Of a DNA stretch of 59,389 bases, positions 1 to 59,389 are shown in pieces. The stretch's first letter is position 1, and the number at the start of each line of letters is the position of its first letter. This stretch comes from a bacterium (GTDB taxonomy: Bacteria; Cyanobacteriota; Vampirovibrionia; Gastranaerophilales; CAZEDP01), in contig JAZDPZ010000068.1 of assembly GCA_043797105.1 (NCBI GenBank), positions 1-59,389 on the forward strand, in the 5' to 3' direction. The translations under genes were made by a program, and so were the position numbers. The notes beneath the pieces are model-generated. The model saw only the letters and a list, made by a program, of their open reading frames with translations, did not search any database and had not been told where the DNA came from.

Positions 1-1
1 A

Positions 2-141
2 GACTTTAAACAAGCTGTTTTTGATTTTTTAGACAATCTAAAGAATTGTAAAGACGAGTTAAAACAATTTATCGGAAGCAAACTTCATTTATTGGAGCCT
101 GTTTTCACCTAAAACCACAAATTTAATTTGAGATTAGTATA
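2..141 (+). mobile_element. 3' end of probable IS630-family transposase (ORF tail 2..112) plus right end ending in TA
   Basis: Frame 2 reads DFKQAVFDFLDNLKNCKDELKQFIGSKLHLLEPVFT*, resembling IS630 C-termini; followed by ...TTTAATTTGAGATTAGTATA. Truncated by the window edge. Confidence 0.5.
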
Positions 142-181
142 ACGGCAGGTAATGATAAATTTTTTGTGTTAATTTATTAGT

Positions 182-829
182 ATGTTTACAGGTATTATTG
201 AAGAAATCGGCATAATTAAATTTATTGAAAGAAAAAGACATGGCGCGGTTATTTCAGTTAATTGCGCTAAAGTCCTCAATGATTTGAATATTGGCGACAG
301 CATTGCAATTGACGGAGCATGTCAAACTGTGTCCGAATTTGGGAATAATTATTTTAGTATTGAAGCATCACAGGAAACTCTTAATTTAACTACTTTAAAA
401 AATTTTCAACCCGGATTCAAAGTTAATTTAGAAAGAGCAATGCCTGTAAATGGCAGATTTGGCGGACATATAGTTACAGGGCATGTTGATGGGGTCGGAA
501 CTTTCGAAAAAAAAATAAATCAGGGTTTAGCAGACTTATATTATTTTTCAGCTCCGGAAAATATCGCTAAATATATGGTTTATAAAGGCTCTGTCTGTAT
601 TAACGGCATTAGCTTAACTGTTGCTTCTTTGAAAAAAAATATTTTCAGTGTTTCAGTTATTCCAATGACCGCAAAATCAACAAATTTAACTTATTTAAAA
701 GCAGGGGACAACGTAAATCTCGAATCAGATATACTTGCAAAATATATTGAAAAGTTTGTATCTAAAGATAATAATGTTACTGGTAGTATTGATATTGGAT
801 ATTTGGAGAAACATGGATTTATACAGTAA
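182..829 (+). CDS. ribE: riboflavin synthase (alpha)
   Basis: MFTGIIEE N-terminus, GGHIVTGHVDG, duplicated lumazine-binding domains. Confidence 0.97.
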   Translation: MFTGIIEEIGIIKFIERKRHGAVISVNCAKVLNDLNIGDSIAIDGACQTVSEFGNNYFSIEASQETLNLTTLKNFQPGFKVNLERAMPVNGRFGGHIVTGHVDGVGTFEKKINQGLADLYYFSAPENIAKYMVYKGSVCINGISLTVASLKKNIFSVSVIPMTAKSTNLTYLKAGDNVNLESDILAKYIEKFVSKDNNVTGSIDIGYLEKHGFIQ

Positions 830-2054
830 AACAGAAAATATTGAACCTGTTTTTGATTCACCTGACGAAGCTATTCAGGATATTAAAGACGGAAAAATGG
901 TCATTGTGGCTGATGATGAAAATAGGGAAAATGAAGGTGATCTTATTTGCGCGGCAGAAAAGATTACTCCTGATATTATAAACTTTATGGCAAAGGAAGG
1001 CAGAGGATTAATATGCCTTACTCTGACAAAAGAAAGAACAAAAGAACTTGAATTAACCCAGATGGTAAGCAATAATACCGAATCACACAATACAGCTTTT
1101 ACTGTAAGCGTTGATGCTTCAAATATTTTTGGAACTACAACCGGCATTTCAGCTCAGGACAGAGCTACTACTATCAAAGTTGCCATTGATCACTGCACAA
1201 GACCTTCGGATTTAAGGAGACCCGGTCATATATTTCCTCTTGAAGCCAAAGAAGGAGGAGTGCTGGAAAGAGTCGGGCAAACTGAAGCAAGTGTTGATCT
1301 TGCAAAGTTAGCCGGATTATATCCTGCCGGTGTTATTTGTGAAATTTTAAATCCTGACGGCACTATGGCAAGAAGAAATGACCTTGTAAAATTTGCTAAA
1401 GAGCATAATTTAAAATTTATTACAGTTGCCCAGCTTATAAAATACAGACTAAAAAAAGACAGAATAGTAAAAAGAATAACAAAAGCCAAACTGCCAACAG
1501 CTTTTGGTGAATTTGACATATACGGATACCTTAATGAACTTGATAAAATAGAACACGTTGCTCTTGTTAAAGGAGAGTTATCGGATTTTAGCGCAAATAT
1601 TCCTATTGTCAGGATGCACAGCGAATGTTTGACAGGCGATATTTTTAACAGTTTAAGGTGTGATTGCGGAAGTCAGCTCAAATCAGCCCTTAAGCTAATT
1701 AGTCAGGAAGGATTCGGTGTTTTTGTATATTTAAGATCACACGAAGGAAGAGGCATAGGTTTATTAAATAAAATAAAAGCTTATGCTCTACAGGAACAAG
1801 GGCAGGATACTGTTCAGGCAAATTTGTCTTTGGGCTTTGCTCCTGATTTAAGGGATTATGGAGTTGGAGCGCAAATTTTGCTCGATCTTGGAGTGAAAAA
1901 ATTTAAACTTATTACAAATAATCCAAGAAAAATTATCGGTCTTGAAGGATATGATCTTGAAATTGCGGACAGGATTGCTTTACCTGTATGCAAAAACGAA
2001 TATAACGAAAAATATTTAAATACAAAACGGGATAAATTAAATCATTTATTATAA
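813..2054 (+). CDS. ribBA: bifunctional DHBP synthase / GTP cyclohydrolase II
   Basis: DDENRENEGD, RPGHIFPL, RMHSECLTGD..CDC, HEGRGIGL; start moved to ATG 813 behind a GGAG RBS. Confidence 0.97.
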   Translation: MDLYSKTENIEPVFDSPDEAIQDIKDGKMVIVADDENRENEGDLICAAEKITPDIINFMAKEGRGLICLTLTKERTKELELTQMVSNNTESHNTAFTVSVDASNIFGTTTGISAQDRATTIKVAIDHCTRPSDLRRPGHIFPLEAKEGGVLERVGQTEASVDLAKLAGLYPAGVICEILNPDGTMARRNDLVKFAKEHNLKFITVAQLIKYRLKKDRIVKRITKAKLPTAFGEFDIYGYLNELDKIEHVALVKGELSDFSANIPIVRMHSECLTGDIFNSLRCDCGSQLKSALKLISQEGFGVFVYLRSHEGRGIGLLNKIKAYALQEQGQDTVQANLSLGFAPDLRDYGVGAQILLDLGVKKFKLITNNPRKIIGLEGYDLEIADRIALPVCKNEYNEKYLNTKRDKLNHLL

Positions 2055-2075
2055 AAATTATATACTTAACTAAAG

Positions 2076-2588
2076 ATGGAGAAAAATATGGTTAATGTTT
2101 ATGAAGGCAAGCTAACAGCAGGAAAAGAAAAATACGGCATAGTAATCGGCAGATTTAACGAGTTTATTGGCTCAAAATTATTAAGCGGCTGTATTGACAT
2201 GCTTTTAAGGCATGGGGTATCTGATGATTCTATAGATGTTGTCTGGGTTCCTGGGGCTTTTGAAATACCCCTTATCGCCAATAAATTGATGGAATCCGGT
2301 AAATATGCAGCAATAATATGTCTTGGGGTAATAATCAAAGGCGATACTCCGCATTTTCAATATGTTGCATCAGAATTAGCCAAAGGTATTGCTCATGTCA
2401 GCTTACATAGTAAAAAACCTGTTATATTTGGGGTTTTGACTACGGATAATATAGAACAGGCAATAGAAAGATCAGGCACAAAATCAGGAAATAAAGGCGC
2501 AGATGCTGCAAAAAGCGCTATTGAAATGGTAAATCTCCTTAATTCAATTGAAATTGATGATAAAAAGCAGCAAAATCATAAATTATAA
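2076..2588 (+). CDS. ribH: 6,7-dimethyl-8-ribityllumazine synthase
   Basis: [34 protein letters not shown]. Confidence 0.97.
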
Positions 2589-2684
2589 TCAGAAACTAAT
2601 TTTTTTGAAGGATAATAAAAAATTGCATTACTGGTAATCTATAATGAAAAAATTACCATTAATTTATAATTTTTTAAGAAAAAT

Positions 2685-2711
2685 TCAAGTTTTTTAAATT
2701 TTAACCGATAA
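2685..2711 (+). promoter_or_regulatory. putative sigma-28 (FliA/SigD-type) promoter of the tad operon
   Basis: TCAAGTTT-N11-ACCGATAA versus consensus TAAAGTTT-N11-GCCGATAA, 36 nt before the cpaB start. Confidence 0.6.
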
Positions 2712-2747
2712 ATATATTAGAGGGTTATGAAAAAGGTAAAGGAATAA

Positions 2748-3644
2748 ATGCTTTCCAAGAAAAGTAAAAAAAAATTACTAATTGCAATGATTATTGGCGC
2801 AGTTTTTGCTTTTGCAATATATGATAATTTAAAAAAAACAAAGATTCCGGAGCCAAATTTTAATATCCCGAATAATGCTAATCTCTTGGCGCAAAAACTT
2901 CCTGTTCAAGCTCCTCCTAAACTTGTAAAAGTTGTAGCGGTAAAAAATGATCAAAAAGCCGGGACCAAATTAACTGCTGATATGATTGAAATCAAAGAAA
3001 TAGGACTTGAAAATGCTCCAAAAGATAGTTTTAGTGATATTAACGCTGTAATTGACAAGGTAGTTTCAAAAAATGTGCTTGCAAATGAAATTTTGATTGC
3101 ATCTATAGTTCAAAAATCTAAAAATCTTCCTATACCTGTTGATATGAGGTCTATAACTATTCCGATTGAATATATACAAGGTCTTTCATCTTATATTTCA
3201 GTAGAGTCAAAAGTAGATATTATTTCTGCTTCAAAAGAAGCTGATGCTATGCCTCCGTTAATTCTCCAAAATACAAAAATAATATCTTTAGAAAGTTCAC
3301 AAGGAAGTTTTACTGATAATTCCATTTCAATTGCTCAAGCTTCGGCAATTACATTTGAAATTCCTGCAAAATTTGCATCAAGACTGGTTAAAGCTATGAT
3401 AGACGGAAAATTGCAAATAATATGCAGGGGTTTAGGTGATAACAAAATTATTTCTGAAGGAGGTTCTTCTCCCGCTTCAAAAAAAATCACTATTCCTCCT
3501 CCTCCATTCGATATTGAGTCTTTAAAAAACAGGGGTTTTAATACTTTGCCTGAACCGGCAGCACCCTTTAATCCCACTCCTAAAAAAGTAGAAATTATAC
3601 AGTCAAATGTTAAGAGTGAGTTAACTTTTGATAATGATTTATAA
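2748..3644 (+). CDS. cpaB: Flp pilus assembly protein CpaB/RcpC
   Basis: N-terminal TM, SAF-like VVAVKND..AGTKLT, IP..MRSITI...VDII; first gene of the tad operon. Confidence 0.85.
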   Translation: MLSKKSKKKLLIAMIIGAVFAFAIYDNLKKTKIPEPNFNIPNNANLLAQKLPVQAPPKLVKVVAVKNDQKAGTKLTADMIEIKEIGLENAPKDSFSDINAVIDKVVSKNVLANEILIASIVQKSKNLPIPVDMRSITIPIEYIQGLSSYISVESKVDIISASKEADAMPPLILQNTKIISLESSQGSFTDNSISIAQASAITFEIPAKFASRLVKAMIDGKLQIICRGLGDNKIISEGGSSPASKKITIPPPPFDIESLKNRGFNTLPEPAAPFNPTPKKVEIIQSNVKSELTFDNDL

Positions 3645-3661
3645 GAGGTAATTTTAAGAAA

Positions 3662-5102
3662 TTGATAAAAAAATTAATAAAAAATAACATATCGAATTTT
3701 AGATTGCTTCGTTTCGCTCGCAATGACATTAGTATAATATTATTTTTAGCTGTCTTTCTGATTAATAGTGTGTGTTTTGCCGCTAATTTGCCTGATATTA
3801 GAGGTTTAAATATTGATCCTGTTTCTATTCAGCAGGATAATTATCAAAAATCTTTTCAAAAAAATTCAACCAAAAATCAAAAAAAAATCTTTCCAAAAAT
3901 CAGAATCTTATTCTGGAAGTTCAGCTACTTTAAGAGGAGGGATTTCCGAGCTGGTTGCATTTGTTGGAAAATCACAGCTGATTAGATTTGATGAACCTAT
4001 TAAAAGATTATCTATAACAAGCCCGGCTCTTGCTGATATAATACTGCTTTCACCGCAGGAAATGCTGTTAAATGGTAAATCAACTGGTGTAACAAGCTTG
4101 ATTATATGGGGTGAAACCGGAGATCCCGTATTTTTTGATCTTAATGTTAAAAATGATCCTGCCTTGGTTTTAAATGCTATTAAATCAATAACGCCTAATG
4201 AAAATTTAAATTTAAAATTTATGGGAAATTCTATTATTCTTTCAGGGAAAGTTTCTTCTATTTTAAAAACAAATAAAATAAAAAGTTTAGTGGAGGCTTA
4301 TGGCTTTAAACTGGTAGATTTAGCAGAAAGTTTAACTCCTCAGGTTGTTTTAGAGATTAAAGTAGCTGAAGCGAGCAGATCTTTTACAAAAGGATTTAGC
4401 GGAAACTATGGTTACAGTGATATGGCATCTTCATTTCCTGGAAATTTTAATATTCAGAATACTAATCCTCTTGAACCAGGATATGGAGGAACTTTTTCAG
4501 GTTCTTCCAGCGGTATACAATTTTTTGTTCACAGACCAAATGATAAACCTTATTTAAGTATTTCATCTGTTTATACAGCGGCTGAATCAAGAGGACTTAT
4601 TAAAACTCTTGCTGAACCTAAACTGGTTGCAGCGCATGGAAGCTCAGCCAGCTTTAATGCGGGCAAAGAACTTCCTGTTCCTTCAGGAACTACTGAAAAT
4701 GGATCAGTAACCTTTGAATATAAAAATGTCGGTGTTAATGTCGAGTTTAAACCAATTGTTCTTGAAGAAACCAATAGAATTTTGCTGGATATTAGCCCGG
4801 AAGTGAGTGAACCGGATTCAAGCACAGCTTTAGGACAAGTAGGCGGTATTTCAATATACGGATTTAAAACAAGAAAAGCTAAAACAACCGTTGAATTAAA
4901 TGATGGGCAAACTTTGGTTATAGCCGGACTGCTTCAGAGATCAGACGCTTCAAATAAAACACTAATACCAATAATGGGAGATATTCCGATTATTGGAAAA
5001 TTATTCAGCAGTAATAATTTTAATAAAGGAGAAACCGAGCTTGTGATTTTCGTAACTCCCAGAATTATCATGCCAAATAGCATCAAAGAAAATGGGGTTT
5101 AA
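3662..5102 (+). CDS. cpaC: Tad secretin CpaC/RcpA, split by a +1 frameshift in A9 (3879-3887)
   Basis: ORF 3662 supplies the signal peptide (..NSVCFA); ORF 3813 has LAEPKL..G..ASFNAGKELPVP, TTVEL.DGQTLVIAGL, ETELVIFVTP; removing one A joins them (QKKSFQKSE). Confidence 0.85.
3701..3728. repeat. REP-like palindromic element (AGATTGCTTCG..TCGCAATGACA) inside cpaC
   Basis: Same family as copies at 27757, 34315, 43008 and 46322. Confidence 0.75.
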
Positions 5103-5105
5103 TAT

Positions 5106-6317
5106 ATGGACTTAATACCGGCGATTATAATTGATACTGATGATGGAGCAAGATATACTTTAAAAACTAATGTTGAAGCTTCAAATATCATGAAGGTTAT
5201 TGGGGATTATAATAACCATGTAGCCGGATATAATGCTGTTATTCAGGAAAAACCCGCGGTAGTTTTTCTTGATGTGTCTGAAAATTTAAATCTTTCTATT
5301 GAGATAATAGAAAAAATTTGCTTACATCATAGATTCTGTATAATTTTTGTTTCTTCTTATGAAAGCAGCCCGGAAATTATAATAAAAGCCATGCGAGCAG
5401 GAGCAAGAGAATTTTTAACCAAGCCTATTGATTCTCATGTCTTGATGGCAGCTCTTAAAAAAGCTAAAACGCTTTTAACTGCCGATCCTACTTATAGTCA
5501 ATCCAGTAAAATATTTACGGTATTTAGCAACAAAGGCGGTATTGGCAAAACAACAATAGCTACTAACCTTGCTGTAAGCTTAGCTGACATTACCGGAAAA
5601 AAAGTGGCATTAGTTGATTTGAACCTACAGTTAGGCGATATAACAACTTTTTTGGATATAAGTCCTTCTTTTGATATTTCTTATGTTGTAACTCAGTTAA
5701 GCAGAGTTGATGAAGCTTTTTTACTAAGCACCCTTGAAAAATATAAAAATAAAGAATTATATATTCTTGCTGATCCTCCTTATTTGGAACAAGCGGAAGA
5801 AATAACTTCTGAACAGGTAGCAACGGTTTTAAGCATATTAAAATCAGTATTTTCTTATGTAGTAATTGATACAAGCAGTAATTTTGATAATCAAACTTTA
5901 TGCGCTCTTGACATGGCTGATAATATATTGCTTGTATCAATGATTAATCTGCCTTCAATAAGAAATTCTCAAAGATGCTTAGAATTATTTGAACGTCTTA
6001 ATTACACTAAAGATCAAACTAAATTAATTATAAATCGTTATGTGCCTGATAATGAGATAACTGTAGAAGATGTGGAAGATGCTCTTGGACACTCAATATA
6101 CTGGAAAATTCCAAATAATTATTTTACGGTTATATCTTCAATAAACAGAGGAATACCTCTTTCAATGCTTGAAGCTGATTCAAATATCAGCAAAAATTTT
6201 ATGGAACTGGCTGCTCTATTGAGTAATACAGTTTTAGCTACAGATAAAGCAAATGAAAAAAGTGAAAAATCTTTATTTAAATTTAATATATTTAAATTTT
6301 TTGGTAAAAACAAGTAA
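5106..6317 (+). CDS. cpaE: CpaE/TadZ: receiver domain plus MinD-like ATPase
   Basis: AMRAGAREFLTKP, KGGIGKTT, VDLNLQLGD. Confidence 0.92.
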   Translation: MDLIPAIIIDTDDGARYTLKTNVEASNIMKVIGDYNNHVAGYNAVIQEKPAVVFLDVSENLNLSIEIIEKICLHHRFCIIFVSSYESSPEIIIKAMRAGAREFLTKPIDSHVLMAALKKAKTLLTADPTYSQSSKIFTVFSNKGGIGKTTIATNLAVSLADITGKKVALVDLNLQLGDITTFLDISPSFDISYVVTQLSRVDEAFLLSTLEKYKNKELYILADPPYLEQAEEITSEQVATVLSILKSVFSYVVIDTSSNFDNQTLCALDMADNILLVSMINLPSIRNSQRCLELFERLNYTKDQTKLIINRYVPDNEITVEDVEDALGHSIYWKIPNNYFTVISSINRGIPLSMLEADSNISKNFMELAALLSNTVLATDKANEKSEKSLFKFNIFKFFGKNK

Positions 6318-6353
6318 CTCTTTTACAAACATTTAATTTAGGAGAATCGGACT

Positions 6354-7787
6354 ATGTCTCTTAAAGATCGTCTAAATAAAGAATCGGATGAATCTATATC
6401 TCAAAAAGAATCATTTAAAGCTTATATTTCTTCTACTGATTCAACTTCATCTGAACTCCAGTCATTAAAGGAGAAAATACATTCTAAGCTCATTGATAGA
6501 GTTAATTCGATTGTCACATGGGATAAATATACTGATGAAGAGCAAAAGCAGTTTATAAGACAGTTTATTGAAAAATGCCTGGCTTCTGATTTTGTATCAA
6601 TACCTTTAAGCAGAAATGAAAGGGAATTATTAATACGGGAGATTTTACAGGAAGTAAAAGGTTATGGACCACTTGATCCACTTTTGCTTGATATGACAGT
6701 ATCAGATATCCTTGTAAATGGCGCTAAACATGTCTATGTTGAAAAAGCGGGAAAATTACAGAAAACAAACATTACATTTAAAGATGATACTCATTTAATG
6801 AATATTATCGAGAGAATTGTTTCAAAAATTGGAAGAAGAATTGATGAAAAATCTCCAATGGTTGATGCCAGACTTCCCGACGGTTCAAGGGTAAATGCTA
6901 TTATTCCTCCTCTTGCTATTGATGGTCCATCTTTATCTATAAGAAGGTTTAAAATTAATATTGCAAATTTGGACAGTCTGCTTCAATGGGGATCTATGAC
7001 TACTGCTATGGCTGAAACTTTAAAAACAGCCGTTAAAGGCAGATTAAATATAGTGATATCAGGAGGAACCGGCGCCGGTAAAACAACTCTTTTAAACAGT
7101 CTTTCAACTCAAATTCCGGATGATGAACGTATTGTTACAATAGAAGATTCTGCTGAGCTTGCTCTTCAACAGGAACATGTCGTAAGGCTTGAAACCAGAC
7201 CTCCAAATATTGAAGGAGAAGGCGCCATAACTACAAGAGATTTGGTTATAAATTCCCTTAGAATGCGACCTGACCGTATTATAATTGGAGAATGCAGAGG
7301 AGCAGAAACTTTGGATATGCTACAAGCTATGAATACAGGACATGATGGTTCATTAACTACTCTCCATGCCAATACTCCCAGGGATGCAATAAGCAGACTT
7401 GAGACTATGGTTATGTTTTCAGGAGTTGAACTTCCTGAAAAAACTATCAGAACCCAACTAAGCTCTGCCATTAATATTATAGTGCAGGTAAGCAGGCTTA
7501 GTGACGGATCTCGCAGAATTACATATATAACAGAAATAGTCGGCATGGAAGGAAATATTATCACCATGCAGGATATATTCAAATGGGAACAATATGGTAT
7601 TGATGAAAACAACAGGGTAGTCGGCTGTCATATGGCTACGGGCGTTAGACCTAAATTTATAGAAAAATGTAAAGCTAAAGGTATGGATATATCAGGAGAT
7701 ATTTTTGATACAAAAACACCTCCGGTTTATCTATGCAATAATCCGCCAAATAAAAAAATGATGCATTTTAAAAGAGATGCGCGTTGA
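6354..7787 (+). CDS. cpaF: Tad ATPase CpaF/TadA
   Basis: VDARLPDGSRVNA, GGTGAGKTT, LRMRPDRIIIGECRG, AMNTGHDG. Confidence 0.97.
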   Translation: MSLKDRLNKESDESISQKESFKAYISSTDSTSSELQSLKEKIHSKLIDRVNSIVTWDKYTDEEQKQFIRQFIEKCLASDFVSIPLSRNERELLIREILQEVKGYGPLDPLLLDMTVSDILVNGAKHVYVEKAGKLQKTNITFKDDTHLMNIIERIVSKIGRRIDEKSPMVDARLPDGSRVNAIIPPLAIDGPSLSIRRFKINIANLDSLLQWGSMTTAMAETLKTAVKGRLNIVISGGTGAGKTTLLNSLSTQIPDDERIVTIEDSAELALQQEHVVRLETRPPNIEGEGAITTRDLVINSLRMRPDRIIIGECRGAETLDMLQAMNTGHDGSLTTLHANTPRDAISRLETMVMFSGVELPEKTIRTQLSSAINIIVQVSRLSDGSRRITYITEIVGMEGNIITMQDIFKWEQYGIDENNRVVGCHMATGVRPKFIEKCKAKGMDISGDIFDTKTPPVYLCNNPPNKKMMHFKRDAR

Positions 7788-7806
7788 GATAACATTGAGA
7801 TAACAA

Positions 7807-8796
7807 ATGAATTTTAATTTATTAATTATTATTATTATTGGAATAATAGCTGTTTGGTTTATCTTAGGTATGGAAGATGGCGAAAATGACTCAGCTGGCA
7901 TAGATAAACGACTTTCTGAGATCAAAAATAGAACTAAAGGCATTACTAATGCTGAACAAACAGCAAAAAAAAACATTGCGAGTATTCTTCTTGAAGATAC
8001 AGAATATAAAATCAGCTTGTTGGGAAATATACTCAAAAATATTAAAATTACTGATAAAATCAAAAAAATGTTGAAAATTGCAGGTATAAGAATTACTGTT
8101 GATATTTTTTTGTTAATATCAATAGGATGTGGCATTCCTTTTTTTCTGCCGGTATTTATTGTATCTCCGGCAAAAGCAGCTTTGTTTATTCCTATTGGAG
8201 TGATTTTTATATTCATTCCTTTTGTTATTGTTAAATCAAAAAATAAAAAAAGACTGCATATGTTTACCCAGCAATTTCCTGAAGCATTAGGATTAATGTG
8301 CAGTTCTTTAAGAGCAGGACATTCTTTAGTAGCTTCATTTCAAATGATTGTGCAGGAAATGCCTGATCCTATTTCACAAATTTTTAAAGTTGTAGTAGAT
8401 GATGTTGCGCTTGGCAGAGATACAAGAACAGCTCTTGAAAATATGGTGGAATATATGCCGGATAGTATGGATTTACGATTTTTCGTCACAGCAGTTCTTA
8501 TTCAGAGAGAAATAGGCGGTAATTTAACAGAAATTCTTGATAGTCTAAGTTTTACCATAAGAGAAAGATTTAGATTACTTGGACAAATTGCAACTCAAAC
8601 AGCCCAGGCAAAACTTTCAGGCATTGTTTTGGGACTTGCGCCTATTATTATCGCTTTAATATTGCTCGTTTTAAATCCAGCATACCTGGAAGCTTTATAT
8701 AAAACATTAATGGGAATAATAGCCTTGGGGGTTGCTATTGTTCTTGAACTCATAGGCTTCTTTGTAATTATGAAAATAACTCAAATTAGAGTATAA
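7807..8796 (+). CDS. tadB: Tad inner-membrane platform protein TadB
   Basis: QFPEAL..M.SSLRAG, IQREIGGNL.EIL. Confidence 0.93.
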   Translation: MNFNLLIIIIIGIIAVWFILGMEDGENDSAGIDKRLSEIKNRTKGITNAEQTAKKNIASILLEDTEYKISLLGNILKNIKITDKIKKMLKIAGIRITVDIFLLISIGCGIPFFLPVFIVSPAKAALFIPIGVIFIFIPFVIVKSKNKKRLHMFTQQFPEALGLMCSSLRAGHSLVASFQMIVQEMPDPISQIFKVVVDDVALGRDTRTALENMVEYMPDSMDLRFFVTAVLIQREIGGNLTEILDSLSFTIRERFRLLGQIATQTAQAKLSGIVLGLAPIIIALILLVLNPAYLEALYKTLMGIIALGVAIVLELIGFFVIMKITQIRV

Positions 8797-8827
8797 ATTA
8801 AAAAATTAAGTCAGGAGACTGAAAAAT

Positions 8828-9759
8828 ATGGAACTTATAATAATTATTATTTTCACTTTTTTAATAGGTTTTGTTATTTATGTATTTTCAGGCAGTCAAA
8901 GTCTTTTACAAAAAAGATTAAAAAAGTTTGACAAGTTTAAGCCAAAGTCTTATATGGAAAATCAGTTTAAAGAATCTGATATAAAAGATAAAATTATAGA
9001 ATTTGTAGAACCTATGGTTCGAAAAAATATAAAGCAGGTAAAACTGGATTCAGCAAGGCAATTATTATTACAGGCAGGTGAGCCTTATACAAACGAAGAT
9101 GTTTTCAGATTTATAACAAAAAAAATAATTTATGCTGGAATAGGACTTGGGGTTGCTTTGTTTTCGGCTGTTCTAGGAGATACAGACGCAAATATCAAGA
9201 TAATATTATGTATTCTTATTCCTGCGGTTTTTTATAAACTTTCTGATATGGTTTAAAACGAAAAATTAAAAAGAAAGCTGAAGAAATAACTTATAATTTA
9301 CCGGATGCTCTTGATTTGTTAACTATATGCGTAGAAGCAGGATTAGGTTTGGATGCTGCGCTTACAAGAGTAGCTCAAGAACAAAAAAGAACTTCCCCTA
9401 TTCTTGCAAAAGAATTTGGAAGAGTAAGTAAAGATATTCTTTCCGGAATATCAAGACAGGAAGCTTTTAGACATTTGGCAATGAGAAATAATGTGGCTGA
9501 TTTAAAATCACTGGTAGCTCTTTTAATACAGACTGATAAACTAGGCACAAGCGTTGCTCAATCTTTAAGAATATATTCTGATACTGTCAGAACACGAAGA
9601 AGACAAAGAATAGAAACTATTGCCGCTAAAGCCAGCGTCAAAATGGTTATTCCTCTTGTGCTTTTTATTCTTCCCGCTATGTTTATAATAATTTTAACAC
9701 CGGCAGCTCTAAGTCTAATCCAAAATTTCACAGGCGCTAATATGCTACAACAGCAATAA
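8828..9759 (+). CDS. tadC: TadC, split by an apparent 1-nt deletion near 9252-9258
   Basis: The second frame continues LKRKIKKKAEEITYNLPDALDLLTICVEAGLGLD..KMVIPLVLFILP; adding one T at GTTTAAAA fuses both ORFs. Confidence 0.85.
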
Positions 9760-9761
9760 CA

Positions 9762-10071
9762 CAAGTTTGAAACCCTGATTTTTTCGTCCGGACCTTCAAA
9801 AAACATAGCGTTACGTCTATAATAGCTAAAATTAAAAAACAGAAGAATAAAGACGGTTCAACAAGAGACTATCTATATATAGTTGAATCATATTGGAATA
9901 AAGAAAAGAAAGCTCCCCGCCAACGTTGTATATGCTCTCTTGGAAGAATTGATACCCTTAAAGAGAAAGGTATTATTGATAAACTTATTCAAAGTCTTCA
10001 AAAATATTCTGATAAATAGATAATACTATAAAAAATAAATGTGCTGCCAAAGACCTAAGGGGGTCAAGACT
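9762..10071 (+). mobile_element. internally deleted IS1634-like element with a transposase N-terminal fragment (9813..10019)
   Basis: Fragment reads KIKKQKNKDGSTRDYLYIVESYWNKEKKAPRQRCICSLGRIDTLKEKGIIDKLIQSLQKY*; imperfect inverted ends AAGTTTGAAACCC / GGGGGTCAAGACT. Confidence 0.65.
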
Positions 10072-10080
10072 ATTAAGAGC

Positions 10081-10485
10081 CTAAAAATATGGCTTAGCCA
10101 CAAAACAATGAGCTTCAATGTTTCCATTTTTATAAATAATTAAAACCCTTTTGGAATCTAAAATTTGAATATTAACTGTAGGAATAAAATTTTTTTGAGC
10201 CAGGTTTATAATTTGCGCTACAGGCAATTTGGCTATTATTTCTCTGCTTTTTAAAAGTATTATCAGATTATCCTTTTCTATTAACTCGGCTTCATAAATA
10301 CCAGGCTCAATTAAGTTATTATCTTTATCATAAATAGGAATATTAAGCCTTAAAAGAGGACTTTTTGAAGGTTCAGGCAAATTAAAATATTTATCGCATT
10401 CTTTTGCGCCTGACGGATATATTGTTGAAGGATCTGCCGGGTTAATATAATTTATAATTAAAATAGCGATTATATTTTCAATCAT
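10081..10485 (-). CDS. hypothetical protein
   Basis: 134-aa ORF overlapping the trpE stop (translationally coupled). Confidence 0.7.
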   Translation of the reverse strand: MIENIIAILIINYINPADPSTIYPSGAKECDKYFNLPEPSKSPLLRLNIPIYDKDNNLIEPGIYEAELIEKDNLIILLKSREIIAKLPVAQIINLAQKNFIPTVNIQILDSKRVLIIYKNGNIEAHCFVAKPYF

Positions 10486-12002
10486 AAATCATGATGTTTT
10501 TTTATTTGAGCAAGAGCTTGTATTAATGCAGCAGCTTTATTTTGGGTTTCAATATATTCCAGCTCGGGATCAGAATCCGCAACAATACCTGCTCCAGCCT
10601 GTATAAATATTTTATTGTCTCTGACAAGCATAGTTCTTATGGTAATTGCGGTATTTACTTCATTATTAAATCCCAAATACCCTATACATCCAGCATAAGG
10701 ACCTCTTGCGGACTTTTCAAGATCAGCTATTATCTCCATTGCTCGAACTTTTGGCGCTCCTGAAACAGTTCCGGCAGGAAAACAGGCTTTTACAAGATCA
10801 ATGGAACTTAAATTCTGTTTTAATTTTCCGGTAACATTAGTTACAATATGCTGAACATGAGAATATTTTTCAACTTCCATTAAATTTTGGACTTTTACAG
10901 AACCATATTCACAAACCTTGCCAAGATCATTTCTTCCGAGATCAACCAGCATAATATGTTCAGCTCTTTCTTTCGGATCATTCAGCAATTCCTGCTCCAA
11001 AGCCAAATCCATATCCGGAGTTAAACCGCGTTTTTTGGTGCCGGCTATTGGTCTAAGCTGCGCAATCCCGTTATTTGAACATTTCACCATTATTTCAGGC
11101 GAAGAACCAATTATCTGAAAACTGTCAAAATTAAGATAATATAAATACGGTGATGGATTTATGCTTCTTAAAGCCCGATATATCGTAAAAGTCTCAAGAT
11201 CATCCTTTTCAACACAGAAACGTTGAGATAAAACAACCTGAAATATATCCCCTGCTTTGATATGTTCTTTAGCTTTATTTACAGCTTTAATCCATTCCTG
11301 TTTTGAAATATTTGACGAAATATCAACAGCTTCTTTTGGGTTTAAATTAAGCATTAATGGGGATAAATTATGTGAAGATGAAAGCTGGGAAAGAATCAGC
11401 TCGATATTTTCTTTGGAATTTTGATAAATTTGGTCAATATCAGTAGTTTCATCAATTAAAACATTTTTGATAACGTAAATTTTATGTTTTACATGGTCAA
11501 AAACCAATACAGTTCCTGCAACCATAAAATATGATTCAGGAAAACTTGAGCATTCTTCGATATTTTTAAAAATTTTGTTTAATCCGGGTTCAATATGCCT
11601 GACGCTGTCATATCCCAAATACCCCACAGCACCTGCGCAATAAGGAAGATCACAGCTTATGGCAGAGTATTTTGAAAAAAATTCCTTAAGTAAATCATAA
11701 GGATTATCTTTTTTCATTATAATATCATTGTCTAACACGCTAAAAACAACAGCTTCTTCTTGATCTGACCTTAAAACATACAAGGTATCCATTCCTATAA
11801 ATGAATATCTTCCGCAGCTTTCACCTCTTTCTACAGATTCCAGAAGAAAGCTGTATTTTTTATCTTTACAAGTCTTATGATATGCTGAAACAGGTGTTTC
11901 AAGATCAGCAATAACTTCGCACCATATTGGTATTATGTATTTATCAGACGGATTTTTTATTAAATTTTTTATTTCTTCTTTAGACGGATAAATATTTATC
12001 AT
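10482..12002 (-). CDS. trpE: anthranilate synthase component I
   Basis: FLLESVE, GDIFQVVLSQR, PIAGT, EHIMLVDLGRND, FPAGTVSGAPK. Confidence 0.93.
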   Translation of the reverse strand: MINIYPSKEEIKNLIKNPSDKYIIPIWCEVIADLETPVSAYHKTCKDKKYSFLLESVERGESCGRYSFIGMDTLYVLRSDQEEAVVFSVLDNDIIMKKDNPYDLLKEFFSKYSAISCDLPYCAGAVGYLGYDSVRHIEPGLNKIFKNIEECSSFPESYFMVAGTVLVFDHVKHKIYVIKNVLIDETTDIDQIYQNSKENIELILSQLSSSHNLSPLMLNLNPKEAVDISSNISKQEWIKAVNKAKEHIKAGDIFQVVLSQRFCVEKDDLETFTIYRALRSINPSPYLYYLNFDSFQIIGSSPEIMVKCSNNGIAQLRPIAGTKKRGLTPDMDLALEQELLNDPKERAEHIMLVDLGRNDLGKVCEYGSVKVQNLMEVEKYSHVQHIVTNVTGKLKQNLSSIDLVKACFPAGTVSGAPKVRAMEIIADLEKSARGPYAGCIGYLGFNNEVNTAITIRTMLVRDNKIFIQAGAGIVADSDPELEYIETQNKAAALIQALAQIKKHHDL

Positions 12003-13888
12003 TTAAAAAACTTCCTAAAAATATTAACAATCTTTTCTCTTTTATTTGATTTATTGACTATTGGCTGATATTCATAATCTTTGATTTCAGCTGAATTTTT
12101 TAAAAATTCTATTTTAAGCTTAATATTTTCTTTATTATCATAATCAGGATTATATTTTAAAAATTTTTCAAAAGATTCTGCTGCCTCAGCGCAGTTTCCT
12201 ATTTTTTCATAAATATTACCCAGATTAAAATAAACATCAGCATTATCCGGCTTTGATCTAATTACTCTTTTTAGCTCCAAAATAGCTTCTTCATATCTTT
12301 TTTCTCCAAATAAAGCAAGACCAAGATTATTTCTGTAATTTGAATTAACAGGATCAATAGAACAGGCGGTCTTAAACATTTTAACAGCTTGCGCAAGATT
12401 GCCCTGAATTTCATAAACTAAACCAAGTTCATTATATCTTTCCGCATTTCCGGGATTCAACCTGATTGATTCTTGAATATTTTTTATTGCCAGCTCAATT
12501 TCATTGTTTTCTTTAAATATTAAACCTTTTTGATAATAGGCATCCGCAATATTCGGATCATATCTAATTGTTTTATTCAAATAGTCTAATGCTTTTCCAT
12601 AATTTTTTGTTTTAATATAGCACAAAGCAAGCCCGTAATATGCTTCCGCTGATTTATTATTTTTTTGAACGGCTGTTTCAAAATATTTTATGGCTTTATC
12701 AAGTATATCTTTATCAAGGAAAATATTTCCAAGCTCATAATAAGCTGCCACAAAATCCGGATTTAATTCTATTGTTTTTTGATAAGCAGAAACTGCTTTT
12801 TCCGTAAATCCAAGAGCTTTTAAAGCAAAACCTAAATTATAATTAGTCAGGATATTATCCGGATCAAATTTTATAGAAATATAATATTCATCAATTGCAT
12901 CTTTAAACTTGCCAACCTGGACATATGCAGAACCAAGAGTCGTATGCGCCTGAGGATGCTCAGGATTATATTTAATTGCTGTTTGAAGTTCATTTTGAGC
13001 CAGGATAAAATCACCTTTTTTATAGTAAACATAACCTAAAGCAAACCTAATTTCAGCATTAGCAGGGTCTAAATTTAATGCGGCTTTAAATTCGCGAATA
13101 GCTTCTTCTATCCAGCCTAAATAACTGTATACCAACCCTAAATTACTGTAAGCTTCAATATTTTTAGGCTCAAATGTCAACACATATTTAAATTCAGCTA
13201 TACTTTCCTCAAATTTTTCCTGCGTGCTATATATCAATCCAAGATAAAAATGAGCTTTATTACTGCTAAAATTTATGGTTAGAGCTTTTTGAATCACTTT
13301 ATAAGCTTCTTCAAGTTTATTATTTTGATAACATAAAATACCCAATGCCAAATAACCTCTAAAATTCTTGGGATTTAGCGCAATATATTTTTTATAATTT
13401 TTGAAAGCTAAATCAAATTTACCTGTTTTTTCATAATTAAAGGCAAGTAAATAATAACTTTCACTAAAATTAGGATTTTTAGCTATAAGATCATTTATTA
13501 ATGGCAGAGATTTTTTATACTCCTGATTTTCAAAATATAAAGAACAGAGATTAACTGCTATCTTTTGATTTTCAGGATTTTTATCAATAGCTTTTTCAAG
13601 ATATTCAACAGCTCTTGAAAACTGTCCCTTAACTTCATAAACTTTTGCTATGCCTAGCAAAGCTTCAATATAATCAGCATTATATGTTAATGCTTTTTCA
13701 TAAAATTCCAGAGATTTTTCAAAATTACTCAGACAAAAATAAGCATTAGCCATTTTTGACAAAGTTTCCCAGTCATCGGATTTAGATTCCAAAACTTTGC
13801 AATAATAATCAATCGCAAATAAATGTTCTTTTTTTTGCTTAAATTCTTCTGCTTTGTTCAAATATTCGTATAAATTTTTTTCAGACAC
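11999..13888 (-). CDS. long TPR-repeat protein
   Basis: Consecutive 34-aa repeats (A..NLG..Y...G..EEA...F..AL.L.P) over nearly the whole length. Confidence 0.93.
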   Translation of the reverse strand: MSEKNLYEYLNKAEEFKQKKEHLFAIDYYCKVLESKSDDWETLSKMANAYFCLSNFEKSLEFYEKALTYNADYIEALLGIAKVYEVKGQFSRAVEYLEKAIDKNPENQKIAVNLCSLYFENQEYKKSLPLINDLIAKNPNFSESYYLLAFNYEKTGKFDLAFKNYKKYIALNPKNFRGYLALGILCYQNNKLEEAYKVIQKALTINFSSNKAHFYLGLIYSTQEKFEESIAEFKYVLTFEPKNIEAYSNLGLVYSYLGWIEEAIREFKAALNLDPANAEIRFALGYVYYKKGDFILAQNELQTAIKYNPEHPQAHTTLGSAYVQVGKFKDAIDEYYISIKFDPDNILTNYNLGFALKALGFTEKAVSAYQKTIELNPDFVAAYYELGNIFLDKDILDKAIKYFETAVQKNNKSAEAYYGLALCYIKTKNYGKALDYLNKTIRYDPNIADAYYQKGLIFKENNEIELAIKNIQESIRLNPGNAERYNELGLVYEIQGNLAQAVKMFKTACSIDPVNSNYRNNLGLALFGEKRYEEAILELKRVIRSKPDNADVYFNLGNIYEKIGNCAEAAESFEKFLKYNPDYDNKENIKLKIEFLKNSAEIKDYEYQPIVNKSNKREKIVNIFRKFFK

Positions 13889-14053
13889 TGTTTACCTCAA
13901 ATTGTGTTGTTTAATAATTATAATATGGGAAATTTTTTTGTTACAATAATTTAATAATTTTATTTTTTATGACAATTTTTTATCTTGAATGTTTTAAGTA
14001 TATTAGTAAATTAAAAAAAAGTAGTAAAAATAGAAAAAAGGAAGGTTAAAAAT

Positions 14054-14581
14054 ATGTTATTAAATGTAAGTTCGGCAGGAAATAATGCGCCATCTTTTAC
14101 AAAAGCTCAATCAGAAGAAGAAACAAAATCTCCACAAAAATTCGGAACTTTGCAGCAATTTCCGAGATTTGACATGTATAGTGCTTATGCTCCGCAACAA
14201 GCTCCTAAAAAATCGCATTTTATTAGGAATACTGGAATCGGAGCAGGAATTGGTGCTGGTATAGGTGCTACATTACATCACTTTTTCGGAGGAAAAGCCG
14301 CAGCAATTGAAAGTTTAAAAGCTAATGCAGTTAAAGCTTTGAATGAAGGTAAAGAAGCAACCACAGATTGGTTAAAACAAAATGCTAAAAACATTGAGGG
14401 AAAAGCCAAAGAACTCCTTGAAGCGATGCCTGATAAAGGCAAAGATCTTATAAATCAATTTAAAGGCGGATGGAAATCTTATGGAAAACAAGCAGCAATA
14501 GGCGCAGCAATAGTCGCTGGCACTTACTTGCTATATAAAGGTGTAAAAAAGCTCTTTGGCAGAAAAGGGCAGGAAGCTTAG
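14054..14581 (+). CDS. hypothetical glycine-zipper membrane protein, paralog 1 of 3
   Basis: SPQKFG motif, GIGAGIGAGIGA, C-terminal GAAIVAGTYLLYKGVKKLFGRKGQEA. Confidence 0.85.
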   Translation: MLLNVSSAGNNAPSFTKAQSEEETKSPQKFGTLQQFPRFDMYSAYAPQQAPKKSHFIRNTGIGAGIGAGIGATLHHFFGGKAAAIESLKANAVKALNEGKEATTDWLKQNAKNIEGKAKELLEAMPDKGKDLINQFKGGWKSYGKQAAIGAAIVAGTYLLYKGVKKLFGRKGQEA

Positions 14582-14600
14582 ATTTAGAAACCATTATTCC

Positions 14601-14622
14601 ACAGAGGGCTTAAGCCTTCTGT
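14601..14622. repeat. short hairpin ACAGAGGGC-TTAA-GCCTTCTGT (REP- or terminator-like)
   Basis: Imperfect inverted repeat between paralogs 1 and 2; resembles the palindrome at 42982. Confidence 0.45.
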
Positions 14623-14673
14623 TGCTAGAATTTAATGTTACATATTTTATTAAGAAAAAAAAGGAATAAAATT

Positions 14674-15270
14674 ATGCCGGCAAATATAAATTCTCCACAA
14701 AAATTTGGCAGACAGCAATATCCAGGATTTGAAGCTCCAAAAAAAGATCATGTTCTTACAAAAACTATGTTTGCAGCTGGTACTGGAGGGTTAATCGGTG
14801 GTTTATTGCATCATTCTGCTGGAACAAATGAGAATATTCGAAAAGCAACAGAAGAAATTTTTTCATCTCGCATCATAGGACGGATGAGAATAAGAGAAAA
14901 TATAGATGCAATTCGTGAAAAACTCAATACACCAGAAATTAAAGAGATGATTGGCAAACTGGAAGCAGCTGGAAAAACTTCAAGGCAAGCATTAAAAGAA
15001 GCTAAAGACTCAGTATTATCCAGTTTGGGACTTAAAAATCAGGTAAGCAATGAATGGCTGGAAAAAAGTAAGAACACAATAAATGAAAAACTCAAAGGAA
15101 TTATGGATACTGAGGTTGCTAAGAAATGCATGAAAGAATACAAAGAATTTATGAGATCGGGAAAATCTTATATAAGACCAGTAGCGTATGGCGCGGCAAT
15201 AGTCGCTGGTACTTATTTGCTATATAAAGGAATAAAAAAGCTCTTTGGTAAAAAGGGACAGGAAGCTTAG
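14674..15270 (+). CDS. hypothetical membrane protein, paralog 2 of 3
   Basis: Start ATG 14674 after AAGGA; NSPQKFG, GTGGLIGG, GAAIVAGTYLLYKGIKKLFGKKGQEA. Confidence 0.85.
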   Translation: MPANINSPQKFGRQQYPGFEAPKKDHVLTKTMFAAGTGGLIGGLLHHSAGTNENIRKATEEIFSSRIIGRMRIRENIDAIREKLNTPEIKEMIGKLEAAGKTSRQALKEAKDSVLSSLGLKNQVSNEWLEKSKNTINEKLKGIMDTEVAKKCMKEYKEFMRSGKSYIRPVAYGAAIVAGTYLLYKGIKKLFGKKGQEA

Positions 15271-15293
15271 ATTAAATAAAAAAGGATAAAAAT

Positions 15294-15791
15294 ATGTTAT
15301 CAAATGTAAGTTCAACAAGAAACAATATAATATCTTTAGAAAAAAATTCTCCACAAAAATTCGGCGCACAGCAATATTTATCAGGATTTGATATGTATAA
15401 TTTTGCTCCGCCGCAAGTTCCTAAAAAGAAGTCTTCTCGAGTTATAAGTGCCATAAAAGATACTATAATTTCAGCGGGTAGCGGTGCTTTAGTATATGCT
15501 GCTCTTGCTAAGGGAGCAGTATATGAATATATAAAAAAGACTGCCAAAATGGAGACTATAACGCAACTCGGTGGAAAAAATACTAAAGAATGGATAAAAG
15601 CACATAAGCAAGAAATAGCTAAGAAAACAAAAGAAATGAATAAAGAAATAATAGATAGCTTTAAGAATCTTGGTGTTACTTACGGAAAGATTGCATTATT
15701 AGGAGCAGCAATAACCACTAGCACTTTCTTGATCTATAAAGGAATAAAAAAGATTATTGATAAACTGGGTAAAAAAGGGCAGGAAGCTTAG
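15294..15791 (+). CDS. hypothetical membrane protein, paralog 3 of 3
   Basis: MLSNVSS..NSPQKFG..FDMY..AP.Q.PKK; GAAITTSTFLIYKGIKKIIDKLGKKGQEA. Confidence 0.85.
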   Translation: MLSNVSSTRNNIISLEKNSPQKFGAQQYLSGFDMYNFAPPQVPKKKSSRVISAIKDTIISAGSGALVYAALAKGAVYEYIKKTAKMETITQLGGKNTKEWIKAHKQEIAKKTKEMNKEIIDSFKNLGVTYGKIALLGAAITTSTFLIYKGIKKIIDKLGKKGQEA

Positions 15792-15824
15792 ATTAGATAA
15801 AGGCAGACAAAATAATATGGAGAT

Positions 15825-16491
15825 TTATCTGGGAGAGGATTTTATCCTCTCTAAAATTTTTTTTATTATATAAGGTAAAAAATTTATTAAAATCAATAAA
15901 ATTATTACAATAATAATTTTAATAATAGTGTTTATCTCGCCACTTAAAGCTGATCTGCCGGCATAACCCAAATAAACATAAGTAAATGTACCTGGCAGTA
16001 AACCAAATAACGTAGCCAAAAAAAAAAGTTTTAAGCGGTATATCTGTTAATCCAAAAATAAAATTTTGAATATTAAAATGAAGAACAGGCGTAATTCTTG
16101 CTATTACTATATATTTCCAGCCATTTATTTTAACTTTTTCCTGGATCAAAACAATTTTTTGGGAATGTATTTTGTTTAAACGTTTTCTCAAAAAATGTTT
16201 ACTTATAAGAAAAGCAATGCAAGACCCTAATGTCGCGCCAATAAGAGAATATAAACCACCCCAAACCGGTCCGAATAATACTCCTCCAATAGTTGATAAA
16301 AACGTTACAGGTATGAAAATTACTGAGCCAAAAATATAAATTGAGATAAATATTAAAGGAGCAAAAACTCCAAAATTTTTTATAAAAATAAGGAATTTAT
16401 TTATGTCAATTTCTCTTCTTATTCCAAATAAAAATAGTAAAATTACTATGATTATAAGACCTATTGATAAGCCTAACTTGTATTTCAGCAT
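15825..16491 (-). CDS. TVP38/TMEM64 (DedA/VTT) family membrane protein, +1 frameshift in T10 (16018-16027)
   Basis: GGVLFGPVWG..YSLIGATLGS, RITP..F...N...GLT; removing one T gives KTFFLATLFGLLPGTF. Confidence 0.85.
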
Positions 16492-16692
16492 TAAAATAAC
16501 CTTAATTAGTAATTTTATTAAGGTTATAGTGTAATTTTTTGTTGTTAAATTATCCGCTTGGTTATAATTAAAGAATTATTGGAAGAATAGTGTTTTTATA
16601 AAAAAGGGTTATATTTTTATGTTATTATTTTTAGTGTGGTAGAGGTTATATAAATACTGAAATTTTATATTTAAAGCAATGAGGATAATTTT

Positions 16693-17964
16693 ATGATTCA
16701 GCATATAGGCGAAATCTTATACGAAGTAAGAGTAGTAATACCTAAACGCATAGATGATTATGAACCGATTGTCGGCAAAGAAAAAGTTGAAAAAGTTAAA
16801 GCGCTTGCCAAACCGCTCCAGAATAAAAAAGTGCTTCATCTTAATGCTACTGCTTATGGTGGTGGGGTTGCAGAATTATTAAAAACACAGGTTGCTCTTA
16901 TGCAGGACCTTGGTCTGTATGTTGACTGGTATACAATGAGAGCAAATTCCGAGTTTTTTGAAGTGACAAAGATGTTTCATAATGCTTTGCAAGGACAACC
17001 GACGGTAATTTCCGATGAACAAAAGCAAATTTATCTTGATGGAGTTATAAATAACGCAAGAGGAATTATTGAAAGTTATGATTATGTTATTGTCCATGAT
17101 CCTCAGCCTTTAGCTATTCTCAATTATGTTGCATCTCCGACGGGTAAATGGATTTGGCGTTGTCATATTGATACTTCCGAGCCTAACCAAGAAATCTGGG
17201 ATTTTTTGTATCCTTATATGCAAAACTATGATGCTGTTGTATTTACACTTGAAGAATTTGTAAAAGAAAATGCAAATTTTAAAAATATTGCTTTTATTGC
17301 GCCGTCAATAGACCCTTTTAGTCCAAAAAATACTGATATGTCAGAAGAAGATATAAATAATCTGATGCTAAGCTATAATATTGACCCGGATAGACCTTTA
17401 TTGGTTCAGGTTTCCAGATTTGATCCCTGGAAAGACCCTCTTGGGGTTATTGATGTATATAGAAACATAAAATACGGTCAGGTTAAAAAGGGCATTAAAG
17501 GATTACAGCTTGCTTTAGTAGGAAGTATGGCTCATGATGATCCGGAAGGCTGGATTATATATGACAGAGTTATGAGAAAAGCAGGTGAGGATTTTGATCT
17601 TAATGTTTATACAAATTTTCATAATGTTGGTGATATTGGAGTAAAAGCTTTTCAATTTGCCGCTGATGTAGTTTTGCAAAAATCAATTAAAGAAGGGTTT
17701 GGACTTACGGTAACAGAAGCTCTTTGGAAAGAAAAACCGGTTGTAGGAGGAAAAGCAGGCGGCATTAAACTTCAGATCAAAGATGGTGTAAATGGTTTTC
17801 TTGTTTCAAATACGCAGGAAGCAACAGAAAAGTCTTTATATCTGCTTCAACATCCTGATGAAGCAAAAAAAATGGGAGAGGCAGGAAAACAAATTGTAAA
17901 GGATAATTTTTTATCAATAAGACAGATTGAAGATTATTTGACACTGTTTAATAATCTCAACTAA
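16693..17964 (+). CDS. treT: trehalose synthase (TreT-type GT4 glycosyltransferase)
   Basis: NAT..GGGVAE, HDPQP, WRCHID, QVSRFDPWKDP, MAHDDPEG, EGFGLTVTEALWK. Confidence 0.9.
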   Translation: MIQHIGEILYEVRVVIPKRIDDYEPIVGKEKVEKVKALAKPLQNKKVLHLNATAYGGGVAELLKTQVALMQDLGLYVDWYTMRANSEFFEVTKMFHNALQGQPTVISDEQKQIYLDGVINNARGIIESYDYVIVHDPQPLAILNYVASPTGKWIWRCHIDTSEPNQEIWDFLYPYMQNYDAVVFTLEEFVKENANFKNIAFIAPSIDPFSPKNTDMSEEDINNLMLSYNIDPDRPLLVQVSRFDPWKDPLGVIDVYRNIKYGQVKKGIKGLQLALVGSMAHDDPEGWIIYDRVMRKAGEDFDLNVYTNFHNVGDIGVKAFQFAADVVLQKSIKEGFGLTVTEALWKEKPVVGGKAGGIKLQIKDGVNGFLVSNTQEATEKSLYLLQHPDEAKKMGEAGKQIVKDNFLSIRQIEDYLTLFNNLN

Positions 17965-18048
17965 AATCGATTTAAAGAGTTACCTATTCCCAAAAATATT
18001 TTTTAAATTCAATTTGGGACTTGTATAAATTAGCCGGAGAAAATAATA

Positions 18049-20565
18049 ATGCTGGATAAAGAATATTTTTTAACTATTCATGGACATTTTTATCAACCGC
18101 CCCGTGAAAATCCCTGGTTAGAATCAATTGAGCTACAGGACAGCGCTCTTCCTTTCCATGACTGGAATGAAAGAATAGCTTATGAATGTTATACTCCTAA
18201 TTCTGTTTCAAGAATAGTTGATTCTAAAAATCATATTTTTGATATTGTGAATAATTATGCATTAATAAGCTTTAACTTTGGTCCAACGCTTTTGTCATGG
18301 CTTGAAAATCATGTTCCGACAACTTATGAAAGAATAATTAATGCGGACCGTTATAGCCTGGAAGAACATTCAGGACATGGCAACGCTATTGCTCAGGTAT
18401 ATAATCATATAATCTTGCCCCTTGCAAATGAAAGGGATAAATATACTCAAGTTATATGGGGAATAAAGGATTTTCAATATCGCTTCGGCAGAAAATCCGA
18501 AGGAATGTGGCTTTCTGAAACTGCTGTTGATGATGATACTTTGAGAGTTTTGGCGGATTGCGGCGTAAGATTTACGATTCTTTCTCCGCATCAGGCATCT
18601 AAAATAAGACCTATGGGCGATCAAGCCTGGATTGACGTCAGCTGGGCAAATATTGATCCGGGTCAGGCTTATAGATACTATTTAAAAGATGATACCGACA
18701 GATATATTGATTTATTTTTCTATGATGGTTCAATATCTAAATCTGTTGCGTTTGAAAATTTGCTGCATAATGGAGACAGGTTTATTAACAGGCTTAAAGA
18801 CGGCATTTCAATATCAAGAAGTTACAATCAACTGACACATATAGCTACGGACGGAGAAAGCTACGGACATCATACGAATTTTGGTGATATGGCTCTTGCC
18901 TATGCTTTAAAAAAACGAGCATCCGAAGTTGGATTTAAGCTGACAAACTATGGCGAATACCTTGAAAAAAATCCTCCTGTATATGAAGTTGATATTAAAG
19001 AACGTTCTTCCTGGAGTTGTTTTCATGGGGTCGGAAGATGGGAAGATGATTGTGGATGTTCTACCGGAGCCGGACCTGGCTGGAATCAAAAATGGAGAAA
19101 ACCTTTAAGAAAAGCTCTGGATTGGTTAAGGGATGAACTTGCGGTTGTTTATGAAAAGCATGCTGAAAAATATCTGAAAGATCCCTGGAAAACCAGAAAT
19201 AAATATATAGATATTATTTTGGATAAAAATGATTTGTCTATTGAGAATTTTTGTTCTCATGAGGCTCTTAAAAAACTGTCTAAAACCGAAATGGTCAATG
19301 TAATCAAGCTTCTTGAAATGCAAAGGCATGCAATGCTTATGTATACAAGCTGCGGATGGTTTTTTGCCGATATATCAGGCATTGAAACAGTTCAGATTTT
19401 AAAATATGCGGCAAGAGCTATGCAGATAGCCGAAGAATTTTCAGAAATTGATCTTGAACCAAGTTTTTTGGAAAAACTGGCAGAAGCAAAAAGTAATATA
19501 CAAAAATACGGAACAGGAAAAGATATTTATCTTAAATGCGTTAAACCTTCAATAGTAAGTATTAAACAGGTAGTCGGACACTGGGCAATCAGCTCTTTAT
19601 TTGAAGAATATAATGATGAAACAGAAGTATATTGCTATAATATAAAGTCTATTGACTATCGTAAGGCGAGAAAAAGTAATACAACCTTATTGCTTGGACG
19701 AATTGAAATTACTTCAAGAGTAACTTTAGAACAGCATGACATGATATTTGCTTTACTGCATTTTGGCGGTGAAGATTTTCACTGTGTAATAAGGGGTTTT
19801 GCCGGAAATGTTGAATATAACAGAATTAAAGAAGATCTGATAAGCAAATATTATGCTTTGCCTCTTACAGAAATTATCAGGGGACTGGATGAACATTTTG
19901 GAAGAGAATATTTTACTTTAAAAGATCTGTTTATAGAAGAAAGACGTAAAATTATAAGTATTTTAATAAAAGATCAGCTTGAAAAATTTTCTGCCACATA
20001 TAAAAGCCTGTATGACGAAGGTAAAGGTCCAATGATGCAGCTTCATGAACTCGGACTTCAGGTGCCGGCAGAGTTTAAAATAGCGGCTGAATATGCCCTT
20101 AGTCGTTCTTTTAATGATATTATATTGAATACCGAAGATATAGGAAATCCGGATTTCTTGCAGGAAGCCGTTGAAATAAGCAAGGAAGCTAAAAAAATTA
20201 ATGTATCTCTGGATTATAAACCTTCTAAAGATATTTATAGCTTATATATAACTCAAAAAGTTAAAATCTTTGCGGATAATATGGAAATTCAGCAATGCGA
20301 GAGCATTATTGAGGTATTATCTCTTGCTGATAAATTGGGGTTAAAACTTGATCTGAATGAAGCTCAAAATATTTATTTTAATTCAATTTATAATAAAATT
20401 CCTTATTTAATGGAATCTTTAAAAAAATCAGATACTATCCAGTCAGATAAAAACTTTATAAATACTATTTTAAATTTAGGAGAAAGATTAAGTTTTAATA
20501 TTGAAAGATGTTATAATGAGCTGGATAAATTAGCTTCTCAAATAATCGAGTCCAAATTTTTATAA
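18049..20565 (+). CDS. glycoside hydrolase family 57, DUF3536 type
   Basis: [52 protein letters not shown]. Confidence 0.92.
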
Positions 20566-20579
20566 GGCAAATTTTTGAT

Positions 20580-21557
20580 ATGTCCAAAAAAGCGTTAATA
20601 ACAGGAATAACAGGACAGGATGGTTCATATCTCGCAGAATTTCTATTGGAAAAAAACTATGAAGTGCATGGCATTATAAGAAGATCAAGCTCATTTAACA
20701 CAAGCAGAATAGATCATCTTTACACAGACCCTCATATAGAAAACACCAGACTGTTTTTACATTTTGGAGATTTATCCGATGCGTCAAATATGTCAAGACT
20801 GCTTGAAAAAATAGAGCCTGATGAAATATATCACTTGGGCGCTCAAAGCCATGTAAGAGTTAGTTTTGATATTCCCGAATATACCGGAGATGTAACAGGG
20901 CTTGGAACTTTGAGACTGCTGGATGCTGTAAGGGAAACTCAGATAAACACAAAGCTTTATCAGGCATCATCAAGCGAAATGTATGGAAAAGTTCAGGAAA
21001 TCCCACAGACAGAAAAAACTCCTTTTTATCCCCGCAGTCCTTATGCCTGCGCAAAAGTCTATGCTTACTGGCTTACAGTAAATTACAGAGAAAGTTATAA
21101 TCTCTTTGCCTGCAACGGAATATTATTTAATCATGAATCTCCCAGAAGAGGCGAGACTTTTGTAACAAAAAAAATTACTAAAGGCATAGCAAATATTCTT
21201 GCAGGAAAACAGAATATAATATATTTAGGCAATCTTGACGCTAAAAGAGACTGGGGCTATGCAAAAGATTATGTGGAAGCAATGTGGCTGATGCTACAGC
21301 AGGATAAACCTGATGATTTTGTTATTGCAACAGGAGAAACCCATTCAGTAAGGGAATTTCTTGAAGAAGCTTTTTCTTATGTAAATCTTGACTGGCAAAA
21401 ATATGTAAAAATAGATTCCAGATATTTTAGACCGGCAGAAGTAGACCTTTTGATCGGAAATCCTGCCAAAGCAAAGGAAAAACTGGGCTGGGAGCCTAAA
21501 GTCAGGTTTAAAGAGCTTGTTAAAATTATGATTGATGCTGATTTAAGTAATGAATAA
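20580..21557 (+). CDS. gmd: GDP-mannose 4,6-dehydratase
   Basis: [36 protein letters not shown]. Confidence 0.98.
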
Positions 21558-21652
21558 TAAATTTTCATTTTTAAAAAAATGGGTTTGGTGTAGGGCGAAG
21601 CCTTACCCTAGTCAAGTTCCCCTCCGGAGGGGTAAGGGGTGGGTGTAAAAAT
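21543..21652. repeat. MITE-like element, truncated copy (inverted relative to 58661-58795)
   Basis: About 110 nt near-matching the reverse complement of 58680-58795; CCCCTCC/GGAGGGG hairpin. Confidence 0.85.
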
Positions 21653-22567
21653 ATGCGTATTCTTATTACAGGCGTTTCTGGAATGGTTGGTCGTAATTTT
21701 CTTGAGCATCCGTCTGTTAAACAGTTTGATATATTGACTCCTTCAAGCTCTGAGCTTAATTTACTTGATTATAACTGCACAGAAAATTATCTTGACTGTC
21801 ATAACCCTGATATGGTTATTCATCTGGCAGGAAAAGTCGGTGGTATACATGCCAATATTACTCAACCTGTTCAATTTCTTTCTGAAAACTCTATAATGGG
21901 CATAAATATCATATTAGCTTCAAAAAAAGCCGGCATTAAAAAATTTATTAATCTTGGCAGCTCTTGTATGTATCCGAAGGATGCTGTTAATCCGCTCAAA
22001 GAAGAAATGATTCTAAAAGGCGAGCTTGAACCGACAAATGAAGGATATGCTTTAGCCAAGATCGTTACAGCAAAAATGTGTGGATATATAAACAATCAGG
22101 ATTATTTTTATAAAACTTTGATTCCCTGTAATCTATATGGTCGCTGGGATAAATTTGACCCTAAAAATTCGCATATGATAGCAGCAGTTATTAAAAAAAT
22201 TCACGAAGCAAAATTGCAAAATCAGGATAATATAGAAATTTGGGGAGACGGCTCAGCCAGAAGAGAATTTATGTATGCGGGAAATTTTGCGGATTGTCTT
22301 GTGCATGTTATTAATAATTTTGAGACAGTGCCTCAGCTTATGAATGTGGGTCTTGGCTATGATTATACTGTTGATGAATATTATAAAATTATTGCAGAAA
22401 TAATCGGATATGAGGGAAAATTTATTCATAATTTATCAAAACCGGCAGGAATGAGACAAAAACTTGTGAATAATGAAAAATTAAAAAATTGGGGCTGGAA
22501 AGCCAGGACTAACTTAAGAGAAGGTCTTTTAAAAACTTATAAGTTTTATTTGGAACAGGGGTTTTAA
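21653..22567 (+). CDS. colC: GDP-L-fucose synthase family reductase, probably GDP-colitose synthase
   Basis: AGKVGGI.AN, LGSSCMYP, LEPTNEGYALAK, WGDG.ARREF; adjacent to colD. Confidence 0.8.
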   Translation: MRILITGVSGMVGRNFLEHPSVKQFDILTPSSSELNLLDYNCTENYLDCHNPDMVIHLAGKVGGIHANITQPVQFLSENSIMGINIILASKKAGIKKFINLGSSCMYPKDAVNPLKEEMILKGELEPTNEGYALAKIVTAKMCGYINNQDYFYKTLIPCNLYGRWDKFDPKNSHMIAAVIKKIHEAKLQNQDNIEIWGDGSARREFMYAGNFADCLVHVINNFETVPQLMNVGLGYDYTVDEYYKIIAEIIGYEGKFIHNLSKPAGMRQKLVNNEKLKNWGWKARTNLREGLLKTYKFYLEQGF

Positions 22568-23746
22568 ATGATAAAATATCCGCTTGCAAGCAGTACATGG
22601 GATGAAGCTGAATTAAAAGCGATACAAAAAATTATTGATTCCGGTAATTTTACTATGGGAGAACATGTAAAGATTTTTGAACGGAATTTTGCTAATTATG
22701 TGGGCAGTAAGTACGCTGTAATGGTAAATTCAGGATCATCTGCCAATCTTTTAGCTGTTGCATCGCTTTTTTACCGAAAAGAAAATTTTTTAAAACCAGG
22801 AGATGAAGTGATAGTGCCTGCTGTTTCCTGGTCTACCACTTATTATCCTTTATATCAATACGGATTAAAGTTAAAATTTGTTGATATAGATATAAATACT
22901 TTAAATTATGATCTTGAAGCATTACAAAAAGCAATATCTGATAAAACAAGAATGATAATGGCAGTTAATCTTTTAGGCAATCCCAATGATTTTAACAAAA
23001 TTAAAAATCTTATAAATTCGTCAAAAAAAGACATAATACTAATTGAGGATAATTGTGAATCTCTTGGAGCGGAATTTGAAGGAAAACAGGCTGGTTCTTT
23101 CGGGTTATTAGGAACTTTCAGCGCTTTTTACAGTCATCATATATCAACTATGGAAGGTGGAATAATCGTAACAGGCAATGAGGAATTATATTATATACTT
23201 TTATCATTGCGCGCTCACGGCTGGACAAGAGAACTTCCAAAACAAAACAAAATCTGCGGCATAAAAAGCGATGATCCTTTTGAAGAGTCTTTTAGATTTA
23301 TACTTCCGGGCTATAATGTGAGACCTCTTGAAATAAGCGGGGCTATAGGAATAGAACAGCTAAAAAAACTGCCTGAATTTATCAGAATAAGACGTGAAAA
23401 TGCTTCTATATTCAGAGAAATGTTTGAGGATAGTCCTTATTTCAGCATTCAGAAAGAAACAGGCAAAAGCAGCTGGTTTGGATTTGCGTTAATTATAAAA
23501 GAAAATACATCTATTGACAGAAAAAACATAGTTAATGCGCTGCAATTAAACGGAATAGAGTGTCGTCCGATAGTAGCTGGGAATTTTGCAAAGAATGAAG
23601 TTATAAAATGGTTTGATTATGAAATATCCGGCACTTTAAAAAATGCTGAGACAATTGATAAAAAAGGCTTTTTTGTTGGAAATCATCAATTTGATATAAG
23701 AGAACAGTTAAGTTTTCTAAAGAAGATTTTAAAAGGTTTGGCGTAG
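22568..23746 (+). CDS. colD: GDP-4-keto-6-deoxy-D-mannose 3-dehydratase
   Basis: MIKYPLASSTWD, VNSGSSANL, FYSHHISTMEGG with His where aminotransferases have the PLP Lys. Confidence 0.9.
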   Translation: MIKYPLASSTWDEAELKAIQKIIDSGNFTMGEHVKIFERNFANYVGSKYAVMVNSGSSANLLAVASLFYRKENFLKPGDEVIVPAVSWSTTYYPLYQYGLKLKFVDIDINTLNYDLEALQKAISDKTRMIMAVNLLGNPNDFNKIKNLINSSKKDIILIEDNCESLGAEFEGKQAGSFGLLGTFSAFYSHHISTMEGGIIVTGNEELYYILLSLRAHGWTRELPKQNKICGIKSDDPFEESFRFILPGYNVRPLEISGAIGIEQLKKLPEFIRIRRENASIFREMFEDSPYFSIQKETGKSSWFGFALIIKENTSIDRKNIVNALQLNGIECRPIVAGNFAKNEVIKWFDYEISGTLKNAETIDKKGFFVGNHQFDIREQLSFLKKILKGLA

Positions 23747-23788
23747 TATGTTCTGTACAATTGTCTATGAACATGGGAAATTATAATT

Positions 23789-25156
23789 ATGATAGATAAT
23801 TCTGTAGAACATAAAATGGAAAAAGTGCCTCCTCAAAATATTGAAGCGGAGCAGGCTGTACTTGGAGCTTTGCTTATTAATCCCGTTGCAATAACAAGAG
23901 TAGTTGAAACTTTAAAAGTTGAAAGTTTTTATAAGCAAGCGCATAAGTATATTTATTCATCTATGCTGGATTTATTTAAAGATAATAACCCTATTGACGT
24001 TATTACAGTTTCTAATAATTTAAAAATTTCAAATAATCTTGAGAAAGTTGGGGGCAGAGCTTATGTTAATGATCTGGCTTTATCCGTTGTTACAACCGCA
24101 AATATTGAATACTACGCTAAAATAGTCTCTGAAAAATTTGTGCTTAGAGAGCTTATTAAAGCCGGCACTGAAATAGTATCCCTGGTATACGAAGAAAGCG
24201 ACGCTAATCAAGCCATGGATACAGCGGAAAAATTAATTTTTTCAATAGCTCAAAGAAAAACAATGGATAATATAATCCATATAAAAGATATTGTTCTTGA
24301 TAGCTATAATTTGATAGAAAAACGCTATAATAACAGAGACGAACTAATAGGCACTCCCAGCGGATTTTATGATCTTGACAACATGACAACGGGTTTTCAG
24401 CCTTCGGATTTAATTATTATTGCAGCCAGACCATCTATGGGAAAAACTGCTTTTTGTCTTAATATAGCTCAGGAAGTGAGCATAAGAAGAAAAAATCCTG
24501 TTGTTATATTTAGTCTTGAAATGTCAAAAGAACAATTAGTTCAAAGAATGTTATGCACGGAAGCAGGAATTAATACCACCAGACTTAGAACAGGACATAT
24601 GCAAAGCGATGACTGGGCAAAATTAAATATTGCTATGGGAGATTTAGCAGATTCACCCTTATTTATTGATGATTCGCCTGGCACAAGCGTTATGGAAGTC
24701 CGCGCTAAATGTAGAAGATTATCTATGGAATATGGAAATATAGGATTGATTATAATTGATTATCTTCAATTAATGGAGGGAAGCAGATCAGGCAAAATGG
24801 ACAGAGTGCATGAAATTTCTGCAATTTCACGGGGATTAAAAAATTTGGCAAGAGAATTAAAATTGCCTATAATAGCTCTTTCTCAGCTATCAAGAGCAGT
24901 TGAAACACGCACAAACAAAAAACCTATGCTTAGTGATCTTCGTGAAAGTGGCAGTATTGAGCAGGATGCTGATATTGTAATGTTTATTTACAGAGAAGAA
25001 TATTATGACCAGGAAAGTCCTGAAAAAAAAGGCAAGGCAGAAATAATTGTTTCCAAGCAAAGAAACGGTCCTACAGGTTCAGTAGATTTAATATTTGATG
25101 CAAATTGCACAAAGTTTAAAAATCCAGCCATCACAAAAAATCAACCTCTTTATTAA
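23789..25156 (+). CDS. dnaB: replicative DNA helicase
   Basis: PPQNIEAEQAVLG, AARPSMGKT, IDYLQL, LSDLRESGSIEQDAD. Confidence 0.98.
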   Translation: MIDNSVEHKMEKVPPQNIEAEQAVLGALLINPVAITRVVETLKVESFYKQAHKYIYSSMLDLFKDNNPIDVITVSNNLKISNNLEKVGGRAYVNDLALSVVTTANIEYYAKIVSEKFVLRELIKAGTEIVSLVYEESDANQAMDTAEKLIFSIAQRKTMDNIIHIKDIVLDSYNLIEKRYNNRDELIGTPSGFYDLDNMTTGFQPSDLIIIAARPSMGKTAFCLNIAQEVSIRRKNPVVIFSLEMSKEQLVQRMLCTEAGINTTRLRTGHMQSDDWAKLNIAMGDLADSPLFIDDSPGTSVMEVRAKCRRLSMEYGNIGLIIIDYLQLMEGSRSGKMDRVHEISAISRGLKNLARELKLPIIALSQLSRAVETRTNKKPMLSDLRESGSIEQDADIVMFIYREEYYDQESPEKKGKAEIIVSKQRNGPTGSVDLIFDANCTKFKNPAITKNQPLY

Positions 25157-25218
25157 AGTTTTTTAAAAAAAATATATTATAATTTAAGTAGTAATCTAAT
25201 AAATGGAGAAAATATTCT

Positions 25219-25611
25219 ATGTCTGATGAAAACAATAGATCTTTTTCAAGATGGTATGACAAAAATGAAATAGTATCAAAATGTATGGAGATTTTAGGAG
25301 ACGTGCAGGATTCCCTAAAGCGTAAAACAGCTACATATTTAATGGATGAAATCATTAAAAAAGAGAAATATATTAATGCTTTACCCGAAGATATATATAG
25401 CAGAATTACTTCTGAAATTAAAAGAAGACGCAGATGGTACGATTTTGAGGAAATTGCCAGAATTTTTGTTGAATTGTTAAAACATTGTCCTGATGAAATT
25501 CAAAAAGAAATAGCGGTTAAAGCTATCACTTTTATTGAAAATTTAAGTTTGGATAAAAACAAGAGTATTGAATTAAAAATAGCTGAAGAAGATTATTATA
25601 TAGAACAATAA
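25219..25611 (+). CDS. hypothetical protein with duplicated RWYD motif
   Basis: SRWYDKNE and RRWYDFEE; GGAG RBS. Confidence 0.8.
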   Translation: MSDENNRSFSRWYDKNEIVSKCMEILGDVQDSLKRKTATYLMDEIIKKEKYINALPEDIYSRITSEIKRRRRWYDFEEIARIFVELLKHCPDEIQKEIAVKAITFIENLSLDKNKSIELKIAEEDYYIEQ

Positions 25612-25616
25612 TTCTC

Positions 25617-27068
25617 ATGAGAAAAAAAATTTTTTTGTTTAATCCGCCTGTTGGATTTTTCCAAAGAGGCGAGGACAGGTGCCAGGTTAATATTGATGGA
25701 AGCACTTCTACTGCTTTGAGAGCTTGCAATGACCTTGGGTATATGGCTGCAATTGCAAAAAAATCTGGCTATGCTCCAAAAATAAAAGATTATCCTGCTG
25801 AAAAATTAAAATGGAAAGACTATATCAGGGATTTTAAGGAATTTATGCCTGATATTGCTGTTATGAGCATTACTACAGCTACTATTGAAAAAGACATGGA
25901 AGCTTTTGAACTGGCAAAAAGTCTCAATCCTGAAGTCATAACCATAGCAAAAGGAGCTCATTTTTCAGGTTGCTCCTGTGAAGAGCTTAATAAAGATATT
26001 TATAAAGTAATGGACTATGCGATTTCAGGAGAAGCTGAGTTTATAATTACAGACTTAATAGTGTCTGAGGCACTTCCATATCCTCCTTGTATTAATCAGA
26101 TAAAAGGCATTTTTTACTGGAATGAAGACAAATCCAGAATCTTAAAAACTTTACAGCCTGAATTTATTGAAAATCTTGATTCTTTACCTTTTCCAGCCAG
26201 AGATTTAATGAATAATAAACTTTATAAAAGACCTGATACAGGTAAACCATTAGCTACTATAAGCGTATCAAGAGGATGCGCCTTTTCCTGCATTTATTGT
26301 TTAACGCCTGTTGTTTCAGGAAAAAAAACAAGAAAACGATCTGCCAAAAATATTGTGGATGAAATTCAGGAGTGCGTTAAAAAATATAATATTAAAAATT
26401 TTTTCTTTAAAGCAGATACTTTTACCATAGATAAAAAATGGGTAACAGAAGTATGCGAAGAGATTTTAGCAAGAAAATTAAAAATTGAATGGGTTGCAAA
26501 TTCAAGGGTAAAGCCGCTTGAACTTGAGACTTTAAAACTAATGAAAAAAGCCGGTTGCTGGCTTATTGCCGTTGGCATTGAATCCGGCAGCCAGGAATCT
26601 CTTGAAAAAATGAAAAAAGGAATAACAAAGGAAGAAGCAAAACAGGCTGTAAAATGGATAAAACAAGCCGGATTAAAGACTTTTGGCTATTATTTAATTG
26701 GGTTTCCCTGGGAAACTAAAAAACATATAGAAGAAACTGTTAAATTTGCTAAAGAACTGGATTGTGATTATATAGAAATTCATATAGCCGTGCCTTTTGA
26801 GGGAACAGAACTTTATGAGCGGGTAAAAAATACTGAATTACTTAAAAAAACAGTAACAGGACACGATGCGTTTATAAATCCCGTTATAAAAACAGAGCAT
26901 TTAACCACAAAAGAGCTTTTAGAGCTGAAAAATAAAGCTATTAAAGAGATATGCCTGAATCCAAAATATATAATAAAAACTTTAGGCAACATCAGAAGTA
27001 TAAATGAATTTGTTAATTATACGAAATTTGGTATTAGAATGACAAAAAATTTATTTAAAACTAATTAA
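25617..27068 (+). CDS. B12-binding-domain radical SAM protein
   Basis: SRGCAFSCIYC, DTFT, AGC..I.VGIESG, IGFPWET. Confidence 0.92.
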   Translation: MRKKIFLFNPPVGFFQRGEDRCQVNIDGSTSTALRACNDLGYMAAIAKKSGYAPKIKDYPAEKLKWKDYIRDFKEFMPDIAVMSITTATIEKDMEAFELAKSLNPEVITIAKGAHFSGCSCEELNKDIYKVMDYAISGEAEFIITDLIVSEALPYPPCINQIKGIFYWNEDKSRILKTLQPEFIENLDSLPFPARDLMNNKLYKRPDTGKPLATISVSRGCAFSCIYCLTPVVSGKKTRKRSAKNIVDEIQECVKKYNIKNFFFKADTFTIDKKWVTEVCEEILARKLKIEWVANSRVKPLELETLKLMKKAGCWLIAVGIESGSQESLEKMKKGITKEEAKQAVKWIKQAGLKTFGYYLIGFPWETKKHIEETVKFAKELDCDYIEIHIAVPFEGTELYERVKNTELLKKTVTGHDAFINPVIKTEHLTTKELLELKNKAIKEICLNPKYIIKTLGNIRSINEFVNYTKFGIRMTKNLFKTN

Positions 27069-27078
27069 AATAAGAATT

Positions 27079-27654
27079 ATGAGAAAAGACTGCAAAAATA
27101 TGCGTTTATTTTTAGCTTCTTTTGTTGATTTTATAAAAATTGATCCTAAAAATAGTTTTTATAAAATTGAGGATTATTTTGGCTGTGTTATAAAGCCTGT
27201 AAAAAAAGAAAACATTCATATTACATGGAAATTTATAGGTGAAATTGAAGAATCCTATATTAGTAAAATTCAAACAAAAATAAATGAAATTATTGATAAA
27301 TCCTTTAAATTTCAAATTGAGATTAAATTTCAAAAAATCGAAATTTGGCCCAATACTCGATATCCAAGACAAATTGTTCTTGTAGGTGAAGATATTGATA
27401 AAAAAGGCAGTGCTTTTTGCCGATTACTTAATAAAAATTTGTTAAAAATCGGGATAACGGAAGAACAAAAAAATTTTAATCCTCATATTACACTTGCAAG
27501 ATTTAAAAAACAGGAAAAAATTGAAAAAATTTCTTATTTACTTGAAGAATTAAATTTTGAAAGTGTTTTACTTGAATTTAACAAGATAGATATTGTTAAA
27601 AGTACTCTTTGTCAGCAGGGAAGCATTTATGAAATTATCAAATCTTTCTCTTGA
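27079..27654 (+). CDS. thpR: RNA 2',3'-cyclic phosphodiesterase (2H family)
   Basis: MRLFLA, HITW and PHITLAR motifs. Confidence 0.88.
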   Translation: MRKDCKNMRLFLASFVDFIKIDPKNSFYKIEDYFGCVIKPVKKENIHITWKFIGEIEESYISKIQTKINEIIDKSFKFQIEIKFQKIEIWPNTRYPRQIVLVGEDIDKKGSAFCRLLNKNLLKIGITEEQKNFNPHITLARFKKQEKIEKISYLLEELNFESVLLEFNKIDIVKSTLCQQGSIYEIIKSFS

Positions 27655-27756
27655 ACCAAAATAAACTTGATAATAACATGATTTTATATAAAATATTATA
27701 TTATTTATATTATCTTTGATTTAAAATTAGTGTTATACTGATTAGCAATCAAAATA

Positions 27757-27838
27757 TGTCATTGCAAGGCGAGCGAAGCGAAGCAATCTCAAAATTGAAT
27801 AACTATATGATTCTTCGGGCTACGCCCTCTGAATGACA
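27757..27838. repeat. paired REP-like palindromes within a MITE-like unit
   Basis: TGTCATTGCAAGG..GCGAAGCGAAGCAATCT ... GATTCTTCGGGCTACGCCCTCTGAATGACA. Confidence 0.75.
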
Positions 27839-27890
27839 AGTTCTTTTTTGATCGCAGCTTAGTGTTAATTAGGTTGAGTGGAGTAAAAAA

Positions 27891-29249
27891 TTGAAAAACT
27901 TTGCATTTTTGAAAATATTTCTTATTTTTATGGAGAAAATAGCTCGACTTGAAACGTTTTATGAAGAAAAAATACTTACTGAAAACAATACAAATGTTGA
28001 ACTTTTAAAGCCCTGTAAAATAAGCCTTAATAAAATTAAGGCCGAAATACTAAGCAACAGGCAAATATTACTTGACTGTTACGAAAATAAACTTTTATCT
28101 AAGGATAAAGTTGATAAAGCTTTATTATCGCTGGGAAAATGTGTTTCAGGCTTTTTAAAATTACATTCATTATTAATTCATCTGTCATCAAATAGCGTAA
28201 TACCGGAAACATTCATTTTTCTGGAAGAAACTTTAAAAAAACAAGAAAAATTATCTGATATTAATCTCAAAATAGTTCTTTTGACTCAGGATTTTTTAAC
28301 AAGAAATGCGCATAAGGATTTTTCAAGCTTACCGTTTCTTTCAGAACATGAAAAAATGCCTACGGCAATGTATTTACCGATTTTAGAAAATACAAATCCT
28401 TTATACTGGGTGTTACTGGTTAAAAATGTATTTTTAAATCTCGATAAATTAAAAGTTGATTCAAAAACTATAATTAGTAACTTAATTGAGGATAAATTTA
28501 ATGAAGAACAGCAAAAAATTGTAAAAAAACTTGTAGGTGGTTTAATATCAGATTTATTCACCATAAGATTATTTGGACCGGCGTATTTTTACTTAATGAT
28601 AGAAATGGGAATACTGAGAAGCATTGCGGAATCTGATAAAAGATACTTGCCGACACTGGCAATCAGAGAAGAATTAATATATAACGAATTGATAAAGCTT
28701 AATTTGGCAGATAAAGTAGAAAATACGCACAGATGGTTTAATGATTTAGCAGGGCTTTCAAATCAACTGCATGCCAATCTTGGCTTTCAAATTGATTTAC
28801 CGGATTTAAAAGTTTTTTTAAGCAATCTTGTAGACAAACTTAATGAAGAAGTAAATAAAATCCTTGATGAATCAGTTGTTTTTAAAACAAATGATTTTCA
28901 AAAAAGTTTAGTGGCTTATGAAAGATTAAAAGATGATATATTAATCAGTTCATCATATATGTTTGAACTGAACGAAATAAAAACAAGCTATGAAAAAGCT
29001 TGCAATCAGACTAATGGAGCGCTTAATATCTATGATTATCTTAATAAACTTAAAGAAATACCAAATACCCCTCAGCAAATAGTAAATGCCGGATGGATTT
29101 ATAAAGAAAATACTATTGATAAGGCATTTCTTGAATTTTTAAGCGGTAATGTAGAGTTTGATTTTATTGGAAGTTATGTTAAAAAATTAGATGATATTTT
29201 AATTAAATCCATTGAAACTTCAAGGATTCATTGTGTTTTGCTAAGCTGA
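27891..29249 (+). CDS. uncharacterised protein co-transcribed with dcd
   Basis: 452-aa ORF 9 nt upstream of dcd; SDLF..RLFGPAY and IVNAGW motifs. Confidence 0.8.
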   Translation: MKNFAFLKIFLIFMEKIARLETFYEEKILTENNTNVELLKPCKISLNKIKAEILSNRQILLDCYENKLLSKDKVDKALLSLGKCVSGFLKLHSLLIHLSSNSVIPETFIFLEETLKKQEKLSDINLKIVLLTQDFLTRNAHKDFSSLPFLSEHEKMPTAMYLPILENTNPLYWVLLVKNVFLNLDKLKVDSKTIISNLIEDKFNEEQQKIVKKLVGGLISDLFTIRLFGPAYFYLMIEMGILRSIAESDKRYLPTLAIREELIYNELIKLNLADKVENTHRWFNDLAGLSNQLHANLGFQIDLPDLKVFLSNLVDKLNEEVNKILDESVVFKTNDFQKSLVAYERLKDDILISSSYMFELNEIKTSYEKACNQTNGALNIYDYLNKLKEIPNTPQQIVNAGWIYKENTIDKAFLEFLSGNVEFDFIGSYVKKLDDILIKSIETSRIHCVLLS

Positions 29250-29258
29250 GGAATAAAA

Positions 29259-29894
29259 ATGATACTGAATGAAGAACAAATATTAGAAAGATTAGTATGT
29301 TCAGACCCTTTAAAAAGAATTGTAATAACTCCCATTATAGATCCGGAAGAGCAATTTGGTCCAACTTCTGTTGATCTGCGGTTAGGAACAGACTTTCAAG
29401 TCATAAAAAGACCTAATATTACCCATTTGGACTTTATAAAAGATCCTTCCGAATTAAATAAAAATACTACTAAATATATAATTCCTGTAAAAGTTGGTGT
29501 AACAGAGCCTTTTGTTTTGCATCCCGGAGAATTTGCTCTTGCTTCTACTCTTGAATATATAAAAGTTCCTCTTGATTTAGCTGCAAGACTTGAAGGCAGA
29601 AGCACATGGGGAAGATTAGGGCTTCTTATTCATGCTACGGCAGGATTTGTTGATCCTGGTTTTTGTGGAGCCTTGACTTTTGAGCTTGCTAATGTAGGAC
29701 AGGTTCCAATGCCGCTTTATCCTGGAGTCAGAATTTCTCAAATTTGTTTCTTTCAAAGCAATACAACCAAACTTCCTTATTCTGAAAAAAAATATACAAA
29801 ATATAGCGGAAAAACCTCAACCGCAAGCAGCGCATATTTTGAAGATCCTGAATATGCAAAAATTAAAAGAGTAAGTAGAGATAAAATATACTAG
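29259..29894 (+). CDS. dcd: dCTP deaminase
   Basis: PTSVDLRLG, EGRSTWGRLGL, TAGFVDPGF.G.LTFEL. Confidence 0.95.
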   Translation: MILNEEQILERLVCSDPLKRIVITPIIDPEEQFGPTSVDLRLGTDFQVIKRPNITHLDFIKDPSELNKNTTKYIIPVKVGVTEPFVLHPGEFALASTLEYIKVPLDLAARLEGRSTWGRLGLLIHATAGFVDPGFCGALTFELANVGQVPMPLYPGVRISQICFFQSNTTKLPYSEKKYTKYSGKTSTASSAYFEDPEYAKIKRVSRDKIY

Positions 29895-30061
29895 ATTTTT
29901 AATTTTAAATATTTATTGGCTTTATAAAAAAAAATATTGCTTTAAGGCGCATATTTGTATAATCATGTATCTTGGTAAACTTTAAATATTTAAATATATT
30001 AAAAAGCTGTTAAGGAGAGATTAATTGAGTTGAATTTTGTTTATTAACAAAGGAGTCTGCT

Positions 30062-31390
30062 ATGGAAAAAGCTAAAAATACCATTTACATTGTAGATGTA
30101 ACAAACAGAGACGGCGTTCAAACATCAAGACTTGGTCTTGCAAAACTTCAAAAAACGATGATCAACTTTCTTTTGAATGAAATGGGCATTACTCAGTCTG
30201 AATTTGGTTTTCCAAATACAAAACACGAAGTTAATTATTTGAATGGAAATTTAGAACTTGTAGACAGAGGTGTGATTAATAAAACAAAATTAAGCGGCTG
30301 GATGAGAGCTGTAGCAAGCGATGTATATCAAGCTTTCCAAAATGTTCCGAGATTAAAAAATGTAAATTTATCTATCTCTACTTCTGACCAAATGATTCAA
30401 GGCAAATTTAGCGGAAGAAAAACCAGAGATGATATAATTGCTCAAACAATTGAAGCTATAGGCGCTGCTTTTACTTGTGGAGCACAAATTGTGGGCGTTA
30501 ATGCAGAAGATGCTTCAAGAACCGATGAAGAATTTTTAATTAAATTTGCAAAAATAGCAAGGGATCATGGCGCTCATAGAATTAGATACTGCGATACTTT
30601 AGGCTATGATGATCCAAAAACGACTTATGACAGGATTTATAACCTTGCGTCTGCTGTTGAAATCCCAATAGAATTACATTGTCATAATGATCTTGGTTTT
30701 GCTGTCGCAAATACTTTGCTTGGAGCAAGAGCCGCAATAGATGCCGGCGTTGATGCTTATATGAACACAGCAATCAATGGAATGGGTGAAAGATCAGGAA
30801 ATGCCGATTTGATTTCCTGTATTCTGGCAGTTTTAAAATCAAGCGGTTTTAATGAAAAATACACCCTGGATCCGAATGTCGATCTTTGTGTGGCATGGAG
30901 AATAGCAAAATATACATCTTATGCTTTTGGAGTGCCAATTCCAATGAATCAGGTAGCTGTAGGAGATAATGCGTTTGCTCATGAATCAGGTATACATGCT
31001 GATGGAGCGCTTAAAGACAGAAGAAATTATGAACTGTACGATTTTGAAGAGCTTGGAAGAGGCGAACCTGAAATTGTAGAAACAGGTCGTATGATTACAA
31101 CCGGAGAATATGGTGGTATTAAAGGCTTTAGAGATGTGTATGAAAGACTGGCTCTGGAATTCCATGATGAAGACGAAGCAAGAAATATACTTGAGCTTGC
31201 AAGATATGCTAATGTTCATACTCAAAAACCTTTAATGGACAATGAGCTTAAGTTTATTTATCAATATCCGGATATTGCAGCTAAAATAATGACTGTAACA
31301 CCATATTACGTGCCAGTTGGCGAACTTAAAAAACGTGTTGACAGAGAAAAAGCAAAAATAGAAAATATAGTAGTTCAGGAAGCTAAGTAA
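30062..31390 (+). CDS. DRE-TIM acyltransferase, probable Re-citrate synthase (homocitrate-synthase-like)
   Basis: DVTNRDGVQT, NAEDASRT, RYCDTLG, HCHND, HESGIHADG; resembles Dehalococcoides Re-citrate synthase as I recall it. Confidence 0.75.
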   Translation: MEKAKNTIYIVDVTNRDGVQTSRLGLAKLQKTMINFLLNEMGITQSEFGFPNTKHEVNYLNGNLELVDRGVINKTKLSGWMRAVASDVYQAFQNVPRLKNVNLSISTSDQMIQGKFSGRKTRDDIIAQTIEAIGAAFTCGAQIVGVNAEDASRTDEEFLIKFAKIARDHGAHRIRYCDTLGYDDPKTTYDRIYNLASAVEIPIELHCHNDLGFAVANTLLGARAAIDAGVDAYMNTAINGMGERSGNADLISCILAVLKSSGFNEKYTLDPNVDLCVAWRIAKYTSYAFGVPIPMNQVAVGDNAFAHESGIHADGALKDRRNYELYDFEELGRGEPEIVETGRMITTGEYGGIKGFRDVYERLALEFHDEDEARNILELARYANVHTQKPLMDNELKFIYQYPDIAAKIMTVTPYYVPVGELKKRVDREKAKIENIVVQEAK

Positions 31391-31411
31391 AATTTAAAAA
31401 AAGGAATTGTT

Positions 31412-32713
31412 ATGGGTAAAACTATATCAGAAAAAATAATTAGCGAACATTGTGGTAAAGACGTTCGAGCAGGAGACTTTGTTGTTGCAAATGTTGATGT
31501 AACTGCTGTTCAGGATGGCACTGGTCCTCTCACTATAGAAGAAATGAGGAAAATAAATCTTGAACAGGCTATAAATCCATCAAGGACTATACTTTTTATA
31601 GATCATGCGGCGCCAAGTCCAAGAAAAGAACTTTCAAACGCGCATAAAATTCTCAGGGAATTCGCTAAAAAAACAGGCGTAATTCTTTCTGAGGTTGGTG
31701 AGGGTGTCTGTCATCAAAGATTGATTGAAGATTTTGTAAATCCAGGAGAAATTCTTGTCGGAGCTGATTCCCATACATGCACATCAGGAGCTTTAGGAGC
31801 TTTTGCTACAGGCATGGGTTCTACTGATATAGGAATCGCAATAGCTCTCGGTAAAACCTGGCTTAAAGTGCCTGAAACTTTTAAAATTGAAGTTAACGGA
31901 AAATTTCAGGACGGAGTTCATGCAAAAGACCTTATTCTTCATTTGATAGGAATAATTGGAGCTGATGGTGCCACTTACAAAGCTCTTGAATTTACCGGAG
32001 AAATTATAAAAAATATGCAGATGTCAGACAGGTTCACTCTTTCTAATATGGCGGTGGAAGCAGGAGCAAAAGCTGGGTTAATAGCATCAGACGACATTAC
32101 AAAAGAATATTTGGAGTCAAGAGGCAGAGAAAATAAATTTAGAGAGATTTTTGCAGATTTTGACGCCGAATACGAAAAAATTATTGAAGTTGATGTTTCA
32201 AGCCTTGAACCAACTGTTTCATGCCCGCATAGCGTTGATAATACAGCTCCTGTCAGTAAATTAAAACATATTAAAGTAGATCAGGTATTTATAGGAAGCT
32301 GTACCAACGGTCGAATAGAGGATTTGAGAATTGCAGCGCAAATACTCAGGGACAAAAAAAGACATCCTGATACAAGATTATTGATTGTGCCTGCATCAAA
32401 AGACGTATTTATACAGGCTTTGAAAGAAGGTTTGATTAGAATTTTTGTGGAAGCGGACGCTGCTATCATGACGCCTGGATGCGGACCTTGTGTCGGAGTG
32501 CATGGAGGGATTCTCGGGGATGATGAAATCTGTCTTTCCACTCAAAATAGGAATTTTCAAGGTAGAATGGGTAATCCCAAAGGACAGATATATTTGAGTT
32601 CGCCTGCTGTTGCCGCATATAGCGCTATCACAGGTCATATCTCAGACCCCAGAAAAATAAGTCATCTCTATTCTGTCCAAAGAGGCTATCCGTTCGAAAG
32701 GTATATGAGTTAA
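31412..32713 (+). CDS. LeuC/HacA-type hydratase large subunit (probable aconitase role)
   Basis: DH, GADSHTCT.GA.GAF.TG.G, IGSCTNGR, PGCGPC.G, NRNF.GRMG. Confidence 0.9.
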   Translation: MGKTISEKIISEHCGKDVRAGDFVVANVDVTAVQDGTGPLTIEEMRKINLEQAINPSRTILFIDHAAPSPRKELSNAHKILREFAKKTGVILSEVGEGVCHQRLIEDFVNPGEILVGADSHTCTSGALGAFATGMGSTDIGIAIALGKTWLKVPETFKIEVNGKFQDGVHAKDLILHLIGIIGADGATYKALEFTGEIIKNMQMSDRFTLSNMAVEAGAKAGLIASDDITKEYLESRGRENKFREIFADFDAEYEKIIEVDVSSLEPTVSCPHSVDNTAPVSKLKHIKVDQVFIGSCTNGRIEDLRIAAQILRDKKRHPDTRLLIVPASKDVFIQALKEGLIRIFVEADAAIMTPGCGPCVGVHGGILGDDEICLSTQNRNFQGRMGNPKGQIYLSSPAVAAYSAITGHISDPRKISHLYSVQRGYPFERYMS

Positions 32714-32747
32714 TTTAGTCTATAATTAATTTAGGAGATTTAATAAG

Positions 32748-33254
32748 GTGGAAAAAAAAGGTAAAGCCTGGAAATTTGGCGATGATATAAGCACAGATCA
32801 TATAGCGCCAGGAAGACTGTTTCATTTAAGAACAAACCTGCCGGAGCTGGCAAAACATGTTCTTGAAGATGCTGATCCTGACTTTGCAAAGAACATGTCA
32901 GAAGGCGATTTTGTTGTTGCGGGAAAGAATTTTGGATTAGGCTCATCAAGAGAACATGCTCCTGTAATTATAAAAATAGCAGGAGTTAATGGTGTGCTTG
33001 CCAAGTCTTTTGCGAGAATTTTCTTTAGAAATGCTATAAATATTGGATTGCTGGTAATTGAATGCAATACTGATTTGATAAATCAGGGTGATGAGCTTGA
33101 AGTTAACCTAGAAAAAGGTATAGTTAAGAATATAACCCAAAATATTGACATTAAAATCACTCCATTGCCTGATGTTATGATAAAAATTCTTAATGATGGC
33201 GGATTAGCAAAGCATATAGAGAAATATGGGGATTTTCAACTACAAATAGTGTAA
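32748..33254 (+). CDS. LeuD/HacB-type hydratase small subunit
   Basis: FGDDISTDHIAPG, NFGLGSSREHA, SFARIFFRNAINIGL. Confidence 0.9.
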   Translation: MEKKGKAWKFGDDISTDHIAPGRLFHLRTNLPELAKHVLEDADPDFAKNMSEGDFVVAGKNFGLGSSREHAPVIIKIAGVNGVLAKSFARIFFRNAINIGLLVIECNTDLINQGDELEVNLEKGIVKNITQNIDIKITPLPDVMIKILNDGGLAKHIEKYGDFQLQIV

Positions 33255-33283
33255 ATAAATATAGCAGAGAAGAGGTAGAGAAA

Positions 33284-34303
33284 ATGTATAATATAACTTT
33301 GATTCCGGGAGACGGTATAGGACCTGAAATCACAGAAGCAGCCCTTGCCGCAATCGAAGCAACTAATATTAAAATCAACTGGGATATAGTAAACGCAGGA
33401 GCTGATTTTATTGAAAGCGAAGGCACTCCCTTGCCTGATAAGGTTTTGGAGTCGATAAAAAAAAATAAAATAGCTTTGAAAGGTCCAATTACAACCCCTG
33501 TGGGAACAGGGTTCAGAAGCGTAAACGTAACTTTAAGAAAAGAATTAAATCTTTTTGCCTGTGTTAGACCAGTAAAAACACTAAAAGGCGTTAAATCGAG
33601 ATTTGATGATGTTGATCTTGTAATTGTCAGAGAAAATACAGAGGATTTATATGCGGGAATTGAACGCAAAATTGATGAAAACACTGCTGAATCCATTAAA
33701 TTAATTACCAGAGGAGCTTCTGAGCGAATCGCAAAATTTGCTTTTGATTATGCTCTTAAAGAAAACAGAAAAAAAGTTACAGCAGTAACTAAGGCAAATA
33801 TTTGCAAGCTTTCAGACGGTTTATTTTTAGAAGCTGCAAGGTCTATAGCTAAAAATTATCCGCAAATTCAATATGAAGAACTGTTAATTGATAATATGTG
33901 CATGCAATTAGTTATGTATCCTGAATTATACGATGTTTTATTATTGCCGAATTTATATGGAGACATTGTTTCGGATTTGGCTGCAGGATTGATTGGAGGA
34001 CTTGGAATAGCTCCGGGAGTGAATTTTGGTGATGAAATCGCTATTTTTGAACCTGTTCATGGAAGTTCTCCCGGGTTAAAAGGTCTTAATAAAGCTAATC
34101 CTACAGCATTGATTTTGTCTGCTGTTTTGATGCTTAAACATCTTGGAGAAGTAAAAGCGGCAAACAGACTTTATAATGCTGTGATTAAAGTTATTCAAAA
34201 AGGTGAAGCAACGACTTTTGACCTTGGAGGACCTGCTTCAACTTTGGAAATGGCTCAGGCAATTGTAGAAGAAATGGCTAAAACCAGTGTTTCATCCAAG
34301 TAA
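33284..34303 (+). CDS. NAD-dependent isocitrate dehydrogenase (IDH/IPMDH family)
   Basis: IPGDGIGPE, RSVNVTLRK, RENTEDLY, NLYGDIVSD, FEPVHGS. Confidence 0.8.
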   Translation: MYNITLIPGDGIGPEITEAALAAIEATNIKINWDIVNAGADFIESEGTPLPDKVLESIKKNKIALKGPITTPVGTGFRSVNVTLRKELNLFACVRPVKTLKGVKSRFDDVDLVIVRENTEDLYAGIERKIDENTAESIKLITRGASERIAKFAFDYALKENRKKVTAVTKANICKLSDGLFLEAARSIAKNYPQIQYEELLIDNMCMQLVMYPELYDVLLLPNLYGDIVSDLAAGLIGGLGIAPGVNFGDEIAIFEPVHGSSPGLKGLNKANPTALILSAVLMLKHLGEVKAANRLYNAVIKVIQKGEATTFDLGGPASTLEMAQAIVEEMAKTSVSSK

Positions 34304-34314
34304 CTTTGTTATTT

Positions 34315-34453
34315 TGTCATTGCGAGGCGGCTGAGCCGCTTCTATAAGTCTTCGCCTGGAATGATAGGAGCTTATGAATGTGTCTTAGACATCGAAGCAA
34401 TCCAAAATCTATAATATTTGGATCACCACGCCCCTTCGGGGCTCGTGATGACA
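34315..34453. repeat. composite REP-like element with nested palindromes
   Basis: TGTCATTGCGAGG..GCGGCTGAGCCGC..CGAAGCAATCC..GGATCACCACGCCCCTTCGGGGCTCGTGATGACA. Confidence 0.75.
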
Positions 34454-34470
34454 ATTACTTTTTAAAAAAA

Positions 34471-35316
34471 ATGAAAATATTGAAAATTTTCGTTTTATTT
34501 TTGTTGGTAATACTGGTAATTTCCGGTGCAAAACTTCAGCTAAACACAAAAGATCAGGCTATTAAATTTTATTCTCCGGCAAAGGGAATTTATATTGTTG
34601 ATATAGATGTCAAAAAATGCCCTGATTGTCTTTATCCTTATGTTTCTGATTCTCTTGAAACAATAGAAACAATAGCAGAAAAAACTAATTCTCCTGTTGT
34701 TATTAATACGGGTTTTTTTGACCCGACAAATGCAAAAACCGCTTCATATATCATTAAAGATGATCAAATAGCAGCAGACCCTTCTTTAAATCAGAATTTA
34801 ATGAATAATCCAGGCATTAAAGAGTATTTACCGGATATTTTAAACAGGTCAGAATTTAGAATATTAAATTGTGAAGAAAAACAAAGAGCTTTCGAGATAG
34901 TCCAACATAATGAATCAGCTTCATCTGGATGTGAAATAATCCATTCAATACAGGCTGGACCTAAATTATTTCCTGAATTAAAGCTGAGTGAAGAGGTTTT
35001 TGTTGTTAAAAAAGGAGATAAAATTGTAAAACAATCAGCAGGAGCGCTTGAAAAGTATGCAAGGTCAGCAATAGGCATTAAAAATAGGCATGTTTTATTA
35101 ATAGCAGTAAGTAATGAATCTCCGATGACACTTCCGGAATTAGCCGCTTTTGTGGAAAAACTCGGAGTTGATAGCGCAATGGCTTTTGATGGAGGGAGTT
35201 CAACTTCTTTATATATAAATTTGCCTGATAATCAAAAATTTATATTAACTTCAGCAAAAGATAATGCCGCAAGAAAAGTAAAATCAGCCTTGCTTATAAA
35301 AAATCTTTCTCAATAG
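34471..35316 (+). CDS. phosphodiester glycosidase (NAGPA/DUF2233) family exported protein
   Basis: INTGFFD, QAGP.L, ARSAIG, AMAFDGGSST; start at ATG 34471 with a signal peptide (upstream ORF extension lies in the repeat). Confidence 0.88.
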   Translation: MKILKIFVLFLLVILVISGAKLQLNTKDQAIKFYSPAKGIYIVDIDVKKCPDCLYPYVSDSLETIETIAEKTNSPVVINTGFFDPTNAKTASYIIKDDQIAADPSLNQNLMNNPGIKEYLPDILNRSEFRILNCEEKQRAFEIVQHNESASSGCEIIHSIQAGPKLFPELKLSEEVFVVKKGDKIVKQSAGALEKYARSAIGIKNRHVLLIAVSNESPMTLPELAAFVEKLGVDSAMAFDGGSSTSLYINLPDNQKFILTSAKDNAARKVKSALLIKNLSQ

Positions 35317-35407
35317 TTTTATAAATCCTCCTTAAAAACGATCATCAATATAAAATTAATAAGAATAATTTTATATTAAGAGGTTTTTTATAAAGGAAAT
35401 TAACAGG

Positions 35408-35962
35408 TTGAAATTTTTTTTATTTGATAAATATAAAAATAATAAATTTCAGGATAAAATAGACGACTTAAATCCTGATATTTCTTTTGGAAATTATGAA
35501 ATATTCAGCGATGAAAATATTAATATATTTAGCAATCCTGTTATTGAAACTTTTGAAACTCCAAAAAATAATACTAATAAGCCTTATAAACAATTAAATG
35601 ACCTTGATTCAACTATATTAAGCAAAAACTTGATTAACCTGCTGCCAAATAAACCTTTTAAAATAAATTTACAACTTAAAAACACGGAAAAATATCTGCA
35701 AGACATAGAAAAAGAAATTAATACAATTAAATTATTGGGTTTTGATAAAGATAATAATAAATTGGTTAAACTGGAAGGAATAAAACAACAACTAACAAAA
35801 GAAATTAAAGAATATAAATTTCAATACAGAAATTTAGGCTTAATTTATGAGCTAACATACATTTTTTTTGATATATCTGATAATTTTATTAAAAAACTAA
35901 ATTTAGTTAAAAAATTATTTAAAAAATATCGGGTTCTTAAAAAATTTTGGATTTTTAAATAA
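35408..35962 (+). CDS. hypothetical coiled-coil protein
   Basis: 184-aa ORF, TTG start after AAGGA, no recognised motif. Confidence 0.55.
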   Translation: MKFFLFDKYKNNKFQDKIDDLNPDISFGNYEIFSDENINIFSNPVIETFETPKNNTNKPYKQLNDLDSTILSKNLINLLPNKPFKINLQLKNTEKYLQDIEKEINTIKLLGFDKDNNKLVKLEGIKQQLTKEIKEYKFQYRNLGLIYELTYIFFDISDNFIKKLNLVKKLFKKYRVLKKFWIFK

Positions 35963-36112
35963 TTTTTTTGATTCACGCAAGTTCGTGTGTATAAAATAGA
36001 AGATGTAAAATAAAAGAATCAATCAGTAAGGTTTACGCAAGTTTACCGAAATAGTAATAAACTGTTTAAAGGTTATTGTCAAAGTTTAAAAAATAATCAA
36101 TGATTAATTTAT

Positions 36113-37069
36113 TTATTTATCATCTTCAAGATATTCTTTATAAATTTCAGGATGTCCTGCCATATAATTTTCCGGATCCAAATAATTAAAAATATCCTCG
36201 TCAACAAAAGAATTTTTTTCACAAAAATCTTCTTTTTTAATATCTTTATCAATATCCTCAGGCTGAATTTCAGTAAGCAAGTTTATATTATTTACTGTAC
36301 TGCCTATGACTAGCTGTTTTCCGTTAATTTCCACCAAATGAATATTTTTTCCCTGCCCTAAAGTTGTGGTAGATAAAAGATTAAATTTATTAATATTTTT
36401 TTCGTTAAATTTGCCTGCTAATATGGCGGTGGGATTTATTCCACGCAGTTTGGTATAGATTACTCCTACTATTAATATTAATATAATTACAAAAAATAAA
36501 GAGGATATTAGATTTAGAAAATTAGGTTCTTTTATGTCTTTTTTTTGTTCAATTTTATTTGAAAAATTATATTTTTGAGGATAATCTGACAAAGTAAAAT
36601 TCTTTTTATCAAAAGAAGTATTATTTGCTTTATTATTTTTAGCTTCTTTTAAAATTATACTGGATGTTTTTTTAGTTAAAGAGTTTATAGAATTTGTTTT
36701 ATTGATTTTTTTTTGATGATAAGAAATTTTATCTGACTTAAAAGGCAGTGTTTTTTTACTGTATATCTTTTTACCCGATTTATTTGTTGAAACCTTGTCA
36801 GTAGATATTTTATTTTTTAATAGCGGCTGAGCCGCTTCTTTATCCTCTTCAATCCTTCCTGCTCCAGAAGGATTAGAAACCTTAGAAAGTGGCTTAGCCA
36901 CTACCTTAGGCACTTCAGTATCAGTTTTAGGTATTACACTATGGATTTTAAAATTACCTAATGTAATATCATTAAAACCTGTCTCAGCAGCATAAACAAC
37001 TAAAGCAGCAAATAAAATTTGAATCAAAATAAAAATTACAATACAACAAGCATAAAATTTTTTATTCAA
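36113..37069 (-). CDS. fliO: FliO/FliZ-domain flagellar protein with a long K/S-rich N-terminal region
   Basis: TM followed by LLSTTTLGQGKNIHLVEING.QLVIGST.NNINLL.EI; last gene of the che operon. Confidence 0.7.
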   Translation of the reverse strand: MNKKFYACCIVIFILIQILFAALVVYAAETGFNDITLGNFKIHSVIPKTDTEVPKVVAKPLSKVSNPSGAGRIEEDKEAAQPLLKNKISTDKVSTNKSGKKIYSKKTLPFKSDKISYHQKKINKTNSINSLTKKTSSIILKEAKNNKANNTSFDKKNFTLSDYPQKYNFSNKIEQKKDIKEPNFLNLISSLFFVIILILIVGVIYTKLRGINPTAILAGKFNEKNINKFNLLSTTTLGQGKNIHLVEINGKQLVIGSTVNNINLLTEIQPEDIDKDIKKEDFCEKNSFVDEDIFNYLDPENYMAGHPEIYKEYLEDDK

Positions 37070-37092
37070 TTTAATATTTTGAACCCCTTTAG

Positions 37093-37452
37093 CTATCCTA
37101 TAAGTTTTTTTATGGCTTCAACTACTCTTTGAGGCTGAAAAGGTTTTACTACAAAATCTTTGGCTCCGGCTTGAATTGATTCAATAACCATTGACTGTTG
37201 TCCCATTGCTGAACACATTATAACTTTAGCATTTTTATCAATATTAATAATTTGTTTTAATGCGGCAATTCCATCACATTGAGGCATTGTAATATCCATA
37301 GTAACAAGGTCAGGAGAAAGTTCCTGAAACTTTTCCACTGCTTCATTACCATTTGCAGCCTCACCAACAACTTCATAGCCGTTTTTTACTAAAATATCCT
37401 TTAACATCATTCTCATAAAAGCTGCATCATCAGCAATTAAAATTTTTGGCAT
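37093..37452 (-). CDS. cheY: chemotaxis response regulator
   Basis: DDAAFMRMML, MDITMP, CSAMGQQ, KPFQP. Confidence 0.95.
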   Translation of the reverse strand: MPKILIADDAAFMRMMLKDILVKNGYEVVGEAANGNEAVEKFQELSPDLVTMDITMPQCDGIAALKQIINIDKNAKVIMCSAMGQQSMVIESIQAGAKDFVVKPFQPQRVVEAIKKLIG

Positions 37453-37465
37453 ATATAGGTACCTC

Positions 37466-37960
37466 CTAAAGCTCTATTTCTTGTTCTCCTATAGTTTTTA
37501 CAAAAACACTACCTGATAAAACCTGTATTTTAAAAGTTCTTCCTTTATTACCGCCGGTATCTGCCGCTGTTAGATTAAGATTCATCTTATTTAATACAGC
37601 CTTAACCGCAATAACATTTCTAACACCAATATTTAATATATTGCAACCTTTTTCAAGAGTAAACATTTGAGCTCCGCCTGCTATTTTCACAATAAGATTT
37701 TTTTTATCAGAACCCATTTTTACCATTTTTTCGAGTAATTCAGGAATAGCCGTATCCGCATATTTTCCAAGTAGAGTTATATTTTTAGTGGAATTTGTGC
37801 TGTCAGGTAAAACTATATGAACCATTCCGGCAATTTTAACTCTAGTATCATACATAGTTAAACCTATACAAGAACCAAGACCCGGCGCAATTAAAACTGT
37901 GCCTTGTGACTTAGATATTTGCATTTCACCCATTCCAACATTTATATTTGACATAATCAA
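37466..37960 (-). CDS. cheD: chemoreceptor glutamine deamidase
   Basis: GLGSCIG, HIVLP, KYAD, GGAQMF, DTGG..GR. Confidence 0.95.
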   Translation of the reverse strand: MIMSNINVGMGEMQISKSQGTVLIAPGLGSCIGLTMYDTRVKIAGMVHIVLPDSTNSTKNITLLGKYADTAIPELLEKMVKMGSDKKNLIVKIAGGAQMFTLEKGCNILNIGVRNVIAVKAVLNKMNLNLTAADTGGNKGRTFKIQVLSGSVFVKTIGEQEIEL

Positions 37961-37962
37961 TA

Positions 37963-38559
37963 TTATCTAACTTTTTTTTCTAAATAATCTACTAACTCGT
38001 AAAGTGAATTTTCTTCCAACATAAGTATATAATAAGCAGGAATTATTTCATCACCAATAGTTAACCTGGTGCTGATAATAACAGTTTCATCTGCAACACT
38101 GCATAAATTTGATATAATAGAATCAATTAAAGATCCAAGCATATCATGCATTATTATAGGAATTGTTATATTTATAAAACCGTCAATCATGGCGGCAAAT
38201 GCGCCAACATAAGCTCCTGAAATAATATTGGCAATTTCTGAAACAATCGAAGTGCAATCAATGCCATAATCACTAGCAATGATATTACAGATGCGATTTA
38301 CATCATCATCTTTTAGTATAAACATTATATATCCATTTAAAGATTCTTCCAGTTTAAAACATATACAGGTTCTAATTTCTTCGGCTCCGCCAAGAAACTC
38401 AGGGATATCGGGAAGTTTACATAATTCTATACTTGGCACTTCAAGTAAAACCCGCTTATTCAATATTTGAGACAAAGCAGTAGCCGCATTTCCTGTACCA
38501 ATATTCGCCACTTCTTTTAAAATATCCAGCTCAAAACTTGTAAAATTTTTATTTTCCAT
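37963..38559 (-). CDS. cheC: CheY-P phosphatase
   Basis: Two ExxN motifs (LKEVANIGTGNAATALS; SEIANI). Confidence 0.92.
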   Translation of the reverse strand: MENKNFTSFELDILKEVANIGTGNAATALSQILNKRVLLEVPSIELCKLPDIPEFLGGAEEIRTCICFKLEESLNGYIMFILKDDDVNRICNIIASDYGIDCTSIVSEIANIISGAYVGAFAAMIDGFINITIPIIMHDMLGSLIDSIISNLCSVADETVIISTRLTIGDEIIPAYYILMLEENSLYELVDYLEKKVR

Positions 38560-39439
38560 CTATATAACCTACCATTGAATCTATTTCCGAGTTTAACTCA
38601 ATCATTTCAGAAATTAATTTTTCAATATCTGAAGCTTGTTGAGATATATTTAATTTTTTTAAAGCATTTAACTCAAAGTTATACATCATTCCATCACAGC
38701 CCATTCCTGTGCCGAGCATCATAGTTATACAATCAGCAACATGTATTATAGCAATCAGTTTACTGTCTTCACATTTGGAATTAAAAGCAATATCAGGATT
38801 ATGATGATATTCTATAGTTTCTATAAGAATATTTGGAAAATTCCATTTATTGGCGATTTCAGAGCCAATCTGACAATGATTGAATCCTAACACCTTTTCT
38901 TCTGCCTGATAAAAAGGAATATTTTTAGAATTAATCATTTCAATTATTTCATCATAACTATCCTTGACATATTCGTGAATTATTAATTTGCCTATATCTC
39001 GTAATAATCCGGCAGTAAAAGCTATTTCAGGATCAGAATACTTTATTAATGATGCCAGGTGTCGCGCATAAAACGCGCAGCTTACAGAATTTTTCCAAAG
39101 TTCGCCCTTGCCTAAATCATATCCTTTTACTTCCTGATTAAGTATTCCATGTGAAATAACAATAAAAATCATATTTTTTAAAGTTGTAAAACCAAGCTTT
39201 GCTATTGCATCGTTTATTGAAACAATTTTTCTTGAAAATCCATAATTAGCTGAATTACATAGCTTTAATATTTGAGTAGTTAATGCCTGATCAAGAGAAA
39301 TGACTTTTGATACTTCATTAATACTAACATTAAAGTTATCCAGCATTTTGGAAACTTTTATAGCAATATGATAAAGTTCGGGTAATTTATCAACTTTACT
39401 GAGAATGCTTTGAATATCATTATGCTTCATAAATTTCAC
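38549..39439 (-). CDS. HDOD domain protein
   Basis: D..LT..ILKL.NSA.YG, AGLLRDIGK, H..IG......WNFP, YHH.P. Confidence 0.92.
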   Translation of the reverse strand: MKFMKHNDIQSILSKVDKLPELYHIAIKVSKMLDNFNVSINEVSKVISLDQALTTQILKLCNSANYGFSRKIVSINDAIAKLGFTTLKNMIFIVISHGILNQEVKGYDLGKGELWKNSVSCAFYARHLASLIKYSDPEIAFTAGLLRDIGKLIIHEYVKDSYDEIIEMINSKNIPFYQAEEKVLGFNHCQIGSEIANKWNFPNILIETIEYHHNPDIAFNSKCEDSKLIAIIHVADCITMMLGTGMGCDGMMYNFELNALKKLNISQQASDIEKLISEMIELNSEIDSMVGYIDGK

Positions 39440-39447
39440 TCACAATA

Positions 39448-39990
39448 CTACTCAGATAACGGCTTCGTTTCAATGAGTTCTTTGGTTTGTTTTATAACTT
39501 CCGCTACTTGCGCCATTTTTTGAAGTGTTTTACTTTCATTTATAGAAAGAAATTTCTGCGGATTTAATAAAATCAGCAGTCTATCCTGAAATTTACCAAC
39601 ACCCCATAAAAAATCATTATCTGATTCAAGATCAATTGGCGGAGGTTCAATATCTTCAGTTTTAAGATGAATAACTTCTGATACAGAGTCAACAATTAAT
39701 CCTATTGTTTCTCCATCCACTTCTAATACCATTATTCTTGATTCAATTGAATTGCGTTCTTTCTTAACTTCCAGCTGAAATTTTTTTCTTCCGTCAATAA
39801 TAGGAATAATATGACCTCTAAGGTTAATTACACCTTCTACAAACGAAGGGGATTTGGGTATTCTTGTGGGAGTTTGCAGCATTATAATTTCCTGGACACA
39901 TGTAATAGGCACTGCATACTCTTCATTACCTAATTGAAACACAATCATTTGAATTTCTTTTTGTTCTGAATTTAAAAATTCATCGATCAT
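39448..39990 (-). CDS. cheW: chemotaxis coupling protein
   Basis: GVINLRG.IIPIID, GLIVD.VSEV. Confidence 0.95.
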   Translation of the reverse strand: MIDEFLNSEQKEIQMIVFQLGNEEYAVPITCVQEIIMLQTPTRIPKSPSFVEGVINLRGHIIPIIDGRKKFQLEVKKERNSIESRIMVLEVDGETIGLIVDSVSEVIHLKTEDIEPPPIDLESDNDFLWGVGKFQDRLLILLNPQKFLSINESKTLQKMAQVAEVIKQTKELIETKPLSE

Positions 39991-40002
39991 ATTAAAACTC
40001 CT

Positions 40003-41997
40003 TTATAAAAGTGCATTTACATTGATAATTAAAGCTACTCGACCATTTCCAAGAGTAGTGGCTCCGGAAATATAGTCTTCCGCGCATAATTTTTTATTAA
40101 TAGGTTTAATAACAACTTCTTGTTGCCCTACAAGATCAGATACAACTATTCCTATATATCTTCCCTGAGATCTGACAATAACAACAGTAAAAGATTCTGA
40201 TGACAAATCATTTTCAAAGTTAGGGACTCCCAATAACTTGTGTAACCTTATTAATGGTAAAGTTTTTTCTCTTAAAACAATTACTTCTTTGTTTTGAATA
40301 TTTCTAACCTGCTGAGGTTTAATGTCAATTACCTCGCTTATATAATTCAAAGGTATAGCATATATTTCCTGACTGACTTTTATTAATAAAGCCTGAATTA
40401 TAGCCATTGTAGAAGGAAGATTTATGGTAATGGATGTTCCTTTTCCAATTTCAGAAGCAATCATTACATTTCCGCCTAAAGAAGCGACTTTGGATTTAAC
40501 CACATCCATGCCGACTCCGCGTCCTGATATATCAGTAGCAACTTCAACAGTAGAAAGACCAGGCGCAAATATCAAATCCAACGCTTCTTTATCTGAAAGG
40601 GCTTGGGCTATATCAGGAGTTATTACTCCTTTTTTGATTGCGGATGCTTTTATTTTCTGAGGATCAATACCTTTTCCATCATCGCAGACCTTAATTAAAA
40701 TACTGTCACCTTCGTTGAAAGCAAGTAATTCCAAAGTTCCTTTTGCTGGTTTACCGGCTAAAATTCTTTCTTCAGTGCTTTCAAGTCCATGATCCAATGA
40801 ATTTCTAATTAAATGCACTAACGGATCACCGATTTCGTCAATAACAACTCTGTCAATTTCAGTATCTTTTCCTATTATTTTTAAATTTACTTCTTTATTC
40901 AAATCCTTAGAAATATCCCTGACCAGACGGGGAAATCTGTTAAATACCTGTTCAATGGGTACCATTCTTAATTTCATTACAATTTCCTGAATATTGCTGG
41001 TTATATTTCCCATTGCTCCTATGGCAGTATTCAGCTCATTGACTTTTAATTCGTTTGATATCTGGGTCATTTGAGTTCTACTGATAACCAGCTCCCCAAC
41101 AAGATTCATCAATTTATCCATTTTATTTGCGCTTACTCTTATAGTTTGAGGAATCACCTTTGATATTGATTGTTGGTTTGAGGAATCACCGGAAGAACCG
41201 TTTTTTTCTTTTAATGATTCTTTTTTAATTTCATTTTGATCTTTGTCTTGTGTTTTTGTAAGATCAAGATCAACAATTTTAACATCTTCTATTTCAGATA
41301 TTTGCTTAATTGTCTCTTCTATTTTTTGATAATCAGATTCAAGAGTTAACAAAAATAATTTAAAAGTTTTATCAAATTTTCCGTTTTCGATTTCTTCTGC
41401 TATTGGATGAGTTTTAATTATTTCTCCATAACTGTCTAAAGCCTTAGTTACCATATAAGCTCTAACACCGGGAAGAACACAGTCATTAATTAAAAACACG
41501 GTTATTTCTTTTGATTTATAGCCATTTGCTTTTGCATCATTAATTACAGCGAGTTCATACTCATTAAAAATCATTTCTTTGCTTGATTGTTTAGTCGAAT
41601 CAGCTTCATCAGACGCATTCATTATATCCTGCAAATCATTAACCAGATCAGTAACAGCGCTGCTTTTATCTTCATAATTTCCGCTGATTACTTTGTCAAC
41701 TAATTCTTCCAATCCGTCAAGACATCTGAATAAAACATCAATAATTATTCCGGTTGCTTTTATATTGCCATTTCTTAATGGCTCGAGAACATTTTCCATA
41801 TTATGTGTCAAATCTGCAATATTATTAAATCCCATTGTTTTTGACATGCCCTTTAAAGTATGCGCAACCCGAAATATATCGTTCAAAATTTCTAAATCAT
41901 CCGGTTGAGTCTCGAGCTTTAACAAGCTTTCATTAAGTTTTTGCAAATTTTCTTTGGACTCATCTATAAATAATCCAAGATATTGACTTAATTCCAC
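40003..41997 (-). CDS. cheA: chemotaxis histidine kinase
   Basis: FRVAHTLKG, NLVGELVI, HLIRNSLDHG, DDGKG, SGRGVGMDVV. Confidence 0.97.
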   Translation of the reverse strand: MELSQYLGLFIDESKENLQKLNESLLKLETQPDDLEILNDIFRVAHTLKGMSKTMGFNNIADLTHNMENVLEPLRNGNIKATGIIIDVLFRCLDGLEELVDKVISGNYEDKSSAVTDLVNDLQDIMNASDEADSTKQSSKEMIFNEYELAVINDAKANGYKSKEITVFLINDCVLPGVRAYMVTKALDSYGEIIKTHPIAEEIENGKFDKTFKLFLLTLESDYQKIEETIKQISEIEDVKIVDLDLTKTQDKDQNEIKKESLKEKNGSSGDSSNQQSISKVIPQTIRVSANKMDKLMNLVGELVISRTQMTQISNELKVNELNTAIGAMGNITSNIQEIVMKLRMVPIEQVFNRFPRLVRDISKDLNKEVNLKIIGKDTEIDRVVIDEIGDPLVHLIRNSLDHGLESTEERILAGKPAKGTLELLAFNEGDSILIKVCDDGKGIDPQKIKASAIKKGVITPDIAQALSDKEALDLIFAPGLSTVEVATDISGRGVGMDVVKSKVASLGGNVMIASEIGKGTSITINLPSTMAIIQALLIKVSQEIYAIPLNYISEVIDIKPQQVRNIQNKEVIVLREKTLPLIRLHKLLGVPNFENDLSSESFTVVIVRSQGRYIGIVVSDLVGQQEVVIKPINKKLCAEDYISGATTLGNGRVALIINVNALL

Positions 41998-42098
41998 ATT
42001 CCGACTCCTTAAATTAGTTAAATTTTAACAATATAAAATAAAAAGTGCTTAAGAATAAAATAGCATAAAATTTTTATCTTTAAATATTACAAATAATT

Positions 42099-42124
42099 TT
42101 ATCGACAAATTAAATATAAATTAA
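42099..42124 (-). promoter_or_regulatory. possible sigma-28 promoter of the che operon
   Basis: -10 box GTCGATAA on the minus strand (42106-42099), about 100 nt upstream of cheA; -35 only weakly matched. Confidence 0.35.
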
Positions 42125-42366
42125 TTTTCCAGCTTGATAAATGTAATTTATATGATGTATATATTAGCATTTATCTCAAAAAAATACCAGTCAACAATGA
42201 TAATTAATATTTCTAATTATTTATTAAATTATTTGTTGAGTTAAAGCTAAAAAATAAATCTAATATTATATAAACAATTTTTTGAGAAAGAAGTATCTAG
42301 ATACTTAATTATAATTTAATGATCTTTTGTTAAGATTTTATTTAAAAATTGTAAATTTTTATTAAG

Positions 42367-42942
42367 TTATTTCTCAAGATTTAATATTATATTATTCCAG
42401 ACATCTATGGTTTGAGGATTTATTACAAGCCTTTTTTCAAGAAGTTTTGAGATAGTTACGTTAAAACAAAGCAAAACAGCTTCATCAAGATTATTTTTTT
42501 GGTCAAGCAAAAGCATTACTTTTTTTATAAATTCAGCGTTTCTGGTATAAGGTTCTATTTTATCAGACAGGAATACTATTTTTTCAAGCCTGCTCATATT
42601 AACTCTGCCGACTGTATGGTATCTGACTGCATTAAGAATTTCAATATCATTTATTTTAAGTTCATTTTGAGCTAAAAAAGCTCCTACCGGTGAATGAAGC
42701 GTTTTTATATTATTTTTTTCCATTTCTGACACAGGTATATTATTTTTTTCAACTATTTCCAACAGTTTATTTCCCGAAATACATTTGGCATTATCGTGTA
42801 TTAAAGCAGCAAAACCTGCTTTATCAGGATCAACATCAAATCTTTTTGCCAAATTTCTTGCTGTTTCTTCAGAGCCTATGGAATGGATATATTTTTCCTT
42901 GCTCAGTCTATTTTTTAGCCATTTTTTTACATCGTCATACAT
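42367..42942 (-). CDS. yqeK: HD-family Ap4A hydrolase
   Basis: HS, HDNAK, LHSPVGA, YHT.G, SDKIEP; next to nadD. Confidence 0.92.
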   Translation of the reverse strand: MYDDVKKWLKNRLSKEKYIHSIGSEETARNLAKRFDVDPDKAGFAALIHDNAKCISGNKLLEIVEKNNIPVSEMEKNNIKTLHSPVGAFLAQNELKINDIEILNAVRYHTVGRVNMSRLEKIVFLSDKIEPYTRNAEFIKKVMLLLDQKNNLDEAVLLCFNVTISKLLEKRLVINPQTIDVWNNIILNLEK

Positions 42943-42981
42943 AATAATTTACTCATGCCTAAGGCACATTCACAGGCTACT

Positions 42982-43041
42982 AACAAGGGGTTGCAACCCC
43001 TTGTTTTAGATTGCTTCGTCATTTCATTCCTCGCAATGACA
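42982..43041. repeat. 24-bp perfect palindrome AACAAGGGGTTGCAACCCCTTGTT plus REP-like AGATTGCTTCG..TCGCAATGACA
   Basis: Self-complementary 42982-43005; family copy at 43008-43041 between nadD and yqeK. Confidence 0.8.
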
Positions 43042-43070
43042 GTTGACAAGACTTTTCACCAATTAGCGAT

Positions 43071-43673
43071 TCAAGTATAATACAAACTATTTTCATGAAT
43101 ATATTCCTCAACTGTTTTTGGGACAAGATATTTAATAGATTTATTTCTTTTTATTTTATCTCTAATGCTTGAAGATGAAATTTCCAGTACAGGCGCTTTA
43201 ACCAGTTGATAACTAAAATGTTTTAACTTGATTTTTTCAAATAATTCTTCAAAATTGAGTTTTTCATACCTTGCCACTATAACAAAATTAACCAGCTCAG
43301 CTAATTTTTCTGCTTCATGCCAACTGTCAATCAAACTAAAAGCATCAGAGCCAACAATAAAATTTATTTTACCTGAAATATCGGTATTTTCTTCAAAAAG
43401 TTTTTTAACAGTAAAGTATGAATATGATTTTCTTCTTTCTTTAAGATTAAACTCTATATCACTTGCTTCAAAAAACGGATTATCCGCAATGGCAAGATTC
43501 GTCATATATAGTCTATGCTCAGCGATTGCAATATCTTTAGCCCTATGAGGAGGCGAGTATGCAGGAATAAATAATATTTTTTCCTGCTTTAGTTCTTCCC
43601 TTACTGATTCGGCAATAATTAAATGCCCTGTATGAATCGGGTTAAATGTTCCTGAAAATACAGTAATATTCAT
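43071..43673 (-). CDS. nadD: nicotinate-nucleotide adenylyltransferase
   Basis: GTFNPIHTGH, PPH, FIVGSD, ISSS.IR; start set at MNITVF. Confidence 0.95.
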   Translation of the reverse strand: MNITVFSGTFNPIHTGHLIIAESVREELKQEKILFIPAYSPPHRAKDIAIAEHRLYMTNLAIADNPFFEASDIEFNLKERRKSYSYFTVKKLFEENTDISGKINFIVGSDAFSLIDSWHEAEKLAELVNFVIVARYEKLNFEELFEKIKLKHFSYQLVKAPVLEISSSSIRDKIKRNKSIKYLVPKTVEEYIHENSLYYT

Positions 43674-43680
43674 TTTTTTT

Positions 43681-44404
43681 TCAAATATTCGGCTGAATAA
43701 ATATGTTTCCATTATTCTCTATTATACTAAAATCAATACTATATGCTTTTGCTAAATTAAATTCTGTTAAAATATCAGGCTTATTTCCATGAATAAGCTG
43801 TCCTTGCTTGGATATAATCACGAATTTATCTCCGTATTTTGCGGCAAGATTTATATCATGCATAATTACTACAATGGTCATATTTTTTTTTGGTAAGTTT
43901 TTTGAGAATATCCAGAATTATAACCTGATTTAATAGGTCAAGATTAGCTGAAGGTTCATCAAGCAGTATAAAATCAGCTTCTGAAACAAGACAAAGAGCA
44001 ACATTAGCAAGCTGTAGTTCACCAGCGCTTAATGTATTCAAAACTAAATCTTTTTTTGAAATTAGATTTAGTTTTTCAAGAATTTCACAGACCATGTTTT
44101 TTTCCTGTGTTTTTAAAGACCATTTCCATCCTGTTTGAAAAAATACTGACGATACATACTCATAAAGAGTAATTCCCTCTGGATAATAAGTTCTTTGCGG
44201 AATTAAAATACTTTTTTTGAATGAAGTAACGAGATTTCCTTTTGTTAATTTTTTTGTATTGCCAAGCACATTGATAAGAGTTGTTTTTCCTGCTCCATTT
44301 GGTCCGATAATTACTGTTAAAAGCTCAGGATATATTTCCAGATTAATATTATCAAGAATAGTATGATTATTAATTGTAATTTTGCCGTTTTCTATTTTAA
44401 GCAT
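43681..44404 (-). CDS. Fe-siderophore/B12 ABC transporter ATPase, +1 frameshift in A9 (43883-43891)
   Basis: GPNGAGKTT, LSAGE, LLDEP; second fragment has VIMHDINLA; removing one A gives TKKNMTIVVIMHD. Confidence 0.85.
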
Positions 44405-45380
44405 AAAGCTTGCTTCCCTTGAAAACCAAAAAACATATAAATATCGGCGCGCCAACAAAAGCAAGAATCAGACCCAAAGGTATTTCTGAAGGATAAATCA
44501 AACTCCTTGCCATAAAATCAGAAAATAAAACTATTGATGATCCCAGTAATATATTTACAAAAAACAACCATCTAAAATCCTGCCCTATAAGGAGTTTTGA
44601 AATATGAGGAATTAAAATCCCCACGAATCCTAAAATTCCGGCAGCGCAAACACTTAATGCCGCAAGAAGAGAAGACAGAATTATAAAAAATATATAGTAA
44701 CCATTAGTATTTGTATTGAGCGCATTCACTATATTATTGTCAAGACGCAAAAAATTGAGCTTTGGCAGCATGAAAACACATGCCAGCATTGCAAAAAAAT
44801 AAGCTATAAAAACAGATTTGGATACGAATACTGAACTGCTGAGATTTCCGGATAAAATCATCATCATACTAAAGGTTTTTTCACTATGTGTAAGGATTAT
44901 TGCAGAAATTACAGAACCTGCAAAAATATTTATTGCTAATCCAACCAAAATTAGCTTAACAAGAGAAAATTTATTCCAGCCGGTAAATGTTATAACAATG
45001 CTTGAAGATATTAATGCTCCAATAAATGCAAAAAATGAATAATGAGCCGGATTTAAACCAAATAAAATAGCAATTACTAAAGCTATTCCGGCGCCTGAAG
45101 AAACCCCTGTTATATAAGGTTCAACTAAAGGATTTTTGGTTATTGTCTGCATAAACATGCCTGATATTGCAAGACAGGAACCTGCTATTATTGCTTTAGC
45201 CACTCTGGGTATTCTGAGCAACTGCAAAATCTGCACATTATCAGTATTTTTGCCTGTTATAAAATCTAAAATATCCTGGATACACAAGTTTGTATGTCCA
45301 AAAAATAAAGCTAAACATAAGCTTATTATAAAAAATGCTATACATGAGCTTATTATCAGGATTTTTGAATTTTTCTTCAT
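44397..45380 (-). CDS. FecCD/BtuC family ABC permease
   Basis: LRIPR, Q.ITKNPLVEPYITGVSSGA, GFVGILIPH, EIPLG...GAP. Confidence 0.92.
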   Translation of the reverse strand: MKKNSKILIISSCIAFFIISLCLALFFGHTNLCIQDILDFITGKNTDNVQILQLLRIPRVAKAIIAGSCLAISGMFMQTITKNPLVEPYITGVSSGAGIALVIAILFGLNPAHYSFFAFIGALISSSIVITFTGWNKFSLVKLILVGLAINIFAGSVISAIILTHSEKTFSMMMILSGNLSSSVFVSKSVFIAYFFAMLACVFMLPKLNFLRLDNNIVNALNTNTNGYYIFFIILSSLLAALSVCAAGILGFVGILIPHISKLLIGQDFRWLFFVNILLGSSIVLFSDFMARSLIYPSEIPLGLILAFVGAPIFICFLVFKGSKLYA

Positions 45381-45486
45381 TATTTTAACCAACTACTTTA
45401 CCCAATTTATCCAAAAAAATTCTCTAGTAAATATAATAACTCAGAGATTATACTTTTATCTCAAGTTAATAATACTTTTATTAATT

Positions 45487-46272
45487 ATGATATTTGAAAA
45501 TAGTTATAATGAAAATCCTAAAAATGAACCTCATATTAAAACTGACCTCCAAGCTTTCTGGATAAGCATTTTTAACCATGCTTTTTCAAGAATGGTTAAA
45601 AAAGGCTTTTATTCAGTCAGGTTAAAAAATACCCAGAATTATGATTTAAGAGATTTGCAGGTCGGCAATATAATTTATGCAAATCATTGCTGTTGGTGGG
45701 ATGGAATTATGGGTTATTTATTATGCAGAAAAATTTTTCAAACTGATATGCATATGATGATCGAGGAATTACACCGTTTTCCTTTATTATCTAAAATAGG
45801 GGCTTTTTCTGTAGAAAAAAATTCGCCGCAGTCTTCCTTAGGATCTCTTAATTATTGTATTGAATTTTTGGAAAATCCTAAAAATTCTCTTTGGATATTT
45901 CCACAGGGAGTGGTTATGCCTCCGGATTACAGACCTGTAAAATTTGCAGGCGGCATATCATATTTATGTAAAAAATTAAAAAAAATCAATCTTATTCCTG
46001 TAGCTCACAGATATAATTTTATCAGGGAAGATCGTCCGGAAATTTTTATAGAAGTTGGAAAGCCAATAATAATAAACAATGATCTTGAAAAAAACAGAAA
46101 AGAATTTACCCAATTTTTAGAAGAAGAATTTACTCTTTTATTAGACAGGCAAAAACAGGATATTTCCAAGGGTAATTTTGAAGGCTATGAATTTTTCTTA
46201 AAATCCAGACTATGTATGCTTAAACTTATAGAAAAAAATTTTAAATTATTTGTTCAATCTTTAAAATTTTGA
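45487..46272 (+). CDS. lysophospholipid acyltransferase family protein
   Basis: NHCCWWD (HX4D), IGAFSV, IFPQG; start moved to ATG 45487 to avoid overlap with the permease. Confidence 0.85.
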   Translation: MIFENSYNENPKNEPHIKTDLQAFWISIFNHAFSRMVKKGFYSVRLKNTQNYDLRDLQVGNIIYANHCCWWDGIMGYLLCRKIFQTDMHMMIEELHRFPLLSKIGAFSVEKNSPQSSLGSLNYCIEFLENPKNSLWIFPQGVVMPPDYRPVKFAGGISYLCKKLKKINLIPVAHRYNFIREDRPEIFIEVGKPIIINNDLEKNRKEFTQFLEEEFTLLLDRQKQDISKGNFEGYEFFLKSRLCMLKLIEKNFKLFVQSLKF

Positions 46273-46321
46273 GAATGTTAACTTATACCAATTTGTAATC
46301 CAAATATTTAACTTGCGCAAT

Positions 46322-46343
46322 TTGCGAGCGAAGCGAAGCAAGC
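46322..46343. repeat. degenerate REP-like copy (TTGCGAGCGAAGCGAAGCAAGC)
   Basis: Matches the 27757 and 3701 family. Confidence 0.55.
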
Positions 46344-46544
46344 TTAATGATTTTTTTATTATATCTTAAGACTTAGTTCCAAATGCAATTATTACTAAAA
46401 AGCCCTCTCTGAGCACGCTTTACTCCACTCCTAATAATATTGCAATTTCTTAATATTATTAGGTTTTAATGTTTAAAATTTTTGATTTAGTGGTATATAG
46501 TAAAATAATTATATTTATAATAAAAAGAGAAAGAGAGGGAAAAT

Positions 46545-47288
46545 ATGCTTTCAAATCTCGATATAATAATGTTTCGTTCATCGCTTATTTTAAGCATGGG
46601 AAAAATAAGACTTTCTCAAGAACCTAATGTTGCAAAAAAAGCTTTTACATTGGCAGAGCTTCTTGTGGTTTTGGTAGTAGTAGGGGTTATCGGAGGTATA
46701 GCCATTCCGGCTGTTTATCAGAATATTCAGGATGCTCAGAATAAGACGCAGTGGAAAGCGACTTATTCAATGTTTGCTCAGGCTGTTAGGGAGTTAGCTA
46801 CAGATAATGGTGGAGATTTAGCAGGAACTTTTACGAATGCTGATGTTTTTAGGGACAAAATTCTTGCTTATATGAACTATGTAAAAAAATGTGATGCTGG
46901 AACTCCTGTCGGATCAAACGGTTGTTGGTCTGATATTACTTATAAACTTTCAGGTGAAAATTATTCGTTTATATCTTGGACTAGAGCCGCATTAAATAAT
47001 GGTGTATTAATGACATCATATATAGCTAGTTCTAGTTGCGCCTCTAATTTAAGTGGAAGAGGAAATACTTGTAGCTTTGTAGGATTTGATGTAAACGGCT
47101 TTCAAGGTCCCAATAAAATAGGAAAAGATATATTTGCGTTGTGGGTTTTAAGAGATGGAAATATTTTACCGACAGGAAGTAAAGGAGATTTTTGTTATAA
47201 TAATCCTGCTAGCTATAGTTGTGATGTAGTTACATATTCAACAAATAATGAGGGTTGGAGCTGCTCTACTGACTACCTAAAGCGCTAA
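46545..47288 (+). CDS. type IV pilin-like / prepilin N-methylation domain protein
   Basis: KKA|FTLAELLVVLVVVGVIGGIAIP, Cys-rich body, DVNGFQGPNKIGKDIF; true start may be downstream (e.g. 46596). Confidence 0.9.
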   Translation: MLSNLDIIMFRSSLILSMGKIRLSQEPNVAKKAFTLAELLVVLVVVGVIGGIAIPAVYQNIQDAQNKTQWKATYSMFAQAVRELATDNGGDLAGTFTNADVFRDKILAYMNYVKKCDAGTPVGSNGCWSDITYKLSGENYSFISWTRAALNNGVLMTSYIASSSCASNLSGRGNTCSFVGFDVNGFQGPNKIGKDIFALWVLRDGNILPTGSKGDFCYNNPASYSCDVVTYSTNNEGWSCSTDYLKR

Positions 47289-47329
47289 TTTAATCCATTT
47301 TAAAAAATCCCCCAAAAACAAAAGCTTAA

Positions 47330-48130
47330 TCAATTATCTTTAATTGAATTGATAATTTTTTTCAAAAATACATGAAATATCCAATAATACAAACTATCTG
47401 GAAAAAATTTAAAACAATATCCATAAATAAAATTATATAAAGGCGTATAGTTTATAGTATTAGGCGCTTTAGGATCAACTATTGCTCGTGAAAGCACTTT
47501 TGCTACATTGGAAAAGGTAGGAATCATTAATTCTAAAATGCTATTTCCCTGTTTTTTTCGCATATAACCCAGATTAACTGATATTATCCTTATTTTTTTA
47601 TTTTTTTTCCATATAAACCTGAGCGCTCTTAAAACCATATTAAGATATGATTTTGATGCAGGATAAGCTATTGTAGGGAAAAAAATTAAAGGATTTAACG
47701 CGCTATACGAAGAAATACCCATAAAAACTCCACCGTATTCCAATAAATGACTTTGAACACCTTCTAAAACATTTCTTAATCCATTAATTCCTACGGAATC
47801 TATTTCCCTCCATATATCAAAATCTATAAAATTATCTTTTTTTACATCACTTTTTACACAAGCTGCGTTAAAAATAACATAAATAGGCTCTCCTATTAAT
47901 TCAGAACATATTGAGGCAATTTTTGAACTACATTCTTCTGAGCTAATGTCTAATTTAATATGTTTATATTTTTCTGTATTTTGCCGGTTATTTTGTATTT
48001 CTTTATATTCTGTTCTTGCTATGCCAAAAACTCTAATATTTTTGTATTTTAAAAATTCATTAACTAATTCTGCTCCCAAACCTTTTGAGGAACCGATTAT
48101 TATTACATTTTTAGTTTTATTATTTTGCAT
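47330..48130 (-). CDS. short-chain dehydrogenase/reductase
   Basis: IIGSSKGLG, NA, SS, YPASK. Confidence 0.85.
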   Translation of the reverse strand: MQNNKTKNVIIIGSSKGLGAELVNEFLKYKNIRVFGIARTEYKEIQNNRQNTEKYKHIKLDISSEECSSKIASICSELIGEPIYVIFNAACVKSDVKKDNFIDFDIWREIDSVGINGLRNVLEGVQSHLLEYGGVFMGISSYSALNPLIFFPTIAYPASKSYLNMVLRALRFIWKKNKKIRIISVNLGYMRKKQGNSILELMIPTFSNVAKVLSRAIVDPKAPNTINYTPLYNFIYGYCFKFFPDSLYYWIFHVFLKKIINSIKDN

Positions 48131-48788
48131 ATATATTTAAAAATAAATAACCGTTTGACTCTATAATTTCTTTTTTTCCAAGATTTATTGGCTTTTTAAA
48201 TATCGGACCATCATATACAAATGTATGATATTCACCATTTTCACCTGAAATATCAATTCCAAGACTTTGAAATTTTTCAATAGTATCAAAATTGAGTGTG
48301 CAACCAAGCCAACTTTCATTCATTATATCTTTTTTTACCGCAACAATCATGGCTTTAAATCCATGATTAAGAAATTCGATTACTAATTTGGTTCTATCTA
48401 TTTGCCACAAAGGAATGATTGCTTCTATTGAAGATTTTTGACATACTGTTTCAACCCATTTTCTGTTGTTTTCAACGTCTATATCTCCAAAAACACCGTG
48501 ATAAAATTCGTTTTTATGCAATTTTTCAAGAATTTCTAAAAAAACATCTTCATAATCATTCCAGGTTGCTGCGCCAAATTCTATGGGAATTTGCAAAGAG
48601 CCTGCCTGAAGTTCAATTAAATCTTTTGATAAACCATGAGAGCGGGAACGATATTTGTCTTCTGTCAGCATGCATAAAAGAGAGCAAATATCATACCCTT
48701 TTTCCATTGCCTGAAAAAGAGCGAAACAACAATCTTTGCCTCCACTCCAGGAACAAAATGCTTTGATATTTTTTTCAAGATTATTCAT
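48120..48788 (-). CDS. diphthine--ammonia ligase (Dph6)-like PP-loop ATPase
   Basis: SWSGGKDC, SRSHG, FGDID, PLW, GENGEYHTFVYDGPIF. Confidence 0.9.
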   Translation of the reverse strand: MNNLEKNIKAFCSWSGGKDCCFALFQAMEKGYDICSLLCMLTEDKYRSRSHGLSKDLIELQAGSLQIPIEFGAATWNDYEDVFLEILEKLHKNEFYHGVFGDIDVENNRKWVETVCQKSSIEAIIPLWQIDRTKLVIEFLNHGFKAMIVAVKKDIMNESWLGCTLNFDTIEKFQSLGIDISGENGEYHTFVYDGPIFKKPINLGKKEIIESNGYLFLNIYAK

Positions 48789-48827
48789 TAAACTTTTCTA
48801 ATTTTTTTAAATAATAAAAATAAAAAA

Positions 48828-48900
48828 TACCCCCAAGGGAATTCGAATCCCTGCCGCCTCCGTGAAAGGGAGGTGTCCTGGGCCACTAGACGATGGGGGC
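48828..48900 (-). tRNA. tRNA-Glu(TTC)
   Basis: GCCCCCATCGTCTAGTGGCCCAGGACACCTCCCTTTCACGGAGGCGGCAGGGATTCGAATTCCCTTGGGGGTA; cloverleaf with TTC anticodon; CCA not encoded. Confidence 0.97.
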
Positions 48901-49127
48901 TTGATAATTAAATTTTAAATGAGTTAATTTAGCTTAACAAAACTATATTGTACTTGTCAACCATATTTTATTATTTTTTTATTTTCTTATTATAATTTTA
49001 AAAAAAAATTAACAAAATTTATATATTAAAGACTTGTAAAATAGTATATTCTCTGTAGAATTAAATTTATGTTCTTTATAAAATAAAACTGGAAAAGAAC
49101 AAAAATAGTAAAAGAGGTATTTATTTA

Positions 49128-49346
49128 ATGTCAAAGGATGTAATTGAGTTCGAAGGTACAATAATAGAATCGCTACCTAATGCCATGTTTCGTGTAAAAT
49201 TAGAAAATGGTCACATGGTTTTGGCTCATATATCCGGTAAAATTAGAAAAAATTTTATAAGAATTTTGCCAGGTGATAAGGTTAAAATAGAATTAACTCC
49301 TTATGATCTGAGTAGAGGAAGAATAACTTACAGAATGAAAGGATAA
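49128..49346 (+). CDS. infA: translation initiation factor IF-1
   Basis: [21 protein letters not shown]. Confidence 0.98.
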
Positions 49347-49350
49347 AAAA

Positions 49351-49464
49351 TTGAAAGTCAGGGCATCTGTAAAAAAAATGTGTGATAAATGCAAAGTAAT
49401 TCATCGAAAAGGACGCGTTGCAATAATATGCGAAAATCCAAAACATAAACAAAGACAAGGATAA
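49351..49464 (+). CDS. rpmJ: 50S ribosomal protein L36 (not in the ORF track)
   Basis: TTG start; [37 protein letters not shown]. Confidence 0.97.
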
Positions 49465-49601
49465 AATTTTTTTTGAGGTAATTAATCTAAAAACTTGGAA
49501 TAAAAACTTGAATATTTCTTATGTTTTGGTTAACTTATAATTCTTATGAATAAATTATTATTTAAAAATATAGTTTTAAGATTAATAAATAGGAGTGATT
49601 A

Positions 49602-49967
49602 ATGGCTAGAATTGCTGGGGTTGATTTGCCGCGTAACAAACGAATGGTAATAGCTCTCACTTATATATATGGAATAGGTCCAAGTCGGGCAAAAGAAATA
49701 CTTACAAATTGTAATATTTTAGAAGATACTAAAAGCGATAATTTGACAGAAGATGAAATTAACCGTTTGAGAGAGGAAATTGACAAGCATCAGGTAGAAG
49801 GCGATCTAAGAAGAGTTGAAGGACTTAATATTAAAAGATTAATGGAAATAAACTCATACAGAGGCATGCGTCATCGTCGAGGACTTCCGGTTCGAGGACA
49901 AAGAACAAAAACTAATGCAAGAACCAGACGCGGTAAGAGATCAGGTCCAGTATCAAAGAAAAAATAA
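49602..49967 (+). CDS. rpsM: 30S ribosomal protein S13
   Basis: [26 protein letters not shown]. Confidence 0.98.
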
Positions 49968-49997
49968 AGAACTATTTTAAGGAGAATATAATTAATT

Positions 49998-50411
49998 ATG
50001 GCAAAAGCAACCAGTAAAGCTAAAACTAAAGGCAAAGCTAAGGTTAAAAAGAAAGAAAAAAAGAATGTATTACAGGGAAAAGTTCACATTCAATCAACCT
50101 TTAATAATACAATTGTTACCTCTACTGACATGCAGGGTAATGCAATAGCTTGGGCAAGTGCTGGTACAACAGGTTTTAAAGGCGCAAGAAAAGGTACTCC
50201 TTTTGCAGCGCAATCTGCTGCAGAATCAGTTGCTAAAAAATCAATTGAACAAGGAATGAGAACGGTTGAAGTATTGGTTAATGGTCCGGGTTCAGGCAGG
50301 GAAACTGCTATTAGAGCAATTCAGGCAGCAGGTCTTGAAATTACCCTAATAAAAGATGTTACTCCTATTCCACATAATGGTTGCCGTCCGCCAAAGAAAC
50401 GAAGAGTATAA
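49998..50411 (+). CDS. rpsK: 30S ribosomal protein S11
   Basis: [32 protein letters not shown]. Confidence 0.98.
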
Positions 50412-50438
50412 TTTAAATAATAATGGGAGACTATAAAA

Positions 50439-51059
50439 TTGGCTAGATATACAGAGTCAGTATGTAAATTATGTAGAAATGAAGGGCAAAAGCTTTTTTT
50501 AAAAGGAAATCGCTGTAATTCTCATAAATGTTCCGTATCAAAACGTCCTTATGGTTCAGGACAACATGGGCAAAACAGAAAAAAATTATCCGAATATGCG
50601 CTACATTTAAGAGCAAAACAAAAAGTTCGCAATTCATATTTAGTTCTTGAAGGACAATTCTCAAAATATTTTAAACGAGCAGAACGTAAAAAAGGTGTTA
50701 CAGGCACTCTTTTATTGCAAATGCTTGAATTAAGGTTTGATAATGTAATTTGTCGGGCTGGACTTTCGTTGGGACGTAAACAAGCAAGGCAGCTTATTAG
50801 ACACAGACACTTTTTGATTAATGGAAGAATAGTTGATATTCCTTCATATCAATTAAAATCGGGTGATGAAATATGGGTTAAAACAAAAAGTGAAAAAATA
50901 ATCAAAGATGTTATTGAATCTCAAACTTTAGTAACAGAACCCAAATGGCTAGCTGTAGATAAGTCTAACCTGAAAATAAAAGTTGAATCTTTGCCTGAAA
51001 GAGAAGATTTAGACCCTAATATTAAGGAACAACTTATCATTGAATACTATTCTAAATAG
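50439..51059 (+). CDS. rpsD: 30S ribosomal protein S4 (Cys-containing form)
   Basis: MARYT..VCKLCR.EG, LELRFDN, ARQLIRH, IIEYYSK. Confidence 0.98.
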   Translation: MARYTESVCKLCRNEGQKLFLKGNRCNSHKCSVSKRPYGSGQHGQNRKKLSEYALHLRAKQKVRNSYLVLEGQFSKYFKRAERKKGVTGTLLLQMLELRFDNVICRAGLSLGRKQARQLIRHRHFLINGRIVDIPSYQLKSGDEIWVKTKSEKIIKDVIESQTLVTEPKWLAVDKSNLKIKVESLPEREDLDPNIKEQLIIEYYSK

Positions 51060-51085
51060 AATTTAGGAGGTTTGTAATACCGGTT

Positions 51086-52081
51086 ATGGATTTAAAAATA
51101 AGATGCGTTAATACAACAACTGATTCAGATGGTTCTATCTATGGAAAATATGTTATTGAACCATTAGAACGTGGTTATGGTACAACTATTGGTAATTCGT
51201 TAAGAAGAGTTCTTCTATCAAGCCTTGAAGGAGCAGCTATAACATCTGTGAGAATTGAAGGTGTTACTCATGAATATACCTCTATTCCGGGTATAGTAGA
51301 AGATGTTATTGATATAATGTTAAATTTTAAAGGGCTTGCTGTTAAAACAGAGGATAAAGAAGCTCAACATTTAAGATTAGATATTGAAACACCTGGACCG
51401 GTATTAGCTAGCGAAATTCAGCTTCCTGCCGGAGTTAAAATTGTTAATCCTGATTGTCTAATATGCACAATAGCGGAAGGTGGAAGCATACATACCGATA
51501 TTATTGTAGAAACAGGAAAGGGTTATGTAACCACAGATATATTGAAAGAAAGCAAAGGCAATATGCCTATTGATATGCTTCCAATAGATGCTGCGTTTAT
51601 GCCGGTAAGAAGAATAAGTTATACTGTAGAAAATACTCGTGTCGGACAAATTACTGACTATGACAAATTAATTCTGGAAATTTGGACTAATGGAAGTATA
51701 GATGTTACTGCCGCATTAAGTCAGGCTGCAAACCTTTTGATAGAGCATTTTCTGGCAATAGCTTCCCTGACAGGTCAATCTTCAATGACAGGAGTAACTC
51801 CAATATTAACAGAAATAGCTCCAGAAACAACGTCACCCATTATTGGCATTGAAGAGCTTGAACTTTCAGTTAGAGCTTATAACTGTTTGAAGAGAGCAAG
51901 CATTAATTCTTTAACTGATTTATTACAAAAATCAGAACATGATTTATTAAGTATTAAGAATTTTGGTAAAAAATCTTCTGACGAAGTAATAGAAAAATTA
52001 AATGCTTTTGGATTGCAATTACAGCCAAATCCAGAATTAACCGAAGAAGAATTAAAAGAATTAAAAGAAATAAAGAGTTAA
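51086..52081 (+). CDS. rpoA: RNA polymerase alpha subunit
   Basis: EPLERGYGTTIGNSLRRVLLS, LSVRAYNCLKR, NFGKKS. Confidence 0.98.
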   Translation: MDLKIRCVNTTTDSDGSIYGKYVIEPLERGYGTTIGNSLRRVLLSSLEGAAITSVRIEGVTHEYTSIPGIVEDVIDIMLNFKGLAVKTEDKEAQHLRLDIETPGPVLASEIQLPAGVKIVNPDCLICTIAEGGSIHTDIIVETGKGYVTTDILKESKGNMPIDMLPIDAAFMPVRRISYTVENTRVGQITDYDKLILEIWTNGSIDVTAALSQAANLLIEHFLAIASLTGQSSMTGVTPILTEIAPETTSPIIGIEELELSVRAYNCLKRASINSLTDLLQKSEHDLLSIKNFGKKSSDEVIEKLNAFGLQLQPNPELTEEELKELKEIKS

Positions 52082-52101
52082 TTAATTAAGGAATAAAATA
52101 A

Positions 52102-52554
52102 ATGAGACACCAGTGTAAAAGACATAAATTAGGAAGACCGCAAGATCAAAGAAAAGCTCTTTTAAGGTCTTTGGCGACTTCATTATTTATACATGATGAA
52201 ATAAGAACCACAATGGCTAAAGCAAAAGCATTAAAACCATATATAGAACATATTATTACACTTGCTAAAAAAGGCGATCTTCATTCAAGAAGACAAGCTT
52301 TGAAATTTATATATGATAATTCGATAAAAGGTTTTATCTGTTCAGAATGTGGGAAATCTTCAGGTATTGATACTCCTACTAAAGAAGATAAATGCGAATG
52401 CGGCGGTAAATTAGTTGCTAAAACGGTTCTTCGTAAAATATTTTCAATAATTGCCCCAAATTACTCTACTAGAAACGGTGGGTATACAAAAATTTTCAGA
52501 ATGCCGCCAAGACGTGGAGATGCTTCTGAAATGGCGCTGATTCAACTGGTATAA
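52102..52554 (+). CDS. rplQ: 50S ribosomal protein L17 with an internal Cys4 insertion
   Basis: MRH..LGR...RKALLRSL, I.TT.AKAK, RNGGYT, RRGD. Confidence 0.97.
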   Translation: MRHQCKRHKLGRPQDQRKALLRSLATSLFIHDEIRTTMAKAKALKPYIEHIITLAKKGDLHSRRQALKFIYDNSIKGFICSECGKSSGIDTPTKEDKCECGGKLVAKTVLRKIFSIIAPNYSTRNGGYTKIFRMPPRRGDASEMALIQLV

Positions 52555-52571
52555 ATATATAAAAATGAATA

Positions 52572-53438
52572 ATGAATAAAAATAATTTAATAAATAAAGA
52601 AGGTTTTTTCAGATATGCCATGAAAGTGGAATATCTGGGAAGTTTATATGCCGGTAGCCAAAAACAACCTGAGCAGCGAACAATCCAGTCAGAATTAGAA
52701 GCGGCTTTGGCTATTTTAATAAAACAGGAAACAAAAACTGTTTTTTCCGGAAGAACAGATAGCGGCGTTCATTCAAAAGGACAAATCGTACATTTTGATT
52801 CACCCTTTAAAATAGATACTTATCGTTTTTTGTATTCTCTAAATTCTTTATTGCCACAAGATATAAGTATAAGTATAATTAAAGAAACTGATTCTGAATT
52901 TCATAGTCAGAAAAGCGCTTTATCCAGATGGTACAGATATATTATAAATAATAGACCTCAACGGTCTGTCTGGCTAAAACAATCTGTTCAAATTCAAAAA
53001 AAGCTTAATATTAAAGAAATGAATAAGGCTTTGAGTTATTTAACAGGAAAGAATGATTTTAGCAGTTTTAAAAGTTCAAACAGCAAAAATCCTGCCAGCG
53101 AATGTATAATGTATTTTGCTAAATGCAAATCAAAAGCAGGCATTATTATTATTGATTTTGTGGCTAACAGATTTTTGTATAACATGGTTAGAATAATAGT
53201 TGGAACATTAATAAACATAGGAAAAGGAGTATTTCCGGCAGATCATATGCTGGAAGTTTTAAATTTCAAGGATCGCACAAAAGCAGGCACTACAGCTAAA
53301 GCTGATGGTCTGATTTTTATGTTTGTTGATTATGGCGAAAAATATAATTCTCAAATTTATAATGGTTTTAATAATTTTGTTAATAAAATAAATAAGGAGG
53401 CTGTGTATAATGAAAACATTTTCTGCAAAGCCCTGTGA
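52572..53438 (+). CDS. truA: tRNA pseudouridine(38-40) synthase
   Basis: [20 protein letters not shown]. Confidence 0.97.
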
Positions 53439-53853
53439 AATAGAAGCAAAATGGTATGTGATTGATGCGGAAGGCAAAGTTTTAGGTCGTCTGGCAACAA
53501 TGATTGCTAATATTTTACGTGGCAAGCATAAACCACAATATACTTCACATATAGATACCGGGGATTTTGTGATAGTAATTAACGCTGATAAAATTAAAGT
53601 AACCGGAAAAAAAGAAACAGATAAAATTTATTATCATTATACTGGTTATCCAGGAGGTCTTCGGTCAATCAAATATAAGGATTTGATTTCAAAGCATCCG
53701 ACCAGAGCATTGGAAAAAGCTGTTCGAGGTATGATTCCTCATAATTCTCTTGGGGATAAACAATTTAAAAAGCTTAAAATTTATACGGGAACAGAACATC
53801 CTCATCAAGCACAGCTGCCTGTTGAATATAAGGAATTGGAGGTTATTAGATAA
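53410..53853 (+). CDS. rplM: 50S ribosomal protein L13
   Basis: WYVIDA...[21 protein letters not shown]. Confidence 0.98.
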
Positions 53854-54248
53854 TGGAAACTACTGAAAATCGTGGAGTAGGTCGTAGAAAAACTGCTACA
53901 GCACGTGTAAAGCTTGTTTCAGGCAAAGGTAGAGTTTTTATTAATAACAGGACATTAAAGGATTATTTTGGAAGTCGCGCAGCTTTTGAAATGATGATTT
54001 ATCAGCCTCTTGTGTTAACGCAAAATGAAACCAAATTTGATGTTCGGGTAAAAGTAATTGGCGGAGGCATAAGTTCACAAGCCGGAGCAATAAGACATGG
54101 CATATCAAGAGCTCTTTTGCAGGTGAATGAAGAAAATAAAATAATTTTACGGTCAGAAGGACTTTTGACTAGGGATGCCAGAGTTAAAGAGCGTAAAAAA
54201 TATGGACGCAAACGCGCCAGAAAACGCTTCCAATTCTCCAAACGCTAG
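53853..54248 (+). CDS. rpsI: 30S ribosomal protein S9
   Basis: GRRKTATARV, GGG.SSQAGAIRHG, QFSKR. Confidence 0.98.
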   Translation: METTENRGVGRRKTATARVKLVSGKGRVFINNRTLKDYFGSRAAFEMMIYQPLVLTQNETKFDVRVKVIGGGISSQAGAIRHGISRALLQVNEENKIILRSEGLLTRDARVKERKKYGRKRARKRFQFSKR

Positions 54249-54322
54249 TGGCTAACATTCTTAGGCTTCCAATCATTCCCGAGCAGGAATGATTGATGAC
54301 GATATGGAGGTGCCTCAGGCAC

Positions 54323-55783
54323 ATGAAAATTTTATTAGCATCTGCTGAAGTAACTCCTTTTGCAAAAGTAGGCGGTTTGGCTGATGTAGCAGGGAGTTTA
54401 TCAAAAACTATAAAAAAATCAGGACACGATATTCGTGTTATATTACCTTGCTATGGCTCTATAAATCAGGATAAATATCATCTGGAAGATGTTTTTAATT
54501 CTCAAATTACTATAAAATTTGGAAATAAAAATGTTCCTGTTTCTCTTAAACAGGCAAAAATACCAAATTCCGAGGTTATAGCATATTTTGTGGTTAATAA
54601 TGAGTATTTTGGTTCTCATAGTGAAATATATCCTAAAAAAATTCATGCTGAATTTGAACAGGAAAGATTTATTGTTTTAGGTATTGCAACTCTAAAATTA
54701 ATGGAAAAAATTGATTTTAAACCGGATATAATACATTGCAATGATTGGCATACAGCAAATATACCCGTTTATTTGAAAAATCAAAAATTTTCAGACAGTT
54801 TAAAGTTTTATAAAGATGCGGCAATAGTTTATAGTATTCATAATCTTGCTTACCAGGGAATATTTAATAAAAATATTCTTGAATTTGCTAATCTTGATCC
54901 TGGTGAAGTATTTAAAATAGACGGACTTGAATTTTATGGCGATATTAACTGGATGAAAGGTGGAATCATCTACTCTGATAAGATAAACACTGTTTCTAAA
55001 AAATATATGGAAGAAATTCAAACTCCTGAGTTTGGAGAAAAACTTGATGGTTTGCTAAGGGCTAATAATCATAAATTAACCGGTATATTAAACGGTATTG
55101 ATTATGAAGTATGGGATCCGAAAATTGATCCTTTAATACCGTCAAATTATTCTGTTGAAAATTTATCAGGAAAAAAAGCCTGTAAAAAAACTTTACAAAA
55201 AGAAATTAATTTGGAACAAAAATCGGATATTCCTTTAATTGGCTTGATTTCCCGATTGGTTGAGCAAAAAGGACTGGATTTACTTGCTGCAATTACGCCT
55301 GATTTAAAAAAACTCAAACTACAGCTTGTAGTTCTTGGAACCGGTGAAGAAAAATATGAAATGCTTTTTAAAGATTTAAACAAAATATCAAAAAATATTA
55401 AGACAGTAATTGGTTTTGACTCAAAATTGGCGCAAAAAATTTATGCGGGCTGTGATATGTTTTTAATGCCCAGTAAATTTGAACCGTGTGGGTTAGGTCA
55501 GTTAATATCTCTAAAATATGGCACTATTCCAATAGTTAGAAAAACTGGCGGATTGTCTGATACTATTATTGATTATAATAGCGATAATTTAACAGGAAAC
55601 GGTTTTGTTTTCGAAGAGTATGATTCTGATAAACTTCTTGATGCTATTAAAAATGCTTTAAAAATTTTCAAAAATAAAAAAAATTGGGAACAGTTAGTTA
55701 AAAGGGCTATGAATAATGATTTTGGTTGGGAAACAAGTGCTCGTGAGTATTTAAAGCTTTATGAAGGAGCTATACTCAACTAA
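54323..55783 (+). CDS. glgA: glycogen synthase
   Basis: PFAKVGGLADV, HCNDWH, SRLVEQKG, PSKFEPCGL; ATG 54323 after GGAGG. Confidence 0.97.
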   Translation: MKILLASAEVTPFAKVGGLADVAGSLSKTIKKSGHDIRVILPCYGSINQDKYHLEDVFNSQITIKFGNKNVPVSLKQAKIPNSEVIAYFVVNNEYFGSHSEIYPKKIHAEFEQERFIVLGIATLKLMEKIDFKPDIIHCNDWHTANIPVYLKNQKFSDSLKFYKDAAIVYSIHNLAYQGIFNKNILEFANLDPGEVFKIDGLEFYGDINWMKGGIIYSDKINTVSKKYMEEIQTPEFGEKLDGLLRANNHKLTGILNGIDYEVWDPKIDPLIPSNYSVENLSGKKACKKTLQKEINLEQKSDIPLIGLISRLVEQKGLDLLAAITPDLKKLKLQLVVLGTGEEKYEMLFKDLNKISKNIKTVIGFDSKLAQKIYAGCDMFLMPSKFEPCGLGQLISLKYGTIPIVRKTGGLSDTIIDYNSDNLTGNGFVFEEYDSDKLLDAIKNALKIFKNKKNWEQLVKRAMNNDFGWETSAREYLKLYEGAILN

Positions 55784-55803
55784 AAAAGGAAAATAGTTGC
55801 ATT

Positions 55804-56826
55804 ATGCCTGAAATGAGAAGAAACCCAATAACAAAAAGCTGGACAATAATTGCCACTGAAAGAGCTAAAAGACCGGAAAGACCTTTAATTGACAATAAAT
55901 TAACTGATGAAAAAATTATTGAAGAAATTACTTATGAGAAAAAATGTTTTTTTTGTTTAGGGAATGAACACACTACTCCTCCTGAGGTTTTTGCATATAG
56001 AGATAATCATACTCTGCCAAATACTCCCGGCTGGTCTCTTAGAGTCGTGCCAAATAAATTTGCGGCTTTAAATCTTGAGCAGGAATTTCATGTAAAACAG
56101 GAAAATTCTTTAAAAGTCAGCAGTCATGCTGCCGGAGTAGCAGAAGTTGTCATAGAATCGCCTCATCATTCAAAAAATCTCGCTTTATTTCAGCCAACTC
56201 AGGTTGAAGATGTTTTAAAAGCTTATAAAGAACGTTTTTTAAGTATTTCTCAAAAAAAGACTATTAAATATATTTTACTTTTTAAAAATAATGGCGTTGA
56301 AGCAGGAGCAAGTCTTGCGCATCCTCACAGTCAGATAATTGCAACGCCTGTAATTCCTGTTAATATTTCTGAAGAGCTGATCGGAGCGAATGATTATTTT
56401 GAATCAACAGGAAGATGTGTATATTGTGATATGATGAAAATGGAAATTAAAGATAAATCAAGAATAATCTATGAAAGTGAAAATTTTGTCTCGTTTGCTC
56501 CTTATGCTTCGAGGACACCTTTTGAAACCTGGATTATGCCCAAATTTCACAGCTCTAAATTTCAGGATTTAGATGATATGCAAATTCAGGATTTGGCAAA
56601 AATTTGGAAGCATACTTTGTATAAAATTTATGTGGGATTAGAAAATCCTCCTTATAATTATTTTATACATACTTCCCCTACACAAAAAAATACGGATAAA
56701 TATTATCACTGGCACATGGAACTGATCCCAAAATTAACTATAGCAGCCGGATTTGAACTTGGAACTGGTATATATATTAATATTGCGATTCCGGAAGATT
56801 GCGCTGAATTTTTAAGGGAATTTTAA
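55804..56826 (+). CDS. galT: galactose-1-phosphate uridylyltransferase family (HIT) protein
   Basis: RAKRP, CFFC, VVPNKF, GASLAHPHSQ, HWH.E, AGFELG. Confidence 0.9.
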   Translation: MPEMRRNPITKSWTIIATERAKRPERPLIDNKLTDEKIIEEITYEKKCFFCLGNEHTTPPEVFAYRDNHTLPNTPGWSLRVVPNKFAALNLEQEFHVKQENSLKVSSHAAGVAEVVIESPHHSKNLALFQPTQVEDVLKAYKERFLSISQKKTIKYILLFKNNGVEAGASLAHPHSQIIATPVIPVNISEELIGANDYFESTGRCVYCDMMKMEIKDKSRIIYESENFVSFAPYASRTPFETWIMPKFHSSKFQDLDDMQIQDLAKIWKHTLYKIYVGLENPPYNYFIHTSPTQKNTDKYYHWHMELIPKLTIAAGFELGTGIYINIAIPEDCAEFLREF

Positions 56827-56940
56827 GAGAATTGGAGCATTATTTAGTATTATATTTTTTTATTGGTTTATATATAATATTAAAAGAAGCTGAAATTCTT
56901 AAAGATTTATTAAAATAATTAATATTGGAGATAAAATATT

Positions 56941-57273
56941 ATGATAAATAGTGTTGTATTAGTTGGAAGAGCAGGACAAGACCCTGAAATGAAGTATTTT
57001 GAATCCGGTAAAGTTAAAACCGCATTTTCAATAGCTGTAAATAGGTGGTCTAAAGAGGGTGAACGTACTGACTGGTTTAATATTGAACTATGGGACAAAA
57101 ATGCTGAAATTGCCGGAGAATATGTTCGCAAAGGCAGACTTGTCGGAATAGAAGGCAAGTTAGACGTAAGTCATTGGACTGATCTTGACGGCACTAAAAG
57201 AGAAAGATTCTTTATCAGAGCTAATAATTTACGTTTATTAGGAAGTAAAAAAGAAGAAAATTCGGCTGAGTAG
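56941..57273 (+). CDS. ssb: single-stranded DNA-binding protein (short form)
   Basis: LVGRAGQDPE..YFESG, TDWF...W...AE....YVRKG. Confidence 0.93.
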   Translation: MINSVVLVGRAGQDPEMKYFESGKVKTAFSIAVNRWSKEGERTDWFNIELWDKNAEIAGEYVRKGRLVGIEGKLDVSHWTDLDGTKRERFFIRANNLRLLGSKKEENSAE

Positions 57274-58586
57274 TGATTATGACTTTAAAAACAGGCACTA
57301 TCGGAATAATTTCTGATGATCTGACCGGAGCTAATGATACAGCCTTACAATTTCATTTAAGCGGCTGTAATACACAAATATTATTTGATTATTCAATTGC
57401 GCCGGAAGGAAAAGCCAATACACAAGCCTGGGCAATTAGCACAGAAACAAGAAATATTGATGCTCAAAGCGCTGCTAAAATCGTAAGTAAAGCAACCAGA
57501 CTTCTTATGGATAACTTAAATATAGAATATTTGTATAAAAAAATAGATTCGACTTTAAGAGGTAATGTTGCTCAGGAATCTTTAGCTGTTATTAATGCTG
57601 TAAATTGGGATGCTGCTGTTATAGTTCCGGCTTTTCCTGCTGAAGGCAGGACTACTGTCGGAGGATACCATTTATTAAAAGGGGTTCCAATTGAAAGAAC
57701 TGAAGTTGCAAGAGATCCGCAATCTCCGATTTATGAATCACATATACCCACCTTGCTTAAACAGCAGATAGACAATCCTGATCTTGTTTCTCATATTCAG
57801 TTAACAACTGTTATGAAAGGCGCTGGTCCTATTTTAGTAGAACTTCAGGAGTTAATTAAAAAAAATAAAAAATTAATTGTTATAGATGCTGTCTCAACTA
57901 CAGATATGGAGCAAATTGCTTTGGCTATTGAAAAATCCAATTTTAATATTTTGCCATGCGGTTCTGCCGGCTTGGCTCAAGCTATTACAAAATTTTGGCT
58001 GCCTGAGATGAAACATCAGCATATTACTAAAGTCCTACCTTCTTTACCAATACTTATAATAGTAGGAAGCGCAACGAATATTACCAAAACTCAAATAAAA
58101 AAATTAATGGAATCAGATGAATTTGAGCCATATATTATTGGTCTTGATCCTAAAAATCTTTTGATTGATCCTCCAAATGAGTTAATCGACAGAATTATAA
58201 ATGATCTTGGTTCTAATGAAATAGTTTTAGTGCATTCTGCTCCTTTGGAAGGAGATATTAATGAAATTTTTGAGTATGCCAATCAGCAGGGAGTGCAAAC
58301 AGAAAATCTTCCTGGCATTGTTAGCGATTATCTTGCTAATTTAACTCAAAAAGTTGTAAACAGACATAATTTGATACTTGTGTTAATAGGCGGAGAAACT
58401 TCCTATAAATGCTGTAATGCAATAAACAGCAAACATCTTCAATTAATTGATGAAGTTGATCCGGTAATTCCTTTGTGTCTGGATCATAAAGCTCAGTGGA
58501 TAGTTACAAAATCAGGAAATCTCGGCACTCCAAACACTTTAATCAATATTCTCAAATACTTTAAAAAGCATCAAGAAGCAAAATAA
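57273..58586 (+). CDS. four-carbon acid sugar kinase family (DUF1537)
   Basis: SDDLTGAND, YKKIDSTLRGN, PAFP..GR, GGETS, TKSGNLG. Confidence 0.92.
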   Translation: MIMTLKTGTIGIISDDLTGANDTALQFHLSGCNTQILFDYSIAPEGKANTQAWAISTETRNIDAQSAAKIVSKATRLLMDNLNIEYLYKKIDSTLRGNVAQESLAVINAVNWDAAVIVPAFPAEGRTTVGGYHLLKGVPIERTEVARDPQSPIYESHIPTLLKQQIDNPDLVSHIQLTTVMKGAGPILVELQELIKKNKKLIVIDAVSTTDMEQIALAIEKSNFNILPCGSAGLAQAITKFWLPEMKHQHITKVLPSLPILIIVGSATNITKTQIKKLMESDEFEPYIIGLDPKNLLIDPPNELIDRIINDLGSNEIVLVHSAPLEGDINEIFEYANQQGVQTENLPGIVSDYLANLTQKVVNRHNLILVLIGGETSYKCCNAINSKHLQLIDEVDPVIPLCLDHKAQWIVTKSGNLGTPNTLINILKYFKKHQEAK

Positions 58587-58660
58587 TTCAATAACCTTGT
58601 TTTTAACAGTATTATCTGATGGACTTAAAATAAAAAATTTGTTATAATTTCAGATATATT

Positions 58661-58795
58661 TTAAGTGGGTAACAATAAATTTTATACACCCACCCTTTAC
58701 CCCTCCCTCGAGGGAGGGGAACTAGATTAGGATAGGGCTATGCCCTACACCAAACTCTTTTTTTAAAAGGTGAAAATTTATTGTTCATTACTTAA
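58661..58795. mobile_element. MITE-like element with about 24-bp imperfect terminal inverted repeats
   Basis: Left end TTAAGTGGGTAACAATAAATTTTA; right end TGAAAATTTATTGTTCATTACTTAA; internal CCCCTCCCTCGAGGGAGGGG hairpin; second copy at 21543. Confidence 0.75.
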
Positions 58796-58815
58796 CAGAG
58801 TAAGAGGGGAATTTT

Positions 58816-59241
58816 ATGACAATTAAAAATTATAATGAACTATCAAAATGGATAGAAAAGAAAAAATTTCAAAAAAGAATACATGAATTATCAAAAAAAT
58901 ACGAAGGAAAAAAAGTAATTTTATATGGAGCAGGTTTGCTAGCTTCTGTAATGCTTGATCAGTATGATCTATCCACATTAAATATAATAGGAGTGGCTGA
59001 TATCAGATTTTTCGACGGAGAAATTGATTTTAAGGGTTATAAAGCAATATCGCCGTTTAATATTTCTGATTATACCCCTGATGTTATTTTGATAGCTAAT
59101 TACAATAGCTATGATGTAAAAGATTTTTTGAAAGAAAATGTGCTTCAGGAATTAGGAAAAATTTCCATAGAGTCAATTGTTAAGAAAAATTTTAAAGAAA
59201 AAATAGAAGAATTTTTAGTTGAATTGTCTAATTCTCTATAG
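58816..59241 (+). CDS. hypothetical protein with a Rossmann-like domain seen in glycan-cluster proteins
   Basis: KKVILYGAG, IIGVAD, ISP..I....PDVILIA. Confidence 0.7.
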   Translation: MTIKNYNELSKWIEKKKFQKRIHELSKKYEGKKVILYGAGLLASVMLDQYDLSTLNIIGVADIRFFDGEIDFKGYKAISPFNISDYTPDVILIANYNSYDVKDFLKENVLQELGKISIESIVKKNFKEKIEEFLVELSNSL

Positions 59242-59389
59242 AATTAGACAAAAATCAGCTAAAAATTTTATGGATCTAAACCTTTTGGTTGATGGATATT
59301 AAAAAAAATTAAGATAATGTATATAACAGATATAAAAAATAAAACATTAGTTAATATTTCTTAATAAATAAGATTTTTTGAACAATTTT

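Follow-up and report, generated by a model that had tools for sequence, protein, structure and literature searches.

In this study, we describe three neighboring open reading frames, g1, g2, and g3, which lie on the same (+) strand at positions 14054-15791 of a 59,389-nucleotide stretch of Gastranaerophilales DNA (hereafter the window). The original prediction had proposed a tandem array of paralogs at this site, and the three frames are indeed homologous. The genes and the elements that accompany them are as follows; family-profile values are those of a 90-sequence profile described below.

13889-14053: AT-rich intergenic region upstream of g1
14040..14045, + strand: ribosome-binding site GGAAGG, 8 nt 5' of the g1 start (direct reading)
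14054..14581, + strand: g1, 175 aa (ORF call, MAFFT alignment, family-profile E 3.0e-26, partly by construction)
14129-14146: SPQKFG of g1, within a disordered leader (residues 1-55)
14231-14287: Gly-zipper helix of g1, GIGAGIGAGIGA
14498-14578: conserved hydrophobic C-terminus and basic tail of g1
14592..14637, + strand: RNA hairpin in the gap from g1 to g2 (-14.6 kcal/mol, z -2.2, equaled by 4 of 200 shuffles)
14674..15270, + strand: g2, 198 aa (g1-versus-g2 E 2.3e-15; family-profile E 2.8e-16, partly by construction)
14692-14709: SPQKFG of g2, within a short leader
14764-14814: hydrophobic helix of g2
15187-15267: conserved C-terminus of g2
15294..15791, + strand: g3, 165 aa (family-profile E 1.2e-14, partly by construction)
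15348-15365: SPQKFG of g3
15459-15509: hydrophobic helix of g3
15699-15788: conserved C-terminus of g3
15832..15866, + strand: terminator-like stem-loop with a T run behind it, at the end of the three-gene unit

These are real genes: they have ribosome-binding sites and a terminator, their GC content (0.32-0.36) is that of the neighboring genes, and dN is lower than dS in their C-terminal block. An AGGA ribosome-binding site lies 5' of g3. The g2 frame has an alternative start at 14635, and ATG 14674 was chosen because an AGGAA ribosome-binding site precedes it and similarity to g1 and g3 sets in at this methionine. The hairpin between g1 and g2 lacks a U-tract 3' of its stem and is possibly an intra-operon attenuator or stability element. 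A promoter scan of the region gave nothing above shuffle expectation.

In a MAFFT alignment the other two copies are 43% and 48% identical to g1, with 43 invariant columns. These include SPQKFG, PKK, and GAAI..T.L.YKG.KK..G.KGQEA, which bears out the predicted common leader and C-terminus, and they are also concentrated in the first hydrophobic helix and at one tryptophan (W106 of g1). Each copy had been said to contain one tryptophan; an invariant tryptophan does exist in the alignment, and g1 carries a second. When 5.8 billion proteins were searched with g1, g2 was retrieved at E 2.3e-15, and because such a value was obtained among so many proteins the likeness of g1 and g2 is homology and not chance. 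Identity at the DNA level also extends past the end of the coding sequence, as anticipated, since in each of the three genes the stop codon lies within CAGGAAGCTTAGATT, and the start region common to g1 and g3 was found as a 71-nt segment with 76% identity. The Gly/Ala-rich hydrophobic helix, the two-hydrophobic-helix shape, and the basic tail that had been described are all present, the hydrophobic segments of g1-g3 being weakly hydrophobic (Kyte-Doolittle 19-residue means of 0.97-1.51). The middle region, charged and helical in g1 and longest in g2 (about 120 aa), had been called unalignable. This does not hold, as it is divergent yet alignable, with 14-21 identical residues across 60-72 aligned codons.

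The rates of substitution differ along the proteins: the C-terminal block has dS of 0.40-0.76 and dN of 0.08-0.20, the leader dS of 0.39-1.13 and dN of 0.20-0.29, and the core dN of 0.65-0.93 with a saturated dS of 0.93-1.79. It had been suggested that the conserved ends allow the cores to be swapped by recombination. Exact DNA matches between copies extend to no more than 16, 18, and 22 nt, and because of this, together with the dS of 0.4-1.1 at the conserved ends, we find no recent exchange and do not uphold that suggestion. The pattern fits conserved ends kept by purifying selection on old duplicates, and it allows for ancient conversion at the ends, where synonymous divergence is somewhat lower. 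The core dN/dS is not readable as positive selection because the core dS is saturated.

No named family had been recognized for these proteins, and this was confirmed, in that all Pfam and NCBIfam matches to g1-g3 are below threshold; among the phage and defense models of PHROGs and PADLOC, none was significant. The genome itself (1.53 Mb, 69 contigs, 78.75% complete) holds these three copies only. A profile built from g1-g3 alone gave weak matches in 6 of 61 related genomes, the window's own genome (G000) included, and found members in two of them, G016 and G026, at E 3.6e-7 and 1.5e-5. When the loci of these relatives were read, they proved to be ORFs of 120-180 aa with one common build, in which the N-terminus is short and polar and leads into a Gly/Ala-rich helix; then come a QK..LKNP turn, charged helices, the GK.NWK..GK motif, and another Gly/Ala-rich helix with Y[KR]G[IV]KALF and a basic tail at its end. 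Among 1.84 billion cluster representatives, a 16-sequence profile then picked up 165 with E<=1e-3, of which 66 reach E<=1e-10 and 2 reach E<=1e-30; most of the 165 are of 105-165 aa and of the same architecture. On reading, no fewer than four of them (P0011, P0035, P0037, and P0041) consist of two modules joined head to tail, and a few (P0017, P0019, and P0143) have a long Pro/Gln/Tyr-rich leader with a PKK(K) box, as in g1-g3.

The 90-sequence profile recovers g1, g2, and g3 at the values listed above, which are partly a product of construction, g1-g3 being inside the profile. The C-terminal block of the family, GAA..GG.YL.Y[KR]G[IV]K.LF, is present in all three. The GK.NWK..GK motif can be recognized in g1, as KGGWKSYGK, and is degenerate in the other two copies; in place of the QK..LKNP turn, g1 has HHFFGGK and g2 has HHSAGTNEN, and g3 lacks the turn. 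Judged by these motifs, the three copies are a divergent subgroup of the family. An FG-type N-terminal motif ("SFG/NFKG") recurs in a minority of family members and, because it does so, is probably functional. A Pfam scan of the 90 members gave recurrent matches only to Gly-zipper_Omp (8), Gly-zipper_YMGG (7), and Rick_17kDa_Anti (3). Word-index protein searches found 1 and 4 proteins, and among the 15 cluster members listed, in clusters of 1-3 members, none is named by its source. The exact 175-aa g1 sequence is not in that protein collection, where another start codon was possibly called. The nearest clusters in the ESM Atlas are unnamed Candidatus Melainabacteria proteins (scores 0.81-0.86), which we treat as leads only, and a search restricted to named clusters gave no usable match. 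A full-text literature search on Gastranaerophilales and Melainabacteria membrane proteins did not find a description of the family. The family is thus real, undescribed, and lineage-restricted, is without a Pfam or NCBIfam model, and is locally triplicated in this genome.

At E<=1e-3, the 90-sequence profile matches 155 of 401 genomes of Gastranaerophilales (140 of the 375 of high quality), with 1-4 matches per carrier and usually one. When genomes were sampled across the phylum, matches were seen in 78 of the 172 from the order (G000 included) and in only 7 of the 229 from outside it, the latter seven being weak (E 1.2e-5 to 8.8e-4). Five of the seven were read and are cyanobacterial proteins of 195-450 aa in which a Gly-zipper anchor is combined with 11-residue amphipathic repeats; their matches to YtxH, DUF948, perilipin, and phasin models are sub-threshold, and one has above-threshold matches to ApoLp-III and Gly-zipper_Omp. 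Among the genomes sampled, the family is therefore almost confined to Gastranaerophilales. Three related loci were found: two, labeled Candidatus Gastranaerophilales bacterium, have the same protein products as the loci of G016, which belongs to the same order as the window's genome, and the third is from a rumen bacterium. A search for the exact SPQKFG / TYLLYKG subtype found it in none of the other species representatives (42 pattern matches, none a relative). In a FastTree phylogeny of family members, g1-g3 group together as a single clade with an SH-like support of 0.888; since they do so and their subtype was seen in no other species representative, we attribute the array to triplication of a divergent subgroup within the lineage. 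Tandem or fused copies occur elsewhere as well: in G026, a 129-aa gene is followed by a two-module gene of 261 aa, and in G348 there are adjacent family matches.

The surroundings of g1-g3 are of a housekeeping kind. Upstream, on the minus strand, are genes for TrpE (anthranilate synthase I) and a TPR protein, and downstream are those for a VTT/DedA protein, a trehalose synthase (TreT), and a GH57 enzyme. A Tad pilus cluster at 2748-9759 (RcpC, a secretin, a TadZ-like ATPase, TadA, and two or three TadB/C-type proteins) ends 4.3 kb upstream of g1-g3, with three opposite-strand genes in between. No secretion, chaperone, immunity, lysis, phage, or mobile gene is adjacent to the array. The neighbors of the relatives are a TPP-dependent enzyme, CysS with a histidine kinase, and a superoxide dismutase. 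Gene order is not conserved in the sister genus (G001 and G002), where no cassette lies beside the TPR or TreT orthologs, on contigs that are short.

The original prediction saw in this array a candidate effector or toxin cassette. Its proteins would be exported along a non-Sec route by means of the FG leader, would attack membranes as pore-formers or translocators, and would be diversified by swapping of their cores. Variable cores between conserved ends, with the high core dN given above, are what such proteins might display; glycine zippers are found in some pore-formers such as VacA; the Tad pilus cluster is near; an FG-type N-terminal motif is present in some relatives too; and there are weak translocon-like matches, to SseD for g1 (E 0.059) and to SctB2 for a distant cyanobacterial match (E 6.9e-5, under the cut-off). 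Against this, g1 reaches 13.5 bits with the type III translocon model SseD (NF052420) where the cut-off is 130, the saturated core dS makes dN/dS uninformative, and long identical DNA tracts are lacking, the exact matches being of 16-22 nt only. Moreover, no secretion, chaperone, or immunity gene adjoins the array, which is separated from the Tad cluster by opposite-strand genes, and the family as a whole occurs mostly as one match per genome in unrelated housekeeping surroundings in the 155 of 401 carrier genomes of the order. A related module is also fused to a cytoplasmic enzyme (see below). We regard an effector function as improbable on these grounds. Nor is a prey-directed role supported, the genome being in the same order as one labeled Candidatus Gastranaerophilales. 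Gastranaerophilales are uncultured gut relatives of cyanobacteria and are known as gut fermenters, not as predators.

The FG leader itself showed no link to export. By eye, the first 30-55 residues of g1-g3 have no hydrophobic core of a Sec, Tat, or lipoprotein signal. SPQKFG-like strings occur in this genome in g1-g3 only, apart from two internal chance matches. The looser pattern N..F.G is not enriched as an N-terminal signal in the first 40 residues of the 1808 ORFs that are at least 80 aa long: residues 1-20 account for 5 matches and residues 21-40 for 4, much as in the later 20-residue bins. The Tad cluster is three genes away and its prepilin pattern is not fitted. In Flp/Tad prepilins a G/XXXXEY cleavage motif stands directly before the hydrophobic helix. 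In g1-g3 the FG is followed by TLQQFP, RQQYPG, and AQQYLS, and the first hydrophobic helix begins 18-31 residues further on.

Small size, hydrophobic helices, and charged tails are also properties of holin-like lysis proteins and of bacteriocin-like peptides with GxxxG motifs, and one canonical relative (P0008) weakly matches Rz-like spanin PHROGs (E 0.033-0.3). However, the PHROG matches of g1-g3 are all at E>=0.023, have unrelated or unassigned functions, and include no lysis match, no endolysin, phage gene, C39 peptidase, or ABC exporter is found nearby, and direct reading shows no double-glycine leader. A lytic or bacteriocin-like role is thus highly improbable.

The closest known kinds are the glycine-zipper small membrane proteins and the YtxH-like anchored amphipathic proteins, and membership in either fails at curated cut-offs. 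With the glycine-zipper models (PF13488, PF13441, and PF05433), the family has in common a first hydrophobic helix with GxxxGxxxG or GxGxG. However, g1-g3 are under the cut-offs (g1 versus YMGG, 9.5 versus 28.9 bits), and these models span one motif and lack the helix-hairpin-helix, the QK..LKNP turn, and the Y[KR]G[IV]K.LF tail of the family. The YtxH, DUF948, and apolipoprotein-type proteins likewise carry a Gly-rich anchor at the N-terminus, with charged amphipathic helices behind it; unlike them, g1-g3 have a second conserved hydrophobic helix at the C-terminus. The ElaB/YqjD/YgaM proteins (DUF883) are small, basic, and helical, with a Gly-rich C-terminal anchor. The g1-g3 proteins are similar in being small, basic, and helical, and differ in having two hydrophobic helices and a basic tail after the last one; DUF883 is not among the Pfam matches of g1-g3 even at E<=10.

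A rival reading is that the proteins do not span the membrane. They might instead coat the cytoplasmic face of the membrane or a storage granule as peripheral amphipathic or stress-type proteins, in the manner of YtxH, LEA proteins, apolipoproteins, or phasins. Basic charge marks every soluble region and the hydrophobic segments are weak, the out-of-order matches that were read are the cyanobacterial proteins with a Gly-zipper anchor and 11-residue repeats, g1 gives YtxH at E 0.26, and the trehalose and glycan metabolism of the neighbors would, by position, suit such a role. However, the YtxH match (PF12732) of g1 scores 12.2 bits against a gathering cut-off of 37.5, with no match for g2 or g3, g1-g3 are devoid of 11-residue repeats, and conservation across the family peaks in the two hydrophobic helices and not in the amphipathic middle. 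We consider a purely peripheral coat rather unlikely.

Structure prediction was of low confidence, with a mean pLDDT of 54.8 for AlphaFold2 on 16 sequences and 64.7 on 90 sequences (pTM 0.30-0.31 in two models, 0.31 for the one on 90 sequences). With 90 sequences, helices are predicted at residues 56-77, 82-124, 127-135, and 137-172, residues 1-55 are disordered, and confidence is best over the C-terminal helix (pLDDT 74-85). A Foldseek search of the PDB gave no related fold (one row, E 5). In a sequence-profile search of the PDB the best match was a tape-measure protein (E 2.3e-4), with nothing convincing; next came weak matches of the family profile to the prion protein, in its hydrophobic Gly/Ala stretch (E>=0.07). 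Across the family, the Kyte-Doolittle 19-residue medians are 1.27 for the N-terminal and 1.59 for the C-terminal segment, and 3% and 49% of the segments, respectively, reach 1.6. Because the hydrophobic segments are short and weak, complete membrane spanning is not assured. Lys and Arg flank both ends, and the middle region is net positive (+4 to +8), a charge that would fit a peripheral, fully cytoplasmic placement as well as a periplasmic loop.

Two observations bear on the position of the termini. Firstly, the double modules are joined by short basic linkers. Secondly, in the sister genus (G001) a pyruvate phosphate dikinase, which we take to be a cytoplasmic enzyme, has an N-terminal extension with "NVSFTG" and two Ala/Gly helices five residues apart, which the g1-g3 profile matches weakly (E 0.0092); the dikinase of the window's own genome has no such extension. 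The double modules and the dikinase extension argue that the N- and C-termini may lie on the same, cytoplasmic, side, and because of this evidence we favor a helical hairpin anchored in the cytoplasmic membrane. In our view, with a probability of about 0.55, g1-g3 are triplicated glycine-zipper hairpin proteins of the cytoplasmic membrane, self-associating and with both termini in the cytoplasm. They go back to a lineage-specific triplication, in tandem, within an undescribed family of small basic proteins. Each protein would begin with a disordered cytoplasmic leader and a Gly/Ala-rich "glycine-zipper" helix, continue into a charged helical hairpin of 60-120 residues, and close with another Gly/Ala-rich helix, which runs out into an amphipathic basic tail. 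We infer that pairing of the two hydrophobic helices produces a hairpin embedded in the membrane or lying on it, that the glycine zippers drive self-association, and that the physiological role may be that of resident membrane scaffolds or stress-type proteins, in which the variable middle would set the functional difference between copies.

The enzyme fusion also makes a functional analogy to hairpin anchors of the CAAD/CURT1 type (PF14159) attractive. CAAD forms a hairpin of two helices and can occur as an appended domain of cytoplasmic enzymes, and a comparable Ala/Gly helix pair is found on the G001 dikinase. Homology to CAAD was rejected at the sensitivity of the methods used, as g1-g3 have no Pfam match to it and hhalign gives a probability of 0.12% between the profiles. 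The CAAD profile matched 0 of 27 genomes of the order (G000 included), compared with 27 of 54 other genomes of the phylum that were searched. By this analogy, the family could be a Gastranaerophilales-specific membrane-anchoring or membrane-shaping hairpin, working in the manner of CURT1/CAAD or of mitochondrial Mic10 and unrelated to either, whose Gly-rich helix pairs would oligomerize and so bend the membrane or tether partners. The dikinase fusion would then be one case of tethering, the FG-type motif a docking peptide, and the three copies the carriers of three docking surfaces. We regard this proposal as quite improbable.

To our knowledge, the lineage-specific genes of Gastranaerophilales are almost wholly uncharacterized. 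The practical impact of defining one family among them is modest, its function being a matter that we infer. The tempting label of a toxin cassette, which is unsupported, has been removed. In its place there is now a defined, recurrent family that comprises 165 cluster representatives and occurs in roughly 40% of the genomes sampled from the order; its motifs and variants (single, double, long-leader, and enzyme-fused) are set out here and offer a starting point for an HMM.

The following features of the window lie outside the cassette of three tandem glycine-zipper paralogs:
182-2588, riboflavin biosynthesis genes
2748-9759, Tad/Flp pilus assembly cluster, downstream of the riboflavin genes
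16693-20565, trehalose synthase (TreT-type GT1), then a GH57/DUF3536 protein

The Tad/Flp cluster looks complete and contains RcpC/CpaB, a secretin, a TadZ-like ATPase fused to a response regulator, TadA/CpaF and TadB/TadC-type T2SSF proteins. In G001, a genome of the sister genus, the TreT orthologue is instead flanked by an apparent OtsA-type synthase gene and an apparent phosphatase gene, both judged by sequence appearance, and on this basis the gene order around TreT differs locally between the genera. The 629-aa TPR protein adjoining the cassette has 67 matching stretches in G001 and 55 in G002, also of the sister genus, which suggests that TPR proteins are very numerous in this lineage.

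The sister genus also encodes a pyruvate phosphate dikinase that is extended at its N-terminus by about 125 aa:
L008, contig C11 of G001, minus strand, extended dikinase

In the extension, an 'NVSFTG' motif is accompanied by a pair of hydrophobic helices, rich in Ala and Gly and separated by five residues, which suggests that the G001 dikinase is membrane-tethered. The dikinase of the genome carrying the window (C33:19486-20907) lacks the extension and begins directly with the catalytic domain.

Outside the window's order, the 90-sequence profile of the two-helix family matched only cyanobacterial proteins (five read, of 7 matching genomes), in which a Gly-zipper anchor accompanies long, LEA/apolipoprotein-like runs of 11-residue 'VKDTV..' repeats:
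L048-L052, genomes G510, G530, G557, G585 and G464, anchored repeat proteins of 195-450 aa

Within the order, many small hypothetical proteins, family members and nonmembers alike, open with a similar motif, in the forms '..(N/K)VSFG(Q/N)..', 'NTAFKGY' and 'NFKG':
L007, L009, L041 and L053:3578-3880, loci in relatives
P0012, P0016, P0053, P0092, P0124 and P0129, cluster representatives matched by a 16-sequence profile of the family

Among 1808 ORFs of at least 80 aa in the window's own genome, 'N..F.G' was not enriched in the first 40 residues. The motif might serve for docking or sorting throughout the lineage.
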